The notes below the pieces were generated by a model. The model did no database searches, was not told where the DNA came from, and saw only the letters and a list, made by a program, of their open reading frames with translations. From a virus (taxonomy: Duplodnaviria > Heunggongvirae > Uroviricota > Caudoviricetes), in the IMG/VR virus record IMGVR_UViG_2563366990_000004: a stretch of 46,456 nucleotides of DNA. The stretch is one strand, 5' to 3'. This document shows positions 1 through 46,456 of this stretch, piece after piece (the stretch's first letter is position 1; the number at the start of each line of letters is the position of its first letter). Both the position numbers and the translations under genes were made by a program.

Positions 1-79
1 AAATACTGTCACGGAAAGTGCAGGCCTGGATGTGATGGAAATCATGTTTCCGGCGCATCCTGTTGATATGGATAATTTT

Positions 80-409
80 TCAGATTTCCGGAAGTCCGTA
101 TTTTGCCCGTGCGCGGTTACATGCTTCATTCGCGATGCCATTTTCGCCGGACATTGCGAATTCCCGGCATGTGGACGGACGGTTCTTGTAAACAGAGCAA
201 TATGCGTTTTTACCCGGAGTTCCCGCCAGAGCGACACATCGGGGATTTTTCTGACTGGTGCCGCGCATACAGCGATGAAAGGGGGATATTTGCTCAGTGA
301 GACTGACCGGAACCTTTCCGCCAGCATCGTCAGCTTCTGCCCAGTAAAAAGAGACGCGGAAAAATGCACAACAGGCACCACACGTCATGCATGGATTGGG
401 GTTATTCAT
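80..409 (-). CDS. YkgJ-family cysteine-cluster protein (UPF0153-like); probable host gene flanking the prophage
   Basis: 109-aa ORF with N-terminal [16 protein letters not shown] cysteine cluster and further conserved Cys/His as in YkgJ-type proteins; lies on the opposite side of the tRNA-fragment att core from the integrase. The overlapping + strand ORF 32..424 is treated as its shadow. Confidence 0.5.
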
Positions 410-548
410 AATTCATCGGTATAGCGATAAATCGTAAAGAGAACAATGTACCTAGTGTGTATTGAGCTAAATATACCAATTAGTATACCAAGTGTATACT
501 AAGAGCAAAAAAAGAAAGGGGCTACCATTTGGTAACCCCTTGATTGTT

Positions 549-608
549 TGGCGGAAGCGCAGAGATTCGAACTCTGGAACCCTTTCGGGTCGCCGGTTTT
601 CAAGACCG
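549..608 (-). tRNA. 3'-terminal fragment (~60 nt) of a tRNA-Ser(UGA)-like gene; prophage attachment-site core at the integrase-proximal junction
   Basis: Reverse complement reads CGGTCTTGAAAACCGGCGACCCGAAAGGGTTCCAGAGTTCGAATCTCTGCGCTTCCGCCA: anticodon stem-loop (anticodon TGA), long variable arm, T-arm (GTTCGAATC), acceptor 3' strand plus CCA. No matching D-arm or 5' acceptor strand follows; phage DNA starts at 609. Confidence 0.55.
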
Positions 609-749
609 AAGAAAAACAAATAAAAATCAGTGTAATACGTGAAGCTGCTGAAAATTTAATCAAATTTAACACCAAGAAAAATCAAGGTGTTAGGAAGTTG
701 CTCATAGCTAGTATACCAAGTATTTTTGCCAGAAAATTTTCTGTATTGC

Positions 750-1769
750 CTACTTGCTAACCACGAGCGGCAGATCCAGTGTTGGTGTGATTTTTGTTTT
801 ACGATCGTAAATCAACACCTGATTTTCTGTTTTATGCCCGCTGAAAATTTGTTTGTCGCGACTGCTGCCTTCGTAATCAGAGATCCCCTTGGCTTTTATA
901 TCGTGAAAATTGCACCCGAACGGAACGCCAACTTTTTGCTCGGCTGAGCGTTTAGCCTGATTCCACCAGTTGTTCAGCGTTTTAGCTATGACTTTCCCGC
1001 CTTTGGTTGTATTGATCACATATTCGCATGTACAGGAAGATACATTTCGGGCTAACTGGATCGCTGTACGTAATCGCGGTGACCATTCCTTGATTTGTTT
1101 GGTGCCGGTTTTGTTTTGCTCAATGTAGATCCCTTTATCCATAATATCCTGCCATTTCAACTCAAGCACATCACCGAGCCTTGCCGCACAGAGATAGGAA
1201 ATCTCCATTGCAATGCGTAACTGTGGAATTGCTTCCGCATATATCGCTGCATACTGTTCATCGGTGATGTAAACAGTGCGGGCTTTAAGAGAGAATTTTC
1301 TGACTCCTTTGCATGGGTTATTCTTCACGTATCCACGCTCATATCCCCACCCGTATACTCGACTCAGGCTTGCCAGTTCATGATTTGCCTGGGTCTTGCT
1401 CTCAAGCCCTCGTTTATCCATGAAAATTCTTACCTGCTCAGTTTTGACATTATCAGCAAGCACTTTTCCGAATACCATCAGCAACGCCTTCTGATGTTGT
1501 CGATAATCTTTTTGGGTTCGGGGGGCCAGTTCTGTAAATGCAGGGGAGTCCATAAACATGTGCCATAATTTAGCTACGGTCATTATGTTGTGGAGTTTTG
1601 CTTTTTCCAGTTCATAATTTTGCCAGACTTTAGCTACGCTGGTTTTCCGCACTCTTCCTAGCCCTATAGTTCTTGTACTTCCTTCTGGTTTCCACACGTA
1701 ACTGTAACCATTCGATCTAACCCGCGGTGGCAGTACATTATCTTTTTTATTTTTTCTTGGTCTTCCCAT
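750..1769 (-). CDS. int: Phage integrase, tyrosine recombinase (lambda-Int family)
   Basis: 339-aa ORF next to the att core; N-terminal arm-binding-like region and C-terminal catalytic-type region (…HDIKAKGISDYEGS…HKTENQVLIYDRK) ending in a conserved Tyr context; preceded by an overlapping excisionase gene. Confidence 0.88.
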   Translation of the reverse strand: MGRPRKNKKDNVLPPRVRSNGYSYVWKPEGSTRTIGLGRVRKTSVAKVWQNYELEKAKLHNIMTVAKLWHMFMDSPAFTELAPRTQKDYRQHQKALLMVFGKVLADNVKTEQVRIFMDKRGLESKTQANHELASLSRVYGWGYERGYVKNNPCKGVRKFSLKARTVYITDEQYAAIYAEAIPQLRIAMEISYLCAARLGDVLELKWQDIMDKGIYIEQNKTGTKQIKEWSPRLRTAIQLARNVSSCTCEYVINTTKGGKVIAKTLNNWWNQAKRSAEQKVGVPFGCNFHDIKAKGISDYEGSSRDKQIFSGHKTENQVLIYDRKTKITPTLDLPLVVSK

Positions 1770-1989
1770 TGTTCAGCGCCTCAAAATCGGGTTCAGCAGA
1801 AACCAGTTCAGATGTTTTTGGCATCGTTGTCAGTCCGTGTGGAATATCCCTGCGTAGAACTATTGGTTCGTTTTTAGGACCGATTACAAATGGGATGCCG
1901 TGCAGTCTTAACTGGTGTTGCTGTTTTGTGTATCGCTCGTATTTCGTGATCTCTTTAATCTCTGCTGGAGATAGAGTTAATTCGTACAT
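1747..1989 (-). CDS. xis: Excisionase-like protein (Xis)
   Basis: 80-aa basic ORF immediately upstream of and overlapping int by 23 nt on the same strand, the classic xis-int arrangement. Confidence 0.6.
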   Translation of the reverse strand: MYELTLSPAEIKEITKYERYTKQQHQLRLHGIPFVIGPKNEPIVLRRDIPHGLTTMPKTSELVSAEPDFEALNNGKTKKK

Positions 1990-2056
1990 GTGGTCACGTG
2001 CCTTTACAGCATGACCGCCGCCACTATAGCTGGTGGGCGGCGATATGGGTTGAACA

Positions 2057-4495
2057 TTAAAAATCAGCCTGACTCGGGATCAGTTTTTGCCAGATAGCTG
2101 AAACGTATTTTGCCTGATAACGGGCGTCATCAAGTGCATTATGGCGCTCACCTTCGAATGGAATAGCCGTTCTGGCATCGAAGTCTATGGCTTTCCCCAG
2201 CTCAACGATTGTGCGTACATCGCGATCGTTGTAGTAACGCCACGGGCAGGGGATCCCCTGCCGTTCGTATGAACGGCGCAAAATCGTGTTGTCGAAGTTG
2301 GCTCCATTTCCCCAGACCTGAACAAAAAATTCACCGGAGTTTTCGTCGATAAATTCCCGCAGTTGTAACAGTGCATCATCTAACGGGATTTCATCGGTCA
2401 TAATGGCAGATTGCGCTTCGCGTGATTGCTTAAGCCACCATTTAATGGTGTCCCGATCAATGACTCCGCCAGCAGTTTCCAGATCGATAGTCTTACTAAA
2501 TTCCGGTCCCATATCTCCGGTTTGCGGATCGAAAAATATTGCACCTATTGAGATGATCGGGGCATTAGGATTTTTTCCCATGGTTTCAAGGTCGATCATT
2601 AGATGGTCACACGTCCTGCTGGTGGATGTGATTTCGTGATGACCGTTCACCGCAATTAAGGGATCTGCCGCTTCGCCAGTTTCACTATCGCTGGTGTGAT
2701 GCTGATCGTTACCAGCATTCTCATTGTTCGGATGTTCAGCGCCTTCTATTTCCTCCGGATCATCTTCCTGAACTTCAGCCTGATTTTTTTCATCGAATGT
2801 TTCCTGGTATGTTGCGTCGCCCATCACCGCGCCACAGTCAGGACAGTTGCCGCCACCGCTCTGACCGCAGGCGGTGCAGACTTTTTCCTCTTCCTGTTGC
2901 GCTACTGGTTCGGATTGTTTCGTTTCTGGCTCGTCTTGTAACGCATTTTGGCTGTTTTGTTCTGCTTTCTGGTCGTTCTGTTCCGTTTCTAGCTGGTTCT
3001 GGTTCACAGAATCGCAGGTTTCAATCCCCTTAACCCATTTCGAATCATTCGGGTCGCTAATCCCTTCAACAAACTCACCACGAGAAGCGGCAAGCAATTT
3101 GTCGGCATCTGGTCGACTGATGTCTGCTGCCTCCATAATTTTATTTACTTCTTCAGCGGTAACTTTTACCTGTGACTTGTCATCCAGCGGCTGCGGGTCC
3201 TGATGATGTTCAACTGTATCCGCTGCCATTGTTTCAGCCGTTGCCTGTTCATCTGCCATTGCGCCAGATGGTTGCGGGTTTTCTTCATCATTTTTTTCTT
3301 CTTCTGTTTTGCACTCAGCAGCCAGTCCGTCGTTAATTTCTTCCAGGATATCTTTTTCCGGTGTATGCCGGGCAGCCATGAGCGTTTCAGCTGTGGGATT
3401 CTCGTGATCAGTTTCTGTCAGGTTGGCATTGATATACCCCTGAAGGCGTCCCGGGTAGTGATAAAACTCAGGGTGGGCGCTCCGGATAAGTGCAAAAATA
3501 GCTGCGCGGGAATAGTCCAGGATACCAGGGGTTGCGCGAAGTGCTGCGGACCATTCCCTGAACGGACTTTCTTTTTTCAGGACGATTTCTTTTGCGCGAC
3601 GATAAACGCTCACGGGTATTTCATAAATATTAAAATCCATCGGAAGCGTGGCTGCTGCAGCCTCCACATCCAGAGTATCGAGGGTGTGTACTAAGTCAGG
3701 ATTACGATCGGTTTTATTTCCGCCACCGGCATTTGCACCGGAAGCCGTGCGGGTGATGCGAGAAACACGATTTCCTTTCATCCACTCTTTTGTCAGCAGA
3801 CCTCGATCGGTATAGTCAGCGTCCAGGTATGCTTCGAAAAAAGCAGTCATTAACCCCAGACTGGAATTAACGGGATTAGGGAAAACTTTGTCTGTGTCGC
3901 GTACCAGTTTATGAAGGTCGCGAATCTCCAGCGGGTCGAGCAGCTTTGTGTTGTGGGAAATAGCCAGGGCAGTAACAGCCGGCAGTTCTTCAGCTCGTGC
4001 GATATGTAATGCCTGAAGTTCTTCCCGTGAAACGTGCGTTACCGGTTTTTCGCTGCCATGTTGCGCAAGCCAGCGAATGGGTAGTTCCTGACCGGAAATT
4101 GGCAGGAGCATATTATCCTCAATCTCAGCCATGTCTTCGCCATTGACGTTGGTATTGTCAGTGCTGGCTGGTTTTTCCTGAACTGAGGGGGAAGGCGCTA
4201 TAAATATCATTGTGATGCCATCTTCCCCGCCTTTTTCATAGCGGTTGCAGAATTCAGTATCAAACACGCCTTCCGGTGGAAGGTCATTCACAACGGGGAA
4301 ATGGACGCGGACGGGTTTTTTGAAATCATCAGCGTCGTAGCCTGCCTCGTCCATTGCAACAACGCACCGCGAGATTGCTACAGATAATTTCTTTTCTGTA
4401 CTCCAGTAAAAACCCCCTTTAATCCCAAAGCGTTTTCTGACCTTGTCATTTTTTGCTTCGCAATATAGCGCAAATTCTTCTTTATCAGTGCTCAT
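2057..4495 (-). CDS. Large early-region exonuclease with C-terminal DnaQ-like (DEDDh) 3'-5' exonuclease domain; central acidic low-complexity linker and CxxC…CxxC zinc ribbon
   Basis: 812-aa ORF. C-terminal 180 aa contain IDLETMG … NGANFD … HNALDDA motifs typical of DnaQ/RNase T-like exonucleases. Sits where Rac carries recE; no RecT/Bet-like annealase gene is visible nearby. Confidence 0.7.
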   Translation of the reverse strand: MSTDKEEFALYCEAKNDKVRKRFGIKGGFYWSTEKKLSVAISRCVVAMDEAGYDADDFKKPVRVHFPVVNDLPPEGVFDTEFCNRYEKGGEDGITMIFIAPSPSVQEKPASTDNTNVNGEDMAEIEDNMLLPISGQELPIRWLAQHGSEKPVTHVSREELQALHIARAEELPAVTALAISHNTKLLDPLEIRDLHKLVRDTDKVFPNPVNSSLGLMTAFFEAYLDADYTDRGLLTKEWMKGNRVSRITRTASGANAGGGNKTDRNPDLVHTLDTLDVEAAAATLPMDFNIYEIPVSVYRRAKEIVLKKESPFREWSAALRATPGILDYSRAAIFALIRSAHPEFYHYPGRLQGYINANLTETDHENPTAETLMAARHTPEKDILEEINDGLAAECKTEEEKNDEENPQPSGAMADEQATAETMAADTVEHHQDPQPLDDKSQVKVTAEEVNKIMEAADISRPDADKLLAASRGEFVEGISDPNDSKWVKGIETCDSVNQNQLETEQNDQKAEQNSQNALQDEPETKQSEPVAQQEEEKVCTACGQSGGGNCPDCGAVMGDATYQETFDEKNQAEVQEDDPEEIEGAEHPNNENAGNDQHHTSDSETGEAADPLIAVNGHHEITSTSRTCDHLMIDLETMGKNPNAPIISIGAIFFDPQTGDMGPEFSKTIDLETAGGVIDRDTIKWWLKQSREAQSAIMTDEIPLDDALLQLREFIDENSGEFFVQVWGNGANFDNTILRRSYERQGIPCPWRYYNDRDVRTIVELGKAIDFDARTAIPFEGERHNALDDARYQAKYVSAIWQKLIPSQADF

Positions 4496-4587
4496 TGATA
4501 AACCTCATAACTATTTTAAGGTTGTACGAACCCCTGCCATTGCTGGCATGCTTAATCAACGGGTATGGCGTTAATATGGCTGGTGGA

Positions 4588-4776
4588 TTATCCAGCCGGT
4601 ATTTCGTTATTCAGGTACAGCGATACTTTTTTTAACGGGAGGCATTCGCCAGAAATTTTTTGCTCGTCTCTTGCCCGGAGGCATGATTCTTTACTGGCAT
4701 AAATTCCGGTAATCACATTCTGTGGCTCACCCGTTATAAGAAAAACAGTCATTACCAGTGCAAATGCAGAAGTCAC
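4588..4776 (-). CDS. Hypothetical small early protein with hydrophobic N-terminus
   Basis: 62-aa ORF in the early-left operon, translationally coupled to the upstream ORF (4-nt overlap 4773-4776). Confidence 0.35.
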   Translation of the reverse strand: MTSAFALVMTVFLITGEPQNVITGIYASKESCLRARDEQKISGECLPLKKVSLYLNNEIPAG

Positions 4777-4961
4777 TGCTGCCCCCCGAAAATACCAAGT
4801 TTAAGAAGGGCAATTCTGGAGAGTATGGAATTATCATTGAGAAGATAAGGCTCATATTTTCTCATCTTAATGGCATCTTCAGTAAACTCCCGGTTACTGA
4901 GCAGAACACCAATATCAAAACACCCTTCAGACGTATTAACGTTTGGTAATAACGTTTCCAT
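4773..4961 (-). CDS. Hypothetical small early protein
   Basis: 62-aa ORF, same strand and operon context as the exonuclease; overlapping stop/start with the next ORF. Confidence 0.35.
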   Translation of the reverse strand: METLLPNVNTSEGCFDIGVLLSNREFTEDAIKMRKYEPYLLNDNSILSRIALLKLGIFGGQQ

Positions 4962-5446
4962 TATCGTGTCCTCAACAATGAATTTTGTGATGTGGTGCCT
5001 GGTGCCTCCAGGTGACGTTAACCAGTTAACAATTAACGCCGGAATACAGAAGGATGCCCGTTACGCCCCGTAAAAGACCACTTTACGGATTTAACTGTTC
5101 CGCGTGCGCATAGCCGCATTCACCGCATCACAAAATTCACTTTAAAAAGGATGGCAGAGCAGTCATGGAGTCGAACTGATGCCACCAAAGACTACACATG
5201 GATATTGTGGCGGGGCTGTCACTTAAGCGTATGGTCAGCCTGACAACCCGGTGTCCTCAAGGGGAAGGAATAACCCCGCCATACTTACCGCCGCGCCATT
5301 TCGCGGATTGCCACAACCGGAAGCGCACGGTCGAATTAAATTTAACGACAAAGTACAGAGAGACGAGCTTCTCCGTGCGCTTTCGTGTTATGCCCTGACT
5401 TTTCAGGGTAAATTAACCAGTGGCAACCTGTTTTTACTGGTGCTAA

Positions 5447-5653
5447 TCAGTTAGTGTTTCTGGCTAACCAGCGACGCGCGCCAGCTTCGGTTTTAAACTT
5501 TTTACTTTTGGTATACGTCATCGCGGTAAACGTGCCGTCCTGGTTAGGGAACACACCGCATACCAGAGATTCGTTGTTGCCAAGATTGAGCGTATCCATG
5601 TTGACCTCATTTCCCCTTAACGCCGGGGTAGCGGAACAAAAAACCTGCTGCAT
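5447..5653 (-). CDS. Hypothetical small early-left protein (first leftward gene after the OL-like operator; possible shorter product from internal Met at 5599)
   Basis: 68-aa ORF; position equivalent to the first pL-transcribed gene of lambdoid phages but not Arg-rich N-like. Confidence 0.35.
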   Translation of the reverse strand: MQQVFCSATPALRGNEVNMDTLNLGNNESLVCGVFPNQDGTFTAMTYTKSKKFKTEAGARRWLARNTN

Positions 5654-5764
5654 AGTTAAACGTAATCCCCGCCGTCATGTTCATACGCCTCAGGCTGGCT
5701 ACTTAACCCCTGACCACTGCCGGGTAACTCGAAGTATTGCCCTGCGTTCTGTGGGTCGGGGTGG

Positions 5765-5830
5765 GTGTATGGATACAATTTACAAATTAAAATTTAACTG
5801 GTCAACATGTTTATTATTAAATTTGTAATT
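5765..5830. promoter_or_regulatory. OL-like operator/promoter region with inverted repeat TTACAAAT … ATTTGTAA
   Basis: TTACAAAT at 5780-5787 and ATTTGTAA at 5821-5828 in an AT-rich spacer; the same half-sites recur between the repressor and cro-like genes (7033-7070). Confidence 0.4.
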
Positions 5831-5873
5831 GCGAGCTGTTGCATTAGTCCCAAAATGGGACTACTATACAGTT

Positions 5874-6176
5874 ATGAAGATTATCTCAGTTAAAACACTC
5901 AGGGATTTTTGGGCGGAGAATCCTGATGCAGAACAACCGCTAAGGGCATGGGTGGATGAGGCGGCAAAAGCTGACTGGAAAAGCCCAGCAGACATTAAGG
6001 CACAATACCGAACGGCCAGTATATTGAAAAACCGGCGCGTGGTATTCAACGTAAAAGGTAATCATTACCGTTTAATTGTTGCAATTGCGTATCAGCGAGG
6101 ATGGGTATTTGTTAAATTCATCGGAAACCACAAGGAATACGATGCTATTGATGCTGATACCATCGAACTGGAGTAA
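5874..6176 (+). CDS. higB: HigB-family type II toxin (mRNA interferase)
   Basis: Product MKIISVKTLRDFW…VFNVKGNHYRLIVAIAYQRGWVFVKFIGNHKEYD matches the HigB signature (compare E. coli HigB …VFNVGGNELRVVAMV…HKEYD). Toxin-first order, stop 2 nt before the antitoxin start. The track ORF begins at a TTG (5829); ATG 5874 preferred. Confidence 0.8.
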   Translation: MKIISVKTLRDFWAENPDAEQPLRAWVDEAAKADWKSPADIKAQYRTASILKNRRVVFNVKGNHYRLIVAIAYQRGWVFVKFIGNHKEYDAIDADTIELE

Positions 6177-6178
6177 GC

Positions 6179-6538
6179 ATGAACATCAAACCTATTCGTA
6201 CAGAGCAAGATTATGAAGCCGCGTTGCGTGCTGTTGAACCCATGTTCGACAATGAGCCCGAAATTGACACGCCTGAGGGGGATTTTTTTGAGGTGATGTG
6301 TTTGCTAATAGAGGAATATGAAAAAAAACATTATCCCATTGAGCCACCATCCCCAATTGAAGCTATAAGATTTCGCATGGAACAGCAGGGGCTGACTGTG
6401 AAAGATTTGGAACCCGCAATTGGGAAAAAAAATCGGGTTTATGAGGTGTTGAATGGTACCAGAAGCCTTACGTTACCAATGATTCGCCGTCTTCATAATC
6501 AATTTGGTATCCCCCTGGAAAGCCTGGTTGGATTATAA
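6179..6538 (+). CDS. higA: HigA-family antitoxin (XRE-type HTH)
   Basis: 119 aa; C-terminal HTH LTVKDLEPAIGKKNRVYEVLNGTRSLTLPMIRRLHNQFGIP resembles E. coli HigA (LTLSDLPEIGSKSMVSRVLSGKRKLTLEHAKKLATRFGIS); tightly coupled to higB. Confidence 0.8.
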   Translation: MNIKPIRTEQDYEAALRAVEPMFDNEPEIDTPEGDFFEVMCLLIEEYEKKHYPIEPPSPIEAIRFRMEQQGLTVKDLEPAIGKKNRVYEVLNGTRSLTLPMIRRLHNQFGIPLESLVGL

Positions 6539-6584
6539 AATCTGCTAGTCATTTGCCTGATGCTCGTTCCAGAAAAGGAATGCA

Positions 6585-6983
6585 TCAGGCAGTTTTGTTT
6601 TTCTGCCGCAGTAACTCTTCAAGTTTCCGTTTATAGAAATCGCGTTTTTGCTCCATATCACGAATGATCTGCTCTGCGTCGCTTTGAGGTAACTCATCTA
6701 AAAGCGATATGATTTTTCGTTGTTGTTCTGTAAGTTGCGGTTGGTTGTCATTACTGGATACAGCCATTTTATCGCCGAGAGTTTCTTCTTCCATAAAGAA
6801 CCAATGGACGGGATGTTGTGAGAGCTCTGCTAATTTTTCCAGTTTATCCATTCTTGGCATCACGCCTTTCAACCAACCTTGCACGGATTGGGGTTTTACA
6901 CCAAGACGTCTTCCCAGCTCTGACTGGTTTATATTCAATTCCTGCAACACCTGCTGAAGGCGTTTTACAAAGATCATCACCAC
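6585..6983 (-). CDS. Prophage repressor, XRE-family HTH without peptidase domain (RacR/DicA-like, CI functional analogue)
   Basis: 132 aa, N-terminal HTH (LNINQSELGRRLGVKPQSVQGWLKG); divergently transcribed from a Cro/YdaS-like gene across a 120-bp operator region. Confidence 0.75.
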   Translation of the reverse strand: MVMIFVKRLQQVLQELNINQSELGRRLGVKPQSVQGWLKGVMPRMDKLEKLAELSQHPVHWFFMEEETLGDKMAVSSNDNQPQLTEQQRKIISLLDELPQSDAEQIIRDMEQKRDFYKRKLEELLRQKNKTA

Positions 6984-7103
6984 CCCTCGTAAACTAGTTC
7001 CGCGATCCTACAGAAAAAATTGATAAGTGGCATTACAAATAGAAGTTGAAATTTAAATTTAAATTTGTAATCATCGGTGTCATCGTAAAGTTCGGAGGGA
7101 AAC
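6984..7103. promoter_or_regulatory. OR-like divergent promoter/operator region between repressor and cro-like gene
   Basis: Inverted repeat TTACAAAT (7033-7040) … ATTTGTAA (7063-7070) with AAATTTAAATTTAAATTT between; candidate rightward promoter TTGAAA (7046-7051) with AATCAT 17 nt downstream. Confidence 0.45.
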
Positions 7104-7364
7104 ATGCAAAAAAGTACTCAAGTGAAAATCCTGTCAATAATGAGCCAATCAGAATTAGGGCGTCGTCTTGGTAAAACACCGCAAACCATAAGTGGGTGGT
7201 TTAAAAAACGAGTGCCAGCGGAGGAGGTTATACCAGCATGTGAGGCGCTTGACTGGGGAGTAACTCCGCATGAATTGCGCCCTGATAAATACCCTAATCC
7301 AACCGATGGTTTACCTGTTGAGTATCAGGCTAACGCACAAGCAGCGGCGGGAGTTGATTCATGA
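7104..7364 (+). CDS. Cro-like DNA-binding protein (YdaS family)
   Basis: 86 aa; HTH SQSELGRRLGKTPQTISGWF and the YdaS-type motif WGVTPHELRPDKYP; first rightward gene after the operator. Confidence 0.7.
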   Translation: MQKSTQVKILSIMSQSELGRRLGKTPQTISGWFKKRVPAEEVIPACEALDWGVTPHELRPDKYPNPTDGLPVEYQANAQAAAGVDS

Positions 7365-7798
7365 AAATCAAGCATGAGCACATCCGCATGGCGATGAATG
7401 CGTGGCTGCTTTATCCGAGGGTAGGGCGCAAAAAAATCGCTGATGATATAGCGACAGCATATTTTGAGCTTGAAATGACTTATCCACCAATGCATGACAC
7501 CTCTACGACAGAGGGTATTGGATTGAATATACAAAATATTTTTCGCTGGCTTGAAAAGGATACGCCTGATGCTGTTGAAAAAATTCAGGCACTAATTCCG
7601 GCTATCCTGACTGTTCTTCCGCGTGAACTGCGTTATCACCTCAGTATTTTTGACACTGTTGAGCGCCGTGCATTACTGGCGGCGCAGGAAGCGTTGAGCA
7701 CGGCAATTGATGCACATGATGATGCTGTCCAGGCCGTTTACCGGAAAGCGTATTTCAGCGACGGCGGGTCATCCGGCGAGTCTGTTGTGGTGCATTGA
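7361..7798 (+). CDS. YdaT-family protein (CII-like regulator position)
   Basis: 145 aa, overlapping start/stop with the YdaS-like gene; same racR-ydaS-ydaT arrangement as the Rac prophage. Confidence 0.65.
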   Translation: MKIKHEHIRMAMNAWLLYPRVGRKKIADDIATAYFELEMTYPPMHDTSTTEGIGLNIQNIFRWLEKDTPDAVEKIQALIPAILTVLPRELRYHLSIFDTVERRALLAAQEALSTAIDAHDDAVQAVYRKAYFSDGGSSGESVVVH

Positions 7799-7884
7799 TA
7801 TTTATGCCAGCCCCCTGCTGATTCTGTTGATTGGGGAATCACAGAATATCACCAGAGGATGGTTCGTCACAAGATGAGGCAATT

Positions 7885-8895
7885 ATGGCCGCATTACCAT
7901 ACATGCAACTGTACATAGCTGATTACCTGGCTGACACCATGCATTTGTCCGCAGAGGAGCACGGTGCGTATTTGTTGCTGATGTTCAATTACTGGCAAAC
8001 AGGGAAACCAATACCTAAAAACAGGCTGGCAAAAATTTCCCGTCTGACTAACGAGCGATGGGCTGATGTGGAACCATCCTTGCGGGAGTTTTTTTGCGAT
8101 AACGGCGATGAATGGGTGCATCTTCGGATTGAGGAAGATCTGGCATCAGTCAGGGAAAAATTGACCAAAAAATCAGCCGCCGGAAAAGCATCTGTTCAGG
8201 CCAGAAGAAGCAGAAAGGAAGTATATGTTCAAACAAAACAAGAGAGAGATTTAACAGGTGTTCAAACAAATGTTGGTGTTGTGTTTGAACATGACGCAAA
8301 CACAAAAGCAACTAATAAAGATACAGATCTAAAAGAATTAAACCCCACACATAACGTGCGTGAACGCGAGAGTATTCCGACCAGTGAGTTGCATGGTGCG
8401 CCGTTGCAGACAGCCGAACCTGAATACCTGGACGGCCTGAGCGAACCGATCGGGAAATTTTCGATGACCACTGTCTGGCAGCCGTCGCCGGATTTTCGAC
8501 AACGGGCAGCAGTGTGGGGTATGGCTCTGCCTGAGCCGGAATTTACACCTGCTGAGCTTGCCGCATTCCGGGATTACTGGATGGCGGAGGGGAAGGTTTT
8601 CACACAGGTTCAGTGGGAGCAGAAATTTGCCCGCCACGTGCAGCACGTCAGGGCACAGGTAAAACCAGTCAGCAAGGGGGTAAGCCATGCAGCATCAGGT
8701 GGCACGGCATCACGGGCAATTCAGGAAATCCGGGCAGCACGCGAACAGTGGGAACGAGACAACGGATTTATCAGCAACGGAAACGGCCTGGAAGCTGTGG
8801 GAGCTTATGGGGGAGGTGTATTCGAACCGCTGGACTCAGAAGAACGGGGCCGCACCTTCGAAGCTCTGGATTGCCCAGATTGGCGCGATGACTGA
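7885..8895 (+). CDS. Replication initiation protein, DUF1376/YdaU-like (functional analogue of lambda O)
   Basis: N-terminal MAALPYMQLYIADYLADTMHLSAEEHGAYLLLMFNYWQTGKPIP is the YdaU/DUF1376 signature; ATG 7885 has a GAGG RBS (track ORF starts at TTG 7831). AT-rich iteron cluster lies inside the gene. Confidence 0.7.
   Translation: MAALPYMQLYIADYLADTMHLSAEEHGAYLLLMFNYWQTGKPIPKNRLAKISRLTNERWADVEPSLREFFCDNGDEWVHLRIEEDLASVREKLTKKSAAGKASVQARRSRKEVYVQTKQERDLTGVQTNVGVVFEHDANTKATNKDTDLKELNPTHNVRERESIPTSELHGAPLQTAEPEYLDGLSEPIGKFSMTTVWQPSPDFRQRAAVWGMALPEPEFTPAELAAFRDYWMAEGKVFTQVQWEQKFARHVQHVRAQVKPVSKGVSHAASGGTASRAIQEIRAAREQWERDNGFISNGNGLEAVGAYGGGVFEPLDSEERGRTFEALDCPDWRDD
8224..8340. repeat. Candidate origin of replication: iterons plus AT-rich stretch inside the initiator gene
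   Basis: GTTCAAACAAA twice in direct orientation and an inverted copy TGTTTGAACA, followed by AACTAATAAAGATACAGATCTAAAAGAATTAAAC; matches the lambda arrangement of ori iterons within O. Confidence 0.5.
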
Positions 8896-17177: not shown

Positions 17178-17995
17178 AACTGGAAGATTTACCGAAATAC
17201 TACTCCCCAAAATCCCCCGGCCTGACTGATGCATCGGCCTCAACGTCGAAAGATGCGCTGAGTATCACTGATGTGATGGCCGCGCAGGGCATGACACAGA
17301 ATCGGGCTGAGATGGGGTTTTCTGCGTTCCTTGGGAAAATGGGCATTAGTATGAATGACAGAGAGCGGGCAACAGAATTGCTGACAGAATATGCACTCAG
17401 TCGGTGTGATCGCGTGGCGGCGTTAAGAAAACTCCCGGCAGAAATAAAACCGGCAGTGATGCGTATTATGGCTTCGTATGCGTTTGAAGATTATGCCCGT
17501 AGCGCGGCGAGCAAAAAACAGTGCCCCTGCTGTCACGGAAAAAAATTTATTGAAAGCGAGGTTTTTACAAACAAGATCCAGTATCCGGATGGTAAGCCGC
17601 CAGTGTGGGCAAAGTGCACAAAAGGCGTGTATCCGTCTTACTGGGAGGAATGGAAAAAAGTCAGGGAGGTGGTAAAAGTTGCCTGTCCGGAGTGTGGAGG
17701 GAAGGGAGAGGTATCCACTGCCTGTAAAGATTGTCGTGGGCGCGGTGTTGCCATTCATCGTGAAGAGTCGGAAAAACAGGGTGTGCCGGTTTTCAGAAAC
17801 TGTCAGCGTTGTGGTGGGCGTGGCTATGAAAGATTACCTTCAACGGAGGCATTTAATGCCATATGTAATGTAACCGATGCCATATCTCTCGATACATGGA
17901 AAAAAACAGTTAAACGTTTTTACGATACGCTGGTGGTGCAGTTTGATATTGAAGAAGCATGGGCAGAACAACAACTGAAAAAGGTGACCAGATAG
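17174..17995 (+). CDS. Q: Late-gene antitermination protein Q (QuuQ-like) with zinc-finger repeats
   Basis: 273 aa; N-terminus MKLEDLPKYYSPKSP…LSITDVMAAQGM and repeated CxxCxGxG motifs; immediately followed by a lambda-like pR'/qut. Confidence 0.7.
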   Translation: MKLEDLPKYYSPKSPGLTDASASTSKDALSITDVMAAQGMTQNRAEMGFSAFLGKMGISMNDRERATELLTEYALSRCDRVAALRKLPAEIKPAVMRIMASYAFEDYARSAASKKQCPCCHGKKFIESEVFTNKIQYPDGKPPVWAKCTKGVYPSYWEEWKKVREVVKVACPECGGKGEVSTACKDCRGRGVAIHREESEKQGVPVFRNCQRCGGRGYERLPSTEAFNAICNVTDAISLDTWKKTVKRFYDTLVVQFDIEEAWAEQQLKKVTR

Positions 17996-18000
17996 CTTTG

Positions 18001-18050
18001 TTGATTTTTCCCGAATCTGTGGTAAATTTGCCCTAACGATGGGTGTTTTA
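18001..18050 (+). promoter_or_regulatory. Late promoter pR' with qut-like element
   Basis: -35 TTGATT (18001-18006), 16-nt spacer, -10 TAAATT (18023-18028), then TGCCCTAACGATGGGTGTTTT, closely matching lambda pR' (TAAATTTGACTCAACGATGGGTTAATT). Confidence 0.65.
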
Positions 18051-18077
18051 TGCCTGACGTTAGAAGATTTTTTACAC

Positions 18078-18100
18078 CCCGCCGCCTGGCGGGTTTTTTT
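18078..18100 (+). terminator. tR'-like intrinsic terminator
   Basis: CCCGCC-GCCT-GGCGGG hairpin followed by TTTTTTT, ~50 nt downstream of the pR' -10. Confidence 0.65.
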
Positions 18101-18222
18101 ATGACTGAAATCACGCCAGTACAGTAAACGCGCTGGTGGCGGTGAATACCGGTCTTTCAGCTTGCTGGCTTTTTCGACAAGAGTTATTGGTGTGTCACGT
18201 TAACCGGAAAAGGGAAAAAGAC

Positions 18223-18420
18223 ATGCTGAAACAGCAGGATATGACCGAAACCGCCAGAGTGGTGTTTAATGAATTAAGCGTCACCGAACCGGCGACTGTC
18301 GGGGAGATTGCACAGAATACTTACCTTTCACGTGAACGCTGCCAGTTAATACTGACCCAGCTGGTTATGGCGGGGCTGGCAGACTATCAGTTCGGTTGTT
18401 ACAGACGCCTTCAGTCCTGA
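18223..18420 (+). CDS. Small winged-helix-like protein (65 aa)
   Basis: ATG 18223 after an A-rich RBS region; product MLKQQDMTETARVVFNELSVTEPATVGEIAQNTYLSRERCQLILTQLVMAGLADY…; hairpin plus T-run at 18407-18430 overlaps its stop. Confidence 0.45.
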   Translation: MLKQQDMTETARVVFNELSVTEPATVGEIAQNTYLSRERCQLILTQLVMAGLADYQFGCYRRLQS

Positions 18421-18430
18421 AGGCTTTTTT
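18407..18430 (+). terminator. Intrinsic terminator-like hairpin
   Basis: GCCTTC-AGTCCT-GAAGGC followed by TTTTTT. Confidence 0.45.
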
Positions 18431-18570
18431 ATTTGTGGTAAATGGGCGGCTGGTGGGTGTTAGGGGCACTCACCAGCCATCTGCTCATGCGTCCGGATCA
18501 CAAGCAAACCTCAGGCCCACTGCTTTGCGCAAAAGCAGAATGAGCCTATCAGAGACAGGCTTAATGATCC

Positions 18571-19623
18571 ATGCTTAGTACTGTAAAAATATCCAGTTGT
18601 GAGTTAATCAACGCCGACTGCCTGGAATTTATCCGGTCGTTACCCGAAAATTCTGTTGACCTGATAGTCACGGACCCGCCGTACTTTAAAGTGAAGCCTG
18701 AGGGCTGGGATAACCAGTGGAAGGGCGACGATGATTACCTGAAGTGGCTGGACCAGTGTCTTGCGCAGTTCTGGCGGGTGCTGAAACCTGCCGGAAGTCT
18801 TTACCTGTTCTGTGGCCATCGCCTGGCATCTGACATTGAAATCATGATGCGTGAACGCTTCAGTGTGCTGAACCATATTATCTGGGCGAAGCCGTCCGGA
18901 CGCTGGAACGGGTGCAACAAGGAAAGCCTGAGGGCGTATTTCCCCGCCACAGAGCGCATTCTGTTCGCGGAACATTATCAGGGGCCGTATCGTCCGAAAG
19001 ATGCCGGGTATGAGGCGAAGGGCAGGGCACTGAAACAGCATGTGATGGCCCCGCTGATTGCTTACTTTCGTGATGCACGTGCTGCCCTGGGGATAACGGC
19101 AAAACAGATTGCTGATGCCACAGGAAAGAAAAACATGGTGTCGCACTGGTTCAGTGCCAGTCAGTGGCAGCTACCGGACGAAAGCGATTATCTGAAATTA
19201 CAGGCGCTGTTTGCCCGGGTGGCAGAAGAGAAGCATCAGCGCGGAGAACTGGAAAAGCCACATCACCAACTGGTCAGCACATACAGTGAACTGAACCGAC
19301 AGTATACGGAACTGCAGAGTGAATATAAGCATCTGCGGCGGTATTTCGGTGTGACGGCGCAGGTGCCGTACACCGATGTGTGGACGCATAAACCGGTGCA
19401 GTACTATCCCGGGAAACATCCGTGCGAAAAACCGGCAGAAATGCTGCAGCAGATAATCAGCGCGAGCAGTCGTCCGGGTGACTTGGTTGCAGATTTCTTC
19501 ATGGGGTCGGGCTCAACCGTCAAAGCAGCGCTGGCACTGGGGCGTCGTGCAACTGGTGTTGAGCTGGAGAGTGAACGTTTTTTACAGACAGTGAAGGAGA
19601 TCCGGGACGATTTTTGCAGGTGA
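18571..19623 (+). CDS. Orphan DNA methyltransferase (beta-class amino-MTase: N-terminal DPPY motif, C-terminal FxGxG SAM motif)
   Basis: 350 aa; DLIVTDPPYF near the N-terminus and DLVADFFMGSGSTVKAA near the C-terminus; no restriction endonuclease gene adjacent. Confidence 0.85.
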   Translation: MLSTVKISSCELINADCLEFIRSLPENSVDLIVTDPPYFKVKPEGWDNQWKGDDDYLKWLDQCLAQFWRVLKPAGSLYLFCGHRLASDIEIMMRERFSVLNHIIWAKPSGRWNGCNKESLRAYFPATERILFAEHYQGPYRPKDAGYEAKGRALKQHVMAPLIAYFRDARAALGITAKQIADATGKKNMVSHWFSASQWQLPDESDYLKLQALFARVAEEKHQRGELEKPHHQLVSTYSELNRQYTELQSEYKHLRRYFGVTAQVPYTDVWTHKPVQYYPGKHPCEKPAEMLQQIISASSRPGDLVADFFMGSGSTVKAALALGRRATGVELESERFLQTVKEIRDDFCR

Positions 19624-19711
19624 CAGAGGTTGAGGAAAGGTTGAAGGGAGGATCATTTGTTATTGTTGTATATAATTATTCTACCCCTTTCCTGAGTCAG
19701 GTAAATATATA

Positions 19712-20434
19712 ATGGCAGTTGTCTGTTCTGTAATTCTGGTTTGTTCCCCGATCAATATTTTTATTGAGAAAGACAAACTTTCACTTGTGCCGGGCATGGT
19801 CATTCTGGTCACCAGAAACATCAGGGAGCTTTTTCGCACTTACACAGACCGGGTTAAGGTTGCTGATATAAATCACGATATAGTCAGTCAATATCTGGAA
19901 GGTGGGCGAAGGCGGATGAGCTCCCCACAGGCATGTTTTCCGCATTATCTCACTTCTGGCATTCATCAGCCTGTACTGGCAGAGGCGTTAATTACTAATC
20001 ATGGATTTCCCAGTGCTCCTTCTGGTGATTTGTCCACGATGACAGGGCTTTCATGTCTTTCTCTGTTTGCCAACGATGAGAGCCTGTCATCATTTTTGTC
20101 AAGGTGTTTAAGCAATACAAGCGATAAAGTCAGGGCAATAATTCAGAGCGATATATCCGTAAACTGGAAGCTTGGTGTTATTGCGTTACAACTGCATATG
20201 AGCGAAAGCTTGTTAAAGAAAAAGCTTAAAGATGAAGGAAACAGCTTCAGCCGCCTGTTGCTGGAAGAGAGGATGCGGGGGGCAGTAAATATGTTATGCT
20301 TTCAATATGGACGGGGAGCGATAGTGGCAGAAAAATGCGGTTATTCAAGCCTGTCTTACTTTATATCAGTATTCCACAGGTATTATGGAGTACCTCCTGA
20401 CAAATATGTGTCTCTGCATATGGTTGACTTTTAA
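19712..20434 (+). CDS. AraC/XylS-family transcriptional regulator (cargo gene)
   Basis: 240 aa; C-terminal double-HTH region (…FSRLLLEERMRGAVNML…IVAEKCGYSSLSYFISVFHRYYGVPP); visibly AT-rich relative to flanking phage genes. Confidence 0.75.
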   Translation: MAVVCSVILVCSPINIFIEKDKLSLVPGMVILVTRNIRELFRTYTDRVKVADINHDIVSQYLEGGRRRMSSPQACFPHYLTSGIHQPVLAEALITNHGFPSAPSGDLSTMTGLSCLSLFANDESLSSFLSRCLSNTSDKVRAIIQSDISVNWKLGVIALQLHMSESLLKKKLKDEGNSFSRLLLEERMRGAVNMLCFQYGRGAIVAEKCGYSSLSYFISVFHRYYGVPPDKYVSLHMVDF

Positions 20435-20556
20435 TTTCATCCTGCTGGCGGATGGAGTGCTGGTGGTCGGCATTGTGGTGGTGCTTTTTCCTTTGGTTAA
20501 AAAGGACATGCCAGGTAGTTAGCGGGTATCAGTCATGCCCAGAAAATTTTAAATGT

Positions 20557-20795
20557 CTCACAATTCAGACGGTTGACAGTTGTCTGTTTTGCGGGGAGTT
20601 TGTTAAAAGAAACTGGCATGGTGAATCCCCCTGAGCGGAGGGGCGACTGGTGCATCAGGTGTTATCTTTGATACCCAGGAAAGTGAACGCGCGGGTTCGG
20701 TGGCACCGGGCTGAACTCACCGGGAGGCACCCGGCACTATGCGCATGATGTACAGATACGCGGCTTCAGCCCCTCTCCGGAGGGGCTTTTCTGTG
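20557..20795 (+). repeat. Repeat unit A (~240 bp) ending in an intrinsic terminator
   Basis: Starts CTCACAATTCAGACGGTTGACAGTTGTCTG; internal hairpin CCCCCTGAGCGGAGGGG; shared block GCGGGTTCGGTGGCACCGGGCTGAACTCACCGGGAGGCACCCGGCA; ends CAGCCCCTCTCCGGAGGGGCTTTTCT. Confidence 0.6.
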
Positions 20796-21042
20796 CCTTA
20801 TGCATCACAGTTTCTGGAACCCTGAGTACTACAGTATCAGTCAGGGTGCTATATTTGCAGATGTGATGAAAGCCTGCCGGCAGGCAGGGCGTATCGGAAA
20901 TGACCCAGTAAGAGAAAACGTTGACTCAGATACCGGTGCTGAGTTACCGGGAAACCGGCATCACATGACCGCTATCCTTCATGGCTCTCTCAGGAGAGCC
21001 TTTTTACTGGAGAAAACCGCTTCCCCGTAAAATGCCGTGTTG

Positions 21043-21282
21043 CTCACAATTCAGTCAGTTGAAGGTTGTCTGCCCGACTGAGAATTTGTTAAAAAATTTC
21101 TGCATGATGAATCCCCCTGTGCGGAGGGGCGGCTGGTGTACGGAATGGTCTCTGATGATCGTTAGCGAGAATGACGCGGGTTCGGTGGCACCGGGCTGAA
21201 CTCACCGGGAGGCACCCGGCATCATGTAATGAACGGTACATAGCGCTACTCTTCAGCCCCTCTCCGGAGGGGCTTTCTTATG
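21043..21282 (+). repeat. Repeat unit B (~240 bp), diverged copy of unit A, ending in an intrinsic terminator
   Basis: CTCACAATTCAGTCAGTTGAAGGTTGTCTG…CCCCCTGTGCGGAGGGG…GCGGGTTCGGTGGCACCGGGCTGAACTCACCGGGAGGCACCCGGCA…CAGCCCCTCTCCGGAGGGGCTTTCTT; a further hairpin with minus-strand terminator polarity at 21290-21315. Confidence 0.6.
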
Positions 21283-21511
21283 GATAAAAAAAGCCCGCAT
21301 GGTGAGATGCGGGCAGCAAGGAATAAACAACAAAACGTGAAGTAATCAATTTTTCAGCTGGCGAATAATACCCGACAGTAATCACTCTGCGCAACTGCGC
21401 GGCCTTTTTCGTATTGCGGGCTGTAGTCTTCCTCCTGCCATTGTCCTGTAACTTCCGGACTTCAGCCCGCCCCTCATCTGACTCACAACATTATCCCGAC
21501 CGGGAGGATTC

Positions 21512-23479
21512 ATGGCATTTAAACACTATGACGTGGTCAGGGCGGCGTCGCCGTCAGACCTTGCGGAGCGACTGACTCAAAAACTGAAGGAGGGGTGGCA
21601 GCCATTTGGCAGTCCTGTCGCCATCACGCCTTATACCCTGATGCAGGCCATTGCGGCGGAAGGTGATGTCACCACACCTGTGGTGGTGAAGCCGTCGGAT
21701 GGAGAAGGCACAGTTATCAGCGCCACCAGCGACCCGGAGTATTACTTTGTTGTGGTTCTGGCAGGGCAGTCAAACGGCATGTCGTATGGTGAAGGCCTTC
21801 CGCTGCCGGAGACATATGACCGTCCGGACCCGCGTATTAAGCAGCTGGCGCGCCGAAGTACGGTGACACCGGGAGGTGCCGCCTGTAAGTATAACGACAT
21901 TATTCCGGCGGACCATTGTCTGCATGATGTGCAGGACATGAGCCGTCTTAACCATCCGAAAGCGGACCTGTCAAAGGGGCAGTACGGAACCGTGGGGCAG
22001 GGGCTGCATATCGCCAAAAAACTGCTGCCGTTTATACCGGCGAATGCGGGCATTCTGCTGGTTCCGTGCTGCCGTGGTGCTTCGGCATTCACAACGGGTG
22101 CAGACGGCACATACAGCGAATCAGCCGGTGCATCGGAAAATTCACTGCGCTGGGGTGTGGGTAAGCCGCTGTATCAGGATTTGGTGAGCCGGACTAAAGC
22201 CGCACTGGCGAAGAACCCGAAAAACCGTCTGCTTGCGGTGGTGTGGATGCAGGGAGAAGGTGATGTGGCAGTGGGGACGCATGCGCAGCATTCAGGGCTG
22301 TTTAGTGCGATGGTGAATCAGTTCAGAACGGACCTTGCCGGTCAGGCATCACAGAGCACAGGAGGCAGCGCATCAGCGGTACCGTGGGTTTGCGGGGACA
22401 CAACGTATTTCTGGAAGCAGCGTCATGCGGAAGGGTATGCATCAGTATACGGAGGGTATAAGGGTAAGGAGTCGCAGAACATTTTCTTTGTACCGTTAAT
22501 GACGGATGAGAATGGTGCGAATGTGCAGACCAATGACCCGGCAGAAGACCCGGACCTGGAAGCCGTCGGTTATTACGGTTCAAAGTGGCGTAATGACCAG
22601 AAGACCTGGACATCTGTGGACAGGGCCAGCCATTTCAGTTCATGGGCTCGCCGTGGGATTATTTCCGACCGTCTGGCAACGGCGATTCTGGTGCATGCCG
22701 GGAGAACCGCTGAATTCATTACCGGAAAACAGCCTGATACGGTGAAGCCCACCGGACCTTCCGGTGAAGGCCCGGAGAGAGAGCCGGAAGCCCCGGTCAG
22801 TAACCGAACCCTGATGAGTCTGCTGGCGTCCGGTGAAGACCTGGCATCACAGGGCTGGCGCTATTATCACAAACCGGCGAGCGGAGACAGTGTTGATAAA
22901 AACATCGCTGAGGCTGTGGTCAGTGATGAGGGTGCCACCGGTGGTAAGGCCCTGCAACTGAACAAACCGGAAAGCCACATCTGGTTTCTGGAGCATGATG
23001 CCGCCGGGCAGGGGGCAGAGTTGCTGAAGAAAGGCGGACGTGTGAGCGTGCGGTTTAAGGTGCCGGGCGCACTGGTGCCGAATCAGTTTGCCCTGGGTAT
23101 TTACTGGCAGTTGTCGTCCCTGCCGGAGGGAGTGACGCTGTCAGAGGAAGGCAACGACATGCTGATGTCCTTCTTCCTGCAGACGGATGCGACGAACCTG
23201 AACGCGATGTACCACAAGAAGCAGAATGCGAAGCTGGATACGTTCGGGGTCTTTGATAACGGATGGCACACACTGGCTTTTGAGTTTGCCGGAAACAACA
23301 GCATTCAGGTGACGCCGGTACTGGATGAGAAACGGGGTACACCGTTCACACTGGTGAAATCTCCGGCATCAGGGGCGGCGGACAAACTGCAACTGACAGG
23401 CATATCAAAGGCGGCGACATATACGCTGCTGATTGACAGTGTGAAGGTGGAAGTGAACAACGCGGATGCCGCGGCATGA
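21512..23479 (+). CDS. nanS-p: NanS-p-type sialate O-acetylesterase (N-terminal DUF1737, SASA/SGNH esterase core)
   Basis: 655 aa; N-terminus MAFKHYDVVRAASPSDLAERLTQKLKEGWQPFG (DUF1737-like) and esterase motif VVLAGQSNGMSYG; sits between Q and the lysis genes as nanS-p does in Stx and related lambdoid phages. Confidence 0.75.
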   Translation: MAFKHYDVVRAASPSDLAERLTQKLKEGWQPFGSPVAITPYTLMQAIAAEGDVTTPVVVKPSDGEGTVISATSDPEYYFVVVLAGQSNGMSYGEGLPLPETYDRPDPRIKQLARRSTVTPGGAACKYNDIIPADHCLHDVQDMSRLNHPKADLSKGQYGTVGQGLHIAKKLLPFIPANAGILLVPCCRGASAFTTGADGTYSESAGASENSLRWGVGKPLYQDLVSRTKAALAKNPKNRLLAVVWMQGEGDVAVGTHAQHSGLFSAMVNQFRTDLAGQASQSTGGSASAVPWVCGDTTYFWKQRHAEGYASVYGGYKGKESQNIFFVPLMTDENGANVQTNDPAEDPDLEAVGYYGSKWRNDQKTWTSVDRASHFSSWARRGIISDRLATAILVHAGRTAEFITGKQPDTVKPTGPSGEGPEREPEAPVSNRTLMSLLASGEDLASQGWRYYHKPASGDSVDKNIAEAVVSDEGATGGKALQLNKPESHIWFLEHDAAGQGAELLKKGGRVSVRFKVPGALVPNQFALGIYWQLSSLPEGVTLSEEGNDMLMSFFLQTDATNLNAMYHKKQNAKLDTFGVFDNGWHTLAFEFAGNNSIQVTPVLDEKRGTPFTLVKSPASGAADKLQLTGISKAATYTLLIDSVKVEVNNADAAA

Positions 23480-23629
23480 TAAAAAAGGCCGCCAGCAATG
23501 AAGGAAAGGGATGAACTTTGTCCACTACATGAATGCTGGCGGCTGGTAAAACGACCATGATGACACCGAAGTCTGCGGTGTTTTTCTACAAAAATAAGTA
23601 AATCATGTCAACTATCACGGTGAGAAACC

Positions 23630-23812
23630 ATGACATTTCTGAACCAGTTAATGCTGTACTTCTGTACGGCGGTCTGTGTGCTGTATCTTCTTTCGGGTGG
23701 GTACAGGGCTGTGCGCGATTTCTGGCGCAGGCAGATTGATAAAAGGGCCGCAGAGAAAATCAGCGCCAGTCAGTCAGCCGGAAGCAAACCCGAAGAGCCG
23801 CTCATTCCGTAG
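23630..23812 (+). CDS. Small putative membrane protein (60 aa)
   Basis: Hydrophobic N-terminal helix (LMLYFCTAVCVLYLLSGG) then charged tail; upstream of the holin. Confidence 0.4.
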   Translation: MTFLNQLMLYFCTAVCVLYLLSGGYRAVRDFWRRQIDKRAAEKISASQSAGSKPEEPLIP

Positions 23813-23849
23813 TCACTTTCTTAACAACACCTTTCAACGAGAAAATCCT

Positions 23850-24095
23850 ATGTCAGAAATAAAATCGCTGGTCACTGCTGAAGCAGTGAAGGAAGTCCTG
23901 CGCTCTGAAGAAGTCAGAAGCGCACTGAAACAGAAACTCCGCCAGAACCTTGAGTCGCGTCTTGATGCAGAAGTGGATGCCATTCTGGATGAACTGCTGG
24001 GCGCACCGGCAGTTCCTGAGCCGGAAGGCATTGCGGGTGACGGGAGTGCTTCAGATGGCGGTGAACCCACACCCGACAGCGACATGATGATGTAA
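23850..24095 (+). CDS. Hypothetical protein (81 aa)
   Basis: ATG 23850; product [42 protein letters not shown]… with acidic C-terminus; late-operon strand. Confidence 0.5.
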
Positions 24096-24171
24096 GCATG
24101 CGCAAGGGACCATCGGTGTGTGTCGGTGGTCTTTATATTGTTGTGAGCTTCCGGATTGCGGGAGACGGGGT

Positions 24172-24387
24172 ATGTACCAGATGGAAAAAATCACAACAGG
24201 TGTGTCATACACCACGTCAGCGGTGGGAACGGGCTACTGGTTCCTGCAGTTGCTGGACAGGGTTTCCCCGTCTCAGTGGGCGGCAATAGGCGTGCTGGGG
24301 AGTCTGCTGTTTGGGCTGCTGACATACCTGACTAACCTGTATTTCAAGATTAAAGAAGACCGTCGTAAGGCGGCGCGGGGAGAGTAG
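24172..24387 (+). CDS. S: Class II holin, phage-21 S-type pinholin with dual start (Met1/Met4)
   Basis: 71 aa; [71 protein letters not shown] is close to S21 (…[52 protein letters not shown]). Confidence 0.85.
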
Positions 24388-24390
24388 ACG

Positions 24391-25548
24391 ATGAATAAAC
24401 AATACGAACTGGTTGTTAAAGGGATAAATAATTACCCGGATAAGATTACTGTTACTGTGGCACTGGAAATTGCCGGGCAGCCGTCGTTGTTGTCGCCATA
24501 TGTGGCGATTAGTCTTGACCGTACTGAAGGTGCCAAGCTGGAATTTTACGAAGCTGAGGCGAAAAAGAAGGCGAAGCAGTTTTTCATGGATATTGCTGCC
24601 GCTTTATGTGAAGGGGATGAACAGTCACGGGAAAAGCGCCTCTGTTCAGAAGAGCGGTATACCATACAAATTAACAATGCATATAACACGATACAGTCAG
24701 AAAAAGATGATATCGAATCACGCATTGAAAAACTGGAGAACAGCGTCGTTGAACTGAATAAAAAACTGTCGGTGCAGATCCCTTCCGAAGGTGAAAAAAA
24801 ACGCCGTGATGAGCAGTTCGCGGCGTTTTACGATTATTGCCGGAAAGTGATGAGCAGAAATCTCGCAGAGTGTTTCCGTATTCAAAAAAACAGAGAGCGC
24901 TCTGCAAATAGTGAGATTCTGGATAATTTTTTAAAGGGGACGCATCTCGCCAGTGATTGTTTCATTGCTCATTCTTTTGGTGGCTTTCATGAGGCCATCA
25001 AACATGATGTTGAGAGAAGTCCAGGTATCCTCTGTTCCATTCCCGTAAGCATCGAAATAGACACAAATACGATAACCGGTGAACTCGTTACCGCCGGAGT
25101 CGGTATATTCCGTCATGAGGGGAACGATGCCAAAGGTTCCTTTACAAAAATCGGGCCGTTCTTTCTGAAGGTAGATTTCAGTGACCAGGAATGGGAGTGT
25201 AACCGGCCATCCTTTGTTGTATCCGGTGATGACGGGAAAATAACTATCTCAGAAAATGGAAAAGTAACACCGCCATCGCACCAGCACTGTGAGACGCTCA
25301 TTGAATTTGCCATTGATTACCTGAAGAACAATAAAAAGCAGGGACTAATGAAGCGCATTGGTCGTTGCATGGGGTATCTGCAGGTAGCCGCTGAGATTGA
25401 AGCGCTGGTCAGTGGTGCTGATAAGGATGCAGTTGTGCGGGAGACCGTTCTTCGTGATTTCAATACTCCACCCTTTAAGACTGAGCCAGATGATTGGATC
25501 CAGCCGGGGCTGACTTATCTGAAAGGGCGGTTTGGGGCGGTTATCTGA
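24391..25548 (+). CDS. Unknown 385-aa protein inserted between holin and endolysin (no recognisable family; central coiled-coil; possible AHSFGG elbow-like motif)
   Basis: Long uninterrupted ORF starting 4 nt after the holin stop; AT-rich; no signal peptide or TM segment evident. Confidence 0.6.
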   Translation: MNKQYELVVKGINNYPDKITVTVALEIAGQPSLLSPYVAISLDRTEGAKLEFYEAEAKKKAKQFFMDIAAALCEGDEQSREKRLCSEERYTIQINNAYNTIQSEKDDIESRIEKLENSVVELNKKLSVQIPSEGEKKRRDEQFAAFYDYCRKVMSRNLAECFRIQKNRERSANSEILDNFLKGTHLASDCFIAHSFGGFHEAIKHDVERSPGILCSIPVSIEIDTNTITGELVTAGVGIFRHEGNDAKGSFTKIGPFFLKVDFSDQEWECNRPSFVVSGDDGKITISENGKVTPPSHQHCETLIEFAIDYLKNNKKQGLMKRIGRCMGYLQVAAEIEALVSGADKDAVVRETVLRDFNTPPFKTEPDDWIQPGLTYLKGRFGAVI

Positions 25549-25861
25549 ACTTAAGCGATAGTTTATTGAAGAGCCGTTTTTTTTGCAGACAGGCAAAGTT
25601 TTTATCCCATGAACAACCCGGGTGACTGAGTTCGTCATTAAACCATTTGTTAATGTTGTGCTTCAGATGCTGAAGCATCAATGGTGTTAATGTGGTGATA
25701 ATGATATCCAGTGTTTCTGTTGAAAGCATGCCGTAAGGCTCTGAGAGAATGGCCTGAGTGGTTTCGCTATTATCCGGGATAAGCGCTTTTAATTCTGATT
25801 TAACATTTTCGTTCATTATCTGCAAAAACTCTTTGCGTAAATTGTTGTCATTATTATTCAT
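25541..25861 (-). CDS. Unknown 106-aa protein, convergent with and overlapping the 3' end of the 385-aa gene
   Basis: ORF on the opposite strand within the same AT-rich insertion; starts MNNNDNNLRKEF…; 8-nt overlap of the 3' ends. Confidence 0.45.
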   Translation of the reverse strand: MNNNDNNLRKEFLQIMNENVKSELKALIPDNSETTQAILSEPYGMLSTETLDIIITTLTPLMLQHLKHNINKWFNDELSHPGCSWDKNFACLQKKRLFNKLSLKFR

Positions 25862-25986
25862 TTATAAAATCTCATTTGTTGTTACCGGGTGTGTCCTGGT
25901 GCCTGTTGATTATATTCATCGTGAGTACCGGATTATATATCTGACATATCCAGGAATAAGAGAGCTATAAATCCTGATAAATATCC

Positions 25987-26520
25987 ATGAACACCAAAAT
26001 CAAATACGGCCTGTCGGCTGCCGTTCTGGCGCTGATTGCCGCAGGTGCGCCTGCGCCTGAAATCCTCGACCAGTTTCTGGATGAAAAAGAAGGCAACCAC
26101 ACCACGGCATACCGTGATGGCGCGGGTATCTGGACCATCTGCCGGGGTGCCATCATGGTGGATGGTAAGCCTGTGATTCCTGGCATGAAGCTGTCGAAGG
26201 GGAAATGCGACCGGGTTAACGCTATCGAACGGGATAAGGCGCTGGCATGGGTGGAGAAAAACATCAGAGTGCCACTGACCGAACCCCAGAAAGCGGGTAT
26301 TGCGTCATTCTGCCCGTATAACATTGGCCCCGGTAAGTGTTTCCCGTCGACGTTTTATAAACGAATTAATGCAGGCGATCGCAGGGGAGCGTGTGAAGCG
26401 ATTCGCTGGTGGATTAAGGACGGTGGCAGAGACTGCCGTATCCGCTCAAATAATTGCTACGGTCAGGTATCCCGTCGCGACCAGGAGAGTGCGCTGGCAT
26501 GCTGGGGTATCGACAGGTAG
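25987..26520 (+). CDS. R: SAR endolysin (T4-lysozyme family with N-terminal signal-anchor-release domain)
   Basis: 177 aa; N-terminal weakly hydrophobic Gly/Ala-rich stretch (LSAAVLALIAAGAPAP) then lysozyme core resembling R21 (…GIWTICRGAIMVDGKPV…); partners a pinholin. Confidence 0.85.
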   Translation: MNTKIKYGLSAAVLALIAAGAPAPEILDQFLDEKEGNHTTAYRDGAGIWTICRGAIMVDGKPVIPGMKLSKGKCDRVNAIERDKALAWVEKNIRVPLTEPQKAGIASFCPYNIGPGKCFPSTFYKRINAGDRRGACEAIRWWIKDGGRDCRIRSNNCYGQVSRRDQESALACWGIDR

Positions 26521-26611
26521 TAGAATATTTTGCTGAAAAATGACGTTGACCAACGCGGACGGATAACACGAAATCCTGCGAACTGGCAAAACCTAAGTGA
26601 ATAAAAGTAAA

Positions 26612-26647
26612 AACCCCGTTTGTTGGCAGCAAGCGGGGTTTTGTGTT
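26612..26647 (+). terminator. Intrinsic terminator-like hairpin downstream of the endolysin
   Basis: AACCCCG … CGGGGTT stem with ~15-nt loop followed by TTTTGTGTTT. Confidence 0.35.
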
Positions 26648-26678
26648 TCCTGACTCCGGAAAAGTCAAAGGAGAAAGT

Positions 26679-26816
26679 GTGTTTGATTTTAGCAAACTGA
26701 TTCGGGAGATTCGAGTGATGGCTGAAAAATTATCCACCTGGAAGTTCATCCTTATCTGGCTGGTGTTTGTGATTATGGCCTCCGGTTATTTCATCGGTCA
26801 GATACGCTGGTGGTGA
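26679..26816 (+). CDS. Possible small membrane protein (45 aa) between endolysin and Rz
   Basis: GTG 26679 preceded by AAGGAG at 5-nt spacing; C-terminal hydrophobic helix ([20 protein letters not shown]); stop 1 nt before the Rz start. Confidence 0.3.
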
Positions 26817-26817
26817 A

Positions 26818-27285
26818 ATGAACCGCGTTCTGTGTGTGGTCATCATTGCCCTGCTGGTGGCCTGTGGTGCGCTTAGTCTGGGGCTGAATCATTACCGCGA
26901 TAACGCCATCACCTACAAAGCGCAGCGCGATAAAAAAGCCAGAGAGCTGGAGCAGGCAAACGCAACCATTACTGATATGCAGGTGCGCCAGCGTGATGTT
27001 GCTGCGCTCGATGCAAAATACTCGAGGGAATTAGCCGATGCGAGAGCTGAAAATGAAACTCTGCGTGCTGATGTTGCCGCTGGTCGTAAGCGCCTGCGGA
27101 TCAACGCCACCTGCCACGGTACCGTGCGTGAAGCCACCAGCACCTCCGGCGTGGATAATGCAACCGGCCCCCGACTGGCAGACACCGCTGAACGGGATTA
27201 TTTCATCCTCAGAGAACGGTTGATGACAATGCAGAAGCAGCTGGAAGGGGCGAAGGAATATATCCGCACTCAGTGTATTAACTAG
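26818..27285 (+). CDS. Rz: Rz i-spanin
   Basis: 155 aa; N-terminal TM then coiled-coil; close to lambda Rz (…[45 protein letters not shown]…). Confidence 0.85.
27053..27223 (+). CDS. Rz1: Rz1 o-spanin lipoprotein embedded in the +1 frame of Rz
   Basis: [56 protein letters not shown]; lipobox VVSAC and proline-rich body as in lambda Rz1. Confidence 0.8.
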
Positions 27286-27308
27286 TATTTTTGTTATCCG
27301 GAGAATGC

Positions 27309-27533
27309 ATGAAGAAATTACTGGTAACCGTAGAACCTTTTCAGGGAACAATTCCGTTCCGTATTTTGCAGCGTGGTCGTGTTCTTGTTGAAGGTTCGTT
27401 CAGTGGTAAATGTACGCAATTACACTCCCGGACCTTTCAGGTGAATGCCACGAATGAAGAGCTAACCGTTGAGTGTACGATGAATGCCGCTAAATGCCGC
27501 ATGGTATCCGCTGCATTACAGCCAGTGTGTTGA
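27309..27533 (+). CDS. Hypothetical small Cys-containing protein (74 aa) between Rz and cos
   Basis: ORF from internal Met MKKLLVTVEPFQGT…; occupies the position where lambda carries bor on the other strand, but is not Bor-like. Confidence 0.35.
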   Translation: MKKLLVTVEPFQGTIPFRILQRGRVLVEGSFSGKCTQLHSRTFQVNATNEELTVECTMNAAKCRMVSAALQPVC

Positions 27534-27792
27534 GCGACCTTATTATCCATGCGCGGTATTGTCGCCGTATTCCCGTATTAACAGAGACCGCAGCCCGACA
27601 GGGAGACTCCTCTGCGCGAGTGTGCGGGGATAATCAAAAACGATACACACCGGGGTTTACCGCGTTAACGGAGCGCGGCGTTGTCCCCTCATGGTCGCTG
27701 GTCCGGTGCGATGGTGGAAGAAACTGGATTTTGTTGCAACTGATAACCATTATCATTTTCGCGGGTCCTTTCCGGCGATCCGGGCCGTTACG

Positions 27793-27804
27793 GGGCGGCG
27801 ACCT
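27793..27804 (+). other. cosN cohesive-end site; surrounding cos region ~27780-27980
   Basis: ACGGGGCGGCGACCTCGCGGGTTTTCACTATTTATGAAAATTTTCCGG matches the lambda left end (GGGCGGCGACCTCGCGGGTTTTCGCTATTTATGAAAATTTTCCGG), ~180 bp upstream of Nu1. Confidence 0.8.
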
Positions 27805-27980
27805 CGCGGGTTTTCACTATTTATGAAAATTTTCCGGGAAAAAGCATGTCAGTTCTTCTTGCTGTTAACATATTGTTTTTAAAGAAATAATCATCAAGAA
27901 AGAAACGACATCAGAACGCTGAAAAATCTGTCTTTTTTGGCATTTCATGTCGTAACTGATTTTTGATAAGGAATTGATGA

Positions 27981-28529
27981 ATGAATGTTAATAAAAAGAA
28001 GCTTGCTGAAATTTTTAATGTCGATATACGCACTATTGATCGCTGGCAAACTCAGGGGCTCCCTCAGATATCTGGTGGAGGAAAAGGTGTTGAGGTCATC
28101 TTTGATTCTGCGAAGGCGATCGAATGGTATGCTCAGCGCGAAGCTGATATTGAAAATGAAAAACTCCGTAAAGAGGTCGAGGATTTGAGGGCTGCCAGCG
28201 AATCAGACCTTCAGCCCGGCACCATTGATTACGAACGTTACCGACTGACGAAGGCACAGGCAGATGCACAGGAGCTGAAAAATGCTCGTGAGGAAGGCCT
28301 TGTCCTCGAGACGGAGTTATTTACCTACATCTTTCAGCGAGTGGCACAGAATATATCTGGGATCCTTGTCCGTGTCCCTCAGACACTGCAGCGTAAATAC
28401 CCTGAGATATCACCCGCACATCTTGATGCTATGAAAACTGAAATCGCGAAAGCATCCGATGTGGCTTCTGAAGCCGGTGAGAATGTGCGCAGGTGGATTG
28501 ATGATTTCAGACGAACTGAGGGCGGCTAA
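27981..28529 (+). CDS. nu1: Terminase small subunit Nu1
   Basis: [36 protein letters not shown]… versus lambda Nu1 MEVNKKQLADIFGASIRTIQNWQEQGMPVLRGGGKG…. Confidence 0.9.
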
Positions 28530-30429
28530 TTCTGCAGGAGCGATAGCAACCGGCCTTCTTGCGCTAAAAATTCCTGTCCCCCTGACGACAGTTCAGTGGG
28601 CAGATCGACACTATTACCTTCCGAAAGAGTCATCTTACACCCCGGGGCGGTGGGAAACACTGCCATTTCAGGTTGCCATCATGAACAGCATGGGGAATGA
28701 CCGGATCCGCACGGTTAATCTGATTAAATCTGCCCGTGTTGGTTATACAAAGATGTTGCTGGGAGTGGAGGCTTATTTTATTGAGCATAAATCACGCAAC
28801 AGCCTTCTTTTCCAGCCTACGGATTCTGCTGCTGAAGATTTTATGAAATCTCATGTGGAACCCACGATCAGGGATGTGTCGGTTTTACTCGATCTTGCAC
28901 CGTGGTTTGGGCGTAAACATCGTGATAATACCCTCACGCTGAAACGCTTTTCATCGGGTGTGGGTTTCTGGTGCCTGGGTGGTGCGGCAGCAAAAAACTA
29001 CCGTGAAAAATCCGTGGATGTGGTCTGCTATGACGAACTTTCCTCGTTCGAGCCGGATGTTGAAAAAGAGGGCTCGCCAACTCTGCTGGGGGATAAGCGT
29101 ATTGAGGGCTCGGTATGGCCAAAATCCATTCGCGGCTCGACGCCTAAAATAAAAGGCACCTGCCAGATCGAAAAAGCGGCCAACGAGTCGGCGCATTTCA
29201 TGCGTTTTTATGTGCCCTGCCCGCACTGTGGGGAGGAGCAGTATCTGAAATTTGGCGATGAATCCACGCCTTTTGGGCTTAAATGGGAGAAGGACAGTCC
29301 CGAAAGTGTTTTCTACCTCTGTGAACATCATGGCTGCGTGATCCATCAGTCTGAGCTTGACCAGAGCAACGGGCGGTGGATCTGTGAAAACACGGGGATG
29401 TGGACCCGTGACGGTCTGACGTTTTTCAGCGCTGCGGGTAATGAAATTCCGCCGCCGCGCTCCATCACATTCCATATCTGGACGGCGTACAGTCCGTTCA
29501 CCACCTGGGTACAGATTGTCTATGACTGGCTGGATGCACTGAAAGATCCCAACGGCCTGAAAACTTTTGTGAACACCACGCTGGGCGAGACCTGGGAAGA
29601 GGCCGTGGGCGAAAAACTCGATCACCAGGTGCTGATGGATAAGGTTGTGCGTTACACGGCGGCGGTACCTGCCCGGGTGGTTTATCTGACGGCGGGCATT
29701 GACTCGCAGCGTAACCGTTTTGAGATGTATGTCTGGGGATGGGCTCCGGGAGAGGAAGCCTTTCTGGTGGATAAAATCATCATTATGGGGCGTCCTGATG
29801 AGGAAGAGACTCTGTTACGTGTGGATGCGGCGATCAACAAAAAATACCGCCATGCAGACGGAACCGAAATGACCATTTCCCGTGTCTGCTGGGACACCGG
29901 GGGGATCGATGGCGAAATCGTTTATCAGAGGTCAAAAAAACACGGTGTTTTCCGGGTGCTGCCGGTAAAAGGCGCATCTGTCTATGGCAAGCCGGTGATC
30001 ACCATGCCAAAAACCCGCAATCAGCGGGGCGTGTATCTGTGTGAAGTGGGGACGGACACCGCAAAAGAAATTCTCTATGCCCGTATGAAAGCCGATCCCA
30101 CGCCTGCGGATGAAGCCACGTCGTATGCCATCCGTTTTCCTGATGATCCGGAGATTTTTTCGCAGACAGAGGCGCAGCAACTGGTCGCGGAAGAGCTTGT
30201 GGAGAAGTGGGAAAAAGGAAAGATGCGTCTGCTGTGGGATAACAAAAAGCGGCGTAACGAAGCGCTGGACTGCCTGGTGTATGCCTACGCGGCATTACGT
30301 GTGTCCGTGCAACGCTGGCAGCTTGATCTGGCTGTACTGGCAAAATCCCGGGAAGAAGAGACGACCCGGCCAACCCTGAAAGAACTGGCAGCGAAGCTGT
30401 CCGGAGGAGTGAATGGTTACAGTCGCTGA
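28501..30429 (+). CDS. A: Terminase large subunit A
   Basis: Near-collinear with lambda gpA (…[48 protein letters not shown]…). Start set at ATG 28501 by alignment to the gpA N-terminus, overlapping Nu1 by 29 nt. Confidence 0.9.
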
Positions 30430-30619
30430 ACTGCAGGCGCTGCGTCAGGCGCGCCTTGATTTATTAACCGGTAAACGGGTGGTGTCTGTCCAGAAAGATG
30501 GTCGCAGAATTGAATATACGGCGGCTTCTCTGGATGAGCTTAACCGTGCGATCAATGATGCGGAGTCGGTACTGGGGACAACCCGACGTCGCCGTCGTCC
30601 GCTGGGAGTGAGGTTATGA
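30413..30619 (+). CDS. W: Head-tail joining protein W
   Basis: 68 aa; …LTGKRVVSVQKDGRRIEYTAASLDEL… versus lambda W …[26 protein letters not shown]…. Confidence 0.85.
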   Translation: MVTVAELQALRQARLDLLTGKRVVSVQKDGRRIEYTAASLDELNRAINDAESVLGTTRRRRRPLGVRL

Positions 30620-32208
30620 AACGAACGCCTGTCCTGATTGATGTGAACGGCGTTCCGCTTCGGGAGAGCCTCAGCTACCACGGGGGCGGTGCAGGATTTG
30701 GTGGGCAAATGGCAGAGTGGTTGCCACCCTCGCAGAGTGCCGATGCGGCCCTGCTGCCCGCGTTGCGTCTGGGGAATGCCCGTGCAGATGATCTGGTACG
30801 CAATAACGGGATAGCGGCTAATGCGGTGGCCCTGCATAAGGATCATATTGTCGGGCATATGTTTCTGATCAGCTACCGTCCGAACTGGCGCTGGCTGGGG
30901 ATGCGGGAGACTGCGGCAAAAAGCTTTGTCGATGAGGTGGAGGCGGCCTGGTCGGAATACGCCGAAGGGATGTTTGGCGAGATCGACGTGGAAGGAAAAC
31001 GCACGTTCACGGAATTTATCCGTGAAGGCGTGGGCGTTCATGCGTTTAACGGCGAAATCTTTGTGCAGCCGGTCTGGGATACGGAAACCACGCAGTTATT
31101 CCGCACGCGTTTTAAAGCCGTGAGTCCGAAACGGGTGGACACGCCAGGACACGGTATCGGGAATCGTTTTCTGCGGGCCGGGGTGGAGGTCGATCGATAT
31201 GGGCGTGCCGTTGCGTACCATATCTGTGAGGATGATTTTCCTCGCTCCGGGAGTGGACGATGGGAACGGATCCCGCGTGAACTTCCCACCGGGCGTCCGG
31301 CCATGCTGCATATTTTCGAGCCGGTGGAGGACGGGCAGACCCGTGGGGCCAATCAGTTTTACAGCGTCATGGAACGGCTGAAGATGCTCGATTCCCTGCA
31401 GGCAACACAGCTTCAGTCAGCCATTGTTAAAGCCATGTATGCAGCGACGATTGAAAGTGAACTTGATACCGAAAAGGCCTTTGAATATATCGCGGGGGCA
31501 CCGCAGGGTCAGCAGGATAATCCGCTCATTAATATTCTGGAGAAGTTCTCCAGTTGGTATGACACGAATCACGTGACGCTGGGCGGTGTCAAAATTCCGC
31601 ACCTTTTCCCCGGTGATGATCTGAAACTGCAGACCGCGCAGGATTCAGACAATGGATTTTCTGCGCTTGAACAGGCGCTGCTGCGGTATATCGCCGCCGG
31701 TCTTGGCGTTTCCTACGAACAGTTGTCCCGTGATTACTCGAAGGTCAGTTACTCAAGTGCCCGCGCCTCCGCCAATGAGTCGTGGCGCTATTTTATGGGG
31801 CGGCGAAAATTTATTGCGGCCCGGCTGGCCACGCAGATGTTTTCCTGCTGGCTGGAAGAGGCACTTCTTCGGGGGATTATCCGTCCGCCACGGTCACGTT
31901 TTGATTTTTATCAGGCGCGATCAGCCTGGTCACGGGCAGAGTGGATTGGTGCCGGAAGAATGGCCATTGACGGGCTCAAGGAGGTCCAGGAATCAGTGAT
32001 GCGCATTGAGGCCGGACTGAGCACGTATGAGAAAGAGCTGGCGCTGATGGGTGAGGATTATCAGGACATTTTCCGCCAGCAGGTCAGGGAATCCGCAGAG
32101 CGGGAAAAAGCCGGACTCTCACGTCCGGTGTGGATAGCACAGGCGTATCAGCAGCAGATAGCGGAGAGCCGCAGGCCGGAAGAGGAGACAAGACCACGTG
32201 AGACGTAA
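30616..32208 (+). CDS. B: Portal protein B
   Basis: 530 aa, lambda gpB size and position after W; 4-nt overlap with W. Confidence 0.9.
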   Translation: MKRTPVLIDVNGVPLRESLSYHGGGAGFGGQMAEWLPPSQSADAALLPALRLGNARADDLVRNNGIAANAVALHKDHIVGHMFLISYRPNWRWLGMRETAAKSFVDEVEAAWSEYAEGMFGEIDVEGKRTFTEFIREGVGVHAFNGEIFVQPVWDTETTQLFRTRFKAVSPKRVDTPGHGIGNRFLRAGVEVDRYGRAVAYHICEDDFPRSGSGRWERIPRELPTGRPAMLHIFEPVEDGQTRGANQFYSVMERLKMLDSLQATQLQSAIVKAMYAATIESELDTEKAFEYIAGAPQGQQDNPLINILEKFSSWYDTNHVTLGGVKIPHLFPGDDLKLQTAQDSDNGFSALEQALLRYIAAGLGVSYEQLSRDYSKVSYSSARASANESWRYFMGRRKFIAARLATQMFSCWLEEALLRGIIRPPRSRFDFYQARSAWSRAEWIGAGRMAIDGLKEVQESVMRIEAGLSTYEKELALMGEDYQDIFRQQVRESAEREKAGLSRPVWIAQAYQQQIAESRRPEEETRPRET

Positions 32209-33703
32209 TCTTTCACACATTATTGCCGCAGCATTCAATGAACCGCTGCTTCTGGAGCCCGCCTATGCGCGGGTTTTCTTTTGCGCGCTCGGGCGCGAGA
32301 TGGGGGCAGCAAGTCTTTCGGTACCACAACAGCAGGTGCAGCTTGATGCTCCCGGAATGCTGGCTGAAACGGACGAGTACATGGCCGGAGGTAAACGACC
32401 GGCCCGTGTTTACCGGGTGGTGAACGGTATTGCTGTACTGCCGGTGACCGGCACGCTGGTGCACCGGCTGGGTGGCATGCGGCCATTTTCCGGAATGACA
32501 GGCTATGACGGCATTGTTGCCTGTCTTCAGCAGGCAATGGCGGACACCTCTGTCCGGGGCGTACTGCTGGATATTGACAGTCCGGGCGGGCAGGCCGCCG
32601 GTGCGTTTGACTGCGCTGACATGATTTACCGCCTCCGGCAGCAGAAGCCGGTCTGGGCACTGTGTAATGACACGGCCTGTTCTGCGGCCATGCTGCTGGC
32701 GTCGGCCTGCTCCCGACGGCTGGTTACCCAGACATCCCGTATCGGCTCCATTGGCGTGATGATGGGCCATGTCAGCTATGCCGGTCATCTGGCGCAGGCC
32801 GGGGTGGATATCACGCTGATTTATGCCGGGGCGCATAAGGTGGATGGCAATCAGTTTGAAGCCTTATCGGCAGAGGTGTGTCAGGACATGCAGCAGCGCA
32901 TTGATGCGGCGCACCGGATGTTTGCCGAAAAAGTGGCGATGTATACGGGGCTGTCTGTGGAAGCTGTCACGGGGACAGAGGCTGCCGTTTTTGAAGGTCA
33001 GTCCGGTATTGAGGCCGGGCTGGCGGATGAGTTAATCAATGCGTCGGATGCCATCAGCGTGATGGCTGCGGCGCTGAACACACATGATACAGGAGGCACT
33101 ATGCCGCAATTAACTGCAACGGAAGCCGCCGCGCAGGAGAACCAGCGAGTGATGGGGATCCTGACGTGTCAGGAAGCGAAAGGACGTGAACAGCTTGCCA
33201 CGATGCTGGCAGGACAACAGGGCATGAGCGTTGAACAGGCCCGGGCGATTCTGGCTGCGGCAGCACCACAGCAGCCGGTGGCATCCGCGCAGAGTGAAGC
33301 CGATCGCATTATGGCGTGTGAAGAAGCTAAAGGTCGTGAACAACTGGCGGCAACGCTGGCGGCGATGCCGGAGATGACGGTGGAAAAAGCCCGCCCGATC
33401 CTGGCGGCTTCACCGCAGGCGGATGCCGGACCCTCACTCCGTGATCAGATTATGGCTTTGGATGAGGCAAAAGGGGCTGAGGCGCAGGCTGAAAAACTGG
33501 CGGCGTTTCCCGGAATGACGGTGGAGGCTGCCCGCGACATTCTGTCCTCATCGCCGGATAAAGCAGAACCGGTTTCTGCATCCACAACCGCCATGTTTGA
33601 ACGCATCATGGCGAACCATTCACCGGCAGCCGTGCAGGGTGGCGTGTCACAGACGTCGGCAGACGGTGATGCGGACGTGAAAATGCTCATGGCCATGCCA
33701 TGA
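32198..33703 (+). CDS. C: Prohead protease/minor capsid protein C (S49/ClpP-like) with nested Nu3-like scaffold region
   Basis: N-terminal half aligns with lambda C (…FNEPLLLEPAYARVFF…VVNGIAVLPV.GTLV…GMTGY.GI…LQQA…GVLLDIDSPGG…FDCADMI…KPVWAL.ND…); C-terminal Ala-rich region carries three ~47-50-aa tandem repeats. GTG start. Confidence 0.85.
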   Translation: MRRNLSHIIAAAFNEPLLLEPAYARVFFCALGREMGAASLSVPQQQVQLDAPGMLAETDEYMAGGKRPARVYRVVNGIAVLPVTGTLVHRLGGMRPFSGMTGYDGIVACLQQAMADTSVRGVLLDIDSPGGQAAGAFDCADMIYRLRQQKPVWALCNDTACSAAMLLASACSRRLVTQTSRIGSIGVMMGHVSYAGHLAQAGVDITLIYAGAHKVDGNQFEALSAEVCQDMQQRIDAAHRMFAEKVAMYTGLSVEAVTGTEAAVFEGQSGIEAGLADELINASDAISVMAAALNTHDTGGTMPQLTATEAAAQENQRVMGILTCQEAKGREQLATMLAGQQGMSVEQARAILAAAAPQQPVASAQSEADRIMACEEAKGREQLAATLAAMPEMTVEKARPILAASPQADAGPSLRDQIMALDEAKGAEAQAEKLAAFPGMTVEAARDILSSSPDKAEPVSASTTAMFERIMANHSPAAVQGGVSQTSADGDADVKMLMAMP

Positions 33704-33739
33704 AGTCAGTGCTGACCATCAATATGAGGTTTTTACAAT

Positions 33740-34087
33740 ATGGTAACGAAAACCATCACTGAACAACGTGCAGAAGTACGTATTTTTGCCGGTAATGATC
33801 CGGCTCATACCGCCACAGGCAGCAGCGGGATTTCTCAGGCAACACCGGCACTGACGCCCCTGATGCTGGATGAAGCCAGCGGGAAACTGGTGGTCTGGGA
33901 CGGACAGAAAGCCGGTAGTGCGGCTGGCATACTGGTACTGCCGCTTGAAGGCACAGAGACGGTGCTGACGTATTACAAGTCGGGAACCTTTGCGACGGAG
34001 GCAATCCGCTGGCCTGAAAGTGTGGATGAACACAAAAAGGCCAACGCCTTTGTCGGCACAGCCCTGAGTCACGCGGCGCTGCCGTAA
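33740..34087 (+). CDS. D: Head decoration protein D
   Basis: …DPAHTATGSSG…TPLMLDEASGKLVVWDG…GILVLPLEG…YYKSGTF… matches lambda gpD. Confidence 0.85.
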   Translation: MVTKTITEQRAEVRIFAGNDPAHTATGSSGISQATPALTPLMLDEASGKLVVWDGQKAGSAAGILVLPLEGTETVLTYYKSGTFATEAIRWPESVDEHKKANAFVGTALSHAALP

Positions 34088-34144
34088 CACGTTATCAGGC
34101 CACCGCGTTGGCCTGACTGATTTCTGAATGAAAGGAACTGATTT

Positions 34145-35173
34145 ATGGGATTGTTTACGACCCGCCAGTTACTCGGTTATACCGAACAAAAAGTGAAATT
34201 TCGTGCGCTGTTTCTGGAACTGTTTTTCCGCCGTACGGTGAATTTCCACACCGAAGAGGTGATGCTGGACAAAATTACCGGAAAAACGCCGGTGGCAGCC
34301 TATGTCTCCCCGGTTGTTGAAGGAAAAGTGCTGCGTCATCGTGGTGGTGAAACCCGCGTGTTACGTCCGGGCTACGTCAAGCCGAAACACGAATTTAATT
34401 ACCAGCAGGCGGTGGAGCGCCTTCCCGGTGAAGATCCGGCGCAGCTGAACGACCCGACCTACCGTCGTCTGCGTATCATCACCGATAACCTCAAACAGGA
34501 AGAGCACGCCATTGTCCAGGTGGAAGAAATGCAGGCGGTGAATGCCGTGCTGTATGGCAAATACACCATGGAAGGGGAGCAGTTTGATACTGTCGAGGTG
34601 GATTTCGGGCGCTCTGAAGGAAATAACATTGAGCAGGCTGACGGTAAAAAATGGTCTGAGCAGGACCGTGATACGTTTGATCCGACGCATGATATTGACC
34701 TCTACTGCGATCAGGCCAGCGGCCTTGTGAATATCGCCATTATGGACGGTACGGTCTGGCGTCTGCTGAATGGCTTTAAGCTGTTCCGCGAAAAACTGGA
34801 TACCCGTCGCGGCTCAAATTCACAACTCGAAACGGCAGTGAAAGATCTGGGCGCAGTGGTGTCCTTCAAGGGGTATTACGGCGATCTGGCCATTGTGGTG
34901 GCGAAAACGTCTTATGTGGCAGAGGACGGTACCGAAAAACGTTATCTGCCGGAGGGCACGCTGGTCCTGGGAAATACGTCAGCGGAGGGCATCCGTTGCT
35001 ATGGTGCCATTCAGGATGCGCAGGCGTTGTCCGAAGGTGTGGTGGCCTCTTCCCGTTATCCGAAACACTGGATGACCGTGGGCGATCCGGCCCGTGAATT
35101 CACCATGACGCAGTCCGCTCCGCTGATGGTGCTGCCGGATCCGGATGAGTTTGTGGTGGTACAGGTGAAATAA
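34145..35173 (+). CDS. E: Major capsid protein E
   Basis: 342 aa; collinear with lambda gpE (…YVSPVVEGKVLRHRGGETRVLRPGYVKPKHE…GDPAREFTMTQSAPLMVLPDPDEFVVVQV…). Confidence 0.9.
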   Translation: MGLFTTRQLLGYTEQKVKFRALFLELFFRRTVNFHTEEVMLDKITGKTPVAAYVSPVVEGKVLRHRGGETRVLRPGYVKPKHEFNYQQAVERLPGEDPAQLNDPTYRRLRIITDNLKQEEHAIVQVEEMQAVNAVLYGKYTMEGEQFDTVEVDFGRSEGNNIEQADGKKWSEQDRDTFDPTHDIDLYCDQASGLVNIAIMDGTVWRLLNGFKLFREKLDTRRGSNSQLETAVKDLGAVVSFKGYYGDLAIVVAKTSYVAEDGTEKRYLPEGTLVLGNTSAEGIRCYGAIQDAQALSEGVVASSRYPKHWMTVGDPAREFTMTQSAPLMVLPDPDEFVVVQVK

Positions 35174-35181
35174 TCCGGGAG

Positions 35182-35210
35182 CGGGGGCGAAATGCCCCCG
35201 TGTCTTTTTT
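35182..35210 (+). terminator. Intrinsic terminator-like hairpin directly after the major capsid gene
   Basis: CGGGGGC-GAAAT-GCCCCCG followed by TGTCTTTTTT, 9 nt after the E stop. Confidence 0.45.
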
Positions 35211-35224
35211 CACAGGGGGCTGAG

Positions 35225-35608
35225 ATGGCAACAAAAGAAGAAAATCTGAATCGTCTTCGTCAACTGGCTGGTCTGCTGGGGCGCGAGGCGGATATGTCGG
35301 GGAGTGCTGCGGATATTGCTCAGCGTGTGTCTGAGTGGGAAGAGGAGCTTGCTGCTTCCCGGGAGGGCATTATGCACTCTGATGAGAGCGGGTCTGATCA
35401 AAATGACACAGACGATGGTGAGCCGTTGAACAACACGGATGCTCCGGATGATGTTAAAGCCGTCCGTGTGCGCAAGTGCCTGCATGTGATGGGGTATTGC
35501 CCGGAGACAGGCCGTCCTGTTGAGCTTACGTTCCGGGGGATGCGTGTTCTGGTGCCATCATCACTGGCAATGGCCATGATACAGCACGGAACGGCTGAGT
35601 ATGCGTGA
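35225..35608 (+). CDS. FI: DNA-packaging protein FI
   Basis: ATG 35225 with GGGGGCTGAG RBS; N-terminus MATKEENLNRLRQLAGLL… resembles lambda FI (MTKDELIARLRSLGEQL…) and position between E and FII. Confidence 0.7.
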   Translation: MATKEENLNRLRQLAGLLGREADMSGSAADIAQRVSEWEEELAASREGIMHSDESGSDQNDTDDGEPLNNTDAPDDVKAVRVRKCLHVMGYCPETGRPVELTFRGMRVLVPSSLAMAMIQHGTAEYA

Positions 35609-35954
35609 TGTTCAGAATGCCTTTGATGCCGCCCTTGTGGGGGTGGACAGCACGATTGTTGAAGTGATGGGGATCCGTGTGCAGTTTACCTCCGGAGCAC
35701 AACGTGGCGGTGAAGTTCAGGGGGTTTTTGACGATCCGGAGTCGCTGGGGTTTGCCGGTGGCGGGGTCCGTATTGAAGGAAGCAGCCCGTCATTATTTGT
35801 GCGGACGGATACGGTGCGTGCCGTGCGGCGTGGTGACACGCTGACCATTAACGGCGAGATGTTCTGGGTGGATCGTGTTTCTCCGGATGACGGGGGCAGC
35901 TGTTATCTCTGGCTCAACCGTGGGCAACCACCCGCTGTTAACCGGCGACGATAA
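35601..35954 (+). CDS. FII: Head-tail connector FII
   Basis: 117 aa; …GVFDDPESLGFAGGGVRIEGSSPSLFVRTDTVRAVRRGDTLTI…FWVDRVSPDDGGSCYLWLNRGQPPAVNRRR nearly identical to the lambda FII C-terminus. Confidence 0.88.
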   Translation: MRDVQNAFDAALVGVDSTIVEVMGIRVQFTSGAQRGGEVQGVFDDPESLGFAGGGVRIEGSSPSLFVRTDTVRAVRRGDTLTINGEMFWVDRVSPDDGGSCYLWLNRGQPPAVNRRR

Positions 35955-35969
35955 ACGCAGGGTGAAATT

Positions 35970-36545
35970 ATGGCGATAAAAGGGCTTGATCAGGCGATTG
36001 ATAATCTGAGCCGGGTTCGTAAAAACGCCATTCCGGCGGCTTCAGCAATGACGATTAACCGCGTGGCCACAACGACGATTAATCAGTCTTCATCACAGGT
36101 TGCCCGGGAGACAAAGGTACGCCGGAAACTGGTTAAGGAACGGTCCAGACTGAAACGGGCCACGGTCAGAAATCCGAATGCCAGAATTATCGTTAACCGC
36201 GGTGATCTCCCTGTTATTAAGCTGGGGATCAGAATGCTGGGGCGTCGTCCGGACAGCATACTCAAAGCCGGTCAGCATCGTTATCAGCGGGCATTTATCC
36301 AGCGATTAAATAATGGGCGCTGGCATGTTATGCAACGTCTTCCCCAGGCCAGATATGAGAAGGGCAATGACGACAAGGGCAGGAAAAAGCGTAATCGCCT
36401 TCCCATTCAGGTGGTGAAAATCCCGATGGCGGCCCCACTGAAACAGGCGTTTGATGAAAACGTTGACCGTATCCGTCGTGAACGCCTGCCCAAAGAACTG
36501 GCATATGCGCTGAAACAACAACTGAGGATTGCGATAAAACGATGA
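35970..36545 (+). CDS. Z: Minor tail protein Z
   Basis: MAIKGLDQAIDNLSRVRKNAIPAASAMTINRVA…VARETKVRRKLVKERSRLKRATV… matches lambda Z. Confidence 0.88.
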   Translation: MAIKGLDQAIDNLSRVRKNAIPAASAMTINRVATTTINQSSSQVARETKVRRKLVKERSRLKRATVRNPNARIIVNRGDLPVIKLGIRMLGRRPDSILKAGQHRYQRAFIQRLNNGRWHVMQRLPQARYEKGNDDKGRKKRNRLPIQVVKIPMAAPLKQAFDENVDRIRRERLPKELAYALKQQLRIAIKR

Positions 36546-36937
36546 AACATACTGATATCCGTGCAGCCGTACTGGATGCACTGGAGAAGCATGACACCGG
36601 GGCGACGCTGTTTGATGGTCGCCCCGCTGTTTTTGAGGAGGCGGATTTTCCGGCGGTCGCGGTTTATCTGACGGATGCAGAGTATACCGGTGAAGAGCTG
36701 GATGCTGATACCTGGCGGGCCACACTGCATATTGAGGTGTTTTTACCGGCACAGGTACCGGATTCAGAGCTTGATCAGTGGATGGAAAGCCGGATTTACC
36801 CGGCGATGGCGGCGATCCCTGCACTGGCAGGCATGATTACCACGATGGTTACGCAGGGCTATGAGTATCGTCGTGATGACGATATGGCATTGTGGAGCTC
36901 TGCAGATCTGACTTATTCCATTACATACGAGATGTGA
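36542..36937 (+). CDS. U: Tail terminator protein U
   Basis: [44 protein letters not shown]…, lambda U-like over its full length. Confidence 0.88.
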
Positions 36938-36944
36938 GGATGAT

Positions 36945-37694
36945 ATGGCAACACCAAATCCCCTGGCGCCGGTAAAAGGTTCCGGCACCACGCTCTGGGT
37001 TTACACCGGTAAGGGCGATGCTTATGCAAACCCGCTGTCAGATGATGAGTGGACGCGTCTGGCAAAAATAAAGGATCTGACCCCCGGCGAGATGACGGCG
37101 GAATCCTACGACGATAACTATCTGGATGATGAGGATGCCGACTGGGTATCCACCGGGCAGGGGCAGAAATCCGCCGGTGACACCAGTTTTACGCTGGCCT
37201 GGAAGCCCGGCGAGAAAGGGCAGCGTGATTTGATTGCCTGGTTTGACAGCAGTGAGACCCGGGCCTACAAAATCCGCTTCCCGAACGGTACGGTGGATGT
37301 GTTCCGTGGCTGGGTGAGCGCCATTGGTAAAGCGGTGACCGCCAAAGAAGTGATTACCCGTACGGTAAAAATCACCAATATCGGTCGTCCTTCGCTGGCG
37401 GAGGATCGGGGAGAAATCACACCGGTCACCGGTATTACCGTGACGCCACTAACGGGGAATGTGGCAAAAGGTCAGAGCACCACCCTGACAGTGGCCGTTC
37501 AGCCGGAAGGCGCAACGGATAAAACATTCCGCGCAACGTCGGCAAATCAGAATTTCGCCACCATTACCGTGAAAGGGAACACGATCACCGTGAAAGGTGT
37601 TGCGGCAGGTAAAGCGCAGATCCCTGTTGTCACCGGCAACGGTGAGTTTGCGGCGGTGGCGGAGATCACCGTCACGGATGGCGCTGCGGGCTGA
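36945..37694 (+). CDS. V: Major tail protein V (with C-terminal Ig-like domain)
   Basis: 249 aa at the lambda V position; C-terminal region with Big_2-like pattern (…[32 protein letters not shown]…). Confidence 0.85.
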
Positions 37695-37710
37695 GGGGAG
37701 GAGATCAAGC

Positions 37711-38133
37711 ATGTTCCTGAAAACAGAACAATTTGAATATAACGGTGTGTCCGTCACGCTGTCGGAGCTGTCCGCGCTGCAGCGGTTTGATTATATGAAG
37801 TTTGTTTCAGACGCAGAACAACAGGGGACAACGAAGCATGATGTCGTGCACATTAACCAGCGATATCTGGAAACGGCATCCCTGCTTGTGGCGATGTCGC
37901 TATGGCATTCCCATTCCCTCAAAGGCACTCTGGCCTCTCCGGAGACAGAGATGCAGCAGATCCGCCGTGAAGTGATGCTGGGATGGCCTGCTGATGCACT
38001 GAATCAGGCAACGAACCGGGTGCTTTATCTTTCAGGTATGCTGGATAACCGGCACGATGCCGATCCTGAACAAACCGGGAAAGCAGAAGCGACTGAGCCG
38101 GTAACATCAAAAAAGCATTCGAAGGCGAGCTGA
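37711..38133 (+). CDS. G: Tail assembly chaperone G
   Basis: MFLKTEQFEYNGVSVTLSELSALQRFDYMKF…LLVAMSLWH… matches lambda G; ATG 37711. Confidence 0.85.
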   Translation: MFLKTEQFEYNGVSVTLSELSALQRFDYMKFVSDAEQQGTTKHDVVHINQRYLETASLLVAMSLWHSHSLKGTLASPETEMQQIRREVMLGWPADALNQATNRVLYLSGMLDNRHDADPEQTGKAEATEPVTSKKHSKAS

Positions 38134-38573
38134 ACTTTGTCCTGAAACTGGCGCGAGAGATGGGGAGACCCGACTGGCGCGCCATGCTTGCCGGGATGAC
38201 ATCCACCGAATATGCCGACTGGCGACGTTTTTACTGCACGCATTATTTTCAGGATACCCAACTGGACGCTCATTTTTCCGGGCTGATGTACGCCGTACTC
38301 AGCCTGTTTTTTGGCGATCCGGATATGCATCCGGCGGATTTCAGTCTGCTTGCGCCAGTGTGTGAGGAAGAGCAGACGGAGATGCCGGACGAGGAAGACA
38401 TGCTGATGCAGAAAGCGGCAGGAGTTGCCGGAGGCGTCCGGTTCTGTGGGGTGGGTGGGGGCGATATTTCACCTTCTGCGGATGTGGTGGATGTCAGCGA
38501 AGATGATGTTGCATTAATGATGGCTTCAGCGGGGATTTCCGGAGGTGTGAGATATGTCCCAGCCAGCGGGTGA
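38109..38573 (+). CDS. T: T segment of the G-T tail assembly chaperone, reached by -1 programmed frameshift from G (fusion 37711..38573)
   Basis: Slippery heptamer A-AAA-AAG at 38109-38115 in the G zero frame; the -1 frame is open from there to 38573 and contains the track ORF 38160..38573. Confidence 0.7.
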   Translation, partial: KKAFEGELNFVLKLAREMGRPDWRAMLAGMTSTEYADWRRFYCTHYFQDTQLDAHFSGLMYAVLSLFFGDPDMHPADFSLLAPVCEEEQTEMPDEEDMLMQKAAGVAGGVRFCGVGGGDISPSADVVDVSEDDVALMMASAGISGGVRYVPASG

Positions 38574-41166
38574 TCTTGTTATTGATTTGAGTCTGGATGC
38601 GGCCCGGTTTGATGAACAGATGGCCCGGGTACGCCGCCATTTTTCCAGTCTGGAGGCGGATGCCAGAAAAACCGCCAGTACTGTTGAACAGGGGCTGAGC
38701 CGACAGGCGCTGGCTGCACAAAAAGCCGGGATATCAGTCGGACAGTATAAGGCTGCCATGCGCACACTGCCCGCACAGTTCACGGATATTGTCACTCAGC
38801 TTGCCGGTGGTCAGAATCCCTTCCTTATCATGCTGCAGCAGGGGGGGCAGATCAGCGATTCATTCGGTGGACCGCTCAGCCTGCTTACCCTGCTGAAGGA
38901 GGAACTTCTCGGGATCAGGGATGCCTCTGAATCATCAGAGGATTCGCTGTCAGATACGGCAAATGCACTGGCTGAAAATGCCCGGAATGCCGGTGAACTG
39001 GGACGATTTATGTCGGTGGCCCGTGTGGCGGCAGGTGGCGGGGTTGCCGTACTGGCCGCGCTTGCTGCTGCCGCCTGGCAGGCAGAGCAGGCTGACCGGG
39101 CCTTATTGCGTTCACTGACCCTGACCGGAGGGGCGGCTGCCACCACAACGGCAGAATTGTGGAAAATGGCCGGGGTGATCAGCGATGAAGCCGGTGGTGG
39201 TATCAGACAGGCGGCAGAAAATCTGGCCCGTCTGGCAGAAAGCGGGAAATATACCGCCGGGCAGCTACGGATCATGGGGGAAACCTCTCAGAGATGGCTG
39301 CAGACGGTGGGGGACGATGCCGGGAAGGTGGAAAAAGCCTTTGAAGGGATTGCAGCAGATCCGGTGAAGGCGCTGGCCTCCCTGAATCAGCAGTATAACT
39401 TCCTGAGCGTTTCCCAGTTACGCCATATTGATGAGCTTGAGCGCACGAAAGGTAAACAGGCTGCGGTGACGGAGGCGATGTCCCTGTTTGCGGATGTCAT
39501 GAATGCACGTCTGGAGCAACTTGATAAAGCGGCCACGCCGGTGGAAAAAATCTGGGACGATGTTAAAACCTGGACTTCTGACGCATGGGCATGGATAGGT
39601 GATCATACACTGGGGGCACTCAGTCTGATCACTGACGTGGTGGCAGGAACCGTTGAACAGGTGAAGCTGCTGCTTGTGCAGGGGGATCTGGCGCTGGCTG
39701 AATTTATTCAGTCAGCCTGGGAAACGACAAAGAATGTGCCCGGCGTTGGTGCGTTGTTTGGTGAACTGGCAGAAGAGAACCGCGTATTTATTGAGAAAAC
39801 AAAACGCGATGAACTGGCGCTGAGAAAATCCATTGCGGAACGGGATGTGCGTATACGCCAGGGGGAAATGGGGTACATCAACCGTTCGCGTGCAACAGGC
39901 GTCAGCAAAGGTCCGGGGCAGCAGGAAGCCGTCAGCCGTCTGGCTGAAGAGCTGACAGGTAAAAAGCATACATCACCGAAAACGCGCTCTGCCGGGGAGA
40001 GGGAAGAGGAGCAGGCAAGAGAGGCTCTGCTTGCCCTTGAAGCTGAGCTCAGGACGCTGGAAAAACACAGCGGTGCGAATGAGAAAATCAGTCGGCAGCG
40101 CCGTGATTTATGGAAGGCGGAAAGTCAGTATGCGGTCCTGAAAGAGGCTGCCACGAAACGACAGTTATCCGGGCAGGAAAAATCCCTGCTGGCGCATAAA
40201 GACGAGACGCTGGAGTACAAACGCCAGCTGGCTGAGCTGGGCGACAAGGTTGAATACCAGAAACGCCTGAATGAGCTGGCACAGCAGGCGGTGCGGTTTG
40301 AAGAGCAGCAGAGCGCGAAGCAGGCCGCCATCAGCGCAAAAGCCCGTGGTCTCACCGACCGTCAGGCACAGCGGGAGTCTGAAGAGCAGCGTCTTCGTGA
40401 CGTGTACGGCGATAATCCGCAGGCGCTGGCACAGGTCACCGGGGCACTGAAACAGACATGGGCGGATGAAGACATGCTGCGCGGTGACTGGCTGGCCGGG
40501 CTGAAGTCCGGCTGGGGGGAGTGGGCGGAAAGTGCGACGGACAGTTTTTCGCAGGTTAAAAGTGCGGCCACGCAGACCTTTGATGGTATTGCACAGAATA
40601 TGGCGGCGATGCTGACCGGTGCAGAGGCAGACTGGCGGGGATTCACCCGTTCGGTGCTGTCCATGATGACAGAAATCCTGCTTAAACAGGCCATGGTGGG
40701 AATTGTCGGGCGTATCGGCAGCGCCATTGGTGGTGCTTTCGGTGGTGGTGCATCTGCTTCCTCGGGGACGGCCATTGAGGCTGCGGCGGCGAACTTCCAT
40801 TTCGCGACCGGAGGATTTACGGGGACGGGCGGCAAATATGAGCCTGCGGGGATAGTTCACCGCGGGGAGTTTGTTTTCACGAAAGAGGCAACCAGCCGGA
40901 TAGGTGTGGGGAATCTTTACCGTCTGATGCGCGGCTATGCGGAAGGTGGTTATGTGGGTGGTGCCGGAAGTCCGGCGCAGATGCGGCGGGCGGAAGGTAT
41001 TAATTTTAATCAGAACAATCACGTGGTGATTCAGAACGACGGTATAAACGGACAGGCGGGGCCGCAGCTGATGAAGGCGGTGTATGACATGGCCCGTAAG
41101 GGGGCGCAGGATGAACTCCGGCTGCAGTTGCGTGATGGCGGTATGTTATCAGGGAGCGGGCGATGA
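38554..41166 (+). CDS. H: Tail tape-measure protein H
   Basis: 870 aa; N-terminus MSQPAGDLVIDLSLDAARFDEQMARVRRHFS… and long stretches near-identical to lambda H (e.g. …LLALEAELRTLEKHSGANEKISRQRRDLWKAESQYAVL…). Confidence 0.9.
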   Translation: MSQPAGDLVIDLSLDAARFDEQMARVRRHFSSLEADARKTASTVEQGLSRQALAAQKAGISVGQYKAAMRTLPAQFTDIVTQLAGGQNPFLIMLQQGGQISDSFGGPLSLLTLLKEELLGIRDASESSEDSLSDTANALAENARNAGELGRFMSVARVAAGGGVAVLAALAAAAWQAEQADRALLRSLTLTGGAAATTTAELWKMAGVISDEAGGGIRQAAENLARLAESGKYTAGQLRIMGETSQRWLQTVGDDAGKVEKAFEGIAADPVKALASLNQQYNFLSVSQLRHIDELERTKGKQAAVTEAMSLFADVMNARLEQLDKAATPVEKIWDDVKTWTSDAWAWIGDHTLGALSLITDVVAGTVEQVKLLLVQGDLALAEFIQSAWETTKNVPGVGALFGELAEENRVFIEKTKRDELALRKSIAERDVRIRQGEMGYINRSRATGVSKGPGQQEAVSRLAEELTGKKHTSPKTRSAGEREEEQAREALLALEAELRTLEKHSGANEKISRQRRDLWKAESQYAVLKEAATKRQLSGQEKSLLAHKDETLEYKRQLAELGDKVEYQKRLNELAQQAVRFEEQQSAKQAAISAKARGLTDRQAQRESEEQRLRDVYGDNPQALAQVTGALKQTWADEDMLRGDWLAGLKSGWGEWAESATDSFSQVKSAATQTFDGIAQNMAAMLTGAEADWRGFTRSVLSMMTEILLKQAMVGIVGRIGSAIGGAFGGGASASSGTAIEAAAANFHFATGGFTGTGGKYEPAGIVHRGEFVFTKEATSRIGVGNLYRLMRGYAEGGYVGGAGSPAQMRRAEGINFNQNNHVVIQNDGINGQAGPQLMKAVYDMARKGAQDELRLQLRDGGMLSGSGR

Positions 41167-41492
41167 AAACCTTTCGCTGGAAAGTGAAGCCGGATATGGA
41201 GGTGAACTCGCAGCCGTCGGTGCGTGAAGTGCGTTTTGGTGACGGGTACTCACAGCGTATGGCGGCAGGGCTGAATGCTGACCTGAAAACATACCGGGTG
41301 ACGCTTTCCGTGACCCGGGAGGAGGCCCGGCATCTGGAAGCGTTTCTGGCAGAGCACGGGGGCTGGAAGGCATTTTTGTGGAAGCCACCCTATGCATACC
41401 GGCAGATAAAGGTGACCTGCGCCGGGTGGTCTGCGCGGGTCGGGATGTTGCGCGTTGAGTTCAGCGCGGAGTTTAAGCAGGTGGTGAACTGA
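41163..41492 (+). CDS. M: Minor tail protein M
   Basis: MKTFRWKVKPDMEVNSQPSVREVRFGDGYSQR… matches lambda M. Confidence 0.88.
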   Translation: MKTFRWKVKPDMEVNSQPSVREVRFGDGYSQRMAAGLNADLKTYRVTLSVTREEARHLEAFLAEHGGWKAFLWKPPYAYRQIKVTCAGWSARVGMLRVEFSAEFKQVVN

Positions 41493-42190
41493 TGCAGGAT
41501 ATTCACGAAGAAAGCCTGAACGAGTCGGTTAAGTCAGAGCAGTCACCGCGGGTGGTGCTCTGGGAAATCGACCTGACGGTGCAGGGCGGTGAGCGGTATT
41601 TTTTCTGCAATGAGCTGAATGAAAAAGGGGAGCCGGTGACCTGGCAGGGGCGGAAGTATGAGGCGTACCCGATTGAGGGCAGCGGCTTTGAGATGAACGG
41701 AAAGGGCAGCAGTGCCCGCCCGTCGCTGACGGTCTCCAATCTTTTCGGCCTTGTCACCGGGATGGCGGAGGATTTGCAGAGCCTGGTGGGTGCCACGGTG
41801 GTCCGTCGCCGGGTGTATGCGCGTTTTCTGGATGCGGTGAATTTTGTGGCAGGCAATCCTGAGGCCGACCCGGAGCAGGAGCTGACGGACCGGTGGGTGG
41901 TGGAGCAGATGTCATCGCTGACGGCCATGACGGCCTCGTTTGTGCTGGCGACACCGACGGAGACGGACGGTGCGCTGTTTCCCGGTCGCATCATGCTGGC
42001 GAACACCTGTATGTGGGATTACCGGGGCGATGAGTGCGGGTATAACGGTCCGGCAGTGGCGGATGAGTTCGACAACCCCACCACGGATATCCGGAAGGAC
42101 AGATGCAGTAAATGCATGCGCGGGTGTGAGATGCGCGGCATGGCGGCCAATTTTGGCGGTTTCCTTTCCATCAATAAACTTTCGCAGTAA
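41492..42190 (+). CDS. L: Minor tail protein L
   Basis: 232 aa, lambda L length and position; ATGA overlap with M. Confidence 0.85.
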   Translation: MQDIHEESLNESVKSEQSPRVVLWEIDLTVQGGERYFFCNELNEKGEPVTWQGRKYEAYPIEGSGFEMNGKGSSARPSLTVSNLFGLVTGMAEDLQSLVGATVVRRRVYARFLDAVNFVAGNPEADPEQELTDRWVVEQMSSLTAMTASFVLATPTETDGALFPGRIMLANTCMWDYRGDECGYNGPAVADEFDNPTTDIRKDRCSKCMRGCEMRGMAANFGGFLSINKLSQ

Positions 42191-42200
42191 ATCCCGTTTT

Positions 42201-42944
42201 ATGACACAGACTGAATCAGCGATTCTGGTGCATGCCCGGCGGTGTGCGCCAGCGGAGTCGTGCGGCTTCGTGATAAGCACCCCGGAGGGCGAACGGTACC
42301 AGCCCTGCATGAATATCTCCGCAGAGCCGGAGGCGTATTTTCGTATTACACCGGAAGACTGGCTGCAGGCACAGATGCAGGGGGAGATTGTGGCGCTGGT
42401 CCACAGTCATCCCGGTGGTCTGCCCTGGCTGAGCGAGGCGGACCGGCGGCTGCAGATAAAGAGTGCCCTGCCCTGGTGGCTGGTCTGCCGGGGTGAAATT
42501 CACCGGTTCCGCTGTGTGCCGCACCTGACCGGACGGCGCTTTGAACACGGTGTGACGGACTGTTACACCCTGTTCCGGGATGCATACCATCTGGCGGGGA
42601 TAACGCTGCCGGATTTTGTGCGTGAGGATGACTGGTGGCGCAACGGCCAGAACCTGTACCTGGACAACCTGGCGGAAAACGGCTTTTACCGGGTGTCTCC
42701 GTCCTGTGCACAGGCGGGCGATATCCTGCTGTGCTGCTTCGGCGCATCGGTGCCGAATCATGCCGCCATTTACTGTGGCAACGGTGAACTGCTTCACCAT
42801 ATACCTGAACAACTGAGTAAACGGGAGAGGTATTCTGAAAAATGGCAACGACGAACGCATTCTGTCTGGCGTCACCGCCACTGGTCCGCATCTGCCTTCA
42901 CGGGGATTTACAACGATTTGGTCGCCGCATCAGCCTGTATGTGA
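42201..42944 (+). CDS. K: Tail assembly protein K (MPN/JAB plus NlpC/P60-like)
   Basis: ATG 42201; …ILVHARRCAPAESCGFVISTPEGERYQPCMNISAEPE…ALVHSHPGGLPWLSEADRR… matches lambda K. The track ORF starting at 41940 is an upstream extension through L and is rejected as the start. Confidence 0.85.
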   Translation: MTQTESAILVHARRCAPAESCGFVISTPEGERYQPCMNISAEPEAYFRITPEDWLQAQMQGEIVALVHSHPGGLPWLSEADRRLQIKSALPWWLVCRGEIHRFRCVPHLTGRRFEHGVTDCYTLFRDAYHLAGITLPDFVREDDWWRNGQNLYLDNLAENGFYRVSPSCAQAGDILLCCFGASVPNHAAIYCGNGELLHHIPEQLSKRERYSEKWQRRTHSVWRHRHWSASAFTGIYNDLVAASACM

Positions 42945-43522
42945 ACACGGCAGCGGAGGCCATCCGTGCCCTGTCGCTGCAGGTGCCGGGATTCCGCTGT
43001 CAGATGAACGAAGGCTGGTATCAGATACGTATTGCCGGTGAGGATACCGCGCCGGAGGCGGTGTATGCCTGTCTTCACGAACAACTGGGTGAGGGAGCGG
43101 TCATCCACATTGTGCCGCGACTGGCCGGAGCCGGGGGAAATGGTGTTTTTCAGGTGGTGCTGGGGGTTGCAGCGATTGTCGGGTCATTTTTCACTGGTGG
43201 TGCAACACTGGCGGCATGGGGCGCAGCCCTGAGTGCCGGAGGGCTGACTGCCACCACGATGCTGTTCTCACTGGGTGCCAGCATGATACTGGGTGGTGTG
43301 GCCCAGATGCTGGCCCCGAAGGCAAAGACGCCGGAGTACAAAAGTACGGATAACGGTAAACAGAACACGTATTTTTCGTCACTGGACAACATGATTGCCC
43401 AGGGTAACCCGATGCCGGTGCCTTACGGTGAAATGCTGGTTGGTTCACGACGGATATCCCAGGACATCAGCACCCGTGATGAGGGCGGAGACGGGAAAGT
43501 GGTGGTTATCGGGCGGGGATAA
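42842..43522 (+). CDS. I: Tail assembly protein I
   Basis: …ARICL.GDLQRFGRRI.L.V.T.AEAIRAL..Q.P.FR…GAVIHIVPR.AGA…GVFQ.VLG.AAI.GSFFT.GATLAAWGAA… matches lambda I. Confidence 0.85.
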   Translation: MATTNAFCLASPPLVRICLHGDLQRFGRRISLYVNTAAEAIRALSLQVPGFRCQMNEGWYQIRIAGEDTAPEAVYACLHEQLGEGAVIHIVPRLAGAGGNGVFQVVLGVAAIVGSFFTGGATLAAWGAALSAGGLTATTMLFSLGASMILGGVAQMLAPKAKTPEYKSTDNGKQNTYFSSLDNMIAQGNPMPVPYGEMLVGSRRISQDISTRDEGGDGKVVVIGRG

Positions 43523-44233
43523 AAATAAAAAAAATCCCGCAGAGTTAGCGGAGCTGCGGGAAATAACGATGAAGATTAACGTTATGGAGTTATTTTTTTG
43601 GGCAGAAAAACATTAACGCAGCGAAATTATAAGCGCTACATGGATTTTGCGAAAATGTGAAGAAATTCAGAAATTTTTTGCTGCAGAGGTGCAGGGAGCT
43701 TGCCGGGTATTTGTGGCAGAAGACAGAAAACATCATGCCGGGGTTAAGGGATAAAAAAATCCCGCAGAGTCCGGAGACTGCGGGACAGAACCGATGAAGA
43801 TTAACGTTCAAGGAGTTTTGTTTTTATTGACCCGAAAAAACTGTAACGCCCCGGAATGATATCTGCCACGGGGACGTACAGAAAATGTGAAGAAATTCAG
43901 ACTTTTTCTGTCGCAGGTTTACAGAACGGATGACCGCCAGGGTACCAGTGGCGTAAATGAGCAGGATGTTGTGGTGTGGCTGAAGCAAAAAAATCTCCCG
44001 TAATATCGCCGGATACTGACGGGAGACGAATAGTCACCTTAAGGAGGTCTGATAATTATTGCTTTTATTGAGCAAAAAAACTGTAACGCTGCGTCATTAT
44101 AGTGGCTACAGGCAATTGCCGGAAATGTGAAGAATTTCAGAAATTTTATTCCGTCATGACACAGGCACCCTCCGGGGTGCCTGTTGTTTTTGGGCATAAA
44201 CAGATTCAGACATCAGACAGGAGAGGGGGACAG
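43523..44233. repeat. Repeat-rich non-coding spacer between tail genes I and J: three diverged direct repeat units with hairpins and a conserved AAATGTGAAGAAATTCAGA block
   Basis: Units at ~43525-43680, ~43750-43900 and ~43985-44155. Each has an A-run plus GC hairpin (AAAAAAATCCCGCAG…CTGCGGG, or AAAAAAATCTCCCGT…ACGGGAGA), AAAAA(A)CTGTAACGC-like block, and AAATGTGAAGAA(A/T)TTCAGA. Units 1 and 2 also share CGATGAAGATTAACGTT. Confidence 0.6.
44163..44195 (+). terminator. Intrinsic terminator immediately upstream of J
   Basis: GGCACCC-TCCG-GGGTGCC hairpin followed by TGTTGTTTTT. Confidence 0.5.
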
Positions 44234-46456
44234 AGTGGGTAAAGGGGGCGGCAAGGGGCACACACCGCGTGAGGCGAAGGACAATCTCAAATCCACGCAG
44301 ATGATGAGCGTGATTGATGCCATTGGTGAGGGACCGGTGGAAGGTCCGGTGAAGGGACTGCAGAGTATTCTGGTGAACAAAACCCCGCTGACGGACACGG
44401 ACGGTAATCCCGTGATACACGGTGTGACCGCCGTCTGGCGTGCCGGGGAGCAGGAGCAGACACCGCCGGAAGGCTTTGAGTCCTCCGGGGCAGAAACCGC
44501 ACTGGGCGTGGAGGTGACGAAGGCAAAGCCGGTGACGCGCACCATCACGTCAGCGAACATTGACCGTCTGCGGGTCACCTTCGGGGTGCAGTCACTGGTG
44601 GAGACCACCTCAAAGGGTGACCGTAATCCCTCTTCTGTCCGCCTGCTGATTCAGCTTGAGCGTAACGGGCACTGGGTGACGGAGAAGGATGTCACCATTA
44701 ACGGCAAGACCACCTCGCAGTACCTGACGTCGGTGATTCTGAATAATCTCCCTGAGCGCCCCTTTAACATCCGGATGGTCAGGGAGACGGCGGACAGCAC
44801 CACGGACCAGCTGCAGAACAGAACGCTGTGGTCGTCATACACCGAAATCATCGATGTGAAACAGTGCTACCCGAACACGGCTATTGTGGGGCTGCAGGTG
44901 GATGCGGAGCAGTTTGGTGGCCAGCAGCTGACGGTGAACTACCATATCCGTGGTCGCATCATTCAGGTGCCGTCAAACTATGACCCGGAAAAACGCACCT
45001 ACAGCGGTATCTGGGACGGCAGTCTGAAACCGGCATACAGCAATAACCCGGCCTGGTGCCTGTGGGACATGCTGACCCACCCGCGCTACGGCATGGGAAA
45101 ACGCCTGGGGGCCGCGGATGTGGACAAGTGGGCACTGTATGCCATCGGGCAGTACTGTGACCAGACGGTCCCGGATGGTTTCGGGGGCACAGAGCCGCGG
45201 ATGACTTTTAATGCGTACCTGTCACAGCAGCGTAAGGTCTGGGATGTCCTGGGGGATTTCTGCTCGGCGATGCGCTGTATGCCGGTATGGAACGGCCAGA
45301 CGCTGACGTTCGTTCAGGACCGCCCGTCGGATGTGGTGTGGCCCTACACCAACAGCGATGTGGTGGTGGATGATAACGGCGTGGGGTTCCGCTACAGCTT
45401 CAGTGCCCTGAAGGACCGGCACACGGCGGTGGAGGTGAATTACACCGACCCGCAGAACGGCTGGCAGACTTCCACGGAACTGGTGGAAGACCCGGACGCC
45501 ATCCTGCGCTACGGGCGCAACCTGCTGAAGATGGATGCGTTCGGCTGTACCAGCCGCGGTCAGGCCCACCGTGCCGGACTGTGGGTGATAAAGACCGAAC
45601 TGCTGGAAACGCAGACGGTGGATTTCACGCTCGGGTCACAGGGGCTGCGTCACACACCCGGTGACATCATTGAAATCTGTGATAACGACTATGCCGGGAC
45701 CCTGACCGGCGGACGCATCCTGTCCATCGATGCCGCCAGCCGTACCCTGACGCTGGACCGTGAGGTGATACTGCTGGAAGCAGGGACATCGATGGTGAAC
45801 CTGATTAACGGCAGCGGTAAGCCGGTGCGCGTGGACATCACTGCACACCCCGCCCCTGACCGGATACAGGTCAGCGCCCTGCCGGATGGCGTGGAGACAT
45901 ACGGTGTGTGGGGACTCTCCCTGCCGTCACTGCGTCGTCGCCTGTTCCGCTGTGTTTCCATCCGGGAAAACACGGACGGTACCTTTGCCATCACGGCGGT
46001 GCAGCATGTGCCGGAAAAAGAAGCCATTGTGGATAACGGGGCCCGCTTTGAGCCGATGTCCGGCTCACTGAACAGCGTCATCCCGCCGGCGGTGCAGCAC
46101 CTTACGGTGGAGGTGAGTGCCTCAGACGGCCAGTATCTGGCACTGGCGAAATGGGACACGCCGCGGGTGGTGAAGGGCGTGCGCTTCAGTCTGCGCCTGA
46201 CCAGCGGAAACGGTGAAAACAGCCGCCTGGTGACCACCGCCATCACTGCCGACACGGAGCACCGTTTCAGTGGCCTGCCTCTGGGGGAATACACCCTGAC
46301 GGTCAGGGCGATAAACAGCTACGGCCAGCAGGGCGAACCTGCCACCACCACGTTCCGGATTAACGCACCGGCAGCACCGGCCAGCATTGAACTGACGCCG
46401 GGGTATTATCAGATAACGGCGGTCCCGCATCTTACGGTGTATGACCCGACGGTACA
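44234..46456 (+). CDS. J: Tail tip/host-specificity protein J (3' end beyond the window)
   Basis: GTG 44234 preceded by GGAGAGGGGG; own translation [39 protein letters not shown]… is collinear with lambda J ([39 protein letters not shown]…) and stays open to the window end. Absent from the track because no stop lies in the window. Confidence 0.9.

Follow-up and report, generated by a model that had tools for sequence, protein, structure and literature searches.

The window analysed here, a stretch of 46,456 nucleotides from a tailed virus of the Caudoviricetes (IMG/VR record IMGVR_UViG_2563366990_000004), contains a 45-codon frame, orf45, between the endolysin gene R and the spanin gene Rz. 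Its position raises two questions: whether so short a frame is a gene at all and, if so, whether it belongs to the lysis system that surrounds it. We examined the lysis genes, the frame itself, its leader and its distribution. The features discussed are collected in Table 1.

Table 1. Features in and around the lysis region (positions in the window).
Feature	Position	Strand	Evidence or remark
S, phage-21-type pinholin (class II holin)	24172..24387	+	PF04971 "Bacteriophage P21 holin S", 7.2e-33
YdfR/DUF1327-family gene, 385 aa, between S and R	24391..25548	+	PF07041 over residues 1-83; phrog_1085 over full length
106-aa ORF, convergent with the YdfR-family gene	25541..25861	-	phrog_1853 positions 56-158 of 159, E 1e-43
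R, SAR-type GH24 lysozyme, 177 aa	25987..26520	+	PF00959, 3.9e-23
Conserved non-coding stretch directly 3' of R	26521..26609	+	Kept across Stx/lambdoid phages
Hairpin 1, intrinsic-terminator-like	26610..26642		Terminator scan; A-tract left, T-tract right
Hairpin 2, TGACT/AGTCA, 7-nt loop	26651..26667	+	Ends 2 nt before the orf45 SD
orf45, 45 codons, GTG start	26679..26816	+	phrog_6632 positions 1-45 of 45, E 1.2e-29
Candidate nested 32-aa product, from ATG codon 14	26718..26816	+	GGGAG at 26704-26708, 9 nt upstream
Rz i-spanin, 155 aa	26818..27285	+	PF03245, 2.6e-49
Rz1 o-spanin, lipobox LVVSAC	27038..27223	+	PF06085, 6.4e-22; embedded, Rz +1 frame
74-aa ORF 3' of Rz	27309..27533	+	phrog_2571 partial match; RefSeq hypothetical protein in a related prophage

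The family profile, the dual start and a motif in the second transmembrane domain (TMD) all identify S as a predicted phage-21-type pinholin. Residues 5-67 align to positions 1-63 of the 64 positions of PF04971. The start region reads ATG TAC CAG ATG at 24172-24183 (M1 and M4; MYQM), with predicted products of 71 aa from M1 and 68 aa from M4, and RefSeq annotates both versions (216 and 207 nt) in relatives. Two TMDs could be read in the translation, the second with GVLGSLLFG, an instance of the GxxxSxxxG motif whose role is known from the S21 literature. R is a putative SAR endolysin of the R21 type by its GH24 family, its catalytic triad (E35-x8-D44-x5-T50, read from the translation) and its N-terminal domain. 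Compared with solved structures, it matched the phage 21 lysozyme (3HDE, 5e-16) and RrrD (4ZPU, 1e-15). Its residues 8-25 (YGLSAAVLALIAAGAPAP) are weakly hydrophobic, Ala/Gly-rich and SAR-like, with a maximum KD(15) of 1.99 for the N-terminus versus 3.15 for the Rz TMD. Rz and Rz1 form a predicted two-component spanin, consisting of an i-spanin with an N-terminal TMD and an embedded o-spanin lipoprotein. The head genes downstream of the module (Nu1, A, portal, C and E) are of lambda type.

The initial annotation had described a pinholin plus SAR endolysin instead of a lambda S/R pair in a lambda-like late region, and had taken the combination as a sign of mosaic build. The PF04971 and PF00959 profiles, the 3HDE match and the MYQM start bear out the first statement, and the head genes the second. 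The combination itself is nothing special, since Stx-type lambdoid prophages normally have the pinholin/SAR/spanin set arranged in this way (PMC8136144); the same gene order, S-(YdfR)-R-...-Rz, was recovered from hundreds of prophages of the Stx and lambdoid types. By its sequence, the region 24172-27285 is an ordinary Stx-phage (phage-21) type lysis cassette with two accessory insertions. As a lysis system it offers nothing beyond the textbook picture of Stx-type prophages.

Between S and R, an insert of 1.6 kb (24391-25986) holds the YdfR/DUF1327 gene and a minus-strand ORF. A Stx1a-phage protein shares 93% identity with residues 1-262 of the 385-aa YdfR-family protein, and database records covering at least 80% of the protein were not found. 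The 106-aa ORF corresponds to the C-terminal two thirds of the phrog_1853 family. Judged by these matches, the 385-aa gene is a mosaic variant and the S-R insert a rare mosaic.

At the R-Rz junction, a hydrophobic 45-aa ORF with a GTG start and a ribosome-binding site had been noted, ending 1 nt before Rz and filling the gap. All of these features were recovered except the last, which held only in part. The SD GGAG lies at 26670-26673 with a 5-nt spacer, the stop TGA occupies 26814-26816, and the Rz ATG follows at 26818, 1 nt further on (junction TGGTGGTGAAATG). The ORF does lie between R and Rz, but it takes only 138 of the 297 nt of the gap, the remainder being the conserved R-distal stretch and hairpin 1. 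Over its full length orf45 is 96-100% identical to PHROG 6632, WP_000459345.1 and CAH23245.1 (CP-1639), and RefSeq puts WP_000459345.1 in the same place, immediately before Rz. The family is therefore no new annotation, being already listed by RefSeq and PHROGs as a hypothetical protein; the databases lack any function, leader structure or wider distribution for it.

Homologues of orf45 in eight genera, from E. coli to Sodalis, have a length fixed at 45 codons and start with GTG or TTG. Their dN/dS was 0.03-0.23 at saturated dS (pS 0.4-0.78), the variable columns of the alignment were distributed 25/6/31 by codon position (second positions 6/44), and in the C-terminal half the invariant residues use all their synonymous codons. 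Such strong purifying selection indicates that orf45 is protein-coding, and on this codon-level evidence it is a real gene, more than a chance frame. The opposite reading has it as a chance or decaying ORF, or as a translation-only spacer that delivers ribosomes to Rz past the terminator insertion. The frame is indeed short, has a non-ATG start and was left unannotated by PGAP in most genomes, and the TGAAATG stop-start junction with Rz fits translational coupling. However, neither version sits well with the dN/dS range, the saturated synonymous change and the fixed length, nor with a protein that is conserved also where no Rz follows. We consider that reading disfavoured and scarcely credible.

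The product of orf45 is predicted to be a small bitopic inner-membrane protein, with an N-terminal amphipathic helix, one TMD (about residues 23-40 by hydropathy, in agreement with the hydrophobic character first reported) and a 10-residue C-terminal motif. The AF2 model has helices at residues 4-17 and 20-44 (pLDDT 86), and the positive-inside rule suggests an N-in/C-out topology. A GxxxG-like motif (G36xxxG40) and the C-terminal GQIRWW were invariant among the homologues. The same was true of the internal ATG at codon 14 (M14); the SD-like motif before it is retained in most distant homologues, and the copy in Serratia sp. Ag1 consists of codons 14-45 only, a 32-aa ORF in TGATG overlap with the gpV stop. 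The invariant ATG14, the GGGAG upstream of it and the Serratia copy suggest that a second product of 32 aa may be made from this codon. Synonymous sites were frozen in codons 3-13 (Ser5 is AGC in 16/16 homologues), which an internal SD would explain only partly.

The region upstream of orf45 is also conserved. The first 85-94 nt of the R-distal stretch were kept at 84-95% identity in hundreds of Stx/lambdoid phages, despite differing cargo; Rfam gave no match for 26521-26609. Hairpin 1, bidirectional in form, was found upstream of every orf45 homologue examined; it has a folding energy of -22 kcal/mol (z -3.1) and compensatory changes at three stem pairs across 8 genera. The 5-bp stem and 7-nt loop of hairpin 2 were kept in 12 homologues with at least 7 different stem sequences, and pairing was found in 58/60 cells against a shuffle mean of 38, for stems picked by eye; it is thermodynamically weak (z about 0). 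Both hairpins were present in all distant homologues. Homology begins at hairpin 1, the left end, and ends at the orf45 stop codon, which delimits what appears to be a self-contained cassette of about 215 bp (26604-26816) made of hairpin 1, hairpin 2, the weak GTG start and orf45. A scan limited to sigma-70 consensus sites gave no plus-strand promoter upstream of orf45, only about 35 nt separate hairpin 1 from the start codon in the conserved unit, and no terminator-like hairpin was found downstream of the gene, the only one being that at 26610-42. With a terminator ahead of it and no promoter in the scan, orf45 is probably transcribed only by read-through.

A membrane toxin controlled by a leftward antisense RNA over the start region, ending at hairpin 1, would place orf45 among type I toxin-antitoxin-like systems. 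The size and hydrophobicity of the peptide fit Hok-, TisB- and Ldr-type toxins, hairpin 1 has a good minus-strand U-tract in all homologues, codons 3-13 are constrained at the nucleotide level, the expression signals look throttled, and several loci have minus-strand cargo genes running towards orf45. Yet the scan found no conserved minus-strand promoter for a cognate antisense RNA; its lone 9/12 match (26801-26772) is at chance level and is not conserved in SPN3UB-type sequences. No Rfam family matched the orf45 locus, the toxin would have no promoter of its own, and here Rz, not minus-strand cargo, comes after orf45. We regard this assignment as very improbable.

The distribution of orf45 bears on its relation to lysis. 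It was present in 899 of 5426 complete E. coli genomes (~17%), and a search of 1.84 billion proteins gave 40 cluster representatives at E<=1e-3; the family was seen only in temperate phages and prophages. In E. coli it lies almost always between R and Rz, ending 1 nt before Rz, and it is absent where R and Rz abut, as in K-12 Qin, where the overlap between rrrQ and rzpQ is 4 nt. The cassette was recovered whole, together with its leader, at late-operon junctions in temperate phages of Enterobacterales, Pasteurellales and Pseudomonas, the junctions being endolysin/i-spanin, baseplate V/W and tail K/I. In Citrobacter and Edwardsiella it sits between unrelated soluble non-SAR endolysins and spanins, with larger holins. 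The V/W junction holds it in Yersinia, Salmonella SEN34 and Actinobacillus pPE4, and in Serratia Ag1, SEN34 and pPE4 it was seen to lie between V and W genes that are adjacent in related phages. In Pseudomonas R656 and three further loci (L106-108) it lies between gpK and gpI/J. The neighbours of orf45 at the tail-operon loci include Bro-N antirepressors, TA modules and an RNase_T gene. Because the cassette occurs beside unrelated endolysins and at V/W and K/I junctions, it is, on its genomic contexts, a mobile late-operon accessory gene and not a dedicated phage-21 lysis part; the tie to the phage-21 system implied in the initial annotation was not supported.

The R-Rz slot is also used by others. 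At least four families of small one-TMD ORFs share it, up to four in a row, with siblings of 37/28 aa (...AFAIRIVAIAVLVWAIRWW), 60/51 aa (...LYGLAKLVIALKS) and 43/48 aa (MSDKLITL...), the last being XECs191 of Sakai and, in its 48-aa type, phrog_4906. Like orf45, they have hairpin 1 upstream and a partly common leader, and the 37/28-aa type also has the IRWW-stop-N-ATG junction with Rz in common with it, but they belong to different sequence families. The leader of orf45 was found before a 60-aa ORF of another family (locus L096), and in distant orf45 homologues its N-terminal half is joined to C-terminal halves that resemble those of the 60-aa type.

This crowding of the slot, the E. coli position 1 nt before Rz, the three unrelated lysis cassettes that keep orf45 at the endolysin/spanin junction and the invariant GxxxG-like and GQIRWW motifs speak for a dedicated pinholin/SAR or spanin component, whether a Mu gp25-like releasin, an Rz cofactor or an antiholin whose G36xxxG40 face packs against the S21 TMD2. 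Such a role appears improbable, however, for a gene that also accompanies soluble non-SAR endolysins and larger holins and that lies far from lysis genes in baseplate and tail operons. Lysis in lambda works without orf45, as do the K-12 Qin and DLP12-type cassettes.

RIBOseq supports the sibling XECs191, directly upstream of Rz, in E. coli O157:H7 Sakai, with a signal that came from uninduced cultures (PMC5597208). Such support for orf45 itself was looked for and, unlike that for XECs191, not found. The Sakai signal would suit a lysogenic-conversion moron, made in the lysogen and blocking superinfecting phages by DNA-entry exclusion, as does HK97 gp15, or acting on another host membrane target; the HK97 protein resides in the inner membrane and its gene lies in a tail operon. 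Small bitopic membrane proteins as short as the orf45 product are typical exclusion factors (PMC3594210). The placement of orf45 between genes adjacent in related phages, its recurrence at known tail-operon moron hot spots beside other cargo and its restriction to temperate phages and prophages point the same way. On the other hand, the short distance between terminator and start leaves no promoter room, no sigma-70-like site lies upstream, the terminator precedes the gene instead of following it, a PADLOC search gave no match, and the RIBOseq signal could stem from spontaneously induced cells. We regard the moron reading as possible but rather doubtful.

The explanation that we propose, and to which we give about an even chance, is that of a gated late-expressed cassette encoding a dose-sensitive accessory protein that acts on the membrane in the late lytic programme. 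Q-antiterminated late transcription would read through hairpin 1 into orf45, the occluded SD and the non-ATG start would probably hold its translation low, and ribosomes would probably pass from it to Rz across the 1-nt gap. The protein, produced late and tightly throttled, would then modulate inner-membrane events. As its likeliest specific role we tentatively suggest that it adjusts when the holin triggers or the envelope is disrupted, although we think this less likely than not; this functional guess draws only on position, late co-transcription and the throttled-expression design. At the genus level, tail operons make up about half of the contexts, which weakens the link to lysis, and the idea of a gate is awkward where a terminator stands before essential tail genes in phages that have no known antitermination. 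A bolder version, which we hold to be unlikely, is an undescribed mobile module in which the bidirectional terminator and the SD-occluding hairpin would limit orf45 to antiterminated or late transcripts and the 45-aa and 32-aa products would form an antagonist/effector pair acting on inner-membrane energisation. If true, the module would be a portable modifier of the lysis clock that plugs into unrelated phages, with the interchangeable N- and C-terminal halves as specificity modules.

The gene is of modest importance. In many pathogenic E. coli, Shiga-toxin release is governed by the lysis region in which it lies, and its product is one of a widespread superfamily of prophage micro-membrane proteins whose RNA leader is conserved. 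Should orf45 alter lysis timing or membrane energisation, burst timing and toxin release could be manipulated genetically at little cost, and the gene would also be a clear example of small proteins spreading between phages as promoter-less cassettes. Should it have no measurable effect, it would be one more conserved phage gene without an assigned role.

Compared with known systems, the lysis genes here share with the phage 21/Stx-phage cassette the S family, the dual start, the GxxxSxxxG motif, the SAR-like GH24 R and the embedded Rz1. The differences are that R is only distantly similar to R21 (5e-16 to 3HDE) and that the antiholin extension, MYQ, lacks the lysine found in that of S21 (MKS). 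Holins typically carry a charged C-terminal tail; orf45 has one TMD, but it ends in GQIRWW with a single charge and not in the highly charged tail of a holin or antiholin. Like P2 LysA, the Mu gp25 releasin and antiholins, it encodes a small membrane protein, late and in the endolysin-spanin gap, and maybe with a dual start, but to our knowledge it has no sequence similarity to them and it also occurs outside lysis cassettes. Classical morons, in the definition of Juhala and Hendrix, form transcription units of their own, with a promoter before the gene and a terminator after it; orf45 lies between otherwise adjacent genes as they do, but differs from them in that the sigma-70 scan gave no promoter before it and its terminator lies on the upstream side. 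Its likeness to phage morons lies in being a small extra gene at a late-operon junction, horizontally mobile and with a predicted inner-membrane product (PMC3594210).

Reading of the sequence and Pfam matches bore out the coordinates and features that the initial annotation had given for the lysis region (24172–27285). In translation, the second transmembrane domain (TMD) of the pinholin S contains GVLGSLLFG, the GxxxSxxxG pattern familiar from S21. The N-terminus of the SAR-type lysozyme R is Ala/Gly-rich and weakly hydrophobic (maximum KD 1.99 vs. 3.15 in the Rz anchor), and among solved structures R matched phage 21 lysozyme (3HDE, 5e-16) and RrrD (1e-15). The description of a phage-21-type lysis system within a lambda-like late region was true, but the arrangement turned out to be ordinary, since partial matches to the 3.3-kb lysis region were found in 4999 of 5426 complete E. 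coli genomes and in 454 phage records, chiefly Stx-converting phages, and since a survey of 279 Stx phages gives the pin-holin/SAR-endolysin/Rz cassette as the rule (PMC8136144). The lysis system of the window is already known.

Table. Features of the window and of related R–Rz junctions (L-numbers denote loci with orf45 homologues or related R–Rz junctions).
Feature	Position	Sequence features	Match
S (pinholin)	24172–24387	starts ATG TAC CAG ATG	PF04971 'Bacteriophage P21 holin S', 7e-33
S–R insert	24391–25986		
R (lysozyme)	25987–26520	E35-x8-D44-x5-T50 triad	PF00959
R-distal stretch	26521–26609	about 90 nt	
Hairpin 1	26610–26642	terminator-like stem-loop	
Hairpin 2	26651–26667	small stem-loop	
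orf45	26679–26816 (+)	GTG start; GGAG five nt upstream	
Rz	26818–27285	ATG at 26818	PF03245
Rz1	27038–27223	embedded in Rz; lipobox LVVSAC	PF06085
STnc100 sRNA family, two in tandem	20587–20796; 21073–21285		142 and 165 bits
sok family	13916–14088 (+)		Rfam, 111 bits
DicF sRNA	5149–5200 (–)		Rfam, 49 bits
Alternative 28–60-aa ORFs behind hairpin 1	L094 2142–2255; L096 2077–2405		

S and R are separated by an insert that the initial annotation does not mention and that holds a 385-aa YdfR/DUF1327 gene and a convergent minus-strand ORF of 106 aa, a truncated phrog_1853 ORF (the two spanning 24391–25861). A YdfR/DUF1327 gene likewise lies between the holin and R genes in K-12 Qin (essQ-ydfR-rrrQ). 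The 385-aa protein is a mosaic, residues 1–262 being 93% identical to a 263-aa protein of an Stx1a phage and the C-terminal third deriving from other phages; none of the complete E. coli genomes or phage records covered at least 80% of the S–R mosaic. As a whole, the window is a lambdoid, Stx-phage-type prophage. Its lysis genes are preceded by a Q antiterminator, a DNA methylase gene, an AraC-type gene, the two STnc100 RNAs, the NanS-p-like esterase and DUF826, and followed by genes of lambda type (Nu1, A, portal, C and E). The STnc100 pair sits between the AraC-type and NanS-p-like esterase genes, which is the site of the stx genes in Stx phages. Elsewhere in the window, the sok-family match is possibly part of a hok/sok-type module, and the DicF match barely exceeded its gathering score.

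The GTG-initiated ORF of 45 codons located between R and Rz (orf45), which had been put forward as a possible extra membrane ORF, is a gene on comparative evidence. Homologues were found in Salmonella phage SPN3UB, Citrobacter, Edwardsiella, Yersinia, Izhakiella, Sodalis and Trabulsiella, all exactly 45 codons long and starting with GTG or TTG. Pairwise dN/dS ranged from 0.03 to 0.23 with synonymous sites near saturation, variable columns numbered 25/6/31 for codon positions 1/2/3, and the remaining five frames were interrupted by stops in most lineages; beside these values, we regard the reading that the ORF has no protein function as very improbable. Residues G36, Y37, Q41, I42, R43, W44 and W45 were invariant. 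Polymorphism across 80 IMG/VR loci was uninformative as a test of selection, these loci having been picked for highest identity (78 identical proteins). AF2 predicted a short amphipathic helix (4–17) followed by a transmembrane helix (20–44) with a pLDDT of 86; the net charge on the N-terminal side is +2. Such a small membrane protein could also belong to a type I toxin-like module, a less likely reading that we hold to be improbable.

Over its whole length the protein matched PHROG 6632 (E 1e-29), the one protein family that it hit, with no match in Pfam, NCBIfam or PADLOC. It has been annotated as WP_000459345.1 in RefSeq and as CAH23245.1 in phage CP-1639. The orf45 unit, about 215 bp comprising both hairpins, the SD and orf45 (26604–26816), was present at a coverage of at least 80% in 899 of 5426 complete E. 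coli genomes, mostly without annotation by PGAP; the unit of E. coli E2865 is 99.5% identical to that of the window. The classical Stx1 phage H-19B (AF034975, 17551–17685) and Salmonella phage SPN3UB (L004, 2659–2796) also carry the gene, without annotation. Literature searches by accession, PHROG identifier and R–Rz position returned nothing relevant to orf45. K-12 Ribo-seq catalogues are not applicable, because K-12 Qin lacks such an ORF.

In the eight-genus alignment, homology extended from just left of the GC-rich hairpin 1 to the stop codon of orf45. Hairpin 1 scored as an intrinsic terminator in a terminator scan, with a folding energy of -22 kcal/mol (z -3.1) and compensatory changes at three pairs; all homologues have an A-tract on one side of it and a T-tract on the other, so that it looks bidirectional. 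Hairpin 2, which is energetically weak, has a 5-bp stem and a 7-nt loop, and its end adjoins the SD. It was kept in twelve homologues with at least seven different stem sequences, 58 of 60 cells being paired vs. 38 expected, a count subject to selection bias since the 17-mers were extracted by hand and the stems picked by eye, the MAFFT register being unreliable. Both hairpins also precede distant homologues in metagenomes, Salmonella SEN34, Actinobacillus pPE4 and Pseudomonas YMC11/02/R656. The plus strand upstream of orf45 contained no promoter-like site. Taken together, the terminator, the partly occluded SD and the non-ATG start suggest a deliberately low and read-through-dependent expression.

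An antisense promoter within orf45 was rejected (a single 9-of-12 match, at chance level and unconserved in the alignment), as was a known RNA family or sRNA in the R–Rz gap, where Rfam gathering and E-value scans were both empty. The R-distal stretch, directly 3' of R, is 84–95% conserved in more than 300 Stx/lambdoid phages, even with different cargo (ant, other small ORFs) following it; it has no Rfam match and may serve as a 3'UTR element of R or as a linker for recombination.

A second start may exist within orf45. Met14 (ATG at 26718) was invariant across the eight-genus set and kept by nearly all distant homologues (one has Ile), and GGGAG, made by the Arg9-Glu10 codons, lies 9 nt before it. 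The invariant residues of codons 3–13 (26685–26717) use one codon each (D3 GAT, S5 AGC, K6 AAA, E10 GAG, R12 CGA), whereas invariant residues 36–43 use every synonymous codon, third-position identity being 0.78 vs. 0.50 (permutation p = 0.003). In the wider homologue set (L004–L112) the E10 codon was GAG and the R12 codon mostly CGA, and the frozen pattern reached Pseudomonas, with AGC encoding Ser5 in 16 of 16 homologues between E. coli and that genus. Serratia sp. Ag1 (L013, 4016–4114) retains just codons 14–45 as an intact 32-aa ORF, without the leader, coupled to the gpV stop via a TGATG overlap. The invariant Met14, the GGGAG, the frozen codons and this short form make a nested 32-aa product plausible. 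The internal SD would account for only part of the frozen synonymous sites, leaving the AGC invariance over. An RNA structure behind them was rejected, the small stem that RNAalifold placed around GGGAG showing no covariation and having its pairs broken in two lineages.

The position of the gene varied between phages. It is flanked by the SAR lysozyme and Rz in E. coli and SPN3UB, and by a spanin and an unrelated endolysin of the soluble type in each of Citrobacter braakii and Edwardsiella ictaluri. A baseplate site, between V-like and W-like genes, is occupied in Yersinia similis, Salmonella SEN34 and Actinobacillus pPE4, and a site between tail genes K and I/J in Pseudomonas R656 and the enterobacterial loci L106–L108. 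The orf45 unit is therefore not confined to pinholin/SAR lysis cassettes. The position in E. coli, with the GGTGGTGA-ATG stop–start junction with Rz, speaks for a dedicated partner of the pinholin, the SAR lysozyme or Rz, whereas the soluble-type endolysins and the baseplate and tail sites speak against one; we consider this reading unlikely. In Edwardsiella ictaluri (L009, 4139–4601), the i-spanin after the homologue (ORF start at 4281) seems to lack its N-terminal TMD, so that this lysis cassette may be decaying with the orf45 homologue still intact. In L106–L108 (4001–6800) the homologue edges a cargo island with minus-strand Bro-N and RNase_T/BRCT genes as well as a 168-aa ORF, and in L100–L102 (2900–5650) it lies among TA modules (ParE, RelB/YafQ, HicAB and BrnA) that precede the terminase; both islands, which sit within late operons, may be defence or moron hot spots.

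About 1100 more E. coli genomes retain hairpin 1 followed by other one-TMD ORFs. A 37/28-aa type ends in AIRWW one nucleotide before Rz, with the same IRWW-stop-N-ATG junction as orf45, a 60/51-aa type has its leader in common with orf45, and a 43/48-aa type was also found; O103:H2 strain 12009 (L095, 2077–2561) has four small one-TMD ORFs in tandem. A profile search of 1.84 billion representatives recovered 40 relatives of orf45, some of which join an orf45-type N-terminal half to a C-terminal half resembling the 60-aa type, which points to a modular superfamily. XECs191, the 48-aa type, is reported from RIBOseq as translated in O157:H7 Sakai (PMC5597208) and thus indirectly supports translation of the R–Rz slot; the supplements of that study list XECs191 among their ORFs but not its sibling orf45.

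The unit thus pairs a coding gene with a structured leader, both of them conserved, is mobile among late-operon junctions and forms a stop–start junction with Rz. We infer that orf45 would be transcribed solely by read-through, here of Q-modified late transcription, that its translation would be throttled, with ribosomes then passed to Rz, and that the protein would act at the inner membrane late in infection. Our best specific guess, a tentative one, is that it tunes holin triggering or envelope disruption. Almost as probable, and likewise tentative, is that it serves exclusion or acts on some other host-membrane target in lysogens. All phages carrying homologues were temperate.

orf45 is already catalogued as a hypothetical protein and is of a familiar kind, the small membrane-protein accessory gene of prophages; it would not surprise a specialist, yet it merits a straightforward genetic test in an Stx phage. 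As far as our literature searches show, five points are new: the signs of selection on orf45, the architecture of its leader, its reach into phages of Pasteurellales and Pseudomonas, the modularity of its superfamily and the putative internal start. The unit behaves like a moron in moving among late-operon junctions, but differs from one in having no detected promoter and in carrying its terminator on the 5' side. Given the varied junctions and K-12 Qin, where R and Rz overlap with no insert between them, we consider it an atypical, moron-like element.

Follow-up and report, generated by a model that had tools for sequence, protein, structure and literature searches.

In the original P21 cassette, the S and R genes are adjacent. 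The lambdoid morons (bor, lom, and stx) were reportedly defined by Hendrix and colleagues, and phage-encoded modulators of RNase E are represented by T4 Srd, T7 gp0.7, and phiKZ Dip. The identical slot to the one examined here is found in the Qin prophage of Escherichia coli K-12, where the gene order is essQ-ydfR-rrrQ and ydfR starts a few nucleotides past the stop codon of the P21-type holin gene essQ. YdfR (P76160, b1555; DUF1327, NCBI 'YdfR family protein') is a protein of 103 aa that consists of the domain and one helix, and functional data on it are limited to binding of RNase E/G and co-purification with RNA (PMC13232886). Residues 1 to 72 of K-12 YdfR were found to bind the catalytic N-terminal half of RNase E as well as RNase G by two-hybrid and pull-down analysis, the protein co-purified with RNA, and its overexpression changed few transcripts (PMC13232886). 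When RNase E and RNase G are deficient in combination in EHEC, lysis is delayed and Stx2 and phage yield are lowered (PMC8443680). A layout with S, a plus-strand gene, a convergent gene of 104 to 106 aa, and R is present in the Stx2-converting phage 86 (AB255436; orf5/orf6) and in pairs of 'hypothetical proteins' of E. coli O-serogroup prophages (e.g., WP_096096232/WP_001063217); the plus-strand genes of these phage 86-like layouts encode DUF1327 and/or a coiled coil, plus a C-terminal module termed here the E domain.

The same layout was examined in a 46,456-nt stretch of Caudoviricetes DNA (IMG/VR record IMGVR_UViG_2563366990_000004), the whole of which is referred to as the window. Overall, the reading we favor, with a probability of roughly 0.55, is that of a cargo slot which carries a recombinant YdfR-family gene and a real 106-aa gene (o106), where the late protein would dock on RNase E or RNA and o106 would be shut off late.

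The holin-lysozyme slot and the modules of the 385-aa protein

The lysis genes of the window correspond to a P21-type pinholin/SAR endolysin cassette, with genes matching PF04971 (holin), PF00959 (lysozyme), and PF03245 (Rz spanin) on one strand. The holin S gene (24172-24387, plus strand) encodes a P21-type class II pinholin ('Bacteriophage P21 holin S', E = 7.2e-33, residues 5 to 67), has an alternative GTG start at 24118 and a dual-start motif (MYQM...), and, in E. coli loci that are nearly identical, carries the annotation 'class II holin family protein'. Lysozyme R (25987-26520, plus strand; E = 3.9e-23) has the N-terminus GLSAAVLALIAAGAPAP, a Gly/Ala-rich, hydrophobic segment that appears SAR-like and from which SAR behavior is predicted. 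These two genes border the slot and are separated by 1599 nt. The initial annotation had viewed this gap of ~1.6 kb as an unusual splitting of the lysis cassette by AT-rich, exchangeable cargo. Its coordinates, the size of the gap, and the 8-nt convergent overlap all hold by the ORF list, and the insert is indeed AT-richer, with a GC content of 43.3% (37.4% in o106 and 36.0% in the spacer before R) against 54.2% in S, 55.4% in R, and 51.8% in the whole window. Exchangeable cargo was likewise borne out, as related prophages fall into discrete cassette classes with S-R distances of 562 to 1603 nt. The splitting, however, is not unusual, given the essQ-ydfR-rrrQ order of Qin and the finding that all 80 IMG/VR loci with an E domain have it between S and R. 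Parts of the insert were matched in 895 of 5,426 complete E. coli genomes, and many functional Stx phages have quite different slot content or only ~560 nt. Judged by its occurrence among prophages, the 1.6 kb is a cargo slot of the standard kind, prone to recombination, that P21-type cassettes have in lambdoid (Stx-phage-like) prophages of E. coli. The YdfR/DUF1327 family has its canonical site in this S-R gap, and the cassette is not unusually interrupted. The same comparisons separate its contents into two elements, a YdfR-family late-operon gene and the opposite-strand 106-aa gene. Similar to the lambdoid morons, the insert is present or absent between syntenic phages (as reflected in the S-R distance classes), deviates in composition from its flanks, and lies in the late region. 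One of the cassettes that contributed to it (p210, see below) carries its own terminator-like hairpin. Counter to the morons, the o106 promoter is only presumed, the plus-strand gene belongs to the late operon and is not autonomous, and the modularity of the cargo extends down to protein domains.

The plus-strand gene is a 385-aa chimeric YdfR-family ORF (24391-25548), the ATG of which is 3 nt past the holin stop codon. It belongs to the late (pR') operon, and its product is covered end to end by phrog_1085 (function unknown; E = 5.5e-151). A module map was derived from an alignment of 18 homologues together with blastn breakpoints. The N-terminal DUF1327 (YdfR) domain (aa 1-83; 24391-24639, plus strand) matched PF07041 (E = 7.6e-34, 116.3 bits versus a gathering cut-off of 25) with residues 1 to 83 at profile positions 1 to 83 of 93, such that the earlier statement that the protein has no recognizable family had to be abandoned. 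This domain, of three beta strands and one long helix (AlphaFold pLDDT 81-97 for residues 1 to 70), is homologous to that of K-12 YdfR, with 38% identity (E = 1e-19). A linker and coiled coil follow (aa 84-166; 24640-24887, plus strand), a segment that the homologue alignment revealed to be kept in most family members, including those devoid of DUF1327; AlphaFold helices at residues 97-127 and 133-173 (pLDDT ~81-92 over residues 101 to 150) agree with the coiled-coil-like middle noted previously. Beyond a third module, D, which is considered below, the protein ends in the E domain (aa 262-385; 25175-25548, plus strand), which is more widely conserved than any other module of the family. The E domain was modeled as a beta hairpin and four helices (pLDDT 75.5, pTM 0.65) and, in an alignment reaching down to 26% identity, has invariant G62, R63, L68, Q69, A71, P99, K101, W107, P110, and Y114. 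The AlphaFold model of the full-length protein has a pLDDT of 61. Thus, compared with the single-domain K-12 YdfR of ~100 aa, the 385-aa protein has three extra modules, namely a coiled coil, a read-through segment, and E; many database proteins annotated 'YdfR family' are likewise 211 to 333 aa. Genes of the family were found only in the Q-to-lysis region, and in the window, K-12 Qin, and Stx phages they are positioned after a P21-type holin gene and before the lysozyme gene.

The convergent gene o106 and its pairing with the E domain

The o106 gene (25541-25861, minus strand) encodes 106 aa, overlaps the 385-aa ORF stop by 8 nt at its 3' end (25541-25548), and matched phrog_1853 but no Pfam family. 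Its third codon position was the most variable in nearly every pair (with the exception of the near-identical L103/L104 loci), its pN/pS was 0.27 to 0.5 in most comparisons, and its length of 104 to 113 aa (128 aa in L104) was kept down to 39% identity. This purifying selection indicates that o106 is a genuine gene. Its relatives form 44 protein clusters, all 'hypothetical' and named only from E. coli and Salmonella. The AT-rich spacer from the o106 start to the R start (25862-25986, 36% GC) presumably harbors an o106 promoter together with the 5' UTR of this gene, and its other strand bears the ribosome binding site of R. Upstream of o106, the promoter scan detected no sigma-70 consensus promoter with at least 9 of 12 matches and only two TATAAT boxes, 47 and 70 nt from the ATG, each paired with a poor -35 element. 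In addition, no terminator was found between the 385-aa ORF and o106, the two convergent genes just upstream of R.

Comparison of the S-R junctions revealed that the pair is not always inserted together, as o106 is missing from 43 of the 80 E-domain loci and the E domain from 3 of the 10 o106 loci (L102-L104). At 99% identity, o106 adjoins E domains of 76 to 100% identity, which implies that there is no strict co-variation. In the 88-3493 and 2014C-3051 loci, o106 is 99% identical, while the plus-strand genes are of 194 and 222 aa and without DUF1327. In phage 86, orf6 is only 45% identical to o106, and the plus-strand protein is of 268 aa, without the p210-derived segment present in the window. 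The pair was also detected in L008 (46% identity), L105 (43%), and L108/L109 (39%), where the partner of o106 is an E-only protein of 125 aa, and in the Salmonella loci L110-L113, where the two genes overlap by 4 nt in a decayed prophage and adjoin HicAB and RelB/ParE modules. Qin, unlike the window, has no convergent partner gene. Taken together, these loci indicate that o106 can move independently, yet recurs tail-to-tail (within 8 nt) with E genes in distant prophages of E. coli and Salmonella.

Both proteins were scanned against Pfam, NCBIfam, PHROGs, and PADLOC, and only DUF1327 and unnamed PHROGs were returned. The PADLOC-DB v2 search identified no match to o106 and, for the 385-aa protein, only PDC-S66 (E = 0.01, 13 bits) over the coiled coil. 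No toxin or antitoxin domain was detected in either protein by Pfam and NCBIfam, and a type II toxin-antitoxin module was rejected, as the genes are convergent, such a domain is missing, and the partners occur apart. The suggestion of an uncharacterised system made in the initial annotation stands in that no known function was assignable to either protein, while no known defence system was supported by PADLOC.

A reading which competes with ours is prophage defence with self-immunity, where o106 would be a superinfection-exclusion or abortive-infection effector expressed in the lysogen and neutralised by the late E-domain protein. Neutralisation would spare the prophage's own lytic cycle, and E genes without o106 would act in anti-defence. 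The convergent orientation and most AT-rich composition of o106 are consistent with its separate expression, the E domain is often found alone and o106 less often (a pattern that an antidote and its effector, respectively, would be expected to show), and the pair was retained in the decayed Salmonella prophage beside HicAB and RelB/ParE. The loci L102-L104 can be placed on either side of the argument, as (i) o106 moves alone, in favor; and (ii) o106 stands alone in three loci, against. However, o106 had no PADLOC match, the 13 bits of the 385-aa protein were the only signal, the searches revealed no domain of an enzymatic, membrane, or nucleic-acid-binding type, and the variants of E and o106 do not co-vary. 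We consider this reading unlikely, though worth keeping in mind.

Recombinant origin of the 385-aa reading frame

A recombination joint was read base by base at ~25175. Window positions 24178-25175 are 95 to 97% identical to L001/L005, positions 25175-26548 are 93 to 94% identical to L004/L006, hardly any homology is present at the crossover point, and the reading frame is open across the joint. By this comparison, the 385-aa ORF was shown to be a rare recombinant that joins two cassette types in frame, and not one coherent novel protein: its left half matches a source with DUF1327, a coiled coil, and read-through into a convergent gene of ~210 aa, and its right half matches a cassette of the E domain and the convergent 106-aa gene. 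The four-module architecture (DUF1327, coiled coil, D, and E) was found in 1 of the 80 IMG/VR loci and in none of the 5,426 complete E. coli genomes or the phage records; the same architecture was seen only in L015/L095 and the partial protein P0001. In no record or genome was 80% or more of the region covered at one place.

The convergent gene of the left source, p210, is distinct from o106 and encodes ~210 aa in intact cassettes, including Stx1_14040 (L001, 3254-3886, minus strand), L010, and L011; the p210 protein and other neighboring genes had no match in the family searches. In the window, only a dead 3' fragment of p210 is left (24888-25174, minus strand), recognized by the intact homologous gene elsewhere and read in the plus frame as module D (aa ~167-261). 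This remnant includes the last ~82 codons, a stop codon at 24931-24933, and a terminator-like hairpin at 24890-24905 that is followed by a T run (-7.1 kcal/mol, z -1.1) and was the only such hairpin found; p210 cassettes of two lineages have terminator-like hairpins of different sequence. As a result of the recombination of cassette halves, ~96 of the 385 residues, the middle quarter of the protein, are an antisense reading of a dead gene fragment. Module D was modeled with a pLDDT of only 27 to 50, and the chimera may misfold or lack activity. Exactly the p210/module D stretch is missing from cassettes with the E domain. In L001, L010, and L011, intact p210 overlaps module D by 252 nt, and pN/pS in the overlap was 0.32 to 0.54 for the minus frame and 0.66 to 1.13 for the plus frame in most pairs, with conservation thus stronger in the minus frame. 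Module D was rejected as a genuine domain, since the codon-position analysis favors the minus frame; stand-alone 90-aa 'D' ORFs occur in tail-gene regions (L013 and L014), and the opposite strand there encodes p210 homologues. Nonetheless, TTA, CTA, and TCA codons account for none of the 22 Leu/Ser codons in the 82 overlapping codons of p210 compared with 14 of 38 elsewhere (Fisher p = 6e-4). This absence suggests that the plus frame was kept open on purpose, and module D may be more than mere read-through. A speculative proposal, to which we likewise assign a low likelihood, combines such selected 252-nt YdfR-family/p210 dual coding in the sister cassette with a hitherto unrecognised convergent two-gene module of the E domain and o106, confined to lambdoid phages of Escherichia and Salmonella, where the late partner would silence a lysogen-expressed effector, o106, in defence or addiction with self-immunity. 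Silencing in this module would be transcriptional and possibly also at the protein level.

The joint could also be viewed as a recombination scar, with the 385-aa ORF a non-functional by-product of illegitimate crossover that is open by chance and with only o106 and the lysis genes of relevance. The extreme rarity of the architecture, a crossover point almost without homology, a quarter of the ORF that is antisense to a dead gene, and the low-confidence middle of the AlphaFold model would all be explained. However, all three of the DUF1327, coiled-coil, and E modules are intact and 82 to 100% identical to their counterparts in widespread genes of full length; the frame continues uninterrupted through the joint; and at least two other records, L015 and P0001, have the identical arrangement. 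A scar of this type is doubtful, and the recombinant YdfR-family gene remains our preferred interpretation of the ORF.

Candidate function and significance of the slot contents

Sequence searches of solved structures with p210 and with profiles of the E domain and of o106 gave a best E = 0.12, Foldseek of the 385-aa model against PDB gave a best E = 0.3, and the fold searches with the E domain gave no informative match. The 385-aa protein had no membrane segment and no likeness to antiholins, spanins, or known lysis regulators. For the slot proteins, profile and structure searches revealed no structural, fold, defence, or toxin-antitoxin homology. Rfam scanning of 23400-27400 returned sub-threshold noise only, and the literature on DUF1327, WP_001063217, and holin-endolysin cargo in Stx phages included no functional study that we could find. 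The Tai tail-assembly-inhibition system was set aside as a candidate, since the paper is silent on holin/endolysin positions and no link was found. Any function proposed here for the two proteins is inferred.

A lysis-timing accessory, i.e., a YdfR-family protein co-translated with the pinholin that tunes holin triggering, SAR endolysin release, or late-mRNA stability, is improbable, as the protein lacks a membrane segment and antiholin, spanin, or lysis-regulator similarity, many functional Stx phages have different slot content or ~560 nt, and S and R are adjacent in the original P21 cassette, notwithstanding the tight coupling of the gene start to the holin stop here and in K-12, the confinement of the family to the Q-to-lysis region, the terminator-less convergent transcription just upstream of R, and the delayed lysis of induced EHEC deficient in RNase E and G (PMC8443680). 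This proposal also has o106 antisense transcription damping R expression.

According to the RNase E/RNA-docking reading that we prefer, the plus-strand protein would be made late from pR' alongside the lysis proteins, and would use its DUF1327 domain to dock on RNA or RNase E/G, in line with the report on K-12 YdfR (PMC13232886); with the N domain only 38% identical to K-12 YdfR, RNase E binding is here an extrapolation. The coiled coil may provide oligomerisation and the E domain a specific activity. The o106 gene would have its own promoter within the AT-rich spacer and be transcribed while the late operon is silent and, because the genes abut without a terminator, antiterminated late transcription should shut off o106. 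The E domain and the o106 protein probably act on the same process, with E the more likely antagonist. T4 Srd, T7 gp0.7, and phiKZ Dip may be regarded as a functional analogy only, in that a lytic-phase phage protein would contact RNase E; they have no sequence or fold similarity to the slot proteins, and a BFVD Srd-like match (E = 2.1) is noise.

Stx-converting and related lambdoid prophages are medically important, and induction drives massive expression of genes in their late region. A large share of E. coli genomes have an occupied S-R slot; in the window, the slot contents are a variant of known but uncharacterised YdfR-family cargo, for which a module map of the slot is now at hand and the E domain and o106 were shown to be a tail-to-tail pair across genera. 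In this slot, genuine domains and a dead gene read in antisense are lumped together by automatic annotation. The 'hypothetical proteins' of the slot are thereby reduced to a small set of testable units, with the RNase E/G contact of YdfR as a concrete lead.

Layout of the lysis region and content of the S-R slot

The ORF list and Pfam place a P21-type holin gene, S, at 24172-24387 (+) (PF04971, "Bacteriophage P21 holin S", E 7e-33), a lysozyme gene, R, at 25987-26520 (+) (PF00959), and Rz at 26818-27285 (+) (PF03245). Between S and R, the ORF list gives (i) a 385-aa ORF at 24391-25548 (+), which sits inside the late operon and tight behind the holin gene; and (ii) a 106-aa ORF (o106) at 25541-25861 (-), which faces the first and shares 8 nt with it in its stop region, with no space for a terminator between them. 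The GC content of this 1599-nt insert was 43.3% (37.4% for o106 and 36.0% for the spacer before R), compared with 54.2% for S, 55.4% for R, and 51.8% for the whole window. By gene content, the window is a stx-negative, Stx-phage-like lambdoid prophage with the order Q antiterminator, DNA methylase, AraC-type regulator, NanS-p-type esterase, DUF1378, DUF826, S, insert, R, Rz, and Nu1 terminase. The coordinates, Pfam matches, GC figures, and wider gene order thus bear out the layout and the AT-rich insert between S and R described in the initial annotation. Downstream of Q, the region occupied by stx in Stx phages (18571-20434) encodes an N6/N4 DNA methylase of 350 aa and an AraC-family regulator of 240 aa. 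In the 300-nt gap between R and Rz (26600-26816 region), where many Stx phages have an antirepressor gene (ant), positions 26610-26642 fold into a strong hairpin with a 15-bp stem (-21.1 kcal/mol, z -4.1; 0 of 200 shuffles folded as well). The 57-aa ORF that follows (26643-26816) encodes a hydrophobic stretch and matched nothing in Pfam. No tRNA genes were found anywhere in the window.

The initial annotation recognised no family for the 385-aa protein, but its residues 1-83 were found to match Pfam DUF1327, the YdfR family, at 116 bits, and this N domain shares 38% identity with YdfR of K-12 (E 1e-19). In the Qin prophage of K-12, ydfR lies exactly between the P21-type holin gene essQ and the lysozyme gene rrrQ, starting 4 nt past the holin stop. 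The S-R slot is the normal home of the YdfR/DUF1327 family, to which the 385-aa protein belongs by profile and position, not by size or architecture. When the complete E. coli genomes and phage records were searched by megablast (query 24100-26550), S and R were matched in 4,265 of 5,426 genomes; the 369 phage records that also matched were mainly those of Stx-converting phages. In none of these genomes or records did a single place cover at least 80% of the query. The annotated content of the slot varies, with examples including a 263-aa or 329-aa gene alone, a DUF1327 pseudogene, and convergent gene pairs encoding 268 and 104 aa (orf5/orf6 of phage 86), 169 and 86 aa, or 106 aa together with either 194 or 222 aa. 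Across 80 IMG/VR loci, the S-to-R distances lie between 562 and 1603 nt and form discrete classes, of which the window type is the longest. Directly upstream of the holin gene, Salmonella-type phages carry a gene of 77-80 aa (L008 5294-5536, L011 3956-4195, L105 2883-3116, and L107 3966-4205) with a DUF1327-like pattern by eye (three strands, then a helix with ..LDAYEQAA..) that Pfam does not detect.

Modules of the 385-aa ORF and the antisense gene p210

Four modules of the 385-aa ORF emerged from aligned homologues and from the 77 matches found among 1.84 billion representative proteins: N, which is DUF1327 (aa 1-83); CC, a linker and coiled coil that end at about aa 166; D, spanning about aa 167-261; and E (aa 262-385). 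Breakpoints were placed by blastn against seven reference loci. The S, N, CC, and D part (24178-25175) is 95-97% identical to the type I cassettes of Stx1_14040 (L001) and JNE131328 (L005), in which an N-CC-D gene is paired with a convergent gene, p210; the E, o106, and R part (25175/25183-26548) is 93-94% identical to the E-type (type II) cassettes of strains 88-3493 (L004) and 2014C-3051 (L006), from which exactly 24888-25174 is missing. Base-level alignments revealed that 291 nt of type I sequence replace 9 nt of type II sequence in the window, and that the joint keeps the reading frame, with hardly any homology where the two sequences cross over. The N-CC-D-E arrangement was detected in three places only, namely the window, one IMG/VR contig (L015 = L095, 99-100% identical), and a partial NCBI protein (P0001); it was not found in the remaining 79 IMG/VR loci. 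As judged from these alignments, the 385-aa ORF is a rare recombinant containing a pseudo-domain.

The pseudo-domain is module D. On the strand opposite the type I plus-strand gene, p210 (~210 aa) is found in E. coli Stx1_14040 (L001) and in two distant loci, L010 and L011. The overlap between its last 82 codons and the 3′ end of the plus-strand ORF measures 252 nt (L001 3254-3505, L010 4445-4696, L011 3152-3403). No plus-strand ORF covers its first 128 codons, and their conservation extends to diverged phages, among them L013 and L014, where they lie in tail-gene regions. The overlap was compared in six sequences that align without gaps in both frames. In most pairs (the exception being L010 and L011 versus L014), it was third positions of minus-frame codons that differed most often, and pN/pS was 0.32-0.54 in the minus frame versus 0.66-1.13 in the plus frame; minus-frame protein identity exceeded plus-frame identity in every pair. 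Downstream of the p210 stop, two lineages have a hairpin followed by a T run, in different sequences, which fits an autonomous unit; the window copy is weak (-7.1 kcal/mol, z -1.1). The window retains only a 3′ fragment of p210, visible as a 61-aa minus-strand ORF at 24931-25116. In the 385-aa ORF, about 96 residues are therefore the antisense reading of a dead gene, module D being the shadow of p210. The AlphaFold pLDDT of 27-50 for module D agrees with this reading. A caveat to a plain read-through view is that the codons complementary to stops (TTA, CTA, and TCA) account for 0 of 22 Leu/Ser codons in the p210 overlap versus 14 of 38 elsewhere in p210 (Fisher p = 6e-4, with lineages that are not independent). 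It is thus possible that selection holds the plus frame open, with true antisense dual coding in intact type I cassettes. In L005 (1677-2059), p210 is split by a frameshift, and the PGAP annotation renders the plus-strand gene as an incomplete DUF1327 pseudogene and an unrelated 95-aa "hypothetical protein", a case of how the S-R slot gets mis-annotated in reference genomes.

The E domain and its association with o106

Module E is the most widely conserved of the modules and is present with or without N. It retains an invariant core, ..GR.MG.LQ.AAEIEA....DNPPFK...W..PG..YLK.R, down to 26% identity. A dedicated AlphaFold run modeled a beta hairpin and four helices (pLDDT 75.5, pTM 0.65); neither Foldseek against BFVD (best E 0.045) nor a profile search of PDB sequences returned an informative relative.

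The conservation pattern of o106 shows it to be a real gene. Its homologues are 104-113 aa long (128 aa in L104), share many invariant residues down to 39% identity, and vary most at the third codon position in nearly all pairs (the exception being the near-identical L103/L104), with an uncorrected pN/pS of 0.27-0.5 in most comparisons despite saturated synonymous sites in distant pairs. A profile search of 5.8 billion proteins returned 44 clusters, all "hypothetical", named only from E. coli and Salmonella enterica and with no Pfam domain. A promoter scan found no o106 promoter at consensus level. A short palindrome or hairpin (e.g., CCAGTG..CACTGG), a possible operator or 5′ UTR element, occurs at 25883-25901 in the window and ahead of the o106 homologues of L002, L008, L105, and L108; in distant loci it lies about 45-70 nt before the start codon and its stem sequence differs. 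The window copy folds better on the plus strand (-9.4 kcal/mol) than on the strand of o106 (-5.1).

In the distant loci L008, L105, L108, L109, and L110-L113, the o106 homologue is convergent and lies 0-8 nt from the stop of the E-domain gene. It is 46% identical in L008 (order Q, hicBA, N-CC-E, o106, 80-aa gene, holin, lysozyme, Rz), 43% in L105, and 39% in L108 and L109, where its partner is an E-only protein of 125 aa; on the Salmonella enterica contigs L110-L113, within a decayed prophage, it overlaps its E-type partner gene by 4 nt. In that prophage Q is truncated, neither a holin nor a lysozyme gene was called, and the pair lies between HicAB and RelB/ParE modules, beside a large SET-domain protein. 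The initial annotation had raised the question of whether the two genes are always inserted together; they proved separable. Among E. coli-type loci, o106 is missing from 43 of 80 E-domain loci (in 40 of the 43, E ends only 40-49 nt before R), stands alone between S and R in 3 of 10 o106 loci (L102-L104), and at 99% identity adjoins E domains of 76-100% identity; the distant E genes of L106 and L107 are likewise without o106. Recurrence in distant loci, together with loci carrying one gene only, marks the association as old and recurrent, not obligatory.

A candidate effector/antagonist module

The insert tested negative both for known defence systems and for the organisation of a type II toxin-antitoxin module. 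Two hallmarks of a moron, polymorphism and composition, are present; a promoter and a terminator have so far not been found. The view of the insert as uncharacterised cargo holds in spirit; as corrections to it, the slot and the YdfR/DUF1327 family are already catalogued, if not yet understood, recombination produced the rare large ORF with its pseudo-domain, and the two genes of the insert are separable.

K-12 YdfR binds the catalytic half of RNase E and RNase G and co-purifies with RNA (PMC13232886), and EHEC without sufficient function of both RNase E and G, a combined deficiency, shows delayed lysis and lowered Stx2 and phage production (PMC8443680). In the mechanism we propose, the 385-aa protein would be produced late and form an oligomer via its coiled coil; the N domain would bring it to RNase E/G or RNA, and the E domain would carry out its action. 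Transcription of o106 would start from the AT-rich spacer while pR' read-through is off, and after induction convergent antiterminated transcription would silence it. E and o106 may act on the same process; since E often occurs alone and o106 rarely does, E is the likelier antagonist. Overall, we give a probability of about 0.2 to the reading that the pair is a convergent effector/antagonist module with self-immunity, accompanied in its sister cassette by a selected antisense dual-coding overlap.

Follow-up and report, generated by a model that had tools for sequence, protein, structure and literature searches.

The prohead protease/scaffold fusion gene of a lambdoid E. coli prophage, a homologue of lambda C and phage 21 gp5, carries three homologous, tandem copies of the 41–45-residue signature module of lambda-family Nu3-type scaffolds. 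The copies lie in the C-terminal region common to the protease (gp5/C) and the internally started scaffold (gp6/Nu3). The feature is ancient, common and ordinary, and is not specific to the 46,456-nt stretch of DNA that was analyzed (hereafter, the window). The triplication was already known, and this prior knowledge rests on the GenBank feature table of the phage 21 record M81255.1. Our analysis adds a family-wide copy-number survey, the positional orthology of the units, a microhomology polymorphism and the prediction of a three-helix bundle, which leave the already-known status unchanged.

Three module copies within the nested scaffold reading frame

The window is a lambdoid E. coli prophage, the late region of which shows 92–93% identity over 71–74% of length to the induced phages PhiR12 and PhiR5. 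Its genes stand in prophage order, the early and regulatory ones ahead of those for head and tail. The window is also mosaic: positions 22000–46456 match PhiR12/PhiR5 at 92–93%, and positions 1–22000 match other lambdoid phages at ~86% over at most 35% of length.

The 501-aa gene product contains an S49 (SppA-like) protease domain with a Ser/Lys pair, for which catalysis is predicted. Residues 146–293 matched Pfam PF01343 Peptidase_S49 (E = 5.2e-34, exceeding the gathering score), residues 77–289 matched SppA chains in the PDB (E = 5e-16), and Ser162 and Lys214 aligned with the catalytic Ser166 and Lys218 of lambda C, to which the protease part is 59% identical in amino acid sequence. The upstream neighbor encodes a lambda-family portal (PF05136 Phage_portal_2, E = 2.9e-100), and homologues of lambda D and E follow downstream (HDPD, 1.3e-23; Phage_cap_E, 3.8e-67). 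The S49 domain, together with the position between a lambda-type portal and the D/E homologues, therefore identifies the gene as a lambda C/Nu3 homologue, as the preliminary description of this DNA had proposed.

A Shine–Dalgarno sequence stands 5 nt upstream of an in-frame ATG at 33101, at the position that matches lambda codon 309 (preceded there by AGGAGG). This ATG is a putative internal start, and the gp6 coding sequence of phage 21 is annotated from the same place (M81255.1, OL657228.1). All three repeats fall entirely within the resulting Nu3-like reading frame, so that their earlier placement in the scaffold region was correct. OL657228.1 additionally annotates two “transcription factor CII binding sites” in the scaffold reading frame, on the minus strand at approximately 33106–33119 and 33340–33353 of the window; these are putative pattern matches (ttgynnnnnnttgy), one of which sits in unit 2.

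Table 1. Features of the protease/scaffold gene (positions in the window; pLDDT values are from the AlphaFold2 model of gp6).
Feature	Residues	Position	Strand	Details
Prohead protease/scaffold fusion gene (lambda C, phage 21 gp5 homologue)		32198..33703	+	501 aa, GTG start
Shine–Dalgarno sequence AGGAG		33091..33095	+	Annotated as a putative ribosome-binding site in both phage 21 records (M81255.1, OL657228.1)
Nested in-frame scaffold ORF (phage 21 gp6, lambda Nu3 homologue), putative start		33101..33703	+	200 aa, 20.7 kDa, pI 4.6; start = Met302
Unit 1	314–358	33137..33271	+	ENQRVMGILTCQEAKGREQLATMLAGQQGMSVEQARAILAAAAPQ; HMM 76.9 bits
Linker 1		33272..33295	+	QPVASAQS; between HMM matches; pLDDT ~60 or lower
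Unit 2	367–407	33296..33418	+	EADRIMACEEAKGREQLAATLAAMPEMTVEKARPILAASPQ; HMM 83.5 bits
Linker 2		33419..33436	+	ADAGPS; between HMM matches; pLDDT ~60 or lower
Unit 3	414–454	33437..33559	+	LRDQIMALDEAKGAEAQAEKLAAFPGMTVEAARDILSSSPD; HMM 80.6 bits
C-terminal tail	455–501	33560..33700	+	F..FM..SP..V...LM..P; aligned family-wide; low pLDDT

A Hidden Markov Model built from the three candidate units and the unit of lambda gave three full-length, non-overlapping matches in the 501-aa protein (77–84 bits) and one in lambda C (residues 357–400). Local alignments among the units scored far above chance (z = 16.3 for units 1 and 2, 10.6 for units 1 and 3, and 16.2 for units 2 and 3), with none of 2000 shuffles equalling the observed score, and unit 1 aligned with the single lambda unit at 29 of 49 identical positions (z = 20.7). 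Two single-unit PHROG profiles, phrog_8399 (131 positions) and phrog_8940 (201 positions), each matched three stretches. At the DNA level the copies are only ~70% identical (a 97-nt pair in units 1 and 2, spaced by 150 nt), and Tandem Repeats Finder at a minimum score of 30 reported no repeat because the copies are too diverged. In family terms, the module ER.R..I..C.EAKGRE.LA..LA....M.VE.AK.ILAAAP, followed by the C-terminal tail, is present three times in this protein. The tail itself (FERIMA...) was considered as a degenerate fourth unit and rejected, since its local alignment to the units gave z ~0. The scaffold part has no NCBIfam model and no Pfam match at E ≤ 0.1.

The preliminary description, made from the letters alone, had reported three tandem repeats of ~47–50 codons at 33140–33600, and this placement is accurate to a few bases. 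Its literal motif is exact for units 2 and 3, whereas unit 1 is a variant that reads IL.CQEAKGRE and MSVE, lacks the proline and carries a 3-residue insert shared with lambda. Its statement that lambda C has the motif once agrees with the single HMM match, and its estimate that the protein is about 60 aa longer than lambda C is close to the actual 62 (501 versus 439 aa). This excess is the balance of ~100 aa in two additional units with their linkers and a ~36-aa shorter leader linking the protease domain to unit 1. In unit 3, at 33470–33484, the phage 21 clade reads EAKGAEAQ, with Ala and Gln for the family-conserved Arg and Leu of EAKGRE.LA; GRE is kept in unit 3 of Salmonella and other three-unit relatives.

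Prior annotation, age and copy-number drift

GenBank M81255.1 (“Bacteriophage 21 head gene operon”) lists a “Tri1 box”, a “Tri box” and a “Tri3 box” as repeat_region features on gene 6, each noted as “function unknown; putative”. Mapped to the window, they occupy 33168–33271, 33308–33418 and 33449–33562 and overlap units 1, 2 and 3, respectively. A search of the literature on the phage 21 head genes and on the mapping of Nu3 domains found no text on the Tri boxes or on module function. Phage 21 gp5 shares 94% amino acid identity with the window protein over all 501 residues, in a gap-free 1506-nt alignment with 93.8% DNA identity to M81255.1, and gp6 (M81255.1, OL657228.1; “scaffolding protein”, 200 aa) is annotated with the same nested start and ribosome-binding site. 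Phage 21 differs in unit 3 and the next linker only, where the window has EAARDILSSSPD and phage 21 has ESARAVLAAGSG. Of these helix 3/linker alleles, the former also occurs in P0176/P0155, with a near variant in P0213, and the latter in most prophages.

The three-unit form is widespread. Coverage of the gene reaches at least 80% in 19 phage records (18 of them span the whole 1506 nt), each in one unbroken alignment over all three units, and tblastn found 20 phage records that span 80% or more of the scaffold. Of the complete E. coli genomes, about a third (1867/5426) hold at least 80% of the 603-nt scaffold reading frame. By tblastn, ~91 lambda-, N15-, phi80-, 434- and HK-type records matched at 60–80% identity, with one 38-residue unit only among the matches listed. 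Beyond these phages, a three-unit profile retrieved 502 of 1.84 billion representative proteins at E ≤ 0.001; among the best 150 of the 502, 139 have one unit, seven have two and four have three, and of the full-length protease fusions (≥380 aa) in this set 51/52 have one. A single unit is thus usual for the family, with multiple copies limited to an enterobacterial clade. The earlier reading as a repeat expansion accordingly stands relative to the family, in which 51 of 52 full-length representatives have one unit, and does not stand as anything peculiar to the window: the same three copies occur in every sequenced phage-21-type relative, and the expansion is ancient and already annotated.

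We compared three-unit proteins from E. coli, Salmonella and metagenomes that are 46–65% identical to the window scaffold. In every one examined, the nearest neighbor of unit 1 was unit 1 of the other proteins together with the single unit of lambda; all unit 1 copies keep the 3-residue insert (MGI-L/I), and units 2 and 3 are without it. Units 2 and 3 paired mostly with their positional counterparts and keep the conserved residues of the family even in these 46–65% identical proteins. Unit 1 is therefore the orthologue of the single unit of lambda, and units 2 and 3 are an old tandem duplication common to enterobacterial prophage proteins; this positional orthology across lineages makes the triplication older than the divergence of those lineages. 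We regard the identity and history of the repeats as close to certain. In the P0027 lineage, which has four units, units 2–4 are 80–85% alike, which points to a subsequent further duplication or to gene conversion.

Purifying selection acts on the units as it does on the protease domain. Relative to phage 21, dN/dS was 0.12 for units 1–2, 0.17 for unit 3 and 0.14 for the protease domain, with an overall range of ~0.12–0.19 for the units. Synonymous divergence is uneven: dS reached 0.91 over 33437–33565 (unit 3 and the start of the tail), compared with 0.10–0.14 in the protease and unit 1–2 segments and 0.21 in the tail. This pattern marks a mosaic patch relative to phage 21, and it suggests that recombination with a less closely related relative took place within the repeat array.

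In E. coli prophages copy number continues to shift between two and four, through deletions or duplications at 8–11-nt microhomologies between units. Variants were tallied among the 120 closest protein clusters; here a full-length query was needed to see length variants, as the 200-aa scaffold query returned mostly fragments. Two-unit proteins of 451/452 aa account for 25 clusters and arose in at least two ways: one (L005) has a unit 1/unit 2 hybrid left by a 150-nt deletion at the shared octamer CGTGAACA, and another (L007) has cleanly lost unit 2 by a 147-nt deletion at CACCGCAG. A 482-aa form, found in 66 clusters, has a unit 2 without helices 2–3 owing to a 57-nt deletion between two CTGGCGGC octamers, and its junction was found in 70 complete genomes. 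The megablast junction count for the unit 1/unit 2 hybrid was uninformative, the hybrid junction being 95–98% identical to a normal unit 2. Four units occur in 551-aa proteins (2 clusters), with a unit 3/unit 2 hybrid produced by a 150-nt duplication at ATGAC.G.

Several of these variants call for comment individually. The two-unit L007 gene (E. coli O157:H7, CP038421.1, 4801–5789) lies in a defective prophage with a major capsid gene truncated to 88 aa and linked directly to tail-tube genes. The four-unit contig LS992828.1 (L004, ~4240–4400) has N at both ATGAC.G junction copies, where the assembly may be unreliable; that the four-unit allele is real is supported by P0096, another and independent protein of 551 aa. 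In P0177 (721 aa) and P0180/P0181 (577 aa), tail-fibre-like sequence is fused to the C gene immediately beyond unit 3, and P0094 (657 aa) carries an internal duplication of 156 aa that extends from the end of the protease domain into unit 3. These chimeras are probably deletion and duplication scars in prophage remnants.

Predicted structure and candidate role of the module

Each unit is confidently predicted to be a compact, autonomous three-helix bundle, joined to the next by flexible Pro/Ala/Ser linkers like beads on a string. An AlphaFold2 model of unit 1, based on an alignment of 51 units, reached a pLDDT of 90.6 and a pTM of 0.68, with helices at residues 2–9, 18–25 and 32–41. The model of the entire 200-aa scaffold with 13 homologues was of lower confidence (mean pLDDT 68, pTM 0.28); in it the units are helical at pLDDT 75–80, and the tail, like the linkers, is at ~60 or lower. 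Foldseek matched the full gp6 model to no PDB entry at E ≤ 0.001, but such a global search is meaningless for a flexible model, and the fold search was repeated with the single-unit model. The unit profile gave chance matches only against PDB sequences, and the module is absent from solved structures. One 10/10 match to AKGREALAEK, in chain Un of 9hqv, was rejected as it belongs to a Toxoplasma mitoribosome entry.

Taken as a whole, the account that we favor, with good though not full confidence, is that the units are old tandem copies of the Nu3 signature module whose bundles would act as multivalent shell-binding beads. Each bundle would tie the scaffold to the inner face of the assembling shell, through the capsid protein and/or the portal, or to other scaffolds. 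The shared C-terminal sequence would tether the protease to the shell in the same way, and a phage-21-type scaffold would be trivalent where that of lambda is monovalent. After assembly, the S49 protease would degrade the scaffold and the fragments would exit the prohead, in line with what has been described for lambda. Taken by itself, a capsid- or portal-binding function of the module is a tentative proposal to which we give somewhat less than an even chance. It draws on analogy with nested protease–scaffold pairs and on the Nu3–E, Nu3–Nu3 and Nu3–C interactions and Nu3 dimers reported for lambda in a two-hybrid study (PMC3224144), in which the Nu3–E interaction is not mapped to the module.

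An origin of the repeats as an assembly artefact, or as a recent expansion found in the window genome alone, can be dismissed with hardly any residual doubt. Assembler collapse or expansion is implausible because the DNA copies are ~70% identical and Tandem Repeats Finder is silent, and the same structure is present in the 1990s phage 21 record, in the 19 phage records and in the 1867 complete E. coli genomes; suspicion falls only on a different assembly, the four-unit LS992828.1. The artefact raised as a caveat in the preliminary description is thereby excluded. A more serious competitor holds that the extra copies are largely dispensable spacer, duplicated neutrally, with unit 1 alone functional and copy number drifting freely. 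Close relatives with two to four copies, the truncated unit 2 in 66 clusters and 70 complete genomes, the loss of the conserved Arg from unit 3, and the T=7 heads that lambda, N15 and phi80 build with one unit are all in keeping with it. However, units 2 and 3 retain positional orthologues and conserved residues in 46–65% identical proteins, and their dN/dS of 0.12–0.19 equals that of the protease domain. Furthermore, all 19 full-coverage phage records, from isolated virions as well as prophage-derived entries, are unbroken over three units, and at least one two-unit variant belongs to a visibly defective prophage. We therefore consider a mere spacer role improbable.

A different possibility is that the module is a scaffold self-association domain rather than a capsid- or portal-binding one, in which case tandem copies would create a branched network or replace intermolecular contacts with intramolecular ones. 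The Nu3–Nu3 interaction and dimers of lambda (PMC3224144) would fit, as would the conservation of the module across the family, which far exceeds what divergence in step with the capsid proteins would predict, and the conserved C-terminal tail would be available as a capsid-binding element. On the other hand, the single-chain AlphaFold2 model of gp6 (pTM 0.28) contains no confident unit–unit packing, and the same two-hybrid study reports Nu3–E as well. Self-association as the function of the module thus appears unlikely, though less so than the spacer role.

If the shell-binding beads are taken further, the module may be a valency element of lambda-family scaffolds: each copy would independently bind one capsid subunit or portal, the copy series would tune how many shell subunits one scaffold bridges, and the trivalent phage 21 scaffold would replace the oligomerization needed by a monovalent one. 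This extension is speculative, and we think it rather doubtful. Were it true, the natural copy series of one (lambda, N15, phi80), two, ~2.5, three (phage 21) and four units would offer a ready-made allelic series relating scaffold valency to procapsid assembly fidelity. The unit is the conserved, usually single-copy signature module of a large scaffold family, and viable-looking variants with one to four copies exist in nature. Together with the bundle prediction, the signature module and these natural variants make scaffold valency in lambda-type head assembly testable, which is an incremental advance on a specialist question.

Comparison with known scaffold systems

Lambda has the same gene order of portal, C/Nu3, D and E, and head proteins 49–62% identical to those of the window. 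Lambda C/Nu3 shares the conserved unit, the C-terminal tail and a putative internal start preceded by a Shine–Dalgarno sequence at the homologous position. The arrangement differs in that lambda has one unit after a ~48-aa low-complexity leader, whereas the window gene has a 12-aa leader and three units; counted from the homologous start, the scaffolds are 131 aa (13.4 kDa) and 200 aa (20.7 kDa), respectively. The RefSeq start of lambda nu3 (NC_001416.1; nt 2333 of the L003 locus; codon 239 of C, for a 201-aa product) lacks a Shine–Dalgarno sequence. Codon 309 (nt 2543 of the same locus) follows AGGAGG by 4 nt and is homologous in position to the putative internal start of the window and to that of phage 21, and Nu3 read from it would match in length the PHROG “head scaffolding protein” profile of 131 positions. 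Lambda Nu3 may thus be overstated by the RefSeq coordinates.

Among the closest known systems are also tandem three-helix-bundle binding modules such as the Staphylococcus protein A domains, RuvA domain III and UBA/CUE domains. Scaffolds of the P22 gp8 type have one two-helix, coat-binding helix-turn-helix at the extreme C-terminus and no fused protease. The likeness to gp8 is an analogy only, in that a small helical module lies close to the C-terminus in a transient scaffold that is acidic and extended; the gp8 C-terminal domain has no sequence or fold match to the window module, and unlike it the three predicted three-helix modules stand upstream of a further 47-aa tail.

In herpesviruses, UL26/UL26.5 form a nested, in-frame protease–scaffold pair with a shared C-terminal region, and the protease enters the procapsid by the contacts of the scaffold. 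The herpesvirus protease is assemblin, which is unrelated to S49, and we know of no tandem repeat of the shared module in nested protease–scaffold pairs of the herpesvirus type. In both UL26/UL26.5 and the window gene, nevertheless, protease and scaffold share their C-terminal region through in-frame nested translation, putative in the window.

What the first reader, a model, noticed from the sequence alone, without database searches (positions are those of the whole stretch)
43523..44233. Three direct repeat units with hairpins and a CRP-like motif in the I-J spacer
Lambda has no spacer between I and J. Here ~0.7 kb of non-coding DNA contains three diverged copies of a ~150-bp unit. Each copy carries an A-run plus GC hairpin that would act as an intrinsic terminator on the minus strand, a conserved AAAAACTGTAACGC-like block, and a conserved AAATGTGAAGAAATTCAGA block resembling a CRP half-site pair (TGTGA-N6-TCAGA). 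Units 1 and 2 also share CGATGAAGATTAACGTT, which could start tiny peptides (MKINV…). A plus-strand terminator sits just before J. This looks like an array of small transcription units, most simply small RNAs antisense to the late operon.
Basis: seen in the sequence. Interest (0 to 1): 0.7.

Follow-up and report, generated by a model that had tools for sequence, protein, structure and literature searches.

The report
Three tandem PasB-type prophage sRNA genes
The 0.7-kb gap between tail genes I and J holds three diverged tandem copies of a known Hfq-dependent prophage small-RNA gene (PasB in EPEC, EcOnc22-24 in EHEC), so the kind is known and only the tandem arrangement and a conserved promoter motif look undescribed.

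Summary
The I-J spacer (43523-44234) holds three diverged direct units spaced 230 and 240 bp apart, not about 150 bp.

Each unit is a complete minus-strand transcription unit. It has a 16-bp dyad (TCTGA-N6-TCACA on the minus strand), a sigma-70 promoter with its -10 hexamer 24 bp after the dyad, a 93-103-nt RNA and a Rho-independent terminator.

The units are homologues of PasB, an 83-nt Hfq-dependent sRNA shown by Northern blot and RIL-seq in EPEC E2348/69. It sits in the same I-J spacer on the same antisense strand. The Hfq-CRAC sRNAs EcOnc22/23/24 of EHEC Sakai (about 85 nt, destabilised without hfq) map to the same spacer.

About a third of complete E. coli genomes carry such a unit, always at the I/J junction. 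Most have one unit; arrays of two, three or four are rare.

The tiny-peptide idea is not: the ATG is present in only 29 of 60 unit variants. The CRP idea is unresolved. The dyad is the best-conserved promoter element, but one half-site is non-consensus and it sits at -44.5 or -59.5, not at a canonical CRP position.

This is a new arrangement of a known kind, of moderate interest.

The parts
42842..43522 (+). Tail assembly gene I. The stop codon TAA is at 43520-43522. The first repeat unit begins 9 nt inside this gene, at 43514.
   Evidence: ORF list; Pfam Lambda_tail_I, 2.1e-15; RefSeq annotation 'tail assembly protein' under the matches; repeat D3 at 43514-43545 / 43739-43770.
43527..43619 (-). 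sRNA gene 1 (PasB / EcOnc22 type). The predicted primary transcript is 93 nt, from G at 43619 to the end of the U-run at 43527. The terminator hairpin is at 43535-43561. By homology with the EPEC 5' end, a shorter form would start near 43604.
   Evidence: Coordinates; nhmmer hit 43619-43528, E=8e-20 against the window alone and 2.8e-18 against all loci; fold with 3' hairpin plus U8, z=-2.6; terminator scan; 77% identical to E2348/69 PasB and 88% to the Sakai Sp15 EcOnc22-locus RNA.
43626..43653 (-). Promoter of gene 1: -35 TTCGCA (43653..43648), 16-bp spacer, -10 TATAAT (43631..43626).
   Evidence: Promoter scan, 10 of 12 matches; the -10 lies 24 nt after the dyad in 60 of 63 unique family members.
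43656..43671 (.). Dyad 1: TGTGA-AGAAAT-TCAGA on the plus strand, TCTGA-N6-TCACA on the minus strand. It abuts the -35 hexamer. Its centre is at -44.5 from the predicted start.
43753..43849 (-). sRNA gene 2. The predicted transcript is 97 nt. The terminator hairpin is at 43760-43785, followed by U7.
   Evidence: nhmmer hit 43849-43753, E=1.9e-19; fold; 78% identical to PasB and 80% to gene 1. The same variant is the only unit in many prophages (U2).
43856..43901 (-). Promoter and dyad of gene 2: dyad at 43886-43901, weak -35 TTCTGT (43883..43878), -10 TATCAT (43861..43856).
43987..44089 (-). sRNA gene 3, a diverged subtype. The predicted transcript is 103 nt. It has a longer terminator hairpin at 43994-44026 and a different single-stranded region (…CCUCCUUAAGGUGACUAUUCGU…).
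   Evidence: nhmmer hit 44089-43989, E=3.9e-13; fold -25.2 kcal/mol, z=-3.0; 69% identical to PasB, 64% to gene 1 and 67% to gene 2.
44096..44141 (-). Promoter and dyad of gene 3: dyad at 44126-44141, poor -35 (TCCGGC, 44123..44118), -10 TATAAT (44101..44096).
44161..44194 (+). Plus-strand intrinsic terminator-like hairpin (10-bp stem, T-run) just upstream of J. It is ancestral to the I-J junction and is degenerate in the internal units 1 and 2.
   Evidence: Terminator scan. It is conserved in single-unit spacers, with a change on both sides of the stem (GGCACCC/GGGTGCC versus GGCATCC/GGATGCC). A comparable hairpin sits in the 60-bp lambda-type spacers.
44235..46456 (+). Tail tip / host specificity gene J. 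It starts with GTG and runs off the end of the window.
   Evidence: Sequence; Pfam FNIII-A_GpJ, 3.6e-41; RefSeq 'gpJ' annotation.

Best explanation
The spacer is a tandem array of three diverged paralogues of the prophage sRNA gene known as pasB in EPEC and EcOnc22/23/24 in EHEC.

Each unit is an autonomous insert transcribed against the late operon. Reading on the minus strand, a unit contains an AT-rich stretch with a conserved 16-bp dyad, a sigma-70 promoter, an RNA of about 93-103 nt, and a Rho-independent terminator next to the end of I. The RNA has a U-rich 5' end, an A-rich (ARN-like) stretch and a conserved single-stranded CUCC(A/U)U…UUAAUCUUC region.

In a lysogen the late operon is silent, and these genes would be expressed from their own promoters. 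The RNAs would bind Hfq and regulate host and accessory-genome mRNAs in trans by base pairing. Genes 1 and 2 share the putative seed. Gene 3 carries a different one, so the array probably widens the target range.

The array arose by duplication of a whole I-J intergenic module. The plus-strand hairpin before J is an older feature of the junction that Q-modified polymerase would read through.

Shown here: homology, synteny, strand, and promoter and terminator signals. Shown by others on orthologues: expression, size, Hfq dependence and RNA partners. Inferred: expression of all three copies here, the start site, seed function, and any control through the dyad.
For: Homology and synteny
- The E2348/69 PasB locus (NC_011601, minus strand, 1466343..1466261, 83 nt; the Northern probe matches window 43525-43547) is a single-unit 240-bp I-J spacer that aligns with each window unit.
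- A profile of 38 family members hits the window exactly three times, all on the minus strand.

Experimental support on orthologues
- PasB gave a Northern band of the size predicted from RNA-seq coverage, its stability depends on Hfq, and its level falls in the hfq mutant (log2 change -6.8 and -2.4). It has 37 RIL-seq interactions.
- Sakai EcOnc22 is about 85 nt on Northern and is destabilised without hfq. With EcOnc23 and EcOnc24, it maps to the I-J spacers of Sp15, Sp14 and Sp11, on the strand opposite to I and J (coordinate offset calibrated).

Signals in the window
- Unit 1 has TTCGCA-16-TATAAT.
- The -10 hexamer lies at a fixed 24 nt from the dyad in 60 of 63 variants. It reads TATAAT in 31, AATAAT in 16 and TATCAT in 8.
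- All three units have a terminator hairpin followed by a U-run.

Distribution
- 1842 of 5426 complete E. coli genomes have a match. All listed matches lie at the I/J junction.
- Across the fetched loci there are 188 single units, 8 doubles, 4 triples and 1 quadruple.
- The internal units keep the dyad and promoter but lose the plus-strand hairpin, which ties the dyad to the sRNA promoter rather than to the J leader.
Against: - No expression data exist for this array or strain.
- Units 2 and 3 have poor -35 hexamers. In two-unit arrays the unit-3-type copy has lost its -10 hexamer (it reads AACCTT), so some copies in the family are decaying.
- The 5' end seen in EPEC (1466343/4; no RIL-seq fragment lies beyond it) is 15 nt downstream of the start predicted from the TATAAT promoter. 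Either the RNA is processed or the start site is elsewhere.
- Covariation support is thin. The terminator stem is almost invariant, with one double compensatory variant (L008), and RNAalifold found no consensus on the MAFFT alignment.
- PasB is not in Rfam, so no curated model confirms membership.
Confidence: 0.85

Rival explanations
1. The array is mostly evolutionary debris. One unit, probably unit 1 (the EcOnc22-like copy), is a working sRNA gene. The others are decaying duplicates left by unequal recombination between I-J spacers, with no separate function.
For: Units 2 and 3 have weak -35 hexamers. In two-unit arrays (L003, L060, L080) the unit-3-type copy has a destroyed -10 hexamer and an altered 5' end. 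Multi-unit arrays are rare: 13 of 201 loci with a hit, 18 genomes by megablast, and none of 50,697 phage records holds at least 80% of the three-unit array.
Against: In the window all three units keep the exact dyad and a -10 hexamer with A at position 2 and T at position 6. All three also keep a purine at the predicted start and a strong terminator. The unit-2 variant is the only unit in many prophages, so it is presumably functional on its own. A four-unit array (L056) also keeps the dyad half-sites in all four units.
Confidence: 0.25
2. The main role is in cis. The antisense RNAs, or their convergent transcription, act on the late I-J mRNA. They might trigger RNase III cleavage between I and J, or collide with late transcription, and so tune J (host-range protein) expression.
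For: The RNAs are perfectly complementary to the I-J intercistronic part of the late transcript (direct from the sequence). Their position is fixed at this junction in all listed genomes.
Against: PasB in EPEC forms Hfq-dependent chimeras with many trans-encoded RNAs, including the pasA-adjacent IGR (774 chimeras), E2348C_2648, bfpB and caiF. The same junction also accepts an unrelated insert, sodC, which replaces the sRNA promoter. That argues the junction is simply a permissive insertion site. Lambda manages without any such RNA.
Confidence: 0.12
3. The units encode tiny plus-strand peptides (MKINV…) translated from the late mRNA.
For: ATG-initiated ORFs of 15-21 codons exist in units 1 and 2. 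A GGGA sits 7-8 nt upstream of the ATG.
Against: Only 29 of 60 unique unit variants have ATG at that position; 19 have ACG and 8 have GAC. Where the ATG exists, the peptides differ by frameshifts and range from 11 to 24 residues. Conservation is at the nucleotide level, on the RNA strand.
Confidence: 0.03
4. The units are generic intergenic repeats of the host genome (REP/BIME/ERIC-like) that happen to lie here.
For: None beyond their repetitive nature.
Against: All listed matches, from 5659 places in 1842 genomes, lie under 'tail assembly protein' and/or 'gpJ'. There is no other copy elsewhere in the 46-kb window.
Confidence: 0.01

Closest known systems
PasB (pathogenicity-associated sRNA B) of EPEC E2348/69 prophage PP6. 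Sources: Pearl Mizrahi et al. 2021, PMC8550237; Zhu, Shabalina and Storz 2026 preprint, 10.64898/2026.05.13.724894.
   Same: Same locus (I-J spacer) and same strand (antisense to I and J). The promoter, dyad and terminator are homologous. RNA identity is 77%, 78% and 69% for genes 1, 2 and 3. PasB is Hfq-dependent, validated by Northern blot and found in RIL-seq.
   Different: E2348/69 and most genomes have one unit in a roughly 240-bp spacer. Here three diverged paralogues lie in tandem. Gene 3 has a different putative seed and a longer terminator. In a term search, the preprint never uses the words CRP or promoter, and uses 'tandem' only for pasA/pasD copies and a cited reference, never for PasB; it states that typically a single PasB variant is present per genome.
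EcOnc22 / EcOnc23 / EcOnc24 of EHEC O157:H7 Sakai prophages Sp15 (Stx1), Sp14 and Sp11. Sources: Tree et al. 2014, PMC4104026, Table S2; listed with 'unknown' target in review PMC7873438.
   Same: The Hfq-CRAC peaks lie in the 240-bp I-J spacers, on the strand opposite to I and J. EcOnc22 is about 85 nt on Northern and is destabilised without hfq. The Sp15 RNA is 88% identical to gene 1 of the window, with nearly the same seed and terminator.
   Different: There is a single unit per prophage. Placing the peak on the PasB-type RNA itself is my inference, from coordinates after a version offset of about +140 bp calibrated on AgvB1. The PasB row fetched from Table S6 carries no EcOnc homologue note, unlike the PasA and PasD rows, and only one held paper other than Tree 2014 mentions EcOnc22; the full texts were not read for this.
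Other lambdoid-prophage sRNAs inserted as autonomous units: AgvB/AsxR/EcOnc03, PasA/PasC, PasD/STnc100, HnrS and DicF.
   Same: They are autonomous promoter-sRNA-terminator units inserted in prophage operons. They are Hfq-associated and act on host or accessory mRNAs or sRNAs.
   Different: They sit at different loci. AgvB and AsxR lie downstream of PR'. HnrS lies between the lysis and terminase genes. There is no sequence similarity: Rfam finds STnc100 (two copies), sok and DicF elsewhere in the window but nothing in the spacer.
Tandemly duplicated sRNA genes such as OmrA/OmrB and PrrF1/PrrF2 (both named as duplicated sRNAs in the Zhu et al. discussion) and LhrC1-5 of Listeria (from my own knowledge).
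   Same: Head-to-tail paralogues, each with its own promoter and terminator. The ends are conserved and the central regions have diverged.
   Different: Those are chromosomal core or species-level loci with known regulators (for example OmpR or Fur). This array is phage-borne, lies inside a structural operon on the opposite strand, and varies from one to four units between prophages.
CRP (cAMP receptor protein) operator, consensus AAATGTGATCTAGATCACATTT (textbook knowledge).
   Same: The dyad is TGTGA-N6-TCAGA. The left half, AAATGTGA, is perfect and the spacing is N6. Variation in the family is almost confined to the N6 spacer. There are AT-rich flanks.
   Different: The second half-site is invariantly TCAGA, with G where CRP prefers C. 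The centre lies at -44.5 from the predicted start, or -59.5 from the EPEC 5' end, not at -41.5 or -61.5. No binding data exist.

Membership tests
PasB / EcOnc22-24 prophage sRNA family | Sequence homology to the validated E2348/69 PasB RNA and its promoter region | tested here: met
   Alignment A2. Identity is 77%, 78% and 69%. The nhmmer profile gives E=2.8e-18, 6.7e-18 and 1.3e-11. The PasB Northern probe matches 43525-43547 (one search compared).
PasB / EcOnc22-24 prophage sRNA family | Location between tail genes I and J of a lambdoid prophage, transcribed antisense to them | tested here: met
   Flanking genes verified by Pfam and by RefSeq annotation. All three hits are on the minus strand.
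PasB / EcOnc22-24 prophage sRNA family | Own sigma-70 promoter and Rho-independent terminator (an autonomous transcription unit) | tested here: met
   Unit 1 passes the promoter and terminator scans. Units 2 and 3 have -10 hexamers TATCAT and TATAAT at the family's fixed spacing, but weak -35 hexamers. Hairpins followed by U7-8 are present in all three.
PasB / EcOnc22-24 prophage sRNA family | Expressed as an RNA of about 80-90 nt whose stability depends on Hfq, and which pairs with mRNAs on Hfq | not testable with these tools
   Shown only for the orthologues: EPEC PasB and Sakai EcOnc22.
Rfam-curated sRNA families | A match at or above a family's gathering score | tested here: not met
   No family reaches its gathering score in the spacer. 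The best weak hit is STnc560 (the ydeI/ydeE locus; MgrR by my knowledge) on the plus strand: 18.9 bits against a threshold of 55, E=0.18. I judge it chance.
CRP-dependent promoter | A 22-bp site matching TGTGA-N6-TCACA | tested here: inconclusive
   9 of 10 core positions match. One half-site is perfect and the other is invariantly TCAGA. No position weight matrix was available, so the comparison is with the textbook consensus only.
CRP-dependent promoter | Site centred at -41.5 (class II) or at -61.5, -71.5 and so on (class I) | tested here: not met
   The centre is at -44.5 from the start predicted from the TATAAT promoter. It is at -59.5 from the EPEC RNA 5' end. The start site is not mapped, so this result is provisional.
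CRP-dependent promoter | CRP-cAMP binding and cAMP- or glucose-dependent expression | not testable with these tools
   Evidence is circumstantial only. PasB is higher in the condition where Spf, an sRNA repressed by CRP (textbook knowledge), is about 5-fold lower. SdsR and FnrS also rise in that condition, so other regulators fit equally well.
Small plus-strand protein gene | Start codon and reading frame conserved across homologues | tested here: not met
   ATG is present in 29 of 60 unique variants, and the peptides are frameshifted and vary in length.

The most novel reading that the evidence does not exclude
The I-J junction of these lambdoid prophages may be an expandable sRNA cassette site. 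Whole modules of dyad, promoter, sRNA and terminator duplicate, giving one to four copies, and their seeds diverge. All copies stay under one shared CRP/FNR-type operator placed at a fixed distance from the promoter. A lysogen would then gain a small set of Hfq sRNAs that respond to nutrient state. Copy number and target range would differ between otherwise similar prophages, and the RNAs might also act as antisense on the I-J late mRNA.
Probability: 0.2. Interest if true: 0.55.

Novelty: new variant of a known kind. Interest (0 to 1): 0.38.

Why it matters
PasB-type genes sit in prophages of about a third of complete E. coli genomes, and in STEC often in several prophages at once. Their regulator is not reported, and no target had been assigned to EcOnc22 in a 2021 review.

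This analysis adds four things:
- It links two separately named experimental sRNAs, PasB and EcOnc22-24, to one family and one locus.
- It shows that the locus can hold tandem arrays of diverged paralogues. BLAST-based surveys that require 75% query coverage would probably undercount these; I did not test this.
- It pins down a strictly conserved dyad at a fixed distance from the promoter, a concrete handle for finding the regulator (CRP or another).
- It shows that the same junction alternatively carries a sodC insert that displaces the sRNA promoter.

None of this overturns current views of prophage sRNAs. It is a useful annotation and a testable regulatory lead.

Tried and rejected
- **Rfam.** Nothing reaches a gathering score in the spacer. 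The weak STnc560 hit (18.9 bits, E=0.18) is to the ydeI/ydeE locus RNA (MgrR by my knowledge), and I rejected it as chance.
- **AgvB idea.** A CACAACA-like stretch lies on the minus strand at about 43960-43975. I rejected this idea because AgvB lies downstream of PR', has a different sequence, and gives no Rfam hit here. The stretch also falls outside the predicted RNAs.
- **HnrS (EcOnc10-12).** I checked it because it is a multicopy sRNA in the late genes. It lies between the lysis and terminase genes, so it is a different locus.
- **RNAalifold.** On the MAFFT alignment of 38 family RNAs it returned no consensus structure, because the terminator arms are misaligned by loop-length variation. 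I listed the hairpins one by one instead. The stem is nearly invariant, so covariation says little.
- **Start-site data.** The supplements of the Sakai dRNA-seq paper and the HnrS paper are not held. Only RIL-seq fragment ends were available.
- **Remnants of I inside the array.** blastn-short gave only 7-8-nt matches, E of 0.4 or worse. The claim that units reach into I rests on the 32-nt repeat D3.
- **Literature search by gene context** (tail assembly, host specificity, sRNA) found nothing relevant.
- **No covariance model was built.** The nhmmer profile already separated the three copies cleanly from the rest of the window.
Full report
**1. What is in the sequence**

The gap between the stop codon of I (43520-43522) and the GTG start of J (44235) is 712 bp. 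The flanking genes are a lambda-type tail assembly protein I (Pfam Lambda_tail_I) and the tail tip protein J (FNIII-A_GpJ).

The repeat finder reports a single family of three direct copies of a 116-nt core, spaced 230 and 240 bp apart and 64-72% identical to the reference copy. A three-way alignment has 71% mean column identity. The 19-mer AAATGTGAAGANNTTCAGA occurs three times in the 46-kb window, all in the spacer, against 0.14 expected by chance. A 17-mer is identical in units 1 and 2.

The plus-strand terminator-like hairpin before J is at 44161-44184 plus its T-run. The true period is 230-240 bp, and the repeat reaches 9 nt into I (D3). Each unit is therefore a copy of a whole I-J intergenic region.

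**2. Identity**

Rfam has nothing in the spacer at gathering score. Elsewhere in the window it finds two STnc100 copies, sok and DicF. The best weak hit in the spacer is STnc560 at 18.9 bits, which I take as chance.

The literature gave the decisive lead. Pearl Mizrahi et al. (PMC8550237, Table S6) describe PasB. It is an 83-nt sRNA of EPEC E2348/69 at NC_011601 1466343..1466261 on the minus strand, between E2348C_1436 and E2348C_1437 in a '(> <) >' arrangement, with probe AATCCCGCAGTGATCGCGGAGCT. That probe matches the window's plus strand at 43525-43547.

I fetched the EPEC locus. It is a single-unit 240-bp spacer between 'tail assembly protein' and 'gpJ', and it aligns along its whole length with each of the three window units. 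A profile of 38 family members hits the window exactly three times, all on the minus strand: 43619-43528, 43849-43753 and 44089-43989.

**3. A second, independent experimental link**

Table S2 of Tree et al. 2014 lists EcOnc22 in Sp15, the Stx1 prophage of EHEC Sakai. It is about 85 nt on Northern and destabilised without hfq. Its listed homologues are EcOnc23 (Sp14) and EcOnc24 (Sp11).

In NC_002695.2 all three Hfq-CRAC peaks fall in the 240-bp spacers between 'host specificity protein' and 'tail assembly protein', on the opposite strand. I calibrated the coordinate shift between genome versions on AgvB1 and found about +140 bp. With that shift, the EcOnc22 peak lies on the PasB-type RNA itself.

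The Sp15 RNA is 88% identical to gene 1 of the window. A 2021 review lists the EcOnc22 target as unknown. The PasB row fetched from the EPEC paper's Table S6 carries no EcOnc homologue note, unlike the PasA and PasD rows. The equivalence PasB = EcOnc22-24 is thus my inference from coordinates and sequence.

**4. Anatomy of a unit, read on the minus strand**

In order, a unit contains:
- an AT-rich stretch with the dyad TCTGA-N6-TCACA;
- a -35 hexamer two bases after the dyad;
- a 16-bp spacer;
- a -10 hexamer exactly 24 nt after the dyad in 60 of 63 unique family members (TATAAT in 31, AATAAT in 16, TATCAT in 8);
- a conserved GCGUUA start followed by a U-run;
- an A-rich stretch;
- a conserved CUCC(A/U)U…UUAAUCUUC single-stranded region;
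- a CCCGCAG/CTGCGGG hairpin and U7-8.

Window coordinates:

| Gene | Predicted RNA | Length | -35 | -10 | Dyad |
|---|---|---|---|---|---|
| 1 | 43619→43527 | 93 nt | TTCGCA | TATAAT | 43656-43671 |
| 2 | 43849→43753 | 97 nt | TTCTGT | TATCAT | 43886-43901 |
| 3 | 44089→43987 | 103 nt | poor (TCCGGC) | TATAAT | 44126-44141 |

Genes 1 and 2 are 80% identical and share the putative seed. Gene 3 is 64-67% identical to them, with a different single-stranded region and a longer terminator.

The 'ATTATA' next to it is the -10 hexamer.

**5. The start site is not settled**

The TATAAT promoter predicts a primary RNA of 98 nt in EPEC. The annotated 5' end there is 15 nt further downstream, and no RIL-seq fragment extends beyond 1466344. 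The roughly 85-nt Sakai band lies between the predicted primary transcript (91 nt) and the shorter form (about 76 nt).

I favour initiation at the conserved purine followed by 5' trimming in the U-run. This is inferred. The alternative is a weak TAnnnT promoter without a -35 hexamer, initiating on a U.

**6. Family and distribution**

A scan of viral contigs for the motif gave 121 loci. Loci found through the I protein, independently of the motif, gave 91 I-J junctions. Their spacer classes were:

| Spacer length | Content | Number of junctions |
|---|---|---|
| 59-60 bp | lambda type, with a plus-strand hairpin before J | 28 |
| 235-260 bp | one unit | 38 |
| about 340 bp | one unit plus an extra hairpin | 4 |
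| 421-425 bp | two units | 3 |
| 714-715 bp | one three-unit array (L159); one Citrobacter locus (L147) with a minus-strand ORF read by eye as sodC-like and no PasB | 2 |
| 848-851 bp | sRNA body and terminator retained, promoter and dyad replaced by a minus-strand Cu/Zn superoxide dismutase gene | 16 |

The window's own three-unit spacer is 712 bp, and locus L056 from the motif scan holds four units in 914 bp. Sources for this table are.

The profile search counts 188 single, 8 double, 4 triple and 1 quadruple locus. This count includes duplicate fetches of the same contigs.

In complete E. coli genomes, 1842 of 5426 have a match. Every listed match lies under I and/or J. Only 18 genomes carry a near-identical three-unit array. 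No phage record holds at least 80% of it, and 147 phage records, mostly Stx-converting phages, carry matching units. RefSeq annotates nothing in the spacer. The 'generic host repeat' refutation is therefore not met.

**7. The dyad**

I anchored units on the terminator, independently of the motif. In that set, 34 of 38 unique units have the exact TCTGA-N6-TCACA. The four without it are the sodC class. Per-column information shows that the dyad and its AAAA/TTT flanks are the most conserved part of the promoter region, more so than the -35 or -10 hexamers. Variation is essentially confined to the N6 spacer.

Three of the four units of L056 were not selected by my search pattern, and all three keep both half-sites. 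Internal units of arrays keep the dyad but let the plus-strand hairpin decay. The dyad therefore belongs to the sRNA promoter, not to the J leader.

Is it a CRP site? One half (AAATGTGA) is perfect. The other is invariantly TCAGA. The centre is at -44.5 from the predicted start, or -59.5 from the EPEC 5' end. Neither is a canonical activating position.

Circumstantially, PasB is higher in the 'non-activating' condition. The CRP-repressed sRNA Spf is about 5-fold lower there. However, SdsR and FnrS also rise in that condition. I put CRP at roughly 0.3. The alternatives are another CRP/FNR-type or Cra-like protein (the core also reads TGAA-N4-TTCA), or an UP element combined with an operator.

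**8. What it does**

For the orthologues the following are shown:
- Expression and size, by Northern blot.
- Loss of the RNA in hfq mutants (log2 change -6.8 and -2.4).
- 37 RIL-seq interactions, with partners in the core genome, other prophages and the bfp operon.

By homology, the window encodes three Hfq-dependent, trans-acting base-pairing sRNAs expressed from the prophage independently of the late operon. The A-rich (ARN-like) stretch plus the 3' U-run fits Hfq binding on two faces. [quoted passage not shown] That gene 3 extends the target range is inference. A cis antisense effect on the I-J late mRNA cannot be excluded.

**9. Rejected readings**

- The plus-strand MKINV ORF has an ATG in only 29 of 60 variants, and the peptides are frameshifted.
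- AgvB and HnrS are at other prophage positions.
- Covariation support is weak. The stem hardly varies, although loops range from 4 to 16 nt around a fixed stem and one variant (L008) carries a double compensatory change.

**10. Verdict**

This is a real feature, correctly read by the first stage as an sRNA array. It belongs to a known, experimentally supported family. Four points look undescribed in the literature I could search:
- the tandem three-gene arrangement with a diverged third paralogue;
- the equivalence of PasB and EcOnc22-24;
- the fixed-position dyad;
- the sodC replacement variant.

Interest is moderate.

Noticed in passing
window 20587-20796 and 21073-21285 (+): Two STnc100 sRNA copies (141.8 and 164.6 bits) lie 486 bp apart, start to start, on the same strand. 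This is a second pair of closely spaced sRNA paralogues in the same prophage. The Zhu et al. preprint relates STnc100 to PasD.
   Followed up: no
window 13916-14088 (+) and 5149-5200 (-): There is a sok antitoxin RNA match (110.8 bits), which implies a hok/sok-type module in the prophage. There is also a DicF match that only just passes its threshold (48.9 bits against 48).
   Followed up: no
L191:1687-2539 and 15 other I-anchored loci (848-851-bp spacers); also L147 (Citrobacter meridianamericanus): In these prophages the I-J junction carries a minus-strand Cu/Zn superoxide dismutase gene (Pfam Sod_Cu, 3.9e-32) with its own terminator. It replaces the dyad and promoter of the sRNA. The sRNA body and terminator remain downstream, with the junction just upstream of GTTAATG. 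Whether that remnant is still expressed, for example by read-through from sodC, is unknown. L147 has what I read by eye as a sodC-like ORF in a lambda-type spacer, with no sRNA.
   Followed up: partly
L056:315-1230: A four-unit array fills a 914-bp spacer. All four units keep the TGTGA-N6-TCAGA half-sites with different N6 spacers (ATAAAC, AGAAAA, ATAAAT, AGAATT).
   Followed up: partly
L051 (minus orientation, just after the dyad): The homology breaks a few bases after the dyad and is replaced by what looks like an insertion-sequence end with a transposase-like ORF start (…GGTAAACAGGATGACTAAAAATACACG…). This appears to be an IS insertion that disrupts the sRNA promoter.
   Followed up: no
L125-L146 and similar loci (59-60-bp spacers): Many contigs assigned to unrelated organisms (Pseudomonas, Shewanella, Bradyrhizobium and others) carry an identical lambda-type I-J junction on contigs of about 48.4-48.5 kb or on low-coverage contigs. 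This looks like phage lambda contamination of those assemblies. The 60-bp spacer already holds a plus-strand hairpin (AAACCGCCTGCGGGCGGTTTTGTC) before J.
   Followed up: partly
L193, L196, L212, L213 (340-342-bp spacers): These are single-unit spacers in which the usual plus-strand hairpin is replaced. In its place is a different, symmetric hairpin (AAACCCCGGTATCTGCTGATACCGGGGTTT) flanked by A- and T-rich runs, which looks bidirectional, followed by a different J leader.
   Followed up: no
window 43960-43975 (minus strand CCACACCACAACATCC): A CACAACA-like stretch, the GcvB R1 target consensus cited by Tree et al., lies in the linker between units 2 and 3. It is outside the predicted RNAs and would be transcribed only by read-through of the gene 3 terminator.
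   Followed up: partly
NC_002695.2 compared with the coordinates in Tree et al. 2014, Table S2: Sakai coordinates in the 2014 table are offset by about +139 to +143 bp from the current RefSeq version at 1.94 Mb, calibrated on AgvB1. Anyone mapping EcOnc peaks onto NC_002695.2 needs to apply this correction.
   Followed up: yes
L088:1653-1703 (-): A second, weak and partial PasB-type profile hit (E=8e-6) lies 3.3 kb from the main unit in the same locus. I did not examine it.
   Followed up: no
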